A stretch of DNA of 64,000 nucleotides from Thalia democratica (GCA_965202585.1 OZ241829.1:61628001-61692000), one strand, 5' to 3'. Counted from the stretch's first letter, positions 1-64,000 are shown. Translations and numbers: made by a program. Notes: generated from the sequence alone by a model not told the origin.

Positions 1-119
1 TAGAAATATTATTCTATTTGAAATTAAATTTAGTGCTATAAAGTTATTTATTAAATTTAGTTTTTTTTTATGAAATATTTTAAGCATAGGTTTCAATTGT
101 TTAAATGAATAATATCGTA

Positions 120-361
120 CAGGGTTGCCAAAACACCTGGAGTCCTGAAAAAAAAAACAGAATAAGAATAAAAAGAGTTATGTATGATTAAAGAAAATTC
201 TTAATAAAACACATTTAAAATAGCTTTACAGGATATTTTCAATGTTTTTATAATATTGAGTTTTTTACCTTAATTTAAATTTACACTAAAATTGGACCAA
301 AAAACTTGGAGGAAATTTATAAATTCTTGATTAAATTTACAAAAAACCTTTGGCAACCCAG
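120..361. mobile_element. Non-autonomous hAT-like MITE, family A (internally deleted copy)
   Basis: Termini CAGGGTTGCCA (120) and TGGCAACCCAG (351-361); internal sequence resembles the copies at 12249 and 14675. TSD only approximate. Confidence 0.6.
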
Positions 362-1316
362 TATCGAAATAAATCATATGTTTTTTAAAGTATGTTTTAG
401 GTATATTACATATATTTAGTTTCAGGCCATTAGGGGTTGAATATTTTTTTAAAGTAGTCTTATAATTTACATAAAAGTTCAAAGTGAAGATTTGAGATAT
501 AAGTGTTCTAATTTGAACGTTTTAACCTCAAAAGTTAATTTTAGTTATAAAACAGTAAAAAACGACTGATATCTTAGTTTTTATATGTAATTTAGTTCAA
601 TAGGTTCTTTAGGTTTAATGACTTCAATTGGTTATTTATAAGAGGCGCAAATTAAAGAGTCGATAGTAGACTACTTAAATAACATTTTTCTTCATTTAGT
701 TTTTAAGTTATTGTTTTCAAACTTTCTTAGACTATTTTTTTTATAAATTTTGTACAACTTGTAGAGAACAAATAATTGATCTTTTTTTTGGTAGTATAAC
801 TTTTAGGTCTTTTTTAAAATTTCATTTTCTACAAGTTGTTCGTACTATTTAATAAACCATTTCTTGCCAATCTCTTGCCACCGAAACCGGTCGCGAATAA
901 AATATACAATTTGCATAAATCTATTTAAATAAGCTCTTTACATCCCAGTAAATTGAGCATTCTTTTTTAGTTAAGGCTGATATAAGTATGTTAAATAACT
1001 ATATAAACCATTTCTCTAAATCTTGAACTAAGTTCAAAAATGAAGTTACTGGTAGATTTTAAGAAAATCGGCCATAAATTTTAATGATTCTATACAGTTG
1101 TATCCAAAATATTTTACATAGCCAGTTATATCTCCGAAGTTAATTGTTTTTTTTTTATTTTATAAAAAGTATCTTGTATTATATACGGTAAGTTAAAAAA
1201 AAAAACTATTGTTGATGTTTGTAAAAAAAATGTTGGACCCCTATGGACTTAATGAATGGTCTTTTTAAGTACTTCAGATTCTTGCACTCACAATAATTTT
1301 GCCATTTTATAATACA

Positions 1317-1333
1317 TTATATATATATATATA
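1317..1333. repeat. (TA)n microsatellite (others at ~12643-12660 and ~29262-29281)
   Basis: Direct reading of TATATA runs. Confidence 0.8.
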
Positions 1334-1756
1334 TTTTTAACTTTTGTTAAAAAAGTAAGAGAAGCGTGTAAGTACAACTACTAAAATGAAACACTTTTAT
1401 TCTTTTATTTCCAACAATTTTTTTTCCTAAAAATTATACAAATTTAATTACAAAGACTTCAAGTATATTTTATTTGATACATTTATAAATAAAGTTTTAA
1501 AATCTTTAATTTATTTTAAATCCCCTATAACTTTAAGTACTAATTTTTACTTAAAGTTTAAACATCAATGGAGGCTAAAGTAAAGACAAAAAATTATATG
1601 TTGAAATAAGACAAGTAGTTCTAAGAGTAACAGTGCAGTAAACTTGCTTATGATTTCAATGTTGTTAAAAGCTTAATACACTTGAGTAAATTTCACTTAT
1701 TTTAAAGCACTTGATAAAATCTTATTTTGCAAATTCTCAAACTTCCACTGTTGCAG

Positions 1757-4700
1757 GCAGCTGGCCGACAAAATAGTGTACGAGTTCAAAGGCAACACGC
1801 TGTTGGAAGCCGTCAAGCAGGCGGACGTGGGAAAATGCAAGAAGCTGCTGCAATCGAATGCAGAGTCGTTTGCAGACTTGATCAGCTTCGTGCACCCGTT
1901 CACCAACGACTGCTTGCTTCATTTCGCCGCGTCTTCTCCGTTTCCCAAGCGAAAACAGGTCTGTTGAAACTTGTTAATAATTGAAGCTTTAAGTGTAATT
2001 TAGCATGTATAGAGTTGATGATCCAGCTACACCTTTTTATATTTGATGTACACCTTTAAGAAATATAAAATTAACTTTTTTCGTTATTATTTAATCTTTT
2101 AAACACAAGAGCTTCTTTTAGTGTCTATTGATTAGCATTAATCTTATTGAATTTTATGCTTAATCCAATTTAATCTTATTGATTTTTATGCTTTAAAAAA
2201 AACTCTAAAATTAAAAAATAAAAAGACCAATAAGTTGTCTCGTTTACAATCCAATATTTTTTTTTATAAACTTTAAGCCTACTTTGCGCAGATGACGGAA
2301 TTCTTGTTGCGCAAGGACTCCTCCAACCTCAACTGGAAGAACAAGGACTTGCTGACGCCGTTGCACGCGGCGGTGGACAAGAACCACATCGACGTGGTGG
2401 AGTTGCTGCTGAAGTTCGGGGCGAACGTAAACTCCATCGATTGCGTCGGGCAGACCACGCTGCACAGATGCGCGCAAAACAACAACCCGCAGGTTCGTGT
2501 GACTCGTTGCAGTGCGCTTTTGCGTTGCTCATGTGAAAAGTCTTGTTTCGAGTCGGTTGAAAGCGAAGCTGTGCTTGTTTTTTTTTTGTTGGATTTAGTT
2601 AGAGAGTTTTTGTTTGTTTCAGACTTTTATAGTTTGTTTTAAAGTTTTACAAAAAAAAACTTTAAGTTGTTTTTAACAGTTGATGGATTAATATGTTTTT
2701 TTTTTTAAAATTTTAATATTAACAGGAAAGTACTAATGTAGATTTTTCCATATATATGGGCCTAAATAAAAATTATAATGTTTTTTACTTTGTGGTAAAC
2801 AAATATTTATTCAAAGTTTGCTTGTTTATTTTGAATCAATTTTTTTCATGTCATCTTACACTGACTTTTTTATTTTTGCCTTTACTTAGAAAGCAAATTA
2901 TTATTATTTTCTATTACATACTACTTTATTCATTAGTACTTGATGCATATTATTAAAATATTGTTTTAGGTTTTAGTTTTAATTTGAGTTTTTATTGTTT
3001 ACACTTAATGATATATAACTTACTACAGTGATAAAAAATGAAAGGGGAGTTATTTTTTAAGCTTATCAATATTTTTTCAAATACTTCTTTATGAAGCATA
3101 AGTTATCTGCATTTACAAGATAATAAGGATAATTGCTGTCAGTAAAACTCAATCCAAAACTTAAAATTAGTTATTAAAGTTATTAAATAATTTATTAATA
3201 AGATAAATAATAAAGATTTTTTTTTTAAATTTAGAATAGGAACCTTATTTGCAGCTGAGATATAAAACAAAATTACAGTAAATCTGAAATGTTACCACTA
3301 GAACTTTAAATACTTACTTAATCTTACTAACTCCATTCATTAGATTTTTCTAATATTCCCACGCTTATCAATTATCATCCTTATATTTTTTAATTTACTT
3401 TGGCACGATCATAGTTTTAGTATCAAAAGAAATATTTTATTTAAACGAGACTACCAATTTATATAAGATTTAAAAAATTTATTTTAATGATTTTTTATAC
3501 AGATTTGTCAATTACTACTGCGTCACGGAGCAGATCCCAACATTTCTTCGCTTCACGGTTACACTCCTCTCCAAATGGGTTCCGAGAGCATCCAGCAAAT
3601 TATTCATGTTAGCTAAATTTAAATAAAACATTAATTTCTGTTATCTATAACTAACACCAATTTGTTTGTTCAAACAACTTTAAAAATCAAATACCTTTTG
3701 TTTACAAGTAATTGCTTTCAGGACTACATTGCAAGTCAACTCAATGCTTCTTGCAGCAAGCCAATCGCCGCTCAGCAATCTAATCACGTGGGCAAGCACA
3801 CCAACTCTGAAGCTGATGAACAGGTAACATCTGATGTAAAAAAAAAACATATACTGACTAAATAAAACATTAAAATTTTGAAGTCGCAGTTTAAAACCAT
3901 GTTAGTTTTTATTTCTAATAATGACTTTACTTCGTCAATAATATTTTAGGTAATCAAATTAACTACCAAAGAGTTATTCCGTATTCATTATCCACAGTGC
4001 TTTGTAAAACTTTTGTAAAGTAAGTTAATTTTTTCTTTTCAATTCTTATAAAATGTTTTGCCAATACAGCTTCTGGAGGCTTCGAAGAGCGGCGATTTGG
4101 AGCTGGTGAAGCGATTCATGACGTCATCGAACGTCAACTGCCGTGACGTCACCGGTCGATTGTCCACCCCTCTTCACTTCGCCAGCGGGTACAACAGGGT
4201 GGCGGTGGTGGAGCTTCTGCTGCAGCAGGGCGCCGACGTTCACGCCAAAGACAAAGGCGGTTTGGTGCCGCTTCACAACGCTTGCTCGTATGGACATTTT
4301 GAAGTTAGTTGAAGCTCATATAAAAATATATAAGAATGAAAGTTGAGAGGTTTTAGTTAAAAGTTTACCTCGCAATGAGGCTTAAGTTTTTGACTAAAAT
4401 AATTGCTTTAGTCGAGTTAAATCATTTTGATGAGATGAGACTTTCTAGTGACCTGCAAAAGTATAAGCAGTTTTTTATAAACATGAAAGCCTCTCATACA
4501 TTGTGCAGACCTAAGTGAATGACTTCAATGGAGCTCTATCGTCAAGAAACCTAACCACATATTTGTATGAGCTGGCTTCAAGTTGTACTATTCTGTACTT
4601 TTAACTTTAGAGCAGGGTTTCTCAAAGTGGGCCAAGTAGACCCCTTGAGGGCTATGACAGATACTCAGGGGCCCATGAACAGTAAAGGAATCTAAGGGGG

Positions 4701-7700
4701 GCCATGAGGTCATAATTTAAAACTTATACTAGATATTCTGGAGTTGCAGATGAAGAGCTAAAAAAGCTCTTAGGTGTTTTTAATGGTTGATTTTTGAGTA
4801 ATCTTGTTGAGTAATCTTGGGAGCCATAGCTTTTTTATTTTCTCTAAACAGCTTGAAAATATTCACCATTTATAAAAAAGTTTGGGAAACCATGTTTTAG
4901 AGGTTACAATAACAGTTCTCGATTTAATAATAAGGAGAATAACTACTTTACTGTCAACACAATGAATCACTCGTTTGAAACAATTCAAACGATATCCTCA
5001 GTTGAATAATAAAATCCTTTCAAATAGAATCAGATAGTTCGACAGAAAAGGTCCTTTTTGTAAATAAAACCCAAACAAAAAACAAATTTTGTCTTTACAC
5101 AAACTTTTGCAGCTTTTGTATTATTTATCACCGTCATTCCCCCGCAGGTGGCGGAGTTGCTGGTTCGGCAGGGGGCGGCGGTGAACGTGACCGACCTGTG
5201 GAAGTTCACCCCGCTGCACGAAGCGGCCGCCAAGGGAAAGTACGAAATTTGCAAGCTGCTGCTGAAGCACGGCGCCGACCCGAGCAAGAAGAACAGGGAC
5301 GGCAACACGGCGCTGGACCTCGTCAAGGACGGCGACACCGACATACAGGTTCGTTGTTGGTAGCTTCTGAAAGTGTTGGATATAAAGACACAAGGATTAA
5401 ATATTAAAACAATTTTGTAAGTTGTTAACACTTTTTCAAAAATTTAAGCATGAACAAAAATATTTATACCTTCTTGTTGACGAACAGTAAATATAAGTAT
5501 GTTTTTATACAATGTTTTTTGAAATTAATATACACTCGACTAGTAAATGACGTTTATGATATTTTACTCCGGATTTATACTAATTAGTAGGTAGGTCAAT
5601 AGTTTTATGTAACCATTAAACCATTATGTAACCAATAAAGTTTAACATGTTTGTTGTTTTTAATTTTTTTAGCATTTCTATCAAAAACAAATGGAAGTAT
5701 TATTCTTCTTAATATATTTTTGAGTTCATTAGATCACGTATAACTTTCTTCATAGAGTTATATAATTCCTTTGAAAAGAGGAAAAACTCCAAGTTTTAAT
5801 TAAGCTCGTGAACTTGTTCTTTGTAAAATACGCAAAAAAGACTAGTTTTAATTTTTGAAAACCATGCAGGATTTGTTGCGAGGAGATTCAGCATTGTTGG
5901 ATGCAGCAAAGAAGGGATGCCTCGCCAGGGTGCAGAAATTGTGCACGAGCGACAACATAAACTGCACCGACCAACAAGGAAGAAATTCAACTCCTTTACA
6001 CCTTGCTGCCGGCTACAACAATTATGAGGTGTTTTTATCAATGTTTTTAAATTGTCTGTTGTAAAACTTTATAAATTGGAGCTTTGATTATATTCTAAAT
6101 TGGAAAAGTTTAGTTTAAGCGGTGTTAGATTTTTGTACGCACGTCAAAATTTTTAAATGTTTTCATAGTTAGCAGAGTCAACTCACCTAAAACATATTTC
6201 TTATCGCTAGTTTCTTGTCACTCTTGTTTGTTAAAATAACTGCTGATCCAAGTGTTTTTATGGCAAACAACTGTTATATTCAGGTGGCAGAGTACTTGAT
6301 CGAGCAGGGTGCCGACGTGAACGCTCAGGACAAGGGAGGGCTGATACCGCTGCACAACGCTTCCTCGTACGGGCACGTGGACATCGCCTCCTTGCTCATC
6401 AACAACAACTCGCTCGTCAACGCTACCGACCGGTTGGTATTTATACAAAGTAATCTTGACTGCTCACTTTTCAGGTACTCCTGTTGAGTACTTTTGTGCT
6501 GGAAGGCTGGTGTTAGAAACTCAGTTTTCCATCCAGAGTGGTGTTTCTTAGGCAGGCACTTTTGGACTGTGTTGAAAATGTACACTCAAGAATTAAGTTA
6601 CTGTAATAAGCTTTAATCTTTAATGCGACTTGTTTGTCAGGGTTTTGAGAACATACACTTGTGACAGCATATTGAAACTAGTATTTTTTGCGTAAAGTTT
6701 ACAGCTTTTGTTTTAAAAAATACTAGATTACAAGATAAATAATATGACATTATTTCAGCTCTCAAGTTTCAAGTTACGAGTTGTACAGACTATGCTTATA
6801 TCTGATCAGAATTAATCTAAAAGTTGGAAGTATATAAATGATGTTTCCATTAAAATATATTTTTTAACTATTGAAGTTACTTACAAATTATACTCATAAA
6901 GTTGTTACCATGATTATATTTATAACCATAATGTTTACAGACTGTGCATAATAACACGTAAAATTGTATTTACAGGAAACTAAAAAATTGTATCCATTTT
7001 TTTTTTTTTGATATAGTTGTAATGTCGTTAGTAAACTGTGAACGATAAACACGCAAATCTTAAACAACAAACCTTTAGAAACTTATGTTCGGTTGAAACA
7101 TATTTACCAGTTGTAACATATTGAACTGACAGATGGGCTTTCACCCCCCTGCACGAAGCATGCCAGAAGGGAAGAACTCAGCTGTGCACGCTGCTGCTGT
7201 CATATGGCGCCGACCCGCTCATGAAAAATCAGGTTTGGTGTTTTGAGAAGGGTTTTGCTTCAATTTTTTATAAAAAATTTAAAGAAAATTCGTTTAATAT
7301 AGTAAGCTACGCGTTAATGTTTGTTTAGTTTTGATTAAGACAAATTGTTAATGTTTTTGCAAACTTCTTGTATATATAATACTAGTCATTTATTTGTAGC
7401 GTTGTTAGAAAGTATTAAATTTAAAGTTTAAAAAAAATTTTGACGTGTCATATGATACTTACTTTTTTTATAATTTTAAAATAAACCATTTGTTCAAAAA
7501 CAATAGTTCAAAAAGATTAAGCTTTGAAAAGTTCCGTTCGTAAACAGTGTGGTTAGGTGAGCATTATTATAAAAGTTATATATTAAATTCGATGGCTTAT
7601 TAAGATTGAATGTGAGGAATTTGCAGCGTGCATTTTACTGCCATAATTCTTAAAATATGTGAAAAAAGCTTGAATTTAAAGGATGGTTTTTTGTTCAGAT

Positions 7701-10700
7701 TGAATTTTGCGCTAGTTTTTTGGTCACATGTTGAAGTAATTGCTCGTCGAAGTTTTCGAAGTCAGCCGCAGGGTTTCGCGTTATGCATTATTTAAATTAG
7801 CAAGTTGCACTCACGTAAATTTCTGCATTTGAAAATAAAATGTGATGGCTTCAGCTTTCAAGTTTTAAACAAGTACTTTAGTTATAGTGTCTTCTTTTTT
7901 TGATAAGATGTAATAATTATGAACATAGGATTTTTTATTCTTTTGTTTTTAGTAGAATATAATTAGGCTAAGACAGAGCTAGCAGACTAATCAGTATAGT
8001 TACAAAGATGTTATTGCTTTTTTATAAGCTTCTTTGGTTTACCGGTTTTACCGCAAAGCAAGTTTTCAAAAGTTATGAAATTAAAAAATAAAACAATGAT
8101 AAAGGACAAATACACATAAATATAATTGCATAATTAATCACAATATAATGGTAAATTTTAAGGTGAAGTCCTTTAAAAATTTGTTGATAATTTTATTTCT
8201 TTAGAAAATATAAAACATTACTATTGCTACTTATGTTTTTTTATTGAAAACATCTGATATTTTATCAAGTTAAATAATAAAAACTACAAAATAATTTAAT
8301 TATTGTATTTTATTTTTTAACAATAATAAAGTTATTAATAGTATTTGTATGGTTGTTTATACTTATATTGTGATTGGTTTTTGTATATTTGTCACTTTGT
8401 TGTTTTATTTTTACAGCTTTTAATATTTTGAAAGGTTACAATAAAACTATCGTGTACTTTTTAAAATATCATTTAGTCAGGCGGGATCTGGATTTCAACG
8501 GTTAGAGTATTTTTGTTAAGTTAACAAACAAGTTTTAAAGCATTACAAATTGGTTTTGCAGCTTTTAACTGTTTTCATACTAATTATATTAACAACATAA
8601 GAAGCACTGCAAATGGAAACAATTCAAATTTACAAAATGCAAGGACTTGTAAAAAACTACTATGTTAACTTAACTTATTGGTTACCAGCTTCTAACTGCT
8701 TTTATGTTAATTGTGTAAATAGTATAACTAATACTGTAAACAGTTATTAACTATTCAAAATATTTTAAACTTACAAGCTATGAGGATTTGCAAAAAAGCT
8801 GTTATTGTAACTTAATGTTGAGCTTAATAATGTTTTTAACCTAATTTTAAGCAGTTTGTTCAAGTGTTGTGTTTAAAACGCTTTTAGATTTTTTTTTCAC
8901 AAAAACTTATAGCATTCACTTCCATATTATAGTTTAAAATTTTAGTAAATCAACTTATTATTTCAGGAGGGTCAGACGGCTTTGGACCTGACGACTCAGG
9001 ACGACATCAGGTGCCTGCTCATCGACGCTTCGCCCCATCTCCAGCAGACCGTGACGTCGTCACCCGGTAACCAGGGCAACCACGACTCGCATGGCAACGC
9101 GAGCGGGGAGGCCGTGGCAACCAAGTCGACCTTCCCCCCACTGAAAACCCCTTCGCTGGTTTCGTCTGAAGAAAACGGTTTGTCATCTAAATCAACTTTT
9201 TCACATTTAACTTTGAGTATGTTTTTTTTTCAAGTCATTTTAAGAATATTGATGTAGTATATTTATTTTATAATAAAGTTCATGATTAACATCAGTAAAA
9301 TTTTTTTTTTATAATTTGAGTTGGCGGTTCTATTTCCGTTTTTATTTAAAAGAGAATGATTTTGCAAATTTTTCATAAAAAAAGTTTTAACTTTGTGCAG
9401 TACTGAAATATCATTGTAAAATAACCTTATTAATTAAACAAGTATGCATAAATGCGTTTATTGTATGTTTTAAATATTTTTATTACTAATAATAATTTAA
9501 AAGTATTCTATAGAGAATTTTCTATACTTTTAAACATTTCTCAAATCTGAGAAGCTAACATATTTTTTATAACGTTACAAGTATTTTTACATGTAGAAAT
9601 ACATGACTTTAAGTTTTTCTTAAGACTAGTGTTGTAAAACAAGCTTTATGTGTTTTAAATACAGTTTTTTTCAAAGATATATACATTTCTAGTTATAGTA
9701 ATGAGGAAGTAATTTCTTAAACGGTTTTTCTTTTTTTTGTGTCTAAACAACATAAATATGGTTTAGTTTTATTTTCTGAAATTGTTTAGAAACCATTAAT
9801 GATAGTTACATAGAAATTACAATGTATTTTATTAATTATTTTCGACTGTCATGTATTTTTGTATAAAATTTTTGTTTATATTGTTAAGCGTCGAACTTAT
9901 TTATACTAATAACTTATTGATTCTATGTTTTAAATTCGTACAACAAATAAATGATATAAAAATTAATTTGTTAGTTTTTGTTTAAAAGTTGGTTAAAAAT
10001 AAAACAGATGATTTGAACAAGAGTTTGCGAACTTCTTGTGCGGGAAGTGCCAGCAGGTCACGTGACGATCTGAACCAATCAAAATCCACTGTTCAGGACA
10101 TCAACGAAGTTCTGAGCAAGCTGGACTTCACCGAACAGTACGGAGAAATATTCACAAAAGAAAAAATCACCTGGGAGGTTTTTTAGTGTTTAAATTTTCA
10201 AAAGTTAAAAAAAAAAAGACTAAATTTTTTTCTATCAACTGTACTTTTAGTCCAGTGTTGCTTTTTTCGTTAATAAATAAGCTTGAGCTAAACAAATTAT
10301 TTAAGGTAGAGTAGATACTTCATATACCGTACATTTTGTTGATAATTGAAATAGCCTAGGCGAAAAGTTGCTTTAAAAGAATTCAAGTACAAAATACAGC
10401 ACTTACAACTTTAGTTTCTATTTTGGAAATATAAAGATTTAGTAAAATTTTTGTTTGTTTAGTTTTATTTAACTAATTTCTTTTTTTTTTCACCCATTGA
10501 TAATGAATAGTTTAAAGAAGTTTTAAAATCATACTTGAGGTATAAAAAAAGATCTAGCTAATTTGTAGTAGTTAACTCTATAAAGCAAACGAACAATTTA
10601 AAGAATTTAAATTCAAAGGTGTTGTGCGAAATGGGCCACACTGAACTAAAAGAAGTAGGAGTAACAGCATTTGGTGACCGACACAGATTCATGAAATATG

Positions 10701-13700
10701 TTGAAAAAATTAACAACCAAAGCTCTGGTGACGATGCTTCTACCCCCATGCTTACTAAGTTTGTGTAAATTCTTGTAGTTTATACAATATAGAAATGTAT
10801 AAAGCTTTGATAAGCTGTACAATACGCTAAATGTTTCAATACTATTTAAATAACAGTTTAACATATTTTGTATTAAGTTATAAATTTTCAAAACTTTTTG
10901 ATAAAACTTTTATAGTATACAATTTATCAATAAAAGTTGTTTGTCTTGTATATTTTAGGAATAAATTAAATATGTATATAATTTGTATTGTACAAAAAGT
11001 ACTTGATTATGTAGTTGATTTTGCAGAACTCAAAAATATACATATTTTTGAAATTTATGATGTTAATAAACTAATTGGTTTTATAGACGTTTGAAAAAAA
11101 ATCTTTCAAGAAATTTTTTTTACGAATAAAAATTAAATTAAAAAACTAAACTTGAACTGAAAAGACAATTGCCGTAAAAAGTTATTTATTTTATTGAAAC
11201 ACTTAAAAGTCTAAATAACAACACAAAAAAGATATACAACGTTCTTGTAATAACTTTCAACTATCTACTAAATCCTCTTTGTGATAAAAAAAAATCAAAC
11301 CCGGTGCTTTCCCAACACAGAAACTCGGCGCAGGGGTCAACACTGGTTGAGATGAGCAGCGACGACAAGGAGTACCAGTCGATCGTGGAGGAGATGCAGT
11401 CGACCATCAGGGAACACAGGGACGGTGGCAACGCCGGTGGGGTGTTCAACTCGTACAAAATTATCAAGGTTGCATTTGGTTGCCATAAAAACATAAGTTT
11501 TTCAACTTTTTTCAGTTTGTTTTTTATTTTGTTGTTACTAATTATTTTTATGGTTTTTTAATAATTTACTTTAATATATTACTAAAACAATAAGATTATC
11601 TATATGAAATTTTAAATTTTTATTGTATTAAGATACAACCTTACATGTTTTTAAAAATTATTACTTCTTTTTTCCTTGTTTAATGAAAATTTCTAACAGT
11701 TTTATGTTTCTTCAACACAGGTAGAGAAAGTGGTGAACAAAAAGTTGAGGGACCGATGGAACCATCGCAGATCGGAGATAAAAGACGAGAATCACGGCCA
11801 TTCCAACGACAGAATGCTCTTTCACGGCTCGCCCTTCATAAGCGCCATCGTTCAAAAAGGTTTCGATTGTTTTTAGTCTGTGTAATTTGAAACATGGGAC
11901 GCTTTGTTTTTTATTCCGTTTTAGAGATTAGTTAAATTTACAGTCACATAATTGTACTAGTATTTTAAATACTCGGTCACGTGTTAAAGTTTGTCCAAAT
12001 AAGAATATTTTGTATAATAGATATGAGTTAACTTTAATAAATTGAACAACAAAAGTCAACAAGAAACTTGCTAATATATTATTTTACTGCATTTTTTAAC
12101 TTTGTGTACTCTTTTCTATAAAAATCAAAACTAATGACAACTGAAAGAAAGTTAACCTTAAGTTCAAACAGCAGTATATATGTTTACTACTATTGTATAA
12201 CTGATGATTGTAGCAATGAGCATAATTGTTTTTTTAATTTTTCATTTTGGGTAGCCACACAACCCGGAATATCGGAAAAACCTGGATGTTGACAATTTTT
12301 GAAAAAAATGTCGAGTTTTGAACAAAAATAACTAAAAATCCTGGAAATTTAAACTATTTTTACATTTTAAATAGTAAAACTTTGATTTGACACAAAAGCT
12401 TTATCATATTTATAAAAAAAAATTGTCATCGTTAAGATATATTTTTTTAACCAAAATTTAATTTAAAGTAGCATTACAGTATATTTTCAATGTTGTTATA
12501 CTATTTAACACAGTATTTTACTTTAAACTTAATTTTAAACTGAAAATATACCTTAAAACGTGTAATTTTAAAAATCTGGAAGAAATTTTGAAAACCTGGA
12601 TAAAATTTTCCAAAAACCAGTGGCAACCCTGTTCATTTTATGTAATATATATATATATATAAATTGCTGTTTAGAAATTTTCCACATAAAACCACGCAGG
12701 ATTCGACGAGAGGCACGCGTGCATCGGCGGCATGTTCGGAGCCGGCATATACTTTGCCGAGAACAGCAGCAAGTCCAATCAGTACGTGTACGGAATCAAC
12801 GGTGGCGCCGGTTGCCCCCTCCACAAGGACCGAAGCTGCTACGTGTGCCCGAGACAAATCATATTCTGCAGGGTCACGCTCGGTATGAATGTTTACAGTT
12901 TTAAGTGTAAAACTTCAGTTTGTTTGTTTTTATAAGACGCAGTTGCAGCTTGTTTTAACTACCAAGTAGATACGACAGTTTTGAAGAGCGATCCTTTTTT
13001 ACCGATTGTTGTGTTTAAATAGTGAATTTTAAGTTAATAAATGTATGCTTTAAAACAAGTAAAAGTATATGTTCATATCTAACTGAAATTCATTATTTTA
13101 ACGCATGCACCTAAATCAAAAGCTAAGTTAGGCTGTTTGAAAACTTACGAGTGCCGCGCGAATATGGTACTTACTGAAAAAGTGCTTGTTGTTCACACTA
13201 CACACGTTCAACAGGCAAGTCGTTCATGCAGTTTTCAGCGATGAAGATGGCTCACGCTCCCCCGGGCCACCACTCGGTCATCGGGAGGCCTTCGTCGGGA
13301 GGGCTCTGCCACGCCGAGTACGTCATATACCGCGGTGAACAGGTTTGAATTTTTTTTTTACCAAATATTTATATCGTTGACATTCAGGAGGTAAATTACG
13401 ATTAAAATAGTAAATTCAGTTGCTGGTTTTGATATAATATTTTACTTTTACTGTCCACATTAAGTACCGTGTCTTAACTTACATATGACTAATTTTAATT
13501 TCTAAAAATCATGATTTTATTGAAGCCAATAGTTAAGTATTCTGTATAAACTGTTTTTGTAAAAATCACTTTGTTTGTAAAACTAACAGATTTAAAGTAT
13601 TTTTGGAAGAATAAGTTTAAATAACTGTTTATTTTTCAGGCCTACCCGGAATACCTCGTTACCTACCAAATAGTAAAACCGTCATCTCCCCCTAACGAAT

Positions 13701-13702
13701 GA
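1757..13702 (+). CDS. TNKS: Tankyrase (poly-ADP-ribose polymerase 5), 5'-partial; 17 exons, ~877 aa in window
   Basis: Phase-consistent GT-AG exons: 1757-1958, 2292-2492, 3503-3607, 3722-3823, 4070-4303, 5148-5348, 5870-6028, 6284-6432, 7133-7232, 8967-9177, 10008-10177, 10619-10758, 11321-11468, 11721-11859, 12700-12882, 13215-13342, 13640-13702(TGA). Ankyrin motifs ([43 protein letters not shown]), SAM ([12 protein letters not shown]), PARP ([37 protein letters not shown] zinc site, [16 protein letters not shown]). N-terminal exons lie upstream of the window. Confidence 0.97.
4613..4894. mobile_element. hAT (Charlie-type) MITE in tankyrase intron
   Basis: Ends CAGGGTTTCTCAAA / TTTGGGAAACCATG; 8-bp TSD CTTTAGAG / TTTTAGAG (7/8), resembling the NTCTAGAN preference of Charlie elements. 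Confidence 0.75.
12249..12631. mobile_element. hAT-like MITE, family A, in tankyrase intron
   Basis: Ends GGGTAGCCAC / GTGGCAACCCTG; perfect 8-bp TSD TTCATTTT (12241-12248, 12632-12639). Confidence 0.8.
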
Positions 13703-13785
13703 AAGTGATAGAAAAGTATTAATTTCATTGAATCTGTTTGAACTTTTCTGCTGGGAACGACGCAGCGATTGTTTGGTGAAAATCC

Positions 13786-13791
13786 AATAAA
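13786..13791 (+). terminator. Candidate poly(A) signal of tankyrase
   Basis: AATAAA 84 nt after the stop; another at 14041. Motif is common in AT-rich DNA. Confidence 0.3.
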
Positions 13792-14674
13792 GTGATGTTT
13801 CCATTTTTTTAGAAGCTACTTGACGTTTTTTTTCCTGAAATAACTGCTTTTCAAAGGCTTAAATACATCTTTTCAAAGGCTGCAGCCATGTTGATGCAAC
13901 TTTATGTTACTACAAATATAGCTAAGGTAGTTGAAAACAACTATCACATATTATTTCTAATTCATTAAAATGTTTGAGGTTTTAAGTATATAAGTTTTTA
14001 ATTCTAAGCACAGTAGCATTTGTACTATGAAATCTTTCTTAATAAAAAAACAACATTTTAGAGATTTTCTTAAATACTCGGTTCAAATTATAAATTTAAA
14101 AGATTATTTAAGCTGATAGTTTCTTAACTTACCTCCAAAAGAACTTAACCTAAATACAAAAATAAGTTGTATAGCCACTAGAATACACTAGTACTTTTTC
14201 TAATAACTAAGTTTTACAACATGACTCGGTTAATGCTTTAACAACAACAACATCATGCATTTTAAAAAGAAAAGTTTAACTGCATTTAATTTTGTAAATG
14301 TTTGTTTACGATAAACCTTATTTTATCTTATTAGTTTTAACACTTTCGATTAAGCGTTAGGTGCTCAATATAAAATTTTGAAAGTTTCGTTTGTAGTTTG
14401 TGATTGTTCGTTATTTTTAGATGTTCGAATTCGTTTAATTTGTTTTTGTCCACGGACCAATAACAGACTTGCATTTAAAAGTATTTTGTTTGAATGTTTT
14501 AATCATTTTCGTGAATAAATTTTGTTTAATTTTATTTTGCGTAGCATCACAATTATAATCAAACTAATTTTTATGTTTCAGTAAGGATTCTTCAGAAGTT
14601 GTCTACCTACATAATAAGTTTTTATTTTCATTATTAGTGTCATTGGCAAAGTAAATATTTTGCACGAATGAATG

Positions 14675-15087
14675 CAGGGTTGCCACTTTACCTGGAATAG
14701 TCTGGAATTTGACAATTTAGGAAAAAAAAACCTGGACAAACCCGGAATTTGGGAAATTTTGAAAAAACCTTGAAAAACCTGGAATTTTAAACAAAAATCA
14801 CTAAAAAAACCTAGACTTTTAACAATATTCACATTCAGTAGTAAAATTTCAAATTGACGTTAAAAATATATCATATAAGTAAAAAATATTTGTCATCATC
14901 AAAAAATTTTTTGTTAAAAATCATATTTAAAGTAGCTTAAAAGTATCTTTTTAATGTTTTTATACTATTTAACACAATTTCTTACCTTAAACTTAACTTT
15001 AAACTAAAAATAGACCAAAAAATGTGTACTTTAAAAAACCTGGAAGAAATTTGGAAAAACTGGAAAAAAAAAACAAGTGGCAACCTT
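14675..15087. mobile_element. hAT-like MITE, family A
   Basis: Ends CAGGGTTGCCAC / GTGGCAACCTT; flanks AATGAATG / ATGAATG; internal sequence colinear with 12249-12631. Confidence 0.8.
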
Positions 15088-15594
15088 ATGAATGTACTAA
15101 AAATTACATGTTTAATAATTACTCGGTAATCATATTTAAGTATCAAAAAAAATAGAAAAAAAGTTTTGGTTTAAATTAGGTTTCGATTTAAAATAATGAA
15201 GGTGTTTTCACTTTCAAAAAGACTTAATTTAATAAACGTTATGGTAGGTTAATCTATATTTTATCACCTTGATAGACAACTAATTATGACGACTTTGCTG
15301 TTAAATTTAGTGAAAAAATTGTTTTCGAAGACTTTGTATGATACTTACGGATATTTTTTATACTTATAAATCAATTACAATAACCTCTCGCGAATATACG
15401 CATACAGTGTTCACAGAACGTGGTAAACGAGAGGTAGCAAGTATACTTACCATATTGGCTGTTTTCTGATAATGCATTTGATTAAATATAGTTTGGGAAC
15501 TTTCTCAGTTTTTTAATATTTAAATTGTAAGTACATATACGTGAACAATTTTTCAATAAATATTGTTTGTATGTATACAAAGTATTTTTTCTAT

Positions 15595-15673
15595 TTTGTT
15601 CCTTGCCCACTTAAGATAGAATAACCTTTCTCTAATGCAATATAAGTTTATTCTTAGGATGGCAAGGAACAAA
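15595..15673. repeat. Small inverted repeat (possible mini-MITE)
   Basis: TTTGTTCCTTGCC (15595-15607) and its exact reverse complement GGCAAGGAACAAA (15661-15673). Confidence 0.55.
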
Positions 15674-16324
15674 TTAACTAAAAATGAGAAAATTATTTAG
15701 TTAAAATGAAACTTTATGCCATAACTACCTTGAGGAAATAAGCTTTGTACCTTGTTTGACTTAAAGGTTTAAAGGGTGGCTAAGATACCTTAAATATAAA
15801 GAGCAAAACCATAGATATTGTTCAATTGCTTCCTTATGGGAGGCACAAACTAAACATGCCATTATATTAGTTTTAATTAAAATAAATTTTCTTCTATATC
15901 AAAAAAAATATATTAACTTTAAATTTTAAAATTATATGAAAAATTAAAGTAATATTTACAAAATAAATACATCAGTTTTTCAATACAAAATATTTTTCAT
16001 TTTGATTTTTTCTGACTTCTATAATGCGTAATTAAATGGAGAGTGCGTAACCAACTGAGCAGTTTGCATAGACTTGCGTGAGGTGACTTTATTAAATTTA
16101 GCTGGTAACAAAACATTGTTAAATTCTAACATAAAATGACCTAACTCATATAGATACAGACTCTAAACATTTTTCTTTGTAATTTTATCTTCTTACAGTA
16201 TCATCATTTTTTTAAGTATATTAATTTAACTGCTTTGTTTATGAGAACACTAATATTTGTTTATATTTCTTTTACTGACTCTTTTCCGAACAATATGCCA
16301 TATCTAATATATAAGAAAAATAAT

Positions 16325-16700
16325 CTTCTGAGCCACATAAAAAGGAAAAAGTCCAGCTTAAAAAAAACTAAACATGAGCTTTATTTCGTTGAAAATTTTG
16401 ACTGTACTTAATATATAAAATCACACCATAGTAATCTTATTATTAAATTAAAAGAAACTTAAAAAGTTTTGATACCTGACTTGAATTTTTTTTAATTAAG
16501 ATTGTTCGGAAAAATTTTTATAAACAATATGCAGCATTTGAAATTGTTTATTACAGCAACTATACAAAATATAGCAAAAACCTTGCAAAAGTTTTTATTA
16601 GTAGGTAGATAAGAACTAAAAAGCTTAAATAATAAATAAACTCTTGATAACAGTTTTACTTTTTTTCCGATTAATAAAAAAAACATACATTTAAATATGA
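16325..16700 (+). repeat. Dispersed repeat, direct copy at ~19886-20250
   Basis: Shared blocks CTTCT(G/C)AGCCAC..AAAAGGAAAAA, ATGAGCTTT, TTATTATTAAAT, TTATTACAGCAACT in the same order; boundaries approximate. Confidence 0.6.
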
Positions 16701-18009
16701 TTGGTATTAGGATAAATATATTTTGCTTTAAAATATAAATTAAATAAATCAAATAATTTTTGAACTAATATCGATTGGCATTAGCAAACATTTGTAAAAC
16801 TACGTTATTAAATAAAATATTCTTTGCCAGATTTCTCGTATACATTAATTTCATCGCACCATATTTTGCCCGGTCTTTCGCCCCAATTATCTTTCTTGTC
16901 CTTTTCATAACTATCTCCTTTCATCAATATCCCGCCCTACCTTGGGCTCGGTCTCCATCTGCCACGTCATCGTTCTCGTTGTCACGTGTTAATCGTCTAT
17001 CTGCCGCGTCCGGTTGTCGATTTTTAGTTTAATCGAAATCGGCGATTTTACCTGGTGGGTCCCTTGATTTTGTAATCGTGTAAAATGAAGAGATATTTTG
17101 TTTTTGCTTTTGAATAAAGTTGTTCAAAAACTTACTGGTAGAATAAATAAGCTAACCTGTACTTTATTTATAATACAAAAATAAAAGGAAAAATTTTGTT
17201 ATTTAGTTATTGTTCTTTTAACTTTTGTTGGTTAACTAAAACGTAATATTATTTATACTTAGATTTCAAAATAATTTAATTAACTTTCTGTTATGCATAC
17301 TTCACTTTTTTAAGGATTATCTTTTTTACAAAATACTTAAAATAGTTACTCCAAATTTAGATTGGGGTTTCCAAAACTTTTTTTTCTTAACTCCCCTGCA
17401 ATAAAATAAAAAAGGCAATGACCTTCTCCAATGAGACTTAACTACAATGTTAATAAATTCACTGTGTGCACCCTTGATCCATATAGTTAGTATCCGGCAA
17501 AATCTGATTTTTTTCTGTAAAATCTTGTGCAAGTTTCAAAACTACCCTTCAATACGACTAAGCTTTTTTTTCTTCAACATCAACTCCAGAACATCTAATG
17601 TAAGGTTTAAATTATGCCCCTTAAGGCCCCTATACTAGTCACAGCACCTTATTTATCCCCTTTGCAGCTTATGGCTCCCTAACCTTTTTTCTTTAATTTC
17701 TACCACATAGTTTACACATTTTTTATCTTTTCTTAATGTTTTCGTTTTTAAAAAACTGAGGATACTTGAATTTATGCTATTATTTTCGTTTGATAATATA
17801 AAAAAAGAAACGTGCTAGAAATAAAGCTATTTTGTATAGTTAAAAGTTTAAGGTTAGCTAGACACGAACTTTTTCCCTGCATATATTTTATAACAACATT
17901 AAAAAGTTTGTTAAACTCGGCTAAAAAGTTAGTTATTTCTTTTAATCAACGTTTATTTGTTTTATTTAAAAAAAACTATAGCCATCTATAATTAAACCTT
18001 TTAAGTTAT

Positions 18010-19070
18010 ATTTTTCCTATAGAGTGCTCCCATAGAGCAACTATATCCTGGTAAGTTGGCCCATTACTTGTAAACAGCTGCTAACTTGTTGTATAGAGTA
18101 CTTAGTACATGAAAACTAAATTTGCAATATTGACTAATGCTAAATAAAATACACTTGACAAAACAAAATCATAAGATAATATGACACATACTTTTATTCT
18201 TAAACAAATTTTACCTTAAAAAGTATACAACGTAGTATAATTTGCCATTGATTAATATTTTACACGACATATAGTTTAAACTACATTGAACAGAATTAAG
18301 TTAAAATGTACCAGAAATGAAACTTGACGCTGAAAGCAGTTGGTAGAAAAATAGAAAGCAGTAGTGTTATTGTCAACTTCATAGTACTTTGGTTATAGCA
18401 GCTATACAAGTGTGTAGCATAGCAACGCAGCTATCTTTAGCCTAAAAGCTTCAGGAAAAAAAAAAGTTAGAACTTTTCTTGCCTAAAGAATATTTTCAAG
18501 ATTATTTCAGTTCTTTAGTGTTGGTGGAAAAAAAAGACTGTTTTTTTTAATAATTATGTTTTTGCTTTCTTGACTTTGATGCTTTTGAATATTTAAATTT
18601 TTTCCACTTTCGATCCCTTATCGTTAAACTTATCGATTATTGGTATATGTTGTCATTTGTCAGAGATAAAACTGTGTTTTAAAAGGTTTAAAAACTAAAT
18701 CAGTTTAAATATATTTTAAATTAGATTCAACATAAACGAAAGATCAATGCTACTTTTACTAAGCTTTTACTTAGTTTTTACACAGAATTCGTTGACATTT
18801 TTTTTTGTGCAGTAGAAAATAACATTCTTTATATATTTTATATGTAAATTTATTATATAAGTATAAGATTTAGAATAGTACTTGACTTTATTCGTACAAA
18901 AAACGTGTTAAGTTAAACTTTTCAGCTTTAGATATTTGAAAGAAACAAAAGAGTTACAAAAATTAAAAGTATAACTTTAAAACTGTGTACTTTTTAAGTA
19001 TTTTGAACATTTTGTAGCTTAAATTTTATTCATCTAGAACGCTTCGATTTACCGTATATATTTGTAGTAG
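18010..19070 (+). repeat. Dispersed repeat with an inverted, internally shortened copy at ~58100-58655
   Basis: TATAGAGTGCTCCCATAGAGCAACTAT..GGTAAGTTGGCC..GTATAGAGTACTTAGTAC (18018-18108) matches the reverse complement of 58555-58650; 18880-19065 matches the reverse complement of ~58105-58320. Confidence 0.65.
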
Positions 19071-21179
19071 AGCTTGTTAATAGTTTTAACTATAAAAACT
19101 ATGTTACATAATATTTCTATATAGGATATTAAACCTATTTTATAAAGAAAATAGTTACGTACAAGTTAAGATTTTTTTGAAAATTATTAAAAAGTCTTAA
19201 ATTCCGGATTAAACAGTTTATGAATTTTTTTTTTCTCCAACAGAAAAACTAAGTTATTTATTTTTTAGCGTGAGTGTAAAAAAAAAATATGCTTTTTATT
19301 TAGAGTTTTAAATTTTAGCTCTTACAAACATAATAACTTTCAAAATAACTAGCCCACCGACTAAAGTATTAAACTGTTTGAGTTTTTTCAGTATTGCTAA
19401 CAAAAACTTATTTGAAATTTTCGTAATTTGCTTGTTTGTTTTTAAGATTTTTAAATCTTTTTATAACTTTTTTTTTCAAATTATTTAAATTGTTGTTATA
19501 ATTATTGTTATCATAATTTTAAACTAGAACTAAACTTTATCTAAAAACTTCAAACTAAGACAAACTTAAATTATTAAAAACCAAAGGTCCTACACAAAAC
19601 AATCAATGTTACTTTTAACAATCTTCTATTTAGTAATATAACTTTATCTTATTTAAACTTAACTTATTTCCACATCTATAGAAATATTTTAAAAAACACT
19701 TAGAAAAATATTATCTAAAAGTTTAGTAATGTCTAATAAAATATATATTATCTTTTTTGTATCTCAAAAACAGTACAGTTTTTAAAACATTCGTATGCAT
19801 TAAAACTAACACTATTTGATAAATTTTATACCAGAAATTAGGCTAGCTTTTTTTGAGGAATAGACGTGATTCGTTGAAAAAGTTTCTTCTCAGCCACACT
19901 AAAAGGAAAAAATACAGTTTTTTAAAACAAAATATGAGCTTTGTTTTCATTATATTCAATGTTTATTATTAAATAAAAGGAAACGTTAAAAAAAAAGTTT
20001 TTAAGTCTAACTTTAAATATTTTTCAATTGATATTTCAAAAAAAATTCTGTAAACAAAATTCAATTTTCTAAACCTTTTATTACAGCAACTTTACAAAAA
20101 ACTTTTTAATATATCTGATCCTTAATATTATAGATAATAGAAATTTATGAACGAAGTCAAAGTAAACTATTGCAGTTTATTATGAAAGCTAGTAAAGTGT
20201 AATTTAATTAAACCCTTTTGTTTTTCTAAATAAAAAAATACATTATTTTCATAAACATTCGTAAGCTTATTGATTTGTTACGAATATTTGAACAATTAGT
20301 TATTTTTTTCTAAAGTTGTTATAGTTTTATATAGAGCAGGGTTCAGCAAAGCAAAAAGTCAGTAGCTCGCATTGTATTTTTAGCTAAAAAATTTTCTATA
20401 ACTAACAATATAAGTGTTTATGTAAGATTAAATAAAAGTGAGTCATTGTATTTGAATATAAAGTTCGGTTTAAGATAGTTTGACTCATTAAAATAACTAA
20501 TATTAACTTAAAAAAACAAAAAACACCTTTTTAGCATCACTTAAAGTATGAGGCTAAACAACAACAGATACTTTTTAATTATTGAAGAAAAAACATTTTA
20601 TACATATGTAAATAACAAATAATCATTTATACTATTTTTTAGAATTCCACACAAAAAAATTATTACCAAGCTTTAATCTGTATTTTCGCTTAGCTCATCA
20701 ACAGAAAAGCATCACTAAAAACAAAACTAAGAGCAGAAAAAAAGCTTTGTTTAGAGTATTTAACACTGAATACACTCGTGCTAATTACTTTTGTATATTT
20801 ATTTTTAATAGTTATGTATTTCTATGGTGTCAGTAAAGGTAACGTATTTAATTTTTTTCAAAATACTTAAGAGAAAAGTAAGTATCAGAACTTGTTAAAG
20901 TAAAACATGTCTTTAGTTATTTATAAGAATTGAAAAATGTAAAATGTTTAACCATAAGAAAGCAAATTTTCAATAAAAAATAGTAAATGTTTTTAATTTT
21001 TACTTAATTTCAAACAAGTTACTATAATACTGACTAGCTTGGTATTTATAAAAAGTAATTAATTTTTACTTAATTTTTTATTATAATCATATTCATGTAA
21101 AGAAAATTGGCTGCAGCTCTTATAAGTTTGTTTTCAAAGCAGAGCTATTATAGTTTTACCTTCCTTTGGACGATCAGTT

Positions 21180-22334
21180 CTAAAACTTATACTTCTTTGC
21201 GCTTAACTCGTCAAGACTAATCGTGTGCCCACAGAATTTATTACAGCTAGATTTAAGAAAATTCTCATTTTTGTAAGTGGTGCGGGTCATTTCTCTTTTG
21301 AACCTCCTATCAAATCCAAACGTTTCAAACGGATTCCTGCTTCCCCTGCTCCGAACCGCCACGTGCTTAACGATGCGTGACACGTCAAAAGTCACTTGCG
21401 GCAGCTCGGTTTCCGGATTCAACATTCTCACGTCTATTTCGCTGCGTCCGTAACCGCTCACCTGATCGGGCGACACCCAGGCCAGCCCGCCGATTTCCCC
21501 TCTCTTGGTGTAGTTGACGTCCACCCTGCTTCTGCTGAAGCCTTCCACCATGTAAAGGTGTACGCGCTTCCTTCTGCTTCCAACGTGTTCGACCTTCACG
21601 CGACGCTTCATGTTTTCAATTTCGGCGTCTGACAGCTTCACTCCGGTCTCCTCGCGCAACTCCCTGACGGCGGTCAGCTTCAGGTCTTTGTCGTCGGCAA
21701 AGTCCATTTTGCCCATGGGGAAGTTTAGCTTGTTTTGATATCTTTTCCGGTAGTTTTGTACGACGCAGAGCATTTCGTTTCTTTCGTTTACGACAACTAC
21801 GCCAGCTACCGGTAAGTTGTATTTAAAGTTTTGAATGTGATCGTAGAAGCTTTTAAAACAATTCACTTTGACGCCTTCCAACTTGCGTTCGTACTTTTCG
21901 TAACAGTACTTCCATGCTGCTTTTTTGGTCTTTATCTCAACTACGCTTTCATTAGCCGCAATAAAGTCATAGCAGATCGAGTCTATTGCGTTGATGACTT
22001 TGAGAAATGCTATTAACTTTCCGTTGTTTGTGTCATGAAAGAAAGAATCGACTTTGTTTCGTAGTTCAACGCTCAGATAAGAAGGTTCTTTAAAAACTTT
22101 TTCGTTATCAAATTTCCGTTGAATAAAACTTCGCCACTGGTTTATTCCGAGTAGACGCGATGGTGACAACACTTTATTTTCTTTTTCTATTATTTTGTTT
22201 TGTATTTCAACGCTAAAAGAGGAAGGCTCTTTGAAATTGATTTTGTTGTTAAATTTCTGTTGAATGAAAGTTCTCCATTGGTTTATCCCTATGAGATGCG
22301 ATGGTGACAGTAGATTATTTTCTTTTTCTATCAT
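21180..22334 (-). CDS. Intronless divergent DCP2-like Nudix hydrolase (putative mRNA-decapping enzyme), 384 aa from first ATG
   Basis: Nudix box GKMDFADDKDLKLTAVRELREETGV (21713-21639); DCP2-type flanks FKYNLPVAG, NFPMGK, HLYMVEG, TKRGEIGGLAW (cf. DCP2 YKMGVPTYG, GFPKGK, RLYIIPG, TRREIRNIEW). Splice acceptor (TTTTCCTAG) at 22354 just upstream of ATG 22334, so an upstream exon or trans-splice is possible. Confidence 0.8.
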   Translation of the reverse strand: MIEKENNLLSPSHLIGINQWRTFIQQKFNNKINFKEPSSFSVEIQNKIIEKENKVLSPSRLLGINQWRSFIQRKFDNEKVFKEPSYLSVELRNKVDSFFHDTNNGKLIAFLKVINAIDSICYDFIAANESVVEIKTKKAAWKYCYEKYERKLEGVKVNCFKSFYDHIQNFKYNLPVAGVVVVNERNEMLCVVQNYRKRYQNKLNFPMGKMDFADDKDLKLTAVRELREETGVKLSDAEIENMKRRVKVEHVGSRRKRVHLYMVEGFSRSRVDVNYTKRGEIGGLAWVSPDQVSGYGRSEIDVRMLNPETELPQVTFDVSRIVKHVAVRSRGSRNPFETFGFDRRFKREMTRTTYKNENFLKSSCNKFCGHTISLDELSAKKYKF

Positions 22335-25300
22335 TTTCAAATACAATTTACAGCTAGGAAAAAAGGCCTGTTTTAGTAAATAAAATGTTTTAAATTCAAT
22401 AAATTATTTTGATTATTTTGATCTTACATCAAATTTAACAAGAACTGTAATAATTAGACAATAACTAAATAATGTATGCTGAAAAAATGATGACAGATGT
22501 TTTGAACTTTCGTAAAACTTTTTTTTATAGATTTGGATAAAATACTTTTGTTGAAATAAAATGATAACAATTCAAAAGTGATTTGTTTTAGTTTAATAAC
22601 ACTCGCTGTTTAACACAGCTATATTCGTAGTAGACTTTTAGGCCTGATTTCTTATCGTGTTAATAGTCATAAAAAATAATTACGTTTTTTTAATCAAAAA
22701 TATCTAAACATATAAGTTTATATAAATTAACTTTGTATATAAGCAATACTGTGCCTTAAAAAGTTTGAAAACTATAAAAACGTAATAAAATTACTTAGTT
22801 TTTCCTAACAAAATTTTAATATTGAATATCATTTTCAAACTTAATTTTGAAGCTTTCCTAAAACTTTATATAAGCTACTTGATTGTTTATAGTTAATCAC
22901 ATAAAAGATAAGTTTAGTTTAAAGATGTATAAAACATATATTTATTCCTTTCCATGCCTGTTGTGTATGGATTTTTTAGAACCACAGAAGTATTATAAAT
23001 CTGTAGAGCTTTGTCAAAAATAACCCGTCTTCAATTATATTTTATATGGTATGTGATATAAAATGTACTATCAACTTTTTTTCTAAAGTTCTATGATAAA
23101 AGTTCATGCTTTAAAGCAAAGAACGAACATATTTTTTAACTCTGCGAAATCGTACCATTTACGAATTAAACAACAAAAATAAAACTAAAAGAAACACTAA
23201 CTTAATCATATTTAAAAATCTAATTTTATAAGTTCGAGTAACTTAAAAAAAAACTGTTTTTGATCTAATGAATTAAATTATATAGAAACTTGTCCACTTT
23301 ATTTAATTCCTTTAATCTAATTCACTGCACAAAACAACTAAAATAAGTACAAAAAGAAAAATCAACTTTAGCTCGAACAGTAACCAAGATGTTAATGACC
23401 AGAGGTGTTATACTAGCAAAACACCGGTATTTGTTCTGCCTAAATACAAAAAAAAACGGATAGCAACCTAAATTAAAGGTTTCTTTTAATACATACAAAT
23501 ATTATTTTTGTTTTTTTTTTTCACATACTATGTTAAGCAAATAAAATACAATACTTAATAATATAATTAACTTATGTTTCACATTACTTTCAAAAAATAT
23601 ATAACATAATTTAGGATAACGTTGTGGTTTTTATATTTTTAAATTTATGAAACTTTTATTGAACATTTTTTGATACTTTTTTTTCTCATATTATTGAAAA
23701 CGTTTTTAATATTAAAAATTTAAACATCAATTAAAAAAAAAAACAAGTTGATAAGATTTGTACTAAATATAATACAATCAAAATTTCTTCCAAAACTCTT
23801 TTTTAATAGTAAAGAACTTCGATTTTAAATTAAAACAAAAAAAAAACTTATATTGCAGAACTTTATACTAAACAAATTTTATTAAAAACTCTTTGTTAAA
23901 CTAGACAATTAAATGTAATCTTAGTTTTATGTATTACCAAAGTCTAGTTTGTAAAGTTTTATAATTATCATAAACAATTTTACATAATTATAGCACTGCT
24001 TAAAAATAATGATTTAAGTTGTAAGTTTTAAAAAACAGTTAAAAAACTTCTAAACTAATTAGTTTTCATTGATAAAATTGTTTACTTTAACAATAAACAG
24101 ATTATAATACATCTGCTTATTATTAAGCTTATTTAGTTTAACTTATAATCTTTAATGTTAATATAAACATTTTAGATAGTTATTGTTGAACAAGTATCAG
24201 TATTAAAGTACTTGTTATTAAAACATTTTTTTTTAATTAGCAATAAATGTTGTATACTATTAGAGAAGCATAAAATTTAAAGAAAGGCATATCAGACGAT
24301 CTATCACAACTTATTTTTGTAGTACTTTTCAATTAAATAATATTTAAACATTTTTTTAATACTCAATTATACTTTTTTTTTGACAGCTAGATTTTTCCTT
24401 ATCAACATAAAAAAGCACTTGTATATAGGTTTAAGTATACCATTTACTATAAAAAAAATAGATTAATTGCAAACAAAGACAGTTGAAAATATGTACAAAA
24501 ACGATTTACTTTAGAATTTAGTAACCAAAATAAACACAATAAGCTTGGTTAAATTCAAAACTAGTCAAATTTTTCAACTAAACTATTAAAAATTTAAAGA
24601 AAAACAAACTAGTTATATGCTGAAAAAAAAGAATCGGTAAAGTAAAACGAACACAAATGACTATGATAAGAAAAAACATAATACAATCGTCAACATTAAA
24701 AGTTCAAAAATTAGAAGATCAAGGAAAGTTCAGATTTTAGTTTACACAACAATAAAATCAATCAATGTTAGTCGACACCATTTATAAATAAGATTGTTGT
24801 AAAAAGTGCAAATGAAATAGTAAGTAACAAAACATGAGCAACGAAAATACAAAATAGATCTTAAGTAGGTAAACTTATGGCATTGCAAAAGTACATACAT
24901 TGAATTGCTAACTACTTACAATACTTTCTGCAATGAACACTTTAAAATGAGGTATAACAAAATAAGTTCCACAAACAGTAGATATTCAAATAACACTCAA
25001 ACAGTTTGAAAGTATTTAAAAATCTTTATAAGTAAAGAAAAGAAGCTTACTAGTCTGCTTTGATGAAAAATAAAACATTAGAAACCCATAAATTAGATTA
25101 TAGTATATACATTAAACAATGTTATTTTTTTATAAAAACACATTTAAATTTACTTCAAATTTTATTTTAGTTTTACGCTCTAAGGTAATATTGCTGTGTA
25201 GATAACGGGTCTATTTCAGTTATAAAAATAAAATATGTTTTGACTATTTTAATCGTATGATTTATTTGAAAATTTTTTTTATAATGTATACAAATTTATT

Positions 25301-25740
25301 ATAAGCACCTAGATGATGACTAGCAGTGGTATGATGCTCACTTTGGGTAAAGTACATATTAAGCGGACGATTTAAGAGACTTGATATTATAATACTATCA
25401 CCGCACTACTGAGTAAGCTAATAGCTGTATGATACTACTTAACCGGATTTATCGATTATTATAGATTAATAATCAAATGTTAAAAGTTCAGTAAAAAATT
25501 GTATATAAAACCGAAGTCTTCTAAAAGTAAGTATATTAAATAACTTGCTATATAACTTGTTAACAAAGCTAGTTTTTGATCTTAATAAGAGAAACCAGTT
25601 TTAACTTAAATAAAGTGTTTACGTTACAGTTAAGTTTAAACGAGTAAATTTACACAACAACATTATCTACTATTTTGTAACAATACTACATAAAATACAC
25701 AAAACGATACTAACACACTTTCAACAACGATTGCATATTC

Positions 25741-26125
25741 CGGGAAAATCCCGTTTAGTGAGACAAGTCGCACGAATTAAGCCGGGTAATAAGTTGGAGC
25801 GACTTCCTCCAAATTAAGAATGGCTAAACTGTTTTGGTCGGGCGAAACTTATTAACCTTGTAACTTGATAACTTTTTATTATAAGAAACAACTCAAAGAC
25901 GATATTTCTTTGTAACCTTGTAACTTCGTAACTTTTTATTATAAAAAACTCTGGCCAAGGCCCTGGCTAACTCTGACTCGTACAACACGAAAGCCCCCTG
26001 CAATAAGCAAAACTAAGCTTATATGCAGAAATGGTTCGAGAGAATAAGCTTTTCTCTGGCGAAAGTTTCCATTTTCTCGGAAACTTCCTTTAATTTAATC
26101 AAGTACTTATGGAAAAACTTCCCAA
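25741..26125. promoter_or_regulatory. Cluster of Rel/NF-kB-like sites
   Basis: GGGAAAATCCC (25742-25752), CGAAAGTTTCC (26060-26070), GGAAACTTCC (26079-26088), GGAAAAACTTCCC (26111-26123) in a locally GC-richer intergenic island. Confidence 0.35.
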
Positions 26126-28777
26126 GGCAGAATTGTGTCGTATATTTTGGAAAGTCGGCAAAAATGACAGGCTTAAAAAATATTTTTTTTTTTTAAGTTT
26201 ATGAAAAAGAAAGCTAGAGGTTAATGCCTTTACAATATCAACACAGGTGCTTAAAGATTGATACTCGTGATTTAAAATGAAATATTTGAACAAAAAAAAA
26301 CTATTCGAAAATAAATAAGGAAACCACAGTAAAAGTTTTTTACTGATCTAAACTTTCTTTAACATGCTATAAAATTTGTAGCTTAAATTAAATTTGGTTT
26401 CGCAATTAACCTTTATAGGTTTCAAAATATATCAAAATCTATAAGCGTGAAGTTTTACAAAAATTAAAAAACTATAACTTAGTTCGTCAATCTTTAAGAA
26501 TGCATATGCAAAATTACTTTGAATATTTATTGTTCAATAACTGCTTTTATTACATATGCAGAGTTGTTGTATTTCTTTTCTTTTCTTTTTTTGATGATTA
26601 TTTTTAATTTTTCGATTTCATGCTTCTTTAAGCTGCACAAAGTACACGTATAAGCTGCTTTCTTTTTTATAGAATTTATAGATATAGAAGATCATTATGA
26701 AGGTTATAAAAACATTTAAAAACTACTAAAACTGTTTAGTCATTAAATTTTGTGTTAGTTGTGTTGTTACACTTGATTGTTTATCGTTTTATAACTTTAA
26801 AACCTGGGATATTTTTTGTATTTGTAATGTTAAATCATAAGTAAATTTAACATTATGATTGATTTGAGTTAACGAGTTAAGAAAAACTGCAAAATGTTTA
26901 GTTAATAAATACTACTAAAACTCGTATACTAAATCTTATAACTTATTTTCAAAATATAGTATTAGTACGAGTTAAAAAATGAAACTAACTGTTTTTTTAG
27001 ACTAATGTTTTTTCATTAATATACCATGTTAGTATTATGCAACAAAACTTAAGTTATAGATTAATAAATGCAGAGGTGCGTAATGATGTAAAAAAAAATG
27101 TGGCGATAAATTATTATTGCGAAACCGCAAGATTTAAGAGCCTAAAGCAAGTTGTACATGAAAAAATCTACACTTTATGTGTTGCTATGGTAAAGCTTTG
27201 TTGTATAGATAGATTAAAAATAATCAGATCATTCCTAATATATGTTTCTATTTACTAAAAAAAGATTGAATAGTAAAATTTAATACAAAATTCGTTTACT
27301 AGGTCGTAAAAAAGCTAAAGTAATTATAGTAATAAGTTTAACTACAGTAAAAGTAAATTTACTTTTTAGCTGTTGATTTTCAGGAAATTTAAATTGTGTT
27401 CGTATTATTATTAAAACTATCTAGAAGAAAAAATTTAACAGTTTTGGAAATTACAACAAAATATTAAACTTAATTGCTTATTTTTATGAAACTTTGTTAT
27501 TAGTATTTTTAAAGCTTTTTTTAATTTTTTTGGTTGAACCAACAGCAAACTTTTTGTTTGTTAGAAATTCTAATTGACAAGAATTACTTAGTAGCACTTC
27601 AAAGGTAGTTAATGCGTGACTGTAAAATAAAACCACATTCATATATACCTCAAAAAAGTGCTCATATAATAATTTGATTAGAGAAAGAGCAATAAAATAA
27701 AACGACAACAATTATAAAAAAATTTGAAAATCTTTTATGTATTAGTTATCAACATATTATCCTTTTTCGTATAAACGAAAGTCAATCAGTAATTTAGCTA
27801 TAAAAAGGCAGAAGTTTATATGTAACTTTTTCTTTAGACTAAATCACTAAACAGTAGCATATACTTTATTTAATGTTTTAATTTTCTAAGTTACACTTGT
27901 TTTTACTTATTTTACATGTTAGGAAAATCAATAATCTAAGAAAATTATTTGTCTAATGGTTTATTTCCATTTACAAATGTGATGCTTTTTTTTATGCTAG
28001 TTATAAAATATTTCTATAGAACAACAATAAAAGAATTACAACTTAAATTGACATTTTATCAAAAAAATAATACTTTTAGTTTACCTTTTTCGATAAAATA
28101 ATTTTTTTATAAAGTAATTATTTCGAGTATTTTCGAAAGTGTTTAAAAATAATCAAAACTTAATAAAATTTAAAGCTGTGAAAATATTTTGCTATTTGAT
28201 GAAAAAACCGCTAAAATAAAACTAGAAAACCTGGTTTTGCGCATTATTAAATTTACCTGTTCTAGTAATGTTTAATAATTCTTAATATTGTTTACAAAAT
28301 TTTGCATATACCCTAAAGCTTTTTTTTTTGATAAAAAAAAGGTAAATCTATATAAGTTTTTTAAGAGCAATTAGTTTAAACGATCTAAATTTTACACTAT
28401 CTAAAAAACAGTTTTTTTTTTTTAATTTGAAAAATTGTTTATATAAGAAACTGAAGCTTTAAAAAACCACTGTTAAATAAAAAAATAACTAAATAAATCA
28501 ACAAAAGAGTTGTACATAGGTTTCAACTTAAAAATGTTAAACAAAGTTAAATTACCAAGGTAATGACATTAGTAAAAATGTTTTTATGTTGAAATTAATT
28601 TTAACTGACACGTTTTTTTTGTATAAATCTTTCAGTATTTTACGTTATATTGCGTTTCAAATAATTTTTTCATGTATGATAACTATATCACCTTTTTTAA
28701 AACACTTAATGATAGCTTCAAATAAAGCAAGTTTTATGACATCACAGATTGTCAAGTAGAATAGGTAAACGCTCAAC

Positions 28778-31700
28778 ATGATAAGTGTTGTAGCAAATAT
28801 TTTTCATATTTTGCTATTTGCCAACATCGTGTTATGTGATAACGATTGTGCTCCTTACAATCAGTTGGTTAGAAATAATCTAAAAGGAATTGCTAGTGAC
28901 TACTTGGCATCAATGAATGATTCCATCACAGAAGAAAAATATGCAAAAATTTATAACAAAGTCGAATCTATGTTCTTCAAAGAAAAGTGATTTTTAAACT
29001 TAAATACTTCTTTTTAATGTGCTCGATAAATGACTTAAAATAACTACATAATTCAGTCATTTCTATATATTGCTTTAGAATGAATTTATATAAAAGTTTA
29101 TTAGTTAGAACTATTTAAGAGAATACTTTTATAGTACATCAATTTTCATAATATCGACTGACTAGTTTGTTCTTATAGCTAATTAAATTTATTATTATTA
29201 CTTTGTATAAATCTACCAAAATTTACCATATTTTTTTTTTATATCAAGAATAACTAAATAAATATATATATATATATATATGTACTATTTTAAAATAAAT
29301 TGCTATAGTTTTGGAGCTACAAGCTCTTCTAGTCAATTTGTGAAACTTTCTTTAATATTGTCTTACTGTGATGTACCAGTGCAAGGCACAGATGAGAACA
29401 AACTCAGGCAAGCTGTGCATGAGCATGTGCAGAATGGAGATTTCGAAAGTGGTGCGGAAAAATTAGGAACGCTTTTGTTGTTGCTTAATAAGTTTTTCGT
29501 GGCACCAGAAGTTGGAGTGAAGGACAGATGTTTGACAATAAAAAACAGAAAATCTGCTCGTTTTTTGATGTCTGAAGAATTTAAAATGTTTGTTTATAAA
29601 AGAACTACTATACAATCTGTATTTACTGCACGAACTAACTTTTTTTTTTTAAATACTGAGTTATAGTAAATATTTTGGTTAGTTTATCGTGAAAATAAGG
29701 TTTGCCTTTATAAATTTTAAACAATGTGAAAAAAAACGGGTGTTTAAATCACAAATTAACATATATGTTATAAGCTTATAGTATAATAATTTCTCGTCTG
29801 AGTCTAGACTTAAGATTCTAGAAACTCAGATTCAAATAAGTTAACTACTATTGAAAACAGTATAAGAAACACAAGGAGACTTTAAAAAAAAACATCTTAA
29901 TATAATTTTAAAAAAATTACAGACTGCGTAAACGAGTAGGGAATGTATTATTTGAAAACTTCTTTGGTATTTTTGCTTCATCGGAAGAGAATAACAACTA
30001 TGTTGATGACAGCTACTTTAATATTTTGTTTTCAGTAAGTTTTTGAAACCGTGAACGCTTTAAAAGTCAAATTACTATAGTATATGATAAAAGACACCTA
30101 CTCTTAAGTGCTATAAAATTATCTCAAGTAGTCGTTTTAATTGATATTTCAATAGAACTTAATTGTATACTTTTTTTTCATAAAGAAAATTAATTAATTT
30201 TTCTATATCGTATCTTTAAACATATTGTGTTATGATAGAGAAATTTAATAACTTTGTATTTTCCAAACAACTTTAAAAACTTAGCTAGTTACCCACATTT
30301 TCATTAATTGTTGTTGAGCTAAAATTACTTACATTTTACGAAACCAGCTTTTTCTGCTTAGATTTTCTGTATTATTCTAAAATAAAATCAAATAATTAAT
30401 TTTTAGTAACATAAGTAAGTAAAAAATTTCACCTGCGTTTTACATAGGTGTAGTTACATAAAAACAACTTTAGTCGTACTAGTAATTTTTTTTGGATTTA
30501 CACCTTCTATTTAAGTTAAAAACGTCCAATTACTTAGTTATACAAACTCTATAGCAATCTATATAATTTTCTAAATATTTAGTTATACATACAATGTTTA
30601 GTTTATAAGTTTTATGGAAATGAACTGTAACTAGGCATAAAATGATGATAAGCTTAAAATTTAAGCAACTATTTTAATTAGGAGGACTTAAAAGGTTATA
30701 GTCAACGAAAAAAGCGAAACATTGAAGAAAATTTAATTTCTAATAAAGACTACGTTGTAATTCGTAAGCAGGAGTTTGGTATTAAAGGTTTGTATGCAAA
30801 AATTAGTAAACATTTATTGTTATATATTTAAAAATTTCAGATAACTAAACTGTATAAAGTGTTTAACTTAAATGGTTTAAAAAAATTCAAAATAAATTTT
30901 AATTCTAAAAAGTTCTAATATAAACTTAAAATTATTTTATCGCAAAGTAAAGATAACTGATTATTTAAACTTCAAAACTTCAGGCTTAAAGCTTTAACCT
31001 TATGAGTATAAACAAAACTTTTAATATTAATTTTATAGTATTTTTTAACCTTACAACCCAACTTAGGCTTATATGTATAAAGACTTCTATATGAAAAACT
31101 TACAGAAAATATTTCATTAACATTTAATGTTGATTGTACCATAAGAAAAATTGCTATTGAAGCTTCAAAAAAATGTGGTGGTTTGCAGCTTTTTGCAAAT
31201 AATGAAACGAAAGGAAAGACTGTGAAATGGTTTTGTGATATTCATTTACTTATAAAAATATTAAGTATGAAACCAAAAGTTTCCTTTTTAACTATTCTTT
31301 AACCTAACTTTTTGATAAATTAACATTTTCTGTTCACTAAATATGTTATAAGATGCATTTAATAGTAATTGGTTTAATACAAGCATTTAAGCCTACATTA
31401 AACTTGAAAAAAAATAGAGATATTTCATAATCGTGTTTATCTTGGTTTTGTTATGTATTTAAACATTTTGTAGTTTTTGTTTTACTAGTTTTAAGTACAA
31501 CTTTAGGTTTGACGACAAACTAGAGCTCGTAATACCAGTTCATAAAAGATTTGGTGAATGGAAATTAGAATCTTTGAATCAAGTCAAGAAAGGATGTCAG
31601 GTAAAAGTTGGAGGCCAATCAACTATGGGATTCTTTCACACTTCAATTGCATCAAAAAACATTCAGGGATCTTTTAAAGTTTGTTATTTTTTGATTCAAT

Positions 31701-34700
31701 TTGATTGTAGTTCATACCTTTAAAGTAAATAAAAATTTTAGTATACTACTTCTTTGAATTAATAGCTAGATTTAAAAAATAGTTAACAGTTTAAGTAAAA
31801 AACTTACCAAGTTATTCAAAACGAGATAAAATTATTAATGAACTAATTAACAACAAAATATTCTAATACTTTAACTAAAGTATAATCATCATTTAATAAA
31901 TCAGTATTTAATTGAAAAAAGCTGTAGTACAAACTAAAAAAAAGTATTTAAACTGAAATGTTTAGTTCAATTAACTAAAGTGAACTCAGTTTCATTGTGT
32001 ACAAATCTCAAAATAGCTTGTTATTTTTCATTCTTAGTTATTTCAAAATTTTTGTGCAATTTTAAAACAGGTTATGCATTCAAAACCAACATTAAACACT
32101 GAAATGAGTGCATTACTTGACTTTTACGGGCTGACTCGATCAAATACGACGTACAAAGCACAGACTGTTAGGTTAAAAAATTGCCTATAGAGTATTCTAC
32201 TAAATGATAGTATGAAACTATGTTAACTAACTTTTTAGAAGACATTGATCATAACAAAGATAAATAAATCAACTTTCATTACTTATAAACAAAATTTAAG
32301 AAATTCAAAACACTTACAGTAACTAATTAATGTTTATTTTACAAATAATGATTAACTAGTATTCAAAGTAGAACTTAACTTCTATAAAAAAAAACAATTG
32401 TAAATTTACTTAATTTCAATCTTATGGATTAAGTTATTCTCTATGTTGTTTCTGTAACTAGTTACTAAATTGTTATAAAACTATTCTTTGTAAGAAACTT
32501 TTTAAAGTGCTTTTTTGAAATTATATTTAAAAATTAGAAATTAAAAACACTTAAACAGTTTGTATAACCTAAAATAAAATCAATAATTCAATTATAAGAG
32601 TTTAACAATAAAATAATTTTAAATATTGTAAAGCAGTGTAAAATTTATTAATTTTTACAAAAACAGTGTTAAATTTAAACATTTTTAGATTGGTTAGAAA
32701 AATTTGACATTTTGTTGATTTTACTTTATTTTTGTAAGTAGATTTATAAACATCTACGGAGACGACATAGTAGATCCAATCAACTTTGACATTCCTGTAA
32801 GTGATGAAGGAACTGCTACATTGAAACTTCCACAAATTACTTCTTCATTCAGGCTGATGGTTGAAGGAATCAGTAACACAGGTTTTATTACATTTAAACA
32901 TAGCTTTAGTGTACCACTAATAATAAAATTATTAGACTGTGTTGTGCTTTGACGTAAATATTGTGAAGTGTTATAGTTATTGTGAACACTGAGATTTAAA
33001 AAAAAATCTAAAATTACATTACATAAAACAAACTAAATAAAGTACTCTTAAGGTGTCAAATTTATGAGAATGGATCCAAGGCTGATAGAAATTTCCAATT
33101 TAAAGATTGAGTACGATTCTGATTTACTGAAAGCTAAGCCAGGTAAAAAAATCAGAATTCCAGTGAATGTTACGAATTATGGTGAAACAGTTAGTACATT
33201 TCATAATTTTTCAAAATTTAGTTATACAATTTTTTATTGAGCAATAAGTTTTATATCTCATTTTATTTTCTATTTAAAAGGTAACTCATGTTTGTAAAAA
33301 ACTAGTTATTCTCACAAACTAACGGTAACAAATTTTAAAGAGTTACTAATAATATAATGTTTACAAAGTTTTGAAAATCAATTGTATACAAAAGCCAATA
33401 ATTTCTTATTGAGTGAATCAATTAGCTCTCTTTAAGTATACTTTTAATAATGATACGTATTTAGATAATTAACAATGATTATAAAACAATTTCTATACTT
33501 TATGATATTCTTCAAAGAACTTACAGAGATCTCTATTTTAAGAAGAAAATAAGTGCTGTTTTTCTTTCAAAATAATACTCAGTAAACAAAGTTTCGCTCA
33601 GTGAGCTCATCAGTACTTACATTTAAATCTTTTTCATACTCTTATTTCTTGAATGAAATATTATTTTTGAATAGCACAAGTACTGGTGAGCTCATTGAGC
33701 GAAACTTTATTAACTGATAAAAATTTTGAAAAAATAAATTGTATAAAAATTAATATCTATAAAAAACCTCAAAACTTTTATTCTTAAGACTAGATACAAC
33801 CACCTCAACTTGCTTGGATAGAATTTATTATAACAAGGAACAAAAAGAAAAGATCGATTTCTTTATGTTATATTGATATATAGTATACTTCTTTTTTCTC
33901 AAAATATTGTTTAACTATTTTCTGACCTTCAAAAATATCTAGTATAGTTTAAAAAATTATTAAATAAATAAAAATCGACTTTATTTTTGGGTTATGGTCT
34001 TGAAAAAACTAATTTTTAATAAATTAGTGTTTCTTTAATCGACAATCCTACGTAAATAGAATAAAATAATTAAGAAAAAAACAGAAGTATATAAAAACGT
34101 TTTTGATAGTTTTAATTTATAAAAACAAACCTTAATTATTTTAATTTTTCTGAGTTAATTCCTTTAAGGGCTTTAAATTCACCTAAATTTGTTTCATAGA
34201 AGTTAGTAAGAGTTAGATAAATAGTTAAGAAATTTTGTTCACAAAAAAATACCGAGGTAGAATCTAATAAAAATAACATATTTAGAAAATAAATAAACAT
34301 TTTTTGGTAAGTTTTTTAAGATAAATACTATAGATTACAACAGTATAAAAAAACTTAACTAAGTAGGACTTTAATTAAATTTTTCAAAAAAAAAACTAAT
34401 TCTCGAAAGATTTTGTTATAATTTATTAGTTAAACTACGGTTTAGAACTTAAAATTTTAAAAATAGTAAATAAAAGACTAGAGTGCTTTTAAAGCTTTGA
34501 TGAAGTTTTCAAACTATCTTTTTAAATTAGAATTGCTCAAGCTTTTATATAACTTTAAATAGTTTGTGTTAGAAAAAAAAATTATATAGTTTTCGTAAAA
34601 AACTTACGTATTATCTTTTTAGAATTTTCTAAATACATAAAATTTATTTTGATAGCTTTAATTTAAGGAATTCTAAATACGTTTCTTTTTAGCAATTATC

Positions 34701-34990
34701 AAAAAAAGATTAAGAACAATCTTAAAAGTTCGAATGTAGATTTTTATTCAAAGCTCGTTTACTCGAATTAAAAGTAGAATCTGTAGAAAAATTATAATGA
34801 ATGTTAATACTTTTTAGTTTTTTATTTTAAAAGGATATAATAAAACTTGACTCATGGGATGAACTTGACTATGCTACAGTGGAGCCCCTTCAGAAAAGAA
34901 TTCTGACTAATCAAACAAAAAAATTCTATCTTATACTCAGTGCACCTGAAGAAGCTGCAATTGGTCTGACTTCAAAAACTGTTGTGATTG
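28778..34990 (+). CDS. Secreted VWA7/hemicentin-N-terminus-like protein lacking the vWA domain; 10 exons, ~480 aa, 3' end unresolved
   Basis: Signal peptide MISVVANIFHILLFANIVLC; phase-consistent exons 28778-28986, 29309-29491, 29923-30034, 30682-30787 (or -30763), 31106-31229, 31507-31678, 32071-32171, 32742-32881, 33053-33189, 34834-34990. Motifs NGDFESGAEKLG, SLTFNVD, GEWKL, VKVGGQSTMGF, FRLMVEG...GVKFMR, KPG...VNVTNYG recall VWA7. Possible terminal exon 36311-36369, or splicing to 37000. Confidence 0.62.
33588..33708. mobile_element. Intronic hairpin MITE
   Basis: 31-bp arms AAAGTTTCGCTCAGTGAGCTCATCAGTACTT (33588-33618) and AAGTACTGGTGAGCTCATTGAGCGAAACTTT (33678-33708), 29/31 complementary. 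Confidence 0.65.
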
Positions 34991-35001
34991 GTTAGAATTT
35001 C

Positions 35002-35090
35002 AATTTTGACACCTATCAATTAGTTTGTTACGAAAATATATAGAAGTATTTTTCTTAAATTACCATAACTGCAAAATGTATTTGTTGTTT
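35002..35090 (+). repeat. ~90-bp direct repeat, second copy at ~36795-36884
   Basis: AATTTTGACACCTATCAATTAGTTT...GCAAAATGTATTT(T)GTTGTTT in both places. Confidence 0.7.
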
Positions 35091-36999
35091 ATATGTTGGA
35101 TTTTTAAACTTAAACTAATATTAAACTTAGGCATAGATTACAATTGTAAGAGTTGTAGACAGATCAACTTAAAACTTAATCTGGTATAAATGTTTAACAT
35201 TTAACAAATAAAAGTTGTTTAATGATAGCTTTAGTTAAAAGCCTAATATAAGTTATTGGGTTACATGACAATTCAAATTCCGACATTTCAAATTGTTAAA
35301 AAGATGTTTAAATGGCCAAAGCTCAAAAAGTAACATATATTTGAAAAAAAAAATATTGCGTATATAGGTTTTACTAAAACATAAAAACTATTCTTTTTGT
35401 TTTTGCAAAAACAAAAATTTAACAAACTCTATCAATTACTAAAAATTACTTTATTTCAGTAATTTTTTTAGCCTTAACTTCAAAAAAAGTTTTTAGGATT
35501 TAATTAGACCTACATACGAAATTTTTGTTATTTACACATATGTAATATTTTTTGAGTTGTGACCATTTCAAATAAGCTTAATAATTTGAATAGTCGTGCA
35601 CCCAAGTTATTGCTTGTGTTGTTTCAACAATAAAATCATCATTGAAATTTTTTAACAGGTAAGTTAGCTGTAACTTACTATATATAGTTAGAACTATAAG
35701 TGAGTAAACTAACATTGGTATAGTAGTATACAGGCTATAAAAAAATTATAAACTTTTTCAATTTAATTTAGAAAAATATAGTTTTGTGGATAAAACTAAA
35801 CCAACATGCACTTACTTAAGAAATTATACTTCAACGTTCGTTTGTTTGAATTTCTTTTCATTTTATATCCGTAGACTATCTTCACAAATTTTTATTCCTG
35901 TGGAAAATATTACGACTTAAAATCTTAAATATTTATTAACACTAAGTTAAGATGTTAAAACTAAAAAAAAAATTGTACAGTTAGTAACAAAATTTTTCAC
36001 AAAAAAACTAAAAATTGATTTAACTTCTAAATATTGTTTAGTACAGCATAATATATTATTGAAAGTTACTACTGAGTATTTTATTTTTTATGTTAAGCTG
36101 TTAGAGAGAATGTATGTGTTTTTTGATAAATTACAATATTTTAACTTTAAAAAATTTTAACGGCTTTATTTTTGTATGAATTATTGTACTTCTTTGTTTA
36201 TTGTGTAAATATATTTATAAAAACAAACAATAAGATAAACAACTGCCTTATAAACAGTTTGATCCTCTGTGAAAACTTTTAATTTATATAAAGTTCGTAT
36301 TTAATTACAGTTAATGAAAATGACCAAGGTCTAAAGATTAAAGTATTTGAGCCACTCATTAACATCTAATGATTGTTGATATCTAGTTATGCAAAGGTGA
36401 AGGGAAAGGCGATAATCTTTGTGAACTAAGTGTCAACTTTTACTACTCCTAGGAATAAAAAATAAAGTTTTAAAAACTAAAATTTAATTATACAGTTTAA
36501 TATTTGCGTGTTAAAAACTAAGGTTAAGTTAAGAATTAATATATTTTTAAGTTTAAAATTTACTATATTTGATGAAGCAATAGCTAAATAAACAACGTAA
36601 AGAGTTTCCCAAAATGGGCGGTACCTAGTAAAGAGGGCGATCAAGAAAATTAGTTTGAGAGACCTTGATATAAATAGTGTTTAAAAAATGTTTTAGGTTT
36701 TGCTTAGATGTTGATTTTTTTAGGTATAGTTTAAAATTAAAGGGTTTGTTAACCAGTGCGAAAAAAAACGCCCTGTTGAAAATTAAAGCCTTAGAATTTT
36801 GACACCTATCAATTAGTTTTTTACCAAAGTATATATAAGTATTTTTATTAAATAACCAGAGTTGCAAAATGTATTTTGTTGTTTTCATAATTGATTAAAA
36901 AAAGATTAGTGATAGTATTTTATTTAATGTTCAAATGTTAAAGGTACTAATTGAATTGGTAAAATCTTAACGAAGCTTTTAACAAAAAAAAAATCAAAG

Positions 37000-39900
37000 G
37001 TCGTCGCAGAAGATCAACTTCGGCATCTCAAGTTTCTATTTCAACTTCCGTAGTAACTTCAGAGTTTAAATCTCTTAAAATTAATTTCATCCACGTGACA
37101 GCAAAAATTAACTCAAGGTTTTTATTGTCTTACATTTCTACTTTTGATATTTTTTTTGTAAAGTAAGCTAAGTTAAATAACAAGATTTGCCGAGACAACA
37201 GTGAAGACTTCTGTCACAAACAATGATGATAAAGCAAGAGAAGCAGAAGTTGATGTGTTGATTCCCATGGACGCTTTCGTAACGAAGTTTACTATGGAAG
37301 TTGGTGAAAAAATATTTGAAGGTAAAGTAGAAGAAAAACAGAAGGCGAAGAAAATATTTGAAAATGTTGGTAAAGTTAATTTTTTTTCAGCAAACTGTTT
37401 CTTTATCTTTGATTTCCATACGTTTGTGTTTTGTTGTTTTGTTGTTTTGTTGATGTAACTTAAAAACTAAGTAAGTTGTTAAACATGAATACAATATTTA
37501 ATTTCCTAAAAAAAAAATAGTGTGTTAGTTTTTAAATTTATCAGGTATGTATATATTATTAAAAACCGTTGAAAATCATTAATTGAATTAAAATAAGCCA
37601 ATTTTAACAATAATGTGAAATTAAAGGCTAAACAAAGCAACAAGACTGTAGGTGAAGTTGCTTCAAGAGAGAAATCAGAAAGAGATTTCAAACAGAGCAT
37701 GGTTACTGCACCCGGTGAAACAATTGTTTTCACTGTAGTATATCAAGCGTTATTATATAGGGTTAGTTGAATAAATGTATTTGAAGTTAGTTTAAACTGT
37801 AATCTCTTTCTGACAAAAAAGTGTCATAGTAAAAAATAATTATTTTTTAAATGAGTTTCATCTACTCATAAAATACATAACAGTTTGATTCGGGATATAA
37901 CTACAAAGTAATGCTGAATCCAAATCAGCCAATTACCAAACTTACTATAGACGTCTTTATTGTTGAGGAAGCACTTCTTAAATATGTTAAGACTCCAGGC
38001 TTTTCAGATGACATCAATTCAATTTTTGATCCTAAATCTGTATCTGAGGAGCCTCCTAAATCTTCAAAAATTACTTTCAGGTCAGATAAAATAACATTTT
38101 GCTTCATTTATTTATTTTAAGACAAAATTTAAGTTGTAATGAAGTTTAGATTTTTTAAACAATTACAAAAGCCTCTAGTTAAAAAAAGGAACAGTTAACA
38201 GTAAATGGTTACAGTAATTTATATTTAAACATTAGCTTTTTAGTTTTAAATTTTGTTATTTAGGTTATTTGACTACCAAAATAAGATATTAAAGTAATAA
38301 CCTATTAAGTTAAATACAAAGCTCTTATTTTTGCCTATAAAAACAAGCATTTAATTTACGCAGCAACGATAGAAGATCATGTCATATAAAATTCCAACCT
38401 ACAACGGAAGAGCTTAATAAACTTTACAACTACATGTCAGAGTTCAAGAACATATTCCAGTTAAAGGGTGCTTACACTGTACTTTATGACGTTGAAGGTA
38501 CTGATATGTATGGAAGCATGTCTGTTAATAACGGGTATGTCAAAATTTAGTTTAGGCAATATAGCAAATGCAAAACTATTTCTAATAAGTCAAAAAGGTT
38601 AACTTAGTAAGTTAAAACAGAGTGTTTTAGTTTTGAGAAATAATAAATAAAAAACTTTTAAGTTAATTCTAGTTTACTGTTTTCACAAAAGTATTAAGTT
38701 AAAAAAAAATTTAAAGATGCTGATTTGATAATCAAAGTAATACTTAACAATGGTTTTGATACAAATCATACATAGATATAAGTCATGAACCATTCCAATT
38801 TTAAACACTCATTTAAAAATTGTTCCTTTTGTAAACATACTTATTTAAAAAACGGTCTAATAATAGTTGATCTCAATGATATCAAAAAATGCATAACAAT
38901 TATTATTATAACTTTTCGCATTATTATTAATAAGTAAACATACTGTATTACTGTTTATAAAGAATGCAGCGTTTTTATTTTTGTTGTTCTGTTTTGATTA
39001 ACATTGTTTTAATCATTTAACCAACTATCAACGCAAGCTGTAGAACGTAACGTATTGTGTAATACAGATACTTTAGTTACTGATAATAGAATTTTACTGA
39101 GCACAGTAAAATAATTATACGAACATTACGAAAAGCAGTCTAATAACTAACAACTTAACTTTAACACAAACTTTTACATACTGTTTTCCTCGCAGCTACT
39201 TCGCTCATTTCTTTGCTGCCCGAACGCTTCCTACTCGACCGAAAACTATCATGCTTATAATGGACAGTCCATATTATATTGCAGCACAACAACAAGCGAA
39301 AGCTTCGATGATTGAACTTATTAACCTTCTTGACGAAAATGTCAGGCGCTTGTTTCATAAATAAGATACTTTATATGTCACTTTCTTAAGATTCAGTTTT
39401 AGAACAGTTTAGATCAGGGTTTCCCAAACTCATTTTCATGAAAGCCTCTTTTTCAGAAAATAAAAAAAATTATCGTCTTCATTTATTACAAACCCCAGAA
39501 AATCTAGAGTAAGTTTCAAGACTCGGGTAAATTGTGCCTAAGACCCTTTTTTGTTGCTAAGATGACCCTCAAGGGACCGCTTTGGTAAACCCTGGTTTAA
39601 ATAAAGTATGAATACTTTAAAAGAGACCTGATTAAATCCAAGTAAAATCACTGTTTATTTAAAACTTTACGTAAAAACTATTGTAAAGTTATACCTTTTT
39701 ATAAACTTGTCAAACAAAGTATCGAACTGCATTTAACTTAATTAACTACTAGTCCGTTAAAAGCAATAAAGGACTTAACTTTTAAACTTCGTTTTTCAAC
39801 TAAGATTTTTATTGCTTTTACTCTTACATATAATGTTTAAAGCTCAACTGAAAACAGTTTATTTTAACTTCAAGGACTTTTTTAATGTAATGCTGTATCA

Positions 39901-42900
39901 ATATGAAGTTTTTACAATGAAAGATGACTTTGTTTATGCAACTCCTGAAAACAAAGCTAATGCTATAAGATTTGTGAATTATTTTTGGACAATAATTGGA
40001 AGTTATGGTAATGATATTAAACTGGCTTATTCTACGGCTTTCGACTTATTTGATCCTTATACTGCTAAAGATATAGGTATTTTTTCTGGCCTTATGTTTT
40101 ACTTACTTATATAATTGAGTAATAACTGCAACACGTTTGAAATTTCCAAGAAAGATAACTTAAAAATCTTTTTATTTTCAAAGAAAAATTAGTGTTTGTG
40201 ATACTTGTTTAGCAAACGTCTTAAAAGTAGTTACTGAGACAAAAATGTTTACTATTGTTATGTTATAGTTTTTACAGAGTAAGTATTTTAAAATATTTGT
40301 TTATATAGGGAGGATTTAACTTTGTAAATACTTTAATTGATTAAACTTTAGTAGTATTCAATACAATTACCTGACAGACGACTACTACGCAGAAATAAGT
40401 GAAACTAAACTTGCTAAACACCGTGAGTTATTTGTTAAGGTAGCTTAAAACCTTTAAGATCTAAATGCAAAGCAAAAACTATTAAACAGGTGCAGAGTTT
40501 AAAGATCTGTATGAATATGGTACGTTTTTACTTTTTCATATACATACAAAACGAGTAAGTGAACAAAATTTTATATTCTGAAAACTTAACAAAATGCTAA
40601 AAGATACTTTTTTTTTTATACACCAAATTTTTATTATATTGTTTTCTAATTCTTGTTTATCACAATAGATACCTCGAAAACTGTTCCTGGGTTTGTTGAA
40701 AAAGGGCCGCTATTTGATCGTGTAGAATTTAATAAGCCTAAAGATTTTATTCCAAAAATTGTCGTAAGATATACTACAGGTTCAGGACTTAATTCAGGAT
40801 GGTGAGAATTTTTTTATTCGGATGTTTGCTGTTTTAATTACGTTTATGTATTTACTTAAAGAAATTCTATAAATAATATTTAGTGCTAAAAGTGAATATC
40901 GGTTAAGTAAAGTTTAAGTAATTAAGCTTATAAGGACTGTTTAATTTTTGGTTTCATTTACAGTAAGGACAACTAAACAATTAATTGGATTTTTTTTTGG
41001 TTATACTCAAGATTACTAGAATACAATATATAAAGGTATGAAGCAGAAATATTGAATGTAGACAGGGCTGGTTTCGATTATAAGTTCACAAGAGTTGACG
41101 GCAACGACCCTACTATGGGCTGGGACTATAACCCAACTCTTTATTACACAGTTATACGGCCAACCAATGAAACATGTATGAACTTTCTTTTTTGAATCCA
41201 TATTCGACTTATTGTGGTTAAGAATAAACAGAGTGCCATTTTAAGGGCTAAACTAATCTGCTGAAAATGAAGTTGAACTACCTTTTTTTAAATAAAATTG
41301 GATAATAATAACAATATAGCCACCAAATTTGTTTTAATAAATGTTTAACGTGAAACACAATAAAACGTTTTAAGAAAAGCTTTTCAAAGGCAGCTGATAT
41401 GAAGCGCATAAGCATTATTTTCTTGTAAATAAGAAACAGAACACTAATATTTTTTATGTAGTTGAATCTTACATGGCAAAAATAAAAGAAGACAAAAGGA
41501 CAAAAAGGGAAAAGACTTCGGAATATTGGAAAATGATTTGTTTTCTGAGTGACTGGCAGTTGGTCGATTGATTATTCAATACATTTTAATATTAAAAATT
41601 AAAGTAGTAATACTAAGTTTGTTCTAAAAACTTGTATAAAACTTAAAATTGCAAAAAAAATCGTATGGAAAGGTTCTTTTAAATTTTAAAACAACATAAT
41701 ATATTTTTCGTTTCTAGTTTAATAACAAAATAATCATTTGATGTTTAACTCCAGTTTTTTTCGATACTCAGTAGGGACTCATCAGATGATACTCCAAACG
41801 ATGAAATAGTCAGACAAGTCAGGGAAAGAAACAATGGACAAGTCCTTATTCACAATTTGGCTTTTGGCCCTTATGACTATCCTGAGTTTTCGCGGCAAAT
41901 TTCAGCGGAAAACAATGGAATTAGTCGAAGTATTTTCACTAATTTTGATGCCGCTGCATCTGTAAGTTTTACGAACGATTAGAGTACACAATGTTAATAA
42001 AATATACAATGTGTGTTCATTATTCCTAGATTAAGGACTTTTTTTACGAAGTAGCAAACCTTGTGATGACCGATGTGAATGTTGATTACGACAAATCTAA
42101 AGTTTCTATGCTGAGTAAAGTTGATTTTCCATACGTTAGCAAAAGTAAAGAAGTGCTTATCAGTGGAAAACTAAATGAGTTTTCAATGGATATCGATCAA
42201 GCAACTGGTGCTATGGATATGAAATACATCATTAAAGGAAAGGTTAAAATAGAAATAAAATAAATATGTTCAAATAGTAAAAGTTTTTATTTAGGAAACG
42301 TTAATACTTTGAGTTAATATATATGCTATACTTTGAAATTTTCTTATTCTTAAAACTGTTTTGTATTGTACAAGCTACAAAATATTTGTACAACGTAAAA
42401 AACAAGTTGTACTAACATTTAAATATAAAATTTAAAGAATTATGTAACAGCTAACAATTTATATATCCATTTACTTCATTTTAAAATTCATTGAGAAAAC
42501 ACTATAATTTATCTATATATAACAACGAAAATGGTTTTCTTTACTGCATACTTCATTGTGTTAGTTATTTGTAAATATTTTATTTTTACAAACCGAGAAA
42601 AGTTTTAAATTTGCAGTTTGTAAAATTTTAATAATATAGCAATACTTTATTTCAGCTCTCTGGAAAAGGACATAAAGACCAAGTGACAATTGATTTCGAA
42701 GTGAATCCGTTCAAAACCAGTAGAATATCTGATTCCCAACATAAGGTTATGATAAATATAATAAAATACTGCAAGAAGTACATATTCATTTCTTGACTAA
42801 ATTTATACGTTAATTCAGATTGAGCAGTTCTCTGAGCGTATTTGGGCTTTTATGAGAATAAAGAAGTTGTTAAGAGACATAAAAACTATGATAGATGACT

Positions 42901-44908
42901 CAGCTGATAAAAATAAAACTACTGCTGAGGCCTTAGAACTTTCTCTAAAGTAAGATATACGCACGTTTATGCTAAATTGAAATCATTTTACTAAAGTAAG
43001 AAAAATAAAAAATCACAATCTTTTTCCAAACATAATAACTTTCAATGTTTTTTTTTTCAAAAAAAAAAATTCAGGTACAACTTCGTTACTCCACTAACTT
43101 CTATCGTAGTGTTGAAAGACGAAGACCGCGAAGAAGTTGAGATAAATTTAAAGGAGGAAGAAGAAAATGCGAGGTTGGCGAAATTCACAACAACTACTGC
43201 TGCCACAACTACTACAGTCGCCACAACTACTGTCACTTCAACCACAACTGAACCTTATGATTACATCGATGATTTTTACGATGATTACGGTAACATTTTC
43301 AGGGATCCGCACGTGCTGCTCCCCTTGAAACCGGGAGTCAACTTGTGTTTTGATTGGAACGGAAAAGATAAAGAAGTTTGTGTTGATTGTTTATTAATTG
43401 TGCATCTATTAATTTATTTTGAGGTATTTGTAAAATTGATTTTACTCGCTTAAAACTGTGGTAAAAAAAGTTAATACAGTTGCTAATATAATTTAAAACA
43501 GAATTGTACGTATAAAAAATAAATCCAAGAATTAATAAGCACAAAAAATAGCTTAGTAATAAAAACCATATCAAAAAATTTAGTTTGTACATGTGTAAAG
43601 TTTACTTTGTATATTTAAATCTCAAAATTAATTTCATTTTTATTATACTAATATGTTTCATATAATTCCAAGTTTACTCAAGTTTTATTATACTGTAATG
43701 TTTAACTACATCATACTAAGTTTTCATAAAACTTAAGTTGTTGAACAAAAGTACTATTTAAATAAAACCTAGGTAACAAACTTGATATACCATGAGGACA
43801 GTGGGCTTGTAGTAAATGCAAACATGACTGCAGCTCCGGTAGGAATAAAAAGTGAAAATGGAAAAGATCGATTCTACATGAACAGTGTCGCTTTTGTAGT
43901 ACCAAAGTCTAAAGCAAACATTGTCGTGAGTAACAAAAATAATATAAACATTACATCGTAATATTTTGATAATTTATAAGTTGTTAGAGTAAACTCATTT
44001 AGCTAGTTAATTTAAGTTAAAAATATTTTTAACTCTTTTATTTGTTTTTTGAAAAAAAAAAACAAATATAATGTTGCCTTGTAAATAAAACAAACTACTA
44101 AATTTCATTAGGTAACTCCGTATTCAATTACTATTGAATATATTGGAGTGGAAAGTTTTTCATATCCAATCTCTTCGAAGTTTTCAATCAATCGAAGCGG
44201 TCTCAACATAAAGGTTTATGACGTCATATCACATGGATCAATGAGTAAAGTTCATTTGAAAATTGGCGGTATCACTTTTAAGGTCTTAGTTTGAAAATAA
44301 TAATCGGGTTTAAAATGCTTTAGGCTGAATTAAACTTTTTAAACATTTAGCTGATGGTGCATACCAAAACGAGAATTCCGCATATTGATATGGCTTTTGA
44401 AGATCTGAGTCACGTGGAAGGTGGGTTCCGAGGTCTTGTTGGGCAGTTCTATGGAAAGGGAGTCGATTTAGAAGAAGAAGACGGTGGACAAAGAGCAATG
44501 ATGAGAGTTGGGTTAGTAAAGGTTCTTACGATTGTAACTTAAAGTATTTAACATTTACTACATTTACTTTAAAAACCAAAAACTTATGTAAGTACAAAAT
44601 GGTTTTGTATTAATAAGAGCTTTACCTATATCGCCTTATAAAAATTTAGAAAAGAATTGGCTAATGTAAAACGCCACGTGATGAAGTCGAATCCTATAAC
44701 CAATCAGGAACAACCTTGCTGGTTTGCATCCAATAGAAAGTTTAATTTAAGTGAGCGTTCTTATTTTCTCGTAGACTCAATGACTAGCAAACCTCATCAC
44801 ATTAAAGATAGAAAAACAGAAACGAAAGTAGAAAGGAATATTGAGAAAAACGTTAAAAGTGAAAAAGCAAAACTTACGGCTCTTGAAGTATTTTTCAGGA
44901 GTCTTTAA
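37000..44908 (+). CDS. Inter-alpha-trypsin inhibitor heavy chain-like protein (VIT - vWA with insert - Thr-rich linker - ITIH C-terminal domain); 22 exons, ~1108 aa, first exon not identified
   Basis: Phase-consistent exons 37000-37117, 37185-37365, 37627-37761, 37884-38080, 38364-38534, 39196-39340, 39875-40076, 40239-40278, 40352-40422, 40490-40519, 40669-40801, 41036-41175, 41462-41558, 41772-41961, 42030-42242, 42656-42745, 42819-42949, 43075-43375, 43773-43925, 44112-44282, 44351-44511, 44650-44908(TAA). ITIH motifs: SRFAETTV, AFVTKFTM, NGYFAHFFA, DFFYEVAN, ERIWAF, LSLKYNFVTPLTSIVV, DPH..LCF, GLVGQF, PCWF. The small exons at 40.2-40.5 kb are less certain. Confidence 0.88.
39415..39594. 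mobile_element. hAT (Charlie-type) MITE in ITIH-like intron
   Basis: Ends CAGGGTTTCCCAAA / TTTGGTAAACCCTG; 8-bp TSD GTTTAGAT / GTTTAAAT (7/8). Confidence 0.78.
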
Positions 44909-45571
44909 AGATAGCTGAACTTGAAAGTTTTATTGTATTGGATAACCTGTAAAACTATTATTTACTATTTTCTCATCAAATGCTATACTTTATTTTTATG
45001 GTTTTATCACCTTGAAAAATTTAGATTTTGCATATTAATACACTACTCACAATTTTTCTATATTTGATTAATAAAGGATTATTACTGATGTAACAAGTTT
45101 ACATTTTTGTTTTTAAAAACAGTAGAGTATTTATTAGATAAGAAGGTTGTTATGTTTTGATGTTGTACAAAAGATTAAAAGTTAAAGCCAAGTTATCTAA
45201 AATATTTATTTAAATCACTAAAGTTTCAATAAAATAGTTTTTAAATAAAAAAAATCGGAGTATATACTTTAAGCTTTTAAAAAAAATATGTTTTGAAATG
45301 AAAAGTTTGCTTTTTAAGTTAAAAAAAATTTTACTTACTACATGTTCCAAATGTAATTTTTACTACGTGTTTTTGACTATACTTATTTTCTTGTCTTGTT
45401 AAAGATATACTGTTAATTCGTGTTCAACAGATCACAGATTTTAGTTAGTTTATAAGAAAATGCAATTTATGTATTCTAGTTGCATTAGGTTTTAGGAAAA
45501 CTAAAAAAGTATAGTATATAAAAACATTGTATACGTCAATAGAGTAAAGGTAGTATTTGTCCTTAAGAATT

Positions 45572-46369
45572 TGTAACGCCTCTGGCTTTAAATTAAATTC
45601 AGCAAAAGAGTTTTCTCTAATTAGGGGTTTTTGTATTAATTTGTTAACTTTCTAAATTGCCGCCTTAGTTTTGAATTAGGAGATTTGTGAAAGCTCAAGC
45701 TGAACTTCCTATGTGCTAAATTGTGAGTATTGGTATCAATCTCTTATTTTTTATTTCTGTCTCTTAAATTGAAATTTCTAATAAAGTTAAATTGAAGTTA
45801 ATTTTACTGTGGTTTGCATAAATTTGAATAACTAAACTCTGCTGTTGATAAAATTAAATTGAAGTTAATTGTACTTTTGGTTTGCATAAATTTAAATAAA
45901 TAAACTCTGGTGTTAATAGTTAATTATGTTGAAATTATCTGTAATTTGGTTACATTAAATTGAATAAATAAGCTTTGTTGTGGATAATTAATTAAGAAGC
46001 AAGCTGCTTTTGGTGCTCTTAATAGTCTCTGAAATTTACAAATCAAATTTAATTAATTTAAATGTTTAAATTTATCTAAATATCTAAATATCTAAATATC
46101 TAAAATATCTAAATTTAATAAAATAACTAGTGGGCCACACCTAACTCTTGATATAGCATAATGAGTAATAGATCCAAGCCCCCCAAAAAGGATAGTATGT
46201 TCTCTAAAGAGAACATACATCATACTTTAGACAAGGTCAACAACCCCGAAACTCGCTGTAGCCAACGTAACATAGACAGAGGAATCAACAAAAGGGGTGT
46301 TGACCCACACTCTTCGCGCCGTAGCCAACCTGGTCCATCAGACCAACCACAACCTCCGTGCGAAAGATA
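45572..46369 (+). repeat. 5' LTR (798 bp)
   Basis: Starts TGTAAC; matches 53453-54382; ends immediately before the PBS. Contains ~3 degenerate ~68-bp repeats (~45785-45995) and a (TATCTAAA)n run (46073-46114). Confidence 0.88.
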
Positions 46370-47900
46370 TGGTGACCACAACGTGAGTGAACACGCTTTA
46401 ATTGAGGGTATAGAAATCAGTGCCGAGATTGACATGAACTTAGGGGAGGATCAGTCAGGAAATAACCAAAAGGGGGAAGAGCCCCAGGCAGCGATGGGCA
46501 GTTATCAACAACCTAGAGACCAGCCTAATCCAAGTGGTCTGCCAAGGCAAAGCTACCCACCCCAACAAAATTCTACACCTAGCAACTATGGGCCTCCACC
46601 AAGGGTGACAGGACCACCTAGCAATAGCTCCATTCCTCCAGCAAGAACCTCACCCTTGCCACTCCAACCTAACAGCTTAAACATGGACTGTTCCCTCCAA
46701 AACAGCAGGAGACCCCCTATTCAAGTGCCACCTCAAGAACTGAGTGCTGAAGAGTTAGTACAGGGGATCAAAGATTTGAAGGAACAAATTCGACAAGCTA
46801 AACTTCAAGAGGAATTTCGAAAATTACAAGAAGAATTACATGGATTGAGAAGTCCAAATCCATCCACAAGGACAAATCACGACATCTCAACTCAGGGTAG
46901 ACAGAATACATACATGGATCCTCAAATCCAGGTTCCCCACCAGGTTTCACACACCTCAAGGGCTCAAGACCTACCAAGGAGCCAGGTGACCAGTCGCTCT
47001 CCTCCGAACTATAGAGGATCTTCAGTAGAGCAAGGAGGGTCAGGTGTGAAAGAAAACTTCCAACCATGTGTTCGCAGTCCGTCGTACAACTGCCAACCCC
47101 AGCCAGAAGATAGTAGGTATGACGTCACAGTAGACATAGGTGGCAGTACGCCCCGCACAACAACAAGCCAGCTGTATAAACTAATGCAAAAAAAGGGCGA
47201 TCTTGTCAGTCAAATCGGATACTTAAAGCGCGATACAGAGCAGTTAAAAATAAAGCTAAAACACTTTGAGAAGATCGCCAACGATTATGACATTCGATCG
47301 GATCAAGATCTTTACAGGCTGCTTGAAACATTAGTGACCTGGAAAGAGAGAGAGAGCTACTACCACAGATATAAACCAGAGGATATGAACTACGACACGT
47401 TGAAAGAGTTCCTAATGAGTGGGCAAGAGCGAGTAAGCAACGTGCTACTGGCAAGAGCTGACAGGCACTCCATGTCAAGTAGGGAACTAGGTGATGAGAT
47501 TAATCATTGGTTAGCTGAGTTCAGAAATGAAGGTGTATTAACAAAATTTCTCACAATAAATTTAGCACCTCCTCGTTTAAAAAATCGTTTACGGGAGAAG
47601 CTTCACCTGAAAGACAAAGACTTTCAAATTGCTTGGAAAGTAATGCTCGACACAAATGAGCAAGAGGCAATGGGACGAGCTAGGAATATAAACTATAGCA
47701 ATGCCCCGCGCTCAAATCAAAACAGACCAGCCCAAGCACAGCAGCAATGGACAGCCATTAACAACAATGAATTTATATGCAGAAACCATCAGAGATTTGG
47801 TGTAAATACCCGTTCCTGTTTTGACAGGAGATGTAGTATGCACCATCAAACCATATCTCAGCCTCATTCAAAAAACGAGATCCCAAACTCTCTGCAGTGA
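46161..47900 (+). CDS. gag: Gag (579 aa from first ATG; true start may be a later ATG)
   Basis: Uninterrupted ORF; P/Q/S-rich N-terminal half, capsid-like middle, C-terminal CRNHQRFGVNTRSCFDRRC (C-x2-H-x9-C-x4-C) knuckle. Confidence 0.85.
   Translation: MSNRSKPPKKDSMFSKENIHHTLDKVNNPETRCSQRNIDRGINKRGVDPHSSRRSQPGPSDQPQPPCERYGDHNVSEHALIEGIEISAEIDMNLGEDQSGNNQKGEEPQAAMGSYQQPRDQPNPSGLPRQSYPPQQNSTPSNYGPPPRVTGPPSNSSIPPARTSPLPLQPNSLNMDCSLQNSRRPPIQVPPQELSAEELVQGIKDLKEQIRQAKLQEEFRKLQEELHGLRSPNPSTRTNHDISTQGRQNTYMDPQIQVPHQVSHTSRAQDLPRSQVTSRSPPNYRGSSVEQGGSGVKENFQPCVRSPSYNCQPQPEDSRYDVTVDIGGSTPRTTTSQLYKLMQKKGDLVSQIGYLKRDTEQLKIKLKHFEKIANDYDIRSDQDLYRLLETLVTWKERESYYHRYKPEDMNYDTLKEFLMSGQERVSNVLLARADRHSMSSRELGDEINHWLAEFRNEGVLTKFLTINLAPPRLKNRLREKLHLKDKDFQIAWKVMLDTNEQEAMGRARNINYSNAPRSNQNRPAQAQQQWTAINNNEFICRNHQRFGVNTRSCFDRRCSMHHQTISQPHSKNEIPNSLQ
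46370..46387 (+). promoter_or_regulatory. Primer-binding site, tRNA-Trp type
   Basis: TGGTGACCACAACGTGAG versus the complement of the metazoan tRNA-Trp 3' end TGGTGACCCCGACGTGAT (15/18), directly after the end of LTR homology. Confidence 0.82.
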
Positions 47901-47917
47901 GAGGGAGAGTGATTGGG
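47870..47917 (+). promoter_or_regulatory. -1 programmed ribosomal frameshift signal (gag-pol)
   Basis: Slippery heptamer A AAA AAC (47870-47876) in the gag frame; 5-nt spacer; stem CCCAA-ACTCTC (47882-47892) pairs with GAGAGT-ga-TTGGG (47905-47917); the -1 frame is open from the heptamer into pol. Confidence 0.8.
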
Positions 47918-50900
47918 GCTACACTATCTCACACAAGAGCTGTCCAATTGGTAAATAAAACCGCCCCTCGACAGCAACCCCCATCTCAACCGAGACCAAC
48001 CAGAAATGCCTCAAACTGCACTATAAGTCATCCAGGAAATGAAGTGTCCACACCTTCAAACAAACCAAAGATGACTTTTCATATAAAGCAAACAGCCTCA
48101 CGTAGTGCAGCAGAAACACCTGATGAGAACCAAAGTTCTGAGCAACCGCAGCCAGCATCAACAGGGCCAGCGTCAACGGTCAGCGCCGCCGAAGCCAGCA
48201 CCTCCACGACAAGCGCCAACGATCCGAGCTACCTTAGCCAGCACCACATCGGGCAGTCCCAACGGTCTGCGCAAACACAGCCAGCATCACCAGGGCCAGC
48301 GTCAACGGTCAGCGCCGCCGAAGCCAGCACCTCCACGACAAGCGCCAACGATCCGAGCTACCTTAGCCAGCACCACAATGGGCAGTCCCAACGGTCTGCG
48401 CAAACACAGCCAGCATCACCAGGGCCAACGTCAACGGTCAGCGCCGCCGAAGCCAGCACCTCCACGACAAGCGCCAACGATCCGAGCTACCTTAGCCAGC
48501 ACCACAATGGGCAGTCCCAACGGTCTGCGCAAACACAGCCAGCATCACCAGGGCCATCGTCAACGGTCAGCGCCACCGAAGCCAGCACCTCCACGACAAG
48601 TGCCAACGATCCGAGCTACCTTAGCCAGCACCACAACGGGCAGTCCCAACGGTCAGCGCAACCGCAGCCAGAATCACAACAAAAATCTCTCGACACTACC
48701 AATCACAACAAAGATAAAAGTTTAAAAAAATGGACATTTCAACTAAATAAATTCCCTGCACCCAAACCGAAGAACCTCCCTCAGGGCCTACTATTTGTAG
48801 CGGATTCAAACACAAATGTCATTTTTTTGGTTGACAGCGGATCCGAAATTTCAATCCTACCGAAGGAATTGACTAACGGTATAGACAAATATTTTCCTAA
48901 ACAAATTAGAACCATCCAAGGGTTTGGTAACAAAACAACCCACCCTATTGGTAGCGCGGATGTCGAACTTCAATTGGGGAATTTAAAGCCCATCAACCAC
49001 TCGTTCTGGGTTACTCAAGAATCGCGCCACTTTGGCATTATTGGCATGGACCTGTTAAGAAAGAACGAACTAGCGATCCTGCCATCTACCTCTCAACTAT
49101 GCAAGATGGGGTCAAACGAATCAGCTAGACTGTTCGCACCTGCTGAGTTGCCCACCCCTATAGTCGCTTCAGTCAACCACATCAATCTGGGTGGTAAGAA
49201 TACGACTCCGTTAGAAGAAAAATGCAAAAGACTATTAATGGACTTCCCTGAAATTACCAGGAAGCCAACCTACCACGCGAAGCCAAAACACAACTACGAG
49301 CTCGAGATAATATTGGATAATTACAAGCCTGCCATGGTCAAAGCCAGGAGACCTGGTGGCCGACGAGCAGCCATACAAGACCACTTCAACGACCTCTTAT
49401 ATCGGGGAGTGGTGACTAGAGGAGAGGCTACCGAAGGGGCATCTCCAGTGACTTGCGTACAAAAGAAAGACGGTAGTATGCGCGTGTGTATCGACTATAC
49501 CACGCTGAACAAAGCAACACGGCCGTTAAGCTACCCATTACCTAGAATTGACGAACTTGCCCAGATCATCCCTGGCGGTACGAGATATTTCACAAACTTG
49601 GATTTGAAAGAGGCATACTACAGCCTGCCCCTCGCAGCCAACTCCCAAAAATGTGCTGCAATTATCGTTCATAGTGGTGTTTTCATTCCCAATCGGTGCG
49701 TTTTTGGTTTGAAAAACGCACCGATGAAATTTCAGCAGGTAATGGAGGCCTTGCTGAGGGAATGCGAAGACTTCACTTATGTCTATCTTGACGACATATT
49801 GATATATTCTTACACGGAAGAGGAGCATATCTATCATGTGAGAAAAGTATTTGAAACCCTGTCAAAATACGGACTCTTCTTGAATGTAAAAAAGACTACC
49901 TTTGCTAAGTCAAAATTAGAATTTCTTGGGCACGTGATCGGCGTAGAGGGGATCAATGTACAAGCCTCAAAAGTAGCGGCCATTAAAGAGTACCCCGTAC
50001 CCATTACGCGCAAAGATCTCAAGAGATTTTTGGGGATGGCGAATTACTACCATTCCTTTATTGATGGTTTAGCAGAGATCTTGGCCCCCTTAAGCGCGAT
50101 ATCAGGGGGACCAAAAAAGACCAACCGAACCATCTTGAAGTTAGACGATTCTCATATCAAAGCGTTTGAGGACACAAAGACAGCATTAGCTAACGCAGCC
50201 ACCCTGTCGTTTGAAGACCAGGGTAAACCTCTTATTTTGTTCTCTGATGCCTCGGACACCCACACAGGGGCCTCACTGGAACAACTAAATGATAAAAATG
50301 TGATGGTACCTCTGGCTTTCTTTTCAAGGAGCATTCCGGAAAACAAACGAGCACGTTGTACATACTACAAAGAACTGACAGGTTTAGCTATGGCAATTAA
50401 GCATTTCCACAGTCGAATCTATGGGCGACAACTAATAATAAGATCTGACAACATGGCCCTCTGTAACGCATTAAAGAAGGAGTTGACAGATCAATCCCCC
50501 TACGTGCAACGTCATCTCCAAAGAATACAAGAATACAGCCCGACCGTCATCCATGTTAAAGGCACAGATAATGTGGTGGCAGACGCTCTTAGCAGACCAC
50601 CGCAAGCGGCAACGATGTACATGGGTAGGTACGAAACGGATCCAGACTATGAGGAAATGTGGTACCCCGACTCTGAAGACGAAGTCTCAGAAGAAGAGTC
50701 CATGGAGATAGAGGAGGAGATAATCACACCAGAAAGGATCGACAGGAACTCCCTGGCTCTCTTGCAACAAAGTGAACCTGACTTGATTGAAACAGCCCAA
50801 ACACTGAAAAAAGTAGTTGAGTTTAGCAAGCCCGAGAACATTGCTGAAATTGTAGAGGTCGGAAACAAAAGAGCAATTTTGCCTGAAAGTCTGAGATTAC

Positions 50901-52012
50901 AGGCATTTAATGCGGCCCATCAGGTCCTACATCTAGGAGTGGAAAAATCAATTGATGCGGTAGCCAAAGACTTCTGGTGGCCAACCCTGAGGGCAGATGT
51001 GACCCGTTGGGTCAAAACCTGTCTTCAGTGTCAGGCGGTTAAAGTAATACGCCATAACAGGCCAAAGATCGGGTTCTTTCCCGAAACTACAACTAGGCTC
51101 AGTTTTGTTCATATAGATCTCATAGGACCCATGAACGTAGTCTCAAATAATTGTCGTTATGTTCTTACAATAAAGGACCGTGGAACGGGATTCCTTGTGG
51201 CGACTCCTATTCCTGATAAGAGAGCCATCACAGTGAGGAACGCATTTATGCAGAGTTGGTGTAGCTACTTCGGGACACCTCAGGTGGTTGTGAGTGATAA
51301 TGGAAAAGAATTTGCAAACCAGTTGTTGTCTGATGCCTTCATCCAACTGGGAGTGGACCACCGGTTTGTACCACCGTACAGCCCTCAAAGCAACGGCTTC
51401 ATCGAACGCCAGCACAGAACAATCAACCAAGCTTTGCGAGCAGAAAAAACAAAGACCAATTGGGCACTAAGGTTGCCTATGATTACGGCCACTATCAACA
51501 ACACCTCCATTGAAGGCTCACCATACACTCCCTCTCAATACGCTCTAGGAATGTGTGCGAACCTATCTGGCCAGATTTTTGTTGACAAAAAGGTTGAAGA
51601 TGGGAAGTTTGAGTACAATCATTCGGATACAAGGTTATTCCTCAACATTATGTCTGGTATCACTCGTAAACACCAACGACACAAAGAGAGAAAGGAATAC
51701 TACGAACCCTCCCTATTCCAATGTGAGAAAGTTTGGGTGAAGCGTGCCAACAAAAAGAAATTGTCTACAGTATACCATGGGCCATACAGGGTGCTTCATG
51801 CCTCTGAACACTCAATGTTCATTCAAAAAAACGGTGGGGTAGTAAAAGTGTCAATTAGAAATGTTAAGGCATATTACCCAAGAGAGGAATTGGAAGAGAG
51901 TAAATGTGATGAAATTCCCGAAAACAGATATAATTTAAGGGAAAGGAAAAAAGTGATTAACTGGGATAAAGTAATTAACTGCCAGGAAGAAAGCAGTAGC
52001 GACGAAAATTAG
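47870..52012 (+). CDS. pol: Pol polyprotein (protease, RT, RNase H, integrase with GPY/F), expressed by -1 frameshift
   Basis: FLVDSGSEISILP (PR), RVCIDYTTLN and YVYLDDILIYS (RT), FSDASD / SDNMAL / NVVADALSR (RH), HQVLHLG..CLQC, HIDLIG, SDNGKEF, NGFIERQHRT, HGPYRV (IN). No stop to 52012. Confidence 0.96.
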   Translation, partial: KKRDPKLSAVRGRVIGATLSHTRAVQLVNKTAPRQQPPSQPRPTRNASNCTISHPGNEVSTPSNKPKMTFHIKQTASRSAAETPDENQSSEQPQPASTGPASTVSAAEASTSTTSANDPSYLSQHHIGQSQRSAQTQPASPGPASTVSAAEASTSTTSANDPSYLSQHHNGQSQRSAQTQPASPGPTSTVSAAEASTSTTSANDPSYLSQHHNGQSQRSAQTQPASPGPSSTVSATEASTSTTSANDPSYLSQHHNGQSQRSAQPQPESQQKSLDTTNHNKDKSLKKWTFQLNKFPAPKPKNLPQGLLFVADSNTNVIFLVDSGSEISILPKELTNGIDKYFPKQIRTIQGFGNKTTHPIGSADVELQLGNLKPINHSFWVTQESRHFGIIGMDLLRKNELAILPSTSQLCKMGSNESARLFAPAELPTPIVASVNHINLGGKNTTPLEEKCKRLLMDFPEITRKPTYHAKPKHNYELEIILDNYKPAMVKARRPGGRRAAIQDHFNDLLYRGVVTRGEATEGASPVTCVQKKDGSMRVCIDYTTLNKATRPLSYPLPRIDELAQIIPGGTRYFTNLDLKEAYYSLPLAANSQKCAAIIVHSGVFIPNRCVFGLKNAPMKFQQVMEALLRECEDFTYVYLDDILIYSYTEEEHIYHVRKVFETLSKYGLFLNVKKTTFAKSKLEFLGHVIGVEGINVQASKVAAIKEYPVPITRKDLKRFLGMANYYHSFIDGLAEILAPLSAISGGPKKTNRTILKLDDSHIKAFEDTKTALANAATLSFEDQGKPLILFSDASDTHTGASLEQLNDKNVMVPLAFFSRSIPENKRARCTYYKELTGLAMAIKHFHSRIYGRQLIIRSDNMALCNALKKELTDQSPYVQRHLQRIQEYSPTVIHVKGTDNVVADALSRPPQAATMYMGRYETDPDYEEMWYPDSEDEVSEEESMEIEEEIITPERIDRNSLALLQQSEPDLIETAQTLKKVVEFSKPENIAEIVEVGNKRAILPESLRLQAFNAAHQVLHLGVEKSIDAVAKDFWWPTLRADVTRWVKTCLQCQAVKVIRHNRPKIGFFPETTTRLSFVHIDLIGPMNVVSNNCRYVLTIKDRGTGFLVATPIPDKRAITVRNAFMQSWCSYFGTPQVVVSDNGKEFANQLLSDAFIQLGVDHRFVPPYSPQSNGFIERQHRTINQALRAEKTKTNWALRLPMITATINNTSIEGSPYTPSQYALGMCANLSGQIFVDKKVEDGKFEYNHSDTRLFLNIMSGITRKHQRHKERKEYYEPSLFQCEKVWVKRANKKKLSTVYHGPYRVLHASEHSMFIQKNGGVVKVSIRNVKAYYPREELEESKCDEIPENRYNLRERKKVINWDKVINCQEESSSDEN
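48149..48664 (+). repeat. Four tandem 129-bp (43-aa) repeats in the pre-protease part of pol
   Basis: Units begin 48149, 48278, 48407, 48536; QPASPGPASTVSAAEASTSTTSANDPSYLSQHHNGQSQRSAQT. Confidence 0.95.
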
Positions 52013-52621
52013 GAAATTACAAAACTGGTTGACAACTGCTACAATGGGGAACCGTTGGTTCTGATTGGTAAACCCCAAGATTTCTTTCTTTTTTTTTTTG
52101 TACAAGCATAGAAAGATATTTGGTACTTTTTAGATGGATACTACTTAAGGGCTTATTCAAATAAGCAACATTTGATTTTCACTGATTATTTTGTACAACA
52201 CCTAGAAGCTGCTTGCATTTTTTATATTATTGTTAAATGACTTAACTTTAAGAATTTTTTTAATTTTAAAATTTATGGGGTTTTTGATTTTATATTTATT
52301 TGTACAACCATTAAAAATTGGTATCTTATAGACATGTATTTTTTTTTGTAATTATCTTAGCTAAAATAGGTACTGTGTGATGTTTTATATAAAAATCTAA
52401 AATGTTCTATATTGCATTGTTTTTTGGTTGTCTCCTGTTTAGCACTGGGAAAGCTTGCCAAGCAAATTGTAAAAATCATGGCTCAGTAACTTTCACTCAT
52501 CTAGTTTGGTGGGGTAAGTCGAACTGCCACACCCCAGAGACCTCAGAATGAACCATTCTAATAAGAACAAGCTGCCACTACGTACAGCAGAATGGTAGTG
52601 ACGATGTCGATTCGTCTGGAA

Positions 52622-52900
52622 ATGCATACATGGCAGCACATCTTCGAATCCCATGGGGGCAATGCCAACCCGTCTGCTGATGATGTCAAGCAGACCCTCA
52701 AATCCGTTGGCGTTGATGACGATGGTGAACAACGCCAGGTCGCCAGCGATTAATTCGCGGAGAAGGACGTCAGTGGAGCCAAACTTCCCGCCAGAGTTCC
52801 GGGAGAACCACTACAAGAAGAGCGGCCGCAGCTGGAGCAACTAGAGAAGAGGAGGAGAAGGCGAGTAAGAAGAGGCCGAGCCTCAACCTCCAGTGTAAGA
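52622..52900 (+). pseudogene. RPLP2: Decayed, intronless copy of 60S acidic ribosomal protein P2 inside the retrotransposon
   Basis: ATG-ca-YMAAHL, then GGNANPSADDVKQTLKSVGVDDDGEQRQVASD*FAEKDV, then GAKLPARVPG, then shifted-frame AAAAGATREEEEK; matches the P2 consensus MxYxAAYLL..GGNxxPSAxDIKxILxSVG...VISELxGKDI...GxxKLASVP...AAAA...EEKKEE. In-frame TAA 52751-52753 and several indels. Confidence 0.82.
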
Positions 52901-53440
52901 GTAAGGAACCATCATCATGAACGGTAAACATTGACTTTTAAACAAACTTTTGACTCATGATTGTAATTAGGAATTTGTAAATTTATATTCAAAAAAAGTC
53001 TTTTCTTTACAATTTCTTTAGAATTTCTGTTTTATTTTGTTAAAAAAAGCATTTTTACCACACTTAAAAAGTGTCTTAAGCATTTACTACATTTAAATAC
53101 TTATAGTTTTAATTTTACTTTAAAAATAGCTAGTAGAGTGTTTAAATCCAGATTTTGAATTAGCTCAAAAATGTTGTTATATGCAAGTACCTTTTAGCAC
53201 ATAAAGTTGATGATCATAAGTATCTCTTAAAATATTTTTTATGATTATTACATGTAAATTACAAAAAGAAAGTTATAAACTTATGTTGCATGCTTATATA
53301 TCTCTAAGTTGAGTGCTTTAGTGTATAATGGTTTTCACCTGGACTATATTTAAAGTTTTTTTCAGTTTAACAAACGTTTAACACCTTAAAACTAATATTT
53401 ATCTAAAAAAACCTAAGTTAAAATTCTAAAAATGTTTAAT

Positions 53441-53452
53441 AAGAGGGGAAAA
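53441..53452 (+). promoter_or_regulatory. Polypurine tract
   Basis: AAGAGGGGAAAA immediately before the 3' LTR TGTAAC. Confidence 0.85.
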
Positions 53453-54382
53453 TGTAACGCCTCTGGCTTTAAATTAAATTCAGCAAAAGAGTTTTCTCTA
53501 ATTAGGGGTTTTTTGTATTAATTTGTTAACTTTCTAAATTGCCGCCTTAGTTTTGAATTAGGAGATTTGTGAAAGCTCAAGCTGAACTTCCTATGTGCTA
53601 AATTGTGAGTATTGGTATCAGTCTCTTATTTTTTATTTCTGTCTCTTAAATTGAAATTTCTAATAAAGTTAAATTGAAGTTAATTTTACTGTGGTTTGCA
53701 TAAATTTGAATAACTAAACTCTGCTGTTGATAAAATTAAATTGAAGTTAATTGTACTTTTGGTTTGCATAAATTTAAATAAATAAACTCTGGTGTTAATA
53801 GTTAATTATGTTGAAATTATCTGTAATTTGGTTACGTTAAATTGAATAAATAAGCTTTGTTGTGGATAATTAATTAAGAAGCAAGCTGCTTTTGGTGCTC
53901 TTAATCAGACATGTTAAAAAGCTCTGCTTTGTTTACTCAAGCGTGAAATTACTAACTTAAAACAAACCAAAAATAAAACACTTCATTGCTGAATTACCAT
54001 AGTAACTTTTAGCATTTTAACATCTCTGCTCTTAATAGTCTCTGAAATTTACAAATCAAATTTAATTAATTTAAATGTTTAAATTTATCTAAATATCTAA
54101 ATATCTAAATATCTAAAATATCTAAATTTAATAAAATAACTAGTGGGCCACACCTAACTCTTGATATAGCATAATGAGTAATAGATCCAAGCCCCCCAAA
54201 AAGGATAGTATGTTCTCTAAAGAGAACATACATCATACTTTAGACAAGGTCAACAACCCCGAAACTCGCTGTAGCCAACGTAACATAGACAGAGGAATCA
54301 ACAAAAGGGGTGTTGACCCACACTCTTCGCGCCGTAGCCAACCTGGTCCATCAGACCAACCACAAGCAACGCGTGAAAGATA
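53453..54382 (+). repeat. 3' LTR (930 bp including a MITE insertion)
   Basis: Differences from the 5' LTR seen by eye: one extra T, two substitutions, a 131-bp MITE+TSD insertion, and a 9-nt mismatch patch near the end. Confidence 0.88.
53906..54028. mobile_element. 123-bp hAT-like MITE inserted in the 3' LTR
   Basis: TIRs CAGACATGTTAAAAAGCT / AGCATTTTAACATCTCTG (16/18); perfect 8-bp TSD CTCTTAAT (53898-53905, 54029-54036); empty site in the 5' LTR. Confidence 0.9.
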
Positions 54383-57300
54383 AATTTAATTTAATTTATT
54401 TTTTAGTACATACTAACTGGCTCAAATTAAACTTTGAATAAGCATTAACGTAGACCGTTTAAAAGCTTGTCGAACGTTTTCTAATGTACTATACATAATT
54501 TGGTATATTTAAGTTTTAAAAAACCATTTTAAAGATATACACATTACAAATCTACAGTTTTATAGACGCTTTTTCGACTTTTCATCAGTCATTATCAATA
54601 ATAAAACTGTGTAAAATAACTAAAAATTAGTGTTAAACAACTAAGTAAATAAGAAAAACAAGTAGTAAGATACATATTAACACTTATATATTAAAATTGT
54701 CAGCTCCAGTAAAATTACCGGTTACATAAACATTGATACATGGTAAAAAAAATATATACAACTAATCTAAAATTCTTAATGTGAGGGTAATACCCGGTTT
54801 AGTTAATTGTCTGTTTAAAATTGGATTATAACGTTTATTTAAAATGGCTTCAGTGATCAGAGTTTCAAGTTTATTTCTACATTCTTTTAAAATACCAAAA
54901 TATTTAACAGTTTTTTAAAAATTGGTATTTTAAAACAGTTATTTGAATCTTATTACTTAATTTTTCTTTTATATTTAGTTGTTTAACACTAATTCTTACT
55001 TATTTTACACAGTTTTATTATTGATTATGACTGATGAAAAGTCAGTCGAAACGGCGTCTAATAAACTATAAATTTGTAATGTGCATCTCTTTAAAATGGT
55101 TTTAATGAACTATGTTTGAATGTTTATACCTCTGTTTTAGCGGCGTCTTTGCAAAAATTTAACAGTTAATCAATAGTAGAGCATTAGTAATAACTAACTA
55201 CTAAACTAAGATTATAATTGTAAGGTTTTGTCACAAAAACGTTTTTATTACCGTTTTTTTTAAGTTATGTTTCAAGTTTTCTAATTGCATATATAATGCA
55301 GCGGGTGAGGTATGCAACAAAGACTAAAAAGAACAGCATGAAAAAAAAATTTAGTAACGAGCCTAAGAGTCTGAATAGTGTCTTAATAATAAAAATTTTA
55401 TAGCTTTTTTAACTTTTTGATTTTTTTAATTTTTTAGGCACAGTATTACATGAATGCCATCCTAACTAATATGTAGCATATATGTTTAGATGTTATTAAC
55501 TGAATAAGCTTAATTTTTTTTAGGATTACGAAGACGTAGAGATAAAAGGCTTTAATGTATATCAATAACCTAGTTGAGTTAAAATCCTGAGAGTTGTTAA
55601 ATTTATATAGAATACTTTTAGATTGTTTTATATTATATTCTAACAAACCTTTTTCAGCAAGATATTTTATGAAAAATATATTTAACGACTAAAATGTAAA
55701 AAATCATTCTCTATATGTTTTTTATTCTGCATTTAGTAAATAAAGCTTTGCTTAGGTATCTTAAAATATCAAAAACTATTTATAATTAAAATATTCAATA
55801 CACCTTTTAATTTTGTTAACTAAAACAGACCCTTTTTTTAGTTGTGAATTGTACTTGTAAAATGAAAGAAAAAGAAAATCTAGTAGGGATAAACCAATCG
55901 GTAAAACAACTTACATTCAACAGAACTTTGATAGCAAAAACATTTTCAAAGACCTTCTTGTTTTAGCGTTGAAATAAAAAACAAAATAATAAAAACCTAT
56001 ACGTTTTAGAACTGAACTAAAGGAAGATACATTTATAACGGCTTTGTTTTAAAAACAAACTCATAAGAGCTGTGGCAAAGTTTCTATCCATTGGTATGAT
56101 TACAATTTCAGATAAAAGTAAACACTTTAAAAGTTTTTTTTAATATCAAGCTGATCAATATTTCATTGAACTAACTTGTTTGAAATGATGTATAAGTAAA
56201 AAACATTTATTTATTTTTTGTTTAAATTTTCCTTTCTTATAATTAGACATTTTATATTTTTTATACTGACAACTTTTATAAAAAACTTTAGACATGTTTT
56301 ACTTTAACAAGTTTTGATATTTGTTTTTCTAATTAGTTTTTTTTTAGTATATTAATGAACATAAAATTTGTTACTTCTACTAATACCATGAAAATAAAAA
56401 AATTTAAATGCAAACATACCAAAAGTAAATAGCACGAACGCATTAAGTGTTAATAACTCTGAACAAAGCTTTTTTTCTGTTTTTAATTTTGTTTTTAACA
56501 ATGCTTACCTGAAGATGACTTGAACGGTATAGATAAGTTTTTTAAAGTTAATAATTTATGGATGAGTTTGTAAAAATATGATAACTTTTTATTTGTAACT
56601 TTTAAATGTATAAAGTGCTTTATTAAAATAATTAAAAATTATCTATTTTTGTTTTGCCTTGTTTATTTATCAATGGTAAAAACGTACCTTTTGTTTTTGT
56701 AAGTTAATATTTGTTACTTTGTAGAGTTAAACTATCGTAAACCGAACTTTATATTCATTTAAAATGGTTGATTTAATCTAAATTAATTTTTTTTTATTAG
56801 TTATTAAAAAAGTTTATCAGCTGAAAATAATATGCAGGCTACCAATTTTTCGCTTTGCGGGCTGTAATTTGCTTAACTCTGCTCTATATAAAACTATAAT
56901 GAACTTGAAAAAAAACTTATATGCTCTAATGCTCGTAATAAACTAACATGTCTACGAATAATTAAGAAAATTATGTATGTTGTTCATTAGAAAAAAACAC
57001 TAACTAAAAGTATTTATTTAAAAAAAAAGTTGTTTTTTTTCTAAACTATAATGATTTACTTTGATTTCGTTCATAAAACAAGTATAGTTACTATACTATG
57101 GATTTAAATATTGAAGATTGTCCTGTGTAGTTTGAGTAATAATAACTTTTAAAAATTGCATTTTTTATATAGTATTTTTTTTGAAAATCTAAATAAACAA
57201 AAATGCTTTAAGTAAAGTTACTAAAAATTTAAAGTTCTGTTACTTTAATAATAAGATTAGTATGAATGATTTTATATCTTAAGTAGAGTCAAAGCCTTTA

Positions 57301-59531
57301 AGAAACAGAGCTCATATTTTTATTGAAAAACTTAACTTTTTTAACGAATGAGGTCTGTTTCTCAAAATAAGCTAACTGAATTCCTGACTAAAAAAAAAAA
57401 ATTGTTCTTCAAAATGCATCCGAATGTAAAAAAGAACACTTTTAAGCTATAATAAAATATAGTGTTTTTTATACTTACATTAGTGAAATTTCATATAACT
57501 TTCTTATAAAAGTATACTAAATATTTCTACAAAGTAGGAAAGTAATTAAATTAAAATAAGATAGTTATACTCTTAAATAAAAGATTGTTAAAAGTCGTAT
57601 TGTTTTTTTTTTGTTTACCTTTGGTTTTTAATAGTTAAAGTTTGTCTTAGTTTGAATTTTTTAAATACAGTTATTTTCTAGTTTAAAATTAAGGTACAAT
57701 AATTTTAACAATGATATAAATAACTTAAAAAATAAAGTTATAAAAAGATTACAATCTTAAAAACAAACAAGCAAATTACAAAAACTTAAAGTAAAGTTTT
57801 TTTTAACATCAATGAACAAACTCAAACAGTTTTATACGTTAGTCGGTTGGTTATTTTTTTTTGTAAAGTTACAATGTTTGAAAAAACTAAATTTACAATT
57901 TTAACTAAAAAGAAAGAATTTAATATACTGTAGGCGAGAAATGTTTTTTTCAAAATTACTTAACCTAAAATTTTTAACTATTTAAAATTTTTTTAACTTT
58001 TATGTAACCAAGTTCTTTTTAATAAAACAGCTTCAATGTCTAAAGGTTTGCTTTATAAGAAAATTAAGTTACATAGTTTTTATAGTTTAATTTACTTAAA
58101 AGCTATACTAAAAATATATGTACGGTAAATCTAAGCGTTCTAATTGAATATTGTTTAAGCTACAGAAAATTCGAAATATTTAAAAAGTACACAGTTTTAA
58201 AAGCAAACTTTGAACTTTCGTAACCGTTTTGTTTCTCATAAATATCTAAAACTATAAAATAATACTTAAAACATATTTTGTACGAATAAAGTCAATTACT
58301 ATTTAATATTTAAAAATTATATAATTAAGTTATATATTAAGTATAAAACTAGTGTTTATTTTCTACTACATAGAAAATACGTAAAAGAATTTTGTTTAAA
58401 AACTAAATAAGGCTTAATAATAGTAACAACTATCGTTTTTTTAACGTTTAATTTTTTTTTTAATATATTTAGACTGATCTAAACTTTCAAGTTTTCGAAG
58501 TACATTTAATAAACTTTATTCGAGCATTAATCAAAATTAAAAATTTTATTTTTATGTACTAAGTACTCTATACAACAAGTTAGTAGCTGTTTAAAAGTAA
58601 CTGGCCAACTTACCAGGAAATAGTTGCTCTAGGGGAGCACTCTATAGAAAAAGATTTGCTGGCTGCAGGTTTAAAAAATGGTTGCAGTTTTTATTAAAAA
58701 TAGGCCATATAAAACCTTAAATATGGTAAAATAAGGAATAATAAAGCATTGCTTTTGCGTAAATATTGAATCAGTAATCTAACAGTAAAGTTTAAATACT
58801 AAAAATTTATTTAGTTGTAATGAAAAATATTTTTTCAAGTTAAAAACACATAGCAAGCTGACGATTTATTTCTTTGCTGGCTGTATTTTGTTAACTTTTG
58901 CATTACAAAAGCTAAAATTCAAAAAAAAAAAATTTGATATAATTCAGTGGTTCCCAACCTTTTTGATGCCCCGCACCCCTAAAATCTCTTAATTTGATCT
59001 CGCACCCCTGACACTATATGCTCAATTATTTATTAATAATTGTATTATGAAATGATTGATTTCATTAATTAATAATTTGTATTTTAATTTTTATGATAGT
59101 GTACTATATTGACAAAAATAAAATACTTGGAAAATTAAAAACATAACAAACTATAATTGAACAAGTTTTATCTATTTTTTATAACGTAGAAAACATCAGA
59201 ACTAACTTTTCCCTTCGCAACGATAAACGTTTTATGAAGGTCAAGCAAGTGAGTTTGGGCTCATCACTTGTAATTCTACCTGCTCATTTTTAAACAAACT
59301 AAAAAAAAATAATTACCTTTTAATTAAACGAAAAAAACTAATCTATCTTTATAAAAAGCATTTTTTTTTCAATTAAAATTAACAAAAAACTAAACTAATC
59401 TTATACATTTAATAAAAAATCCTAAATGACACATCATTATCCTCACAAGGTATTTAGCAAATTAATAAAATATTATTCATGCAATATTATTTTGAAAAGA
59501 TTAAGAACTTAATTTTAAATCTACTCTAAAG

Positions 59532-60167
59532 TTAATAACTTTTTTGTTCCTGTCTATTGTACAAAACTTTCTGAAAACTTGGCATTTTGTTGCTGATGGC
59601 AATTCGCCATGTCTGCCTGTGCATTCAAGCGGCTTCTTGATTTAGTTTTTATAGACAAAAGAGTACTAAATCCAGACTCACACAAGTAAGTCGTCGCGAA
59701 TGGAATGAGAGTACTTAGTGCTTTTTCACCAAGTTTTGGAAACATATTCATTGAACAACACCAATATTGCTCAAGAGTTTTGCTTTCAAACTGCATTTTG
59801 ATAAAACGGTTCATGCATAATTCAATAAGTTCATCTTTTAACGATTCATCATCCGACATGTGATTCAAATTAAAAGAATATGGATTTATTATCCATTCTT
59901 CAGAAAATTTCCAGTTCTCCTATTTTGAAATATCCGTCAAAAGACTTGGATAGTATTTCCAAATGGTTCATAATTTCTTCACGCACACTTGGAACGAAAC
60001 ACTCATCTTCATCAGTCACTTCTTCGAGTAATGGAAAGTTTGATAAATTGCCTCTTTCAACTCGTCGACACCAGAGATTTAACTTTTTTTTTAAAGCATT
60101 TATTATTTCACGACATTTTAAGATATTTACATTTCTCCCTTGCATGGAAACACTCATGTCATTTAAG
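59532..60167 (-). pseudogene. hAT transposase, C-terminal part (two frameshifts)
   Basis: LNDMSVSMQG, EEWIINPY (after a frameshift near 59905), LIPFATTYLCESGFSTLLSIKTKSRSRL, then a frameshift to RIAISNKMP...QKSY*. Confidence 0.88.
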
Positions 60168-60180
60168 GGGAGCGGGTCAG

Positions 60181-60552
60181 AATGACACAGCGACAAAATG
60201 ACACGGTCGTCAAATAGACACGGTGCGTCACTTTGGCACAGCGACAAAATGACACGGTGGGTCACTCTGGCACGGTGCGTCACTTTGGCACAGCGACAAA
60301 ATGACACGGTGCGTCACTTTGGCACAGAGGGTCACTTTGACACAGCGACAAAATTACACGGTGCGTCACTTTGGCACAGAGGGTCACTTTGGCACAGCGA
60401 CAAAACGACACGGTGCGTCACTTTGGCACGGAGGGTCACTTTGGCACAGCGACAAAACGACACGGTTCCTCACTTTGGCACAGCGACAAAACGACACGGT
60501 GCGTCACTTTGGCACGGAGGGTCACTTTAGCACAGCGACAAAATGACACGGT
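60181..60552 (+). repeat. Left arm tandem array of 16/18-bp modules
   Basis: Modules CTTTGGCACAGCGACA, AAATGACACGGTGCGTCA, CTTTGGCACAGAGGGTCA. Confidence 0.9.
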
Positions 60553-62645
60553 GGTTAATAAGGGAGGGAACGATCTGTTGTGAAACTTCAATCTTCACTG
60601 GTATGGACAACGATCTTGTTTTTCTAGGAAACTTTTCGGTTTCCTGTCTTCTAACCGGTTTTGTAAGGTGTGCTTAAAAGCTGTGCTTAATAAACGACAA
60701 ATAATTATTTGTATCAAACAAAGTTCACAAAGATGCAAAAGCAGCAATTTTTTCAACAAAATACGACTGCAAAAGTTAAAGGGAATTTATTTTTGATTTC
60801 TTTCGAATGGAAAAACTTAAACACAGTTTCGTACTAGAACTTAATACGAGTAATAAAAATTAGAAAATGACTTGCCATTTTACGACTAAAAAGATAAAAA
60901 CTCATATAAACCTATTTTTTAAACTTCAGCAACATTCTGATTTAAAAAATACAATCTACATTTTAGATCAATCATTCAGCATATCAAAACAATAAACTAG
61001 TAGGTGTTAACACAGAGAATAATTTGTTTTATAAAGTAAAACTCAGACGTTATCGAAAACAACTTTTCTGCTGTTGTAATTTTCTAAATTCTAATGCGGT
61101 TCTTATTTTTCGATTTTATGCTTAAAAAAAGTGATACTTGCGCTCTTTTGACGACTTAATAGCTGACAATTTTGAACTAAAATACTGCGTTTCCTGACGA
61201 TTTACGTTAGTAGCAACATCTTCAAAAAATCATTGTGCACTTGACTTAAAAGATCGAAATTTTACGCCTCTATGCGACTTTTGTTAGTTGCAACATATAT
61301 CGTGCACTTAGAAATAGAAGTATAATGCTCTTTCGCAAATAAAATTGTGCACCTAACATTAAAACTGCATAGATAAAAGTATAAGTACAAATAACCGCAA
61401 ATAAATTAGTTTTTTTAGCAAAAAATTTCCCTACATCAAGCATCTCTTTAAATAAAACTCAATAAACCACTATTACACACTTGTAATAGACTATTGTAGA
61501 CTTGCTTCAACAAATTTCAATTTTTCTTACTATTATAATACTAAAACTAATAGTATAAATGCTATTTAATTCCTTAAATGCAAAAAAATGCTATAATATA
61601 TGTCATACTCTAAGTTTAATTTTTTATATTTTAGGCTACAAAGTTTGGTAAAAATTAAAAAGACTTGAAGTATTAACTTTATTAGAATTAAATAAATTGA
61701 CGATAAACTTAACATTTAATACACTATTTTTAAGAACAACTAATTTTGATTTATTAGGACTCAAGTTGTATAACCTCTAGTGCTTAATTTTCTTAAAAGT
61801 GATAAATTTATAAATGCGCATCAATGGTTGCATCAGACTCTTAATTTTCTCTCAACTATTCATAATACTATTTTTAACTTTTTCAAAAATTTAGGCTCCA
61901 GGACCGTTTATTTTAATTATTTGCTTTTAGACAAGTTTATTATACATTTTCAATACAGAGTTTTAAGTAAACATCCTAAGTTATTAACTTTTGTTGAATA
62001 TTTTTTTTGTATGTTTTTGGAAATTTAGGACTTAACTTTAAAAAAATTTATTTTTAACTGCACGTAATAGATTGTTAAAGCATGTGATTTACGACTCGAT
62101 AACTGAAATGTTCTTTGGTATAACTTTTCGAGCGATAACCTTTTGTCGTTTAAAAAACAGTAATAATAAAACTTTAATGTTTAAACAAACTACAAGGTTA
62201 AAATATTAAACATATTTAATATAACTGGCTAGATACTACAAAAGCAGCTAAACTCTGTATTTTCAAAAACTAGAGTTAAAACACGCATGACTTATTCTTA
62301 CAACGAAATAACACTGTATAAAATTAAATCTTAGTTATTTCTTATAACAATTCCTGATAACAATTAATTAAACGTTTAACAAAAAATACTAAATTTTATT
62401 CATTACATAAATATGAAAAGTTGTGAAACGTAAAAAATAAAACTTAAGAATATTTTTGTTTTTATACTTGGACTTAGATTTTAAAGCATTGTATCATATA
62501 TAGTTTCAAATGTATCAAGCTACCATAGTTTGGAAAAAATATAATAAATCTTTTGTTTAACTAATTACTATCAAAGTTTTACAATTAAAAGTTATATTAC
62601 TGAAAAAGTTTAGTTTTGCTTATAAGTTTGTTTATCCATGATATA

Positions 62646-63060
62646 GTGACGCACTGTGTCATTTTGTCGCTGTGTCAAAGTGACGTATCGTGTCATTTTG
62701 TCGCTGTGCCAAAGTGACGCACCGTGTCGTTTTGTCGCTGTGCCAAAGTGACCCTCCGTGCCAAAGTGACGCACCGTGACGTTTTGTCGCTGTGTCAAAG
62801 TGACCCTCTGTGCCAAAGTGACGCACCGTGTCATTTTTTCGCTGTGCCAAAGTGACGCACCGTGTCATTTTGTCGCCGTTCCAAAGTGACGCACCGTGCC
62901 AAAGTGACGCACCGTGCCAAGGTGACGCACCGTGTCATTTTGTCGCTGTGCCAAAGTGACGCACCGTGTCATTTTGTCGCCCTGTCAAAGTGACCCTCCG
63001 TGTCAAAGTGACGCACCGTGCCAAAGTGACGCACCGTGTCATTTTGTCGCTGTGTCATTC
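62646..63060 (-). repeat. Right arm tandem array (inverted relative to left arm)
   Basis: Reverse complements of the same modules. Confidence 0.9.
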
Positions 63061-63072
63061 TGACACCCACCC

Positions 63073-64000
63073 TCATTCAAGCGGCTGAAAATGTCACTTA
63101 AGTAAGCTAGTATTTGAATAAATTCTTTTGACTCCATTTCTTTGAAGTGGTCATAGTCACGTTCCTTAAGAAAAGCTTTTACTTCTTTCCTCAATTCAAA
63201 AAAGCGCTTAAAAGCTCTTCCACGTGATAGCCAGCGGACCTCCGTATGGAAAAGTAAAACTGAATGTTCACTACCATAATCTTGACACAAGGACTTAAAA
63301 AGACGGTGATTAAGAGCACGACCTCTAATCTAATTGATTGTCCTCACACAAATATCAAGGACATTTTTAGATTTCGAGGGCAATGTTTTTGATGCCAAGG
63401 CATGTCGATGAAGAAAACAGTGAGTACCCTGCAAGTGCGGAATATCCTGTTTTAACAAAGCAAAAATACCAGATATATTTCCCAACATAGCAGAGGCACC
63501 GTCAGTACATACAGAACCAATAACTTGCATGTCTAAGTCATGTTTCGCAAAAAAATTCTTGACACATTGAAAGATGTATTTTGCTTTTGTAGTTCTTTTC
63601 AGATCTTCACAAACTAAGAAATCTTCTTTTATCGAACCATCATGCACATATCTCACTAGTACAATCAATTGACTGCAACTTTCAACATCGGTTGATTCGT
63701 CCAACTGGAGAGAGATTTTTAAAGAACTAGCTTTGATTTCAGCAATGACTTGATCCAAAACATCCGAACTTAAATCTTTAAATCGACTTTGAATAATGAT
63801 GTTAGATAGCGGCACTAACTCAAGCTTTTTTGAAGCTTCTTTTCCCAGAACATCTACTGTCATTTGAAACACACATGGCTTTATCAACTCCTCAGCAATT
63901 GTATGAAGCTTTTTGGATTTAGCTACGTTATACGCCACATGGTAAGAAGCCAATAAAAGAGGTTTGCCAGCAGATACAAAACCGAACTTGGGAAGTGTTC
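63073..64000 (-). pseudogene. hAT transposase, central part (one in-frame stop)
   Basis: LQLDESTD, VCTDGASAMLG, THCFLHRHAL, FHTEVRWLSRG, LAYLSDIFSRLN; TAG at 63330-63332 with the frame continuing IRGRALNHRLF; open to the window edge. Confidence 0.9.

Follow-up and report, generated by a model that had tools for sequence, protein, structure and literature searches.

An intact Ty3/gypsy LTR retrotransposon in a 64-kb window of Thalia democratica DNA (the window is the whole stretch that was analysed, 64,000 nucleotides) carries a decayed, intronless copy of the host mRNA for the acidic ribosomal stalk protein P2. Very probably, the mRNA of the host gene P2a was copied by LTR-mediated retroposition into the autonomous element, where it has since been a neutral passenger. 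The host origin of the copy, its structure (spliced, and full to the 3' end of the mRNA), its position inside the element, its single origin, its near-neutral evolution and its high copy number are shown here. Template switching is a plausible capture route.

The element has open gag and pol frames, a primer-binding site (PBS) after the 5' LTR and a polypurine tract (PPT) before the 3' LTR (Table 1). Self-comparison by blastn aligned 45572-46023 with 53453-53905 at 99.3% identity and 46014-46369 with 54027-54382 at 98.6%, and the 3' LTR holds an insert of 122 bp (53906-54026, flanks GCTCTTAAT) that is unique to the window copy. Pfam matches to pol (RVT_1, E = 1.6e-32; RT_RNaseH_2, 8e-22; Integrase_H2C2, 1.5e-16; rve, 9e-11; Asp_protease_2, 1.7e-5) stand in the order protease (PR, 307-386), reverse transcriptase (RT, 521-681), RNase H (750-880) and integrase (IN, 996-1189), where the ranges are Pfam positions; the 579-aa gag frame gave no Pfam match. 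The P2 copy lies on the sense strand, 610 nt 3' of the pol stop (52012) and 450 nt 5' of the PPT, in an island of 50-56% GC (52430-52930) within a non-coding stretch of 22-26% GC. At 52441/52442, window-type copies lack 219 nt that are present in a sister element, L087, and in at least 32 copies in the genome.

Table 1. Features of the P2-bearing element, in window coordinates.
Feature	Position	Strand	Basis or remarks
Target-site duplication AATT, 4 bp	45568..45571 (5' side); partner 54383-54386	.	direct reading
5' LTR, 798 bp, TGTAAC...AAGATA	45572..46369	+	self-blastn
gag open frame, 579 aa, opening within the LTR	46161..47900	+	homologous ORFs 5' of pol in relatives
PBS-like TGGTGACCACAACG (TGGTGACC...), adjoining the 5' LTR	46370..46383	+	position and TGG start only
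pol, 1371 aa, -1 frame relative to gag: protease, RT, RNase H, integrase	47897..52012	+	Pfam
AT-rich spacer 1, 26% GC	52013..52441	+	composition
GC-richer stretch (45% GC) 5' of the P2 copy, common to sister lineages	52442..52601	+	
Candidate remnant of the mRNA 5' leader: spliced-leader-like CGATGTCGATTCGTCT, then GG	52602..52618	+	
P2 coding-region copy, decayed	52619..52930	+	start codon 52622; TAA 52751-52753; 15-nt deletion after 52770
P2 3' UTR copy, ending ...AAATTTATATT(C) at 52980-52990, then A7 (52991-52997)	52931..52997	+	
AT-rich spacer 2, 22% GC	52998..53440	+	first ~130 nt kept in sister lineages, the rest diverging fast
Polypurine tract AAGAGGGGAAAA	53441..53452	+	abuts the 3' LTR
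3' LTR	53453..54382	+	self-blastn

The sequence from 52619 to 52990 is a sense copy of the host P2 mRNA that runs without introns from the vicinity of the start codon to the mRNA 3' end and is followed by A7. When the 43-aa piece encoded by 52622-52750 was compared with 177,635 distinct PDB sequences, five matches were returned, all of them 60S acidic ribosomal protein P2 (best E = 1.2e-4). One frame reads MVVTMSIRLEMHTWQHIFESHGGNANPSADDVKQTLKSVGVDDDGEQRQVASD up to a stop, past which come a hinge-like piece and an Arg-rich tail. An earlier sequence-only reading of the window had recognised an intronless sense P2 copy between pol and the PPT, and the P2-only PDB matches, the crossed exon junctions described below and the spacing to pol and PPT bear it out. 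It had also described the frame 52592-52927 as interrupted by a single TAA (52751-52753) in 112 codons, with an Arg-rich tail in place of the acidic one on read-through, and both are read in the open frame. Other details needed correction. The start Met that it gave to P2, at 52592, is an upstream in-frame ATG, the start codon of the P2 copy being 52622; the extent of 52592-52960 becomes 52619 to the end of the 3' UTR at ~52989-52990 plus A7; and an 'LFD-like' CTTTTGAC at 52947 had no reliable placement in the alignment.

The donor could be sought in the host genome itself. A scan of the genome (802 Mb) for PF00428 found the stalk-protein genes: P2a (locus L037, G000:C5:34.437 Mb), which has three coding exons separated by introns of ~180 and 600 nt and encodes a 108-aa P2 ending in MGFDLFG, and a second paralogue, P2b, at C5:3.129 Mb. 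A BLASTN/TBLASTX search against host P2, of the kind proposed in the sequence-only reading, aligned 132 nt of the element at 79% identity with the first coding exon of P2a (blastn E = 2e-26 in a small database; tblastx E = 7e-11). The alignment to the spliced P2a mRNA begins at GAAATGC (52619), has 74% identity over 271 ungapped columns with six indels, and crosses both exon junctions without introns (A/B at ~52775|52776 and B/C at ~52849|52850). Because identity over the same columns is 71% to P2a and only 53% to P2b, the donor lies on the P2a branch of the host stalk genes.

Host P2a and the element copy are homologous in nucleotide and peptide sequence over the N-terminal dimerisation domain, the hinge, the tail and the 3' UTR. 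Unlike P2a, the element copy lacks introns and has a premature TAA, six indels and an out-of-frame tail. An uninterrupted P2 reading frame of ~110 aa is absent: nearly all copies have the TAA at 52751, and the frame changes after the hinge. The factor-binding end motif, MGFDLFG in the host, is unrecognisable in the window copy and in the sister elements L087 and L083, and the tail of the open frame is Arg-rich. Substitutions relative to host P2a fall on codon positions 1, 2 and 3 in the numbers 24, 18 and 29, the spread of a pseudogene and not of a selected coding copy. A profile search, which the sequence-only reading had also proposed, gave no match on the element copy: Pfam Ribosomal_60s on the pieces returned nothing at E <= 10, and the genome-wide PF00428 scan missed the element copies. 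This does not weigh against homology, because the model is dominated by the C-terminal tail; the profile route is too insensitive here.

The host genome also holds ordinary P2 retro-pseudogenes, L039 and L043, neither of which shows a poly(A) tail. The two are independent of each other and both end in ...ATTTATATTA, exactly where the element copy ends, which identifies the shared endpoint as the 3' end of the mRNA. In the element an A run comes directly after the endpoint (A7 in the window, A9 in L087). The absence of introns, the endpoint at the mRNA 3' end and the A run together show that the captured template was a mature, spliced and polyadenylated mRNA.

At the 5' boundary, 52602-52617 matches the 3' part of the Oikopleura dioica spliced leader (SL; sequence from PMC6883708) at 15 of 16 positions with one gap, a score that 5 of ~880 element windows equal. 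In the pseudogene L039, GTCTGA precedes AAATG, and the P2a gene has an acceptor AG there. A spliced-leader origin of these nucleotides was considered and set aside: the local match is suggestive, yet the SL 25-mer has no match in the genome within three mismatches, and a guessed SL-donor pattern is no commoner in the genome than its control. The GC-rich stretch of ~140-160 nt further upstream gave no Pfam match and none to the host P2 locus or to the flank of L039; as 52442-52601 it compares with L087 at p = 0.12, and its start is homologous in L083 as well.

The P2 copy is not confined to the window. A 401-nt segment had at least 40 matches in the genome at 98-100% identity, and a protein-level search with the host exon found 145 places, namely the 2 host genes, 1 pseudogene and ~142 element copies. 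The TAA at 52751 is common to nearly all of these ~142, and in ~140 the same element flanks both sides of P2, with common junctions and lesions, as produced by secondary retroposition. Among the 30 best-matching copies, 28 have the deletion 49358^52093, which removes RT, RNase H and IN, and many of the deletion derivatives also lack 46990-47852. In 9 of 11 other full-length copies P2 lies at the expected distance from pol. Since the cargo occurs in full-length copies and in deletion derivatives, it belongs to the autonomous element and to its non-autonomous offspring alike. The stretch was also present in sequencing runs labelled marine metagenome and in those of four coded organisms, and 8-24% of its sampled words recur in metatranscriptome contigs, an indirect sign of transcription.

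Element copies differ from one another by ~1-2% (the copy alignments left out subfamilies of 82-91% identity), whereas the P2 segment differs from the host mRNA by 26% substitutions plus indels. The capture is therefore far older than this insertion, as the sequence-only reading had proposed, and its further view that the passenger has been carried through replication is borne out, over many cycles, by lesions that ~140 copies have in common with two diverged sister lineages. The P2 reading frame is poorly kept in these copies. Of 48 sampled copies, more than half have ATA in place of the ATG at 52592, each distinct variant in the 53-codon frame is amino-acid-changing, and frameshifts (+1 or other) occur in at least 8 of the 48. 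An identical 27-nt deletion (52748-52774), in which the TAA is lost, is present in two copies that were sequenced, from chromosomes C1 and C4, and ~five further loci show the shortened match pattern of this variant. Because the same deletion occurs at loci on different chromosomes, the variant must have either transposed or spread through recombination.

A search with pol returned graded relatives from marine metagenome assemblies, whose contigs may be composites; two of them, L083 and L085, agree. L087, with 85% amino acid identity in pol and dS of 0.57, shares the P2 island with the window copy, including the TAA, the 15-nt deletion and the 1-nt deletions, and keeps the host state at several sites that have changed in the window copy. 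In L083 and L085, which come from two Tara samples and have 80% nucleotide identity in pol, the P2 copy is more eroded (L083 has lost ~80-95 nt of the P2 part) and has derived states in common with the window, namely GGGGG, AATGCC and tail insertions. In these two elements a histone H2B retrocopy is joined directly to the 5' side of the P2 copy (Pfam Histone, E = 7.5e-6; PDB H2B, 3e-18). This H2B is 79-85% identical to the H2B genes in the histone arrays of the window's genome, in which no L083-type element was detected.

More distant relatives carry no cargo. L081 (71% pol identity) and L082 (61%, complete from LTR to LTR) have only an AT-rich spacer after pol. Relatives at 52-61% pol identity have there an env-like ORF3 of 570-600 aa, which begins like a signal peptide, spans the membrane near its C-terminus and weakly matches class III fusion glycoproteins; no ORF3 remnant was detectable in the cargo-bearing lineages. 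Cold-shock domains were seen in two distant pol relatives.

The same lesions in diverged sister lineages show a single old capture. Because the relatives at 52-61% pol identity have ORF3 and the cargo-bearing lineages have none, the capture followed the loss of env, into the spacer that replaced it. P2 was captured once, then, and inherited by at least three lineages, one of which added H2B beside it later.

How could a host mRNA have entered the element? In the scheme that we favour, an autonomous Ty3/gypsy element would have gained the cDNA of a spliced, polyadenylated P2a mRNA while its own genome was being reverse-transcribed. Inside the particle, RT may have switched from the A/T-rich 3' spacer of the element to the poly(A) tail of the mRNA and then, near the mRNA 5' end, back to the element. 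The cargo would have landed in the non-coding stretch between pol and the PPT, where distant relatives carry the env-like ORF3, and the chimera would have stayed mobile because gag, pol, the PBS, the PPT and both LTRs were untouched. The P2 reading frame would have been lost early, and the copy then passively reproduced with the autonomous element. The RT-to-IN deletion derivatives, which are far more numerous, would have been mobilised in trans. The 3' junction, an A run in an A/T-rich spacer, is compatible with template switching, of which short microsimilarity at the switch points is the hallmark; no cargo-free orthologous spacer that could represent the pre-capture sequence was alignable in the relatives compared.

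Alternatively, a processed pseudogene of P2 could have been inserted by a LINE-type reverse transcriptase into one of the element's genomic copies, which then became the master of the family. In keeping with this, the copy reaches the exact mRNA 3' end and continues into an A run, and the host genome contains the ordinary P2 retro-pseudogenes L039 and L043. The A run is very short, however, and the host's own P2 pseudogenes are likewise without poly(A). In the ancestral arrangement, the one like L087, the insert is not bordered by a target duplication; a candidate GTCT..TTTA repeat, GTCTCCTGTTTA / GTCTTTTCTTTA, was rejected, its left copy lying 219 nt from the island in L087. Moreover, repeated template switching would produce just such a seamless joint as the one by which H2B was later added to P2 in the sister lineage. 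LTR-mediated switching fits better, because the 3' end is complete with only A7-A9, there is no target-site duplication and H2B is joined seamlessly. We consider the LINE route unlikely.

The rates at which the island and its surroundings have diverged bear on whether the cargo does anything for the element. Against L087, the island has diverged by 0.106, spacer 1 by 0.107-0.121 and the 4-fold sites of the adjoining pol block by 0.166. Over the whole of pol, 4-fold divergence is 0.29 and dS is 0.57. Within pol there is a change-point at ~50420, with third-position and 4-fold divergence of ~0.3-0.5 before it and ~0.17 after it, and spacer 2 beyond ~53100 has diverged by 0.29-0.38. The simplest reading is that the slow block is a recombinant 3' block, more recently common to the window and L087 lineages. 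An island evolving 3-5-fold more slowly than pol dS in the comparison with L087, which had seemed to indicate constraint, is largely explained by this change-point. Within the slow block the island is still only 0.6 times as diverged as the 4-fold pol sites (59/557 vs 26/157; Fisher p = 0.05).

Base composition and diversity were less informative. Retention of GC in the element lineage (21 AT>GC vs 14 GC>AT changes) was dropped as a sign of selection: the argument assumed that the 22% GC of the spacers is the equilibrium, and the 54% GC of the island is compatible with the GC4 of 0.47 of the element's pol. A strikingly low island diversity in the 30 best P2 matches was likewise discarded, the sample having been selected by P2 itself and containing mixed deletion forms. 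When the comparison was repeated with copies chosen by pol-N, which is unbiased for P2, diversity was 1.2% in the P2 part and ~2.1% in the flanks, a small difference.

A GC-rich island of host origin might nonetheless have been kept because its nucleic acid, and not a protein, is useful to the element (for example in RNA stability, export, packaging or 3'-end formation). It has been retained in three lineages and in the deletion derivatives, it shows the lower divergence and the roughly halved diversity just described, and the sister lineage that added a second host mRNA at the same spot kept P2. Yet the AT-rich spacer 1 is as conserved as the island, and for this reason the slow block looks like a recombination tract starting in pol at ~50420. 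Folding of the island against shuffled sequences gave an unremarkable MFE z-score of -1.26, and a search of the island against Rfam found no match. Parts of P2 have been lost in L083 and in the 27-nt-deletion variant found at several loci on two or more chromosomes, and the cargo-free relatives at 61-71% pol identity are also long-spacered. A role of this kind, which the sequence-only reading had offered as a cis RNA element, is improbable, and any constraint at the nucleic-acid level would be weak.

A related and similarly doubtful idea is that the slot between pol and the PPT, vacated when this sub-clade lost its env-like ORF3, became a reusable cargo site that takes up abundant host mRNAs in series, P2 and then H2B, and that an island of normal GC content is under weak selection for RNA stability, export, packaging or a host-like appearance.

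Two further proposals of the sequence-only reading fare worse. It is very unlikely that the ~140 copies feed a small-RNA pathway that cross-targets host P2 mRNA: there are many sense copies, antisense read-through of which would yield P2-like small RNAs, and identity reaches 79% over 132 nt, but the longest exact match between the segment and the host mRNA is 17 nt, and P2 is an essential, highly expressed gene. A translated P2 N-terminal peptide of 43-53 aa, acting as a stalk decoy that alters elongation or frameshifting, has in its favour an open frame of 43-53 codons with most of the dimerisation domain in the window family and L087 (and of ~99 codons in the 27-nt-deletion variant), but it is extremely unlikely, since the frame begins 610 nt past the pol stop with no evident translation route, its upstream ATG is mostly ATA, its variants all change amino acids, frameshifts are common, dN/dS between the window and L087 is ~0.8 (0.126/0.163 over a 49-codon frame), and the acidic tail and terminal factor-binding motif are destroyed in all lineages. 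We conclude that the P2 island has evolved nearly neutrally, and we infer that the cargo has no function.

The layout of the element resembles that of Rous sarcoma virus, whose cargo lies between the last viral gene and the 3' LTR and encodes an expressed, selected protein. In both, a host cDNA sits 3' of the last gene and 5' of the PPT and 3' LTR, and the replication functions are untouched. Unlike the cargo of Rous sarcoma virus, the P2 copy is a frameshifted pseudogene with no sign of protein expression.

Closer parallels exist among retrotransposons. LTR-mediated retroposition by template switching is established for flies, mosquito, fish, chicken and mammals, and both multi-gene chimeras and secondary retroposition are among the recorded cases (Tan et al. 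2016, PMC5131818). As in those cases, an intronless sense copy of a host mRNA sits in an LTR element and has been copied onward, and in the sister lineage the cargo comes from more than one gene (H2B and P2). The cases of Tan et al. (PMC5131818) are mostly young, and in them the retrocopy interrupts a non-autonomous, 'discontinuous' element that occupies a single locus or a few, whereas here gag, pol, PBS and PPT are intact, the cargo occupies a non-coding slot, and there are ~140 copies in addition to sublineages that still bear the cargo. Gene fragments are a common cargo of plant LTR elements (Baucom et al. 2009, PMC2774510); maize Bs1 has no pol and is present in 1-5 copies (summarised in PMC5131818), and none of the elements in the maize survey combined pieces of two or more genes (PMC2774510). 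The present case differs from Bs1 and the plant elements in its marine animal host, its autonomous carrier and a copy number two orders of magnitude higher.

On present evidence the process is a known one, and no new mechanism or function of P2 is revealed. What adds interest is that the carrier is autonomous, that its copies are numerous and that capture was serial in a sister lineage, the H2B-plus-P2 lineage having captured a second host mRNA at the same slot. The element provides a clean, datable case in which a host mRNA of a marine invertebrate was captured by the LTR-mediated process, and its carrier stayed autonomous and highly successful. One event has seeded ~140 P2-like fragments, which will confuse the annotation of ribosomal-protein genes and pseudogenes, and the lesions common to these copies are a marker for the splitting and recombination of the element lineages.

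The stretch between pol and the PPT has received host sequence more than once. A sister lineage of the window element, represented by the marine metagenome contig L083, carries a decayed histone H2B retrocopy, and the same is true of a second such contig, L085. In both contigs, and not in the window, this retrocopy is joined immediately 5' of what is left of the same P2 copy. H2B in this lineage is a second host mRNA taken up at the slot occupied by the P2 copy.

In the host genome, histone genes form long tandem arrays that repeat every ~8.2 kb or ~7.2 kb. The H2B genes of these arrays share 79-85% identity with the H2B retrocopy of the L083 lineage. The genome also contains two P2 retro-pseudogenes, on C7 (L039, 89% identity to the P2 mRNA) and on C10 (L043, 93%, 5'-truncated), which share one end point, the 3' end of the P2 mRNA. 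No poly(A) tail was seen at either pseudogene.

In the window element, the gag frame opens within the 5' LTR and continues across the PBS, so that the 3' LTR holds this sequence as well. Pol includes, in its N-terminal part, a tandem array of 129-nt units composed of 43-nt sub-units, and the number of units varies among element copies. A 122-bp insert, found in the 3' LTR of the window copy only and flanked by the 9-bp direct repeat GCTCTTAAT, looks like a small element that arrived after integration.

Relatives at 52-61% pol identity possess an ORF3 of 570-600 aa, with a signal-like N-terminus and a membrane span at its C-terminal side. ORF3 matches the fusion domain of rhabdovirus G, and also herpes gB, weakly and consistently, and so looks like an env of the class III fusion type. 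No remnant of ORF3 was detectable in the window element. In two distant pol relatives, the ENA proteins P0043 and P0045 (36% identity to pol), a cold-shock domain (PF00313) lies in the same predicted protein.

Coordinates of features in the window element, its relatives and the host genome
Feature	Sequence	Position
3' part of 5' LTR, where the gag frame opens	window	46014-46369
gag frame start	window	46161
129-nt repeat in pol	window	48130-48774
122-bp insert in 3' LTR	window	53906-54026
H2B retrocopy	L083	6620-6990
ORF3	L093	6266-8068
ORF3	L090	639-2360
ORF3	L091	1483-3201
ORF3	L082	709-2484
Histone array	C7	14.67-14.91 Mb
Histone array	C7	31.36-31.41 Mb
Histone array	C8	46.19-47.04 Mb
P2 pseudogene L039	C7	43.196 Mb
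P2 pseudogene L043	C10	22.358 Mb

Deletion junctions were read in the sampled family loci (L002-L030 and L054-L078). The majority of copies proved to be internal-deletion derivatives without RT-RNaseH-IN (junction window 49358/52093), so that non-autonomous offspring far outnumber the autonomous element; many copies also lack the end of gag (junction window 46989/47853). Downstream of ~50420 in pol, the synonymous divergence of the window element from L087, another sister-lineage contig, falls abruptly from ~0.4 to ~0.17, suggesting that element lineages have recombined and that the cargo-bearing 3' region moved along.
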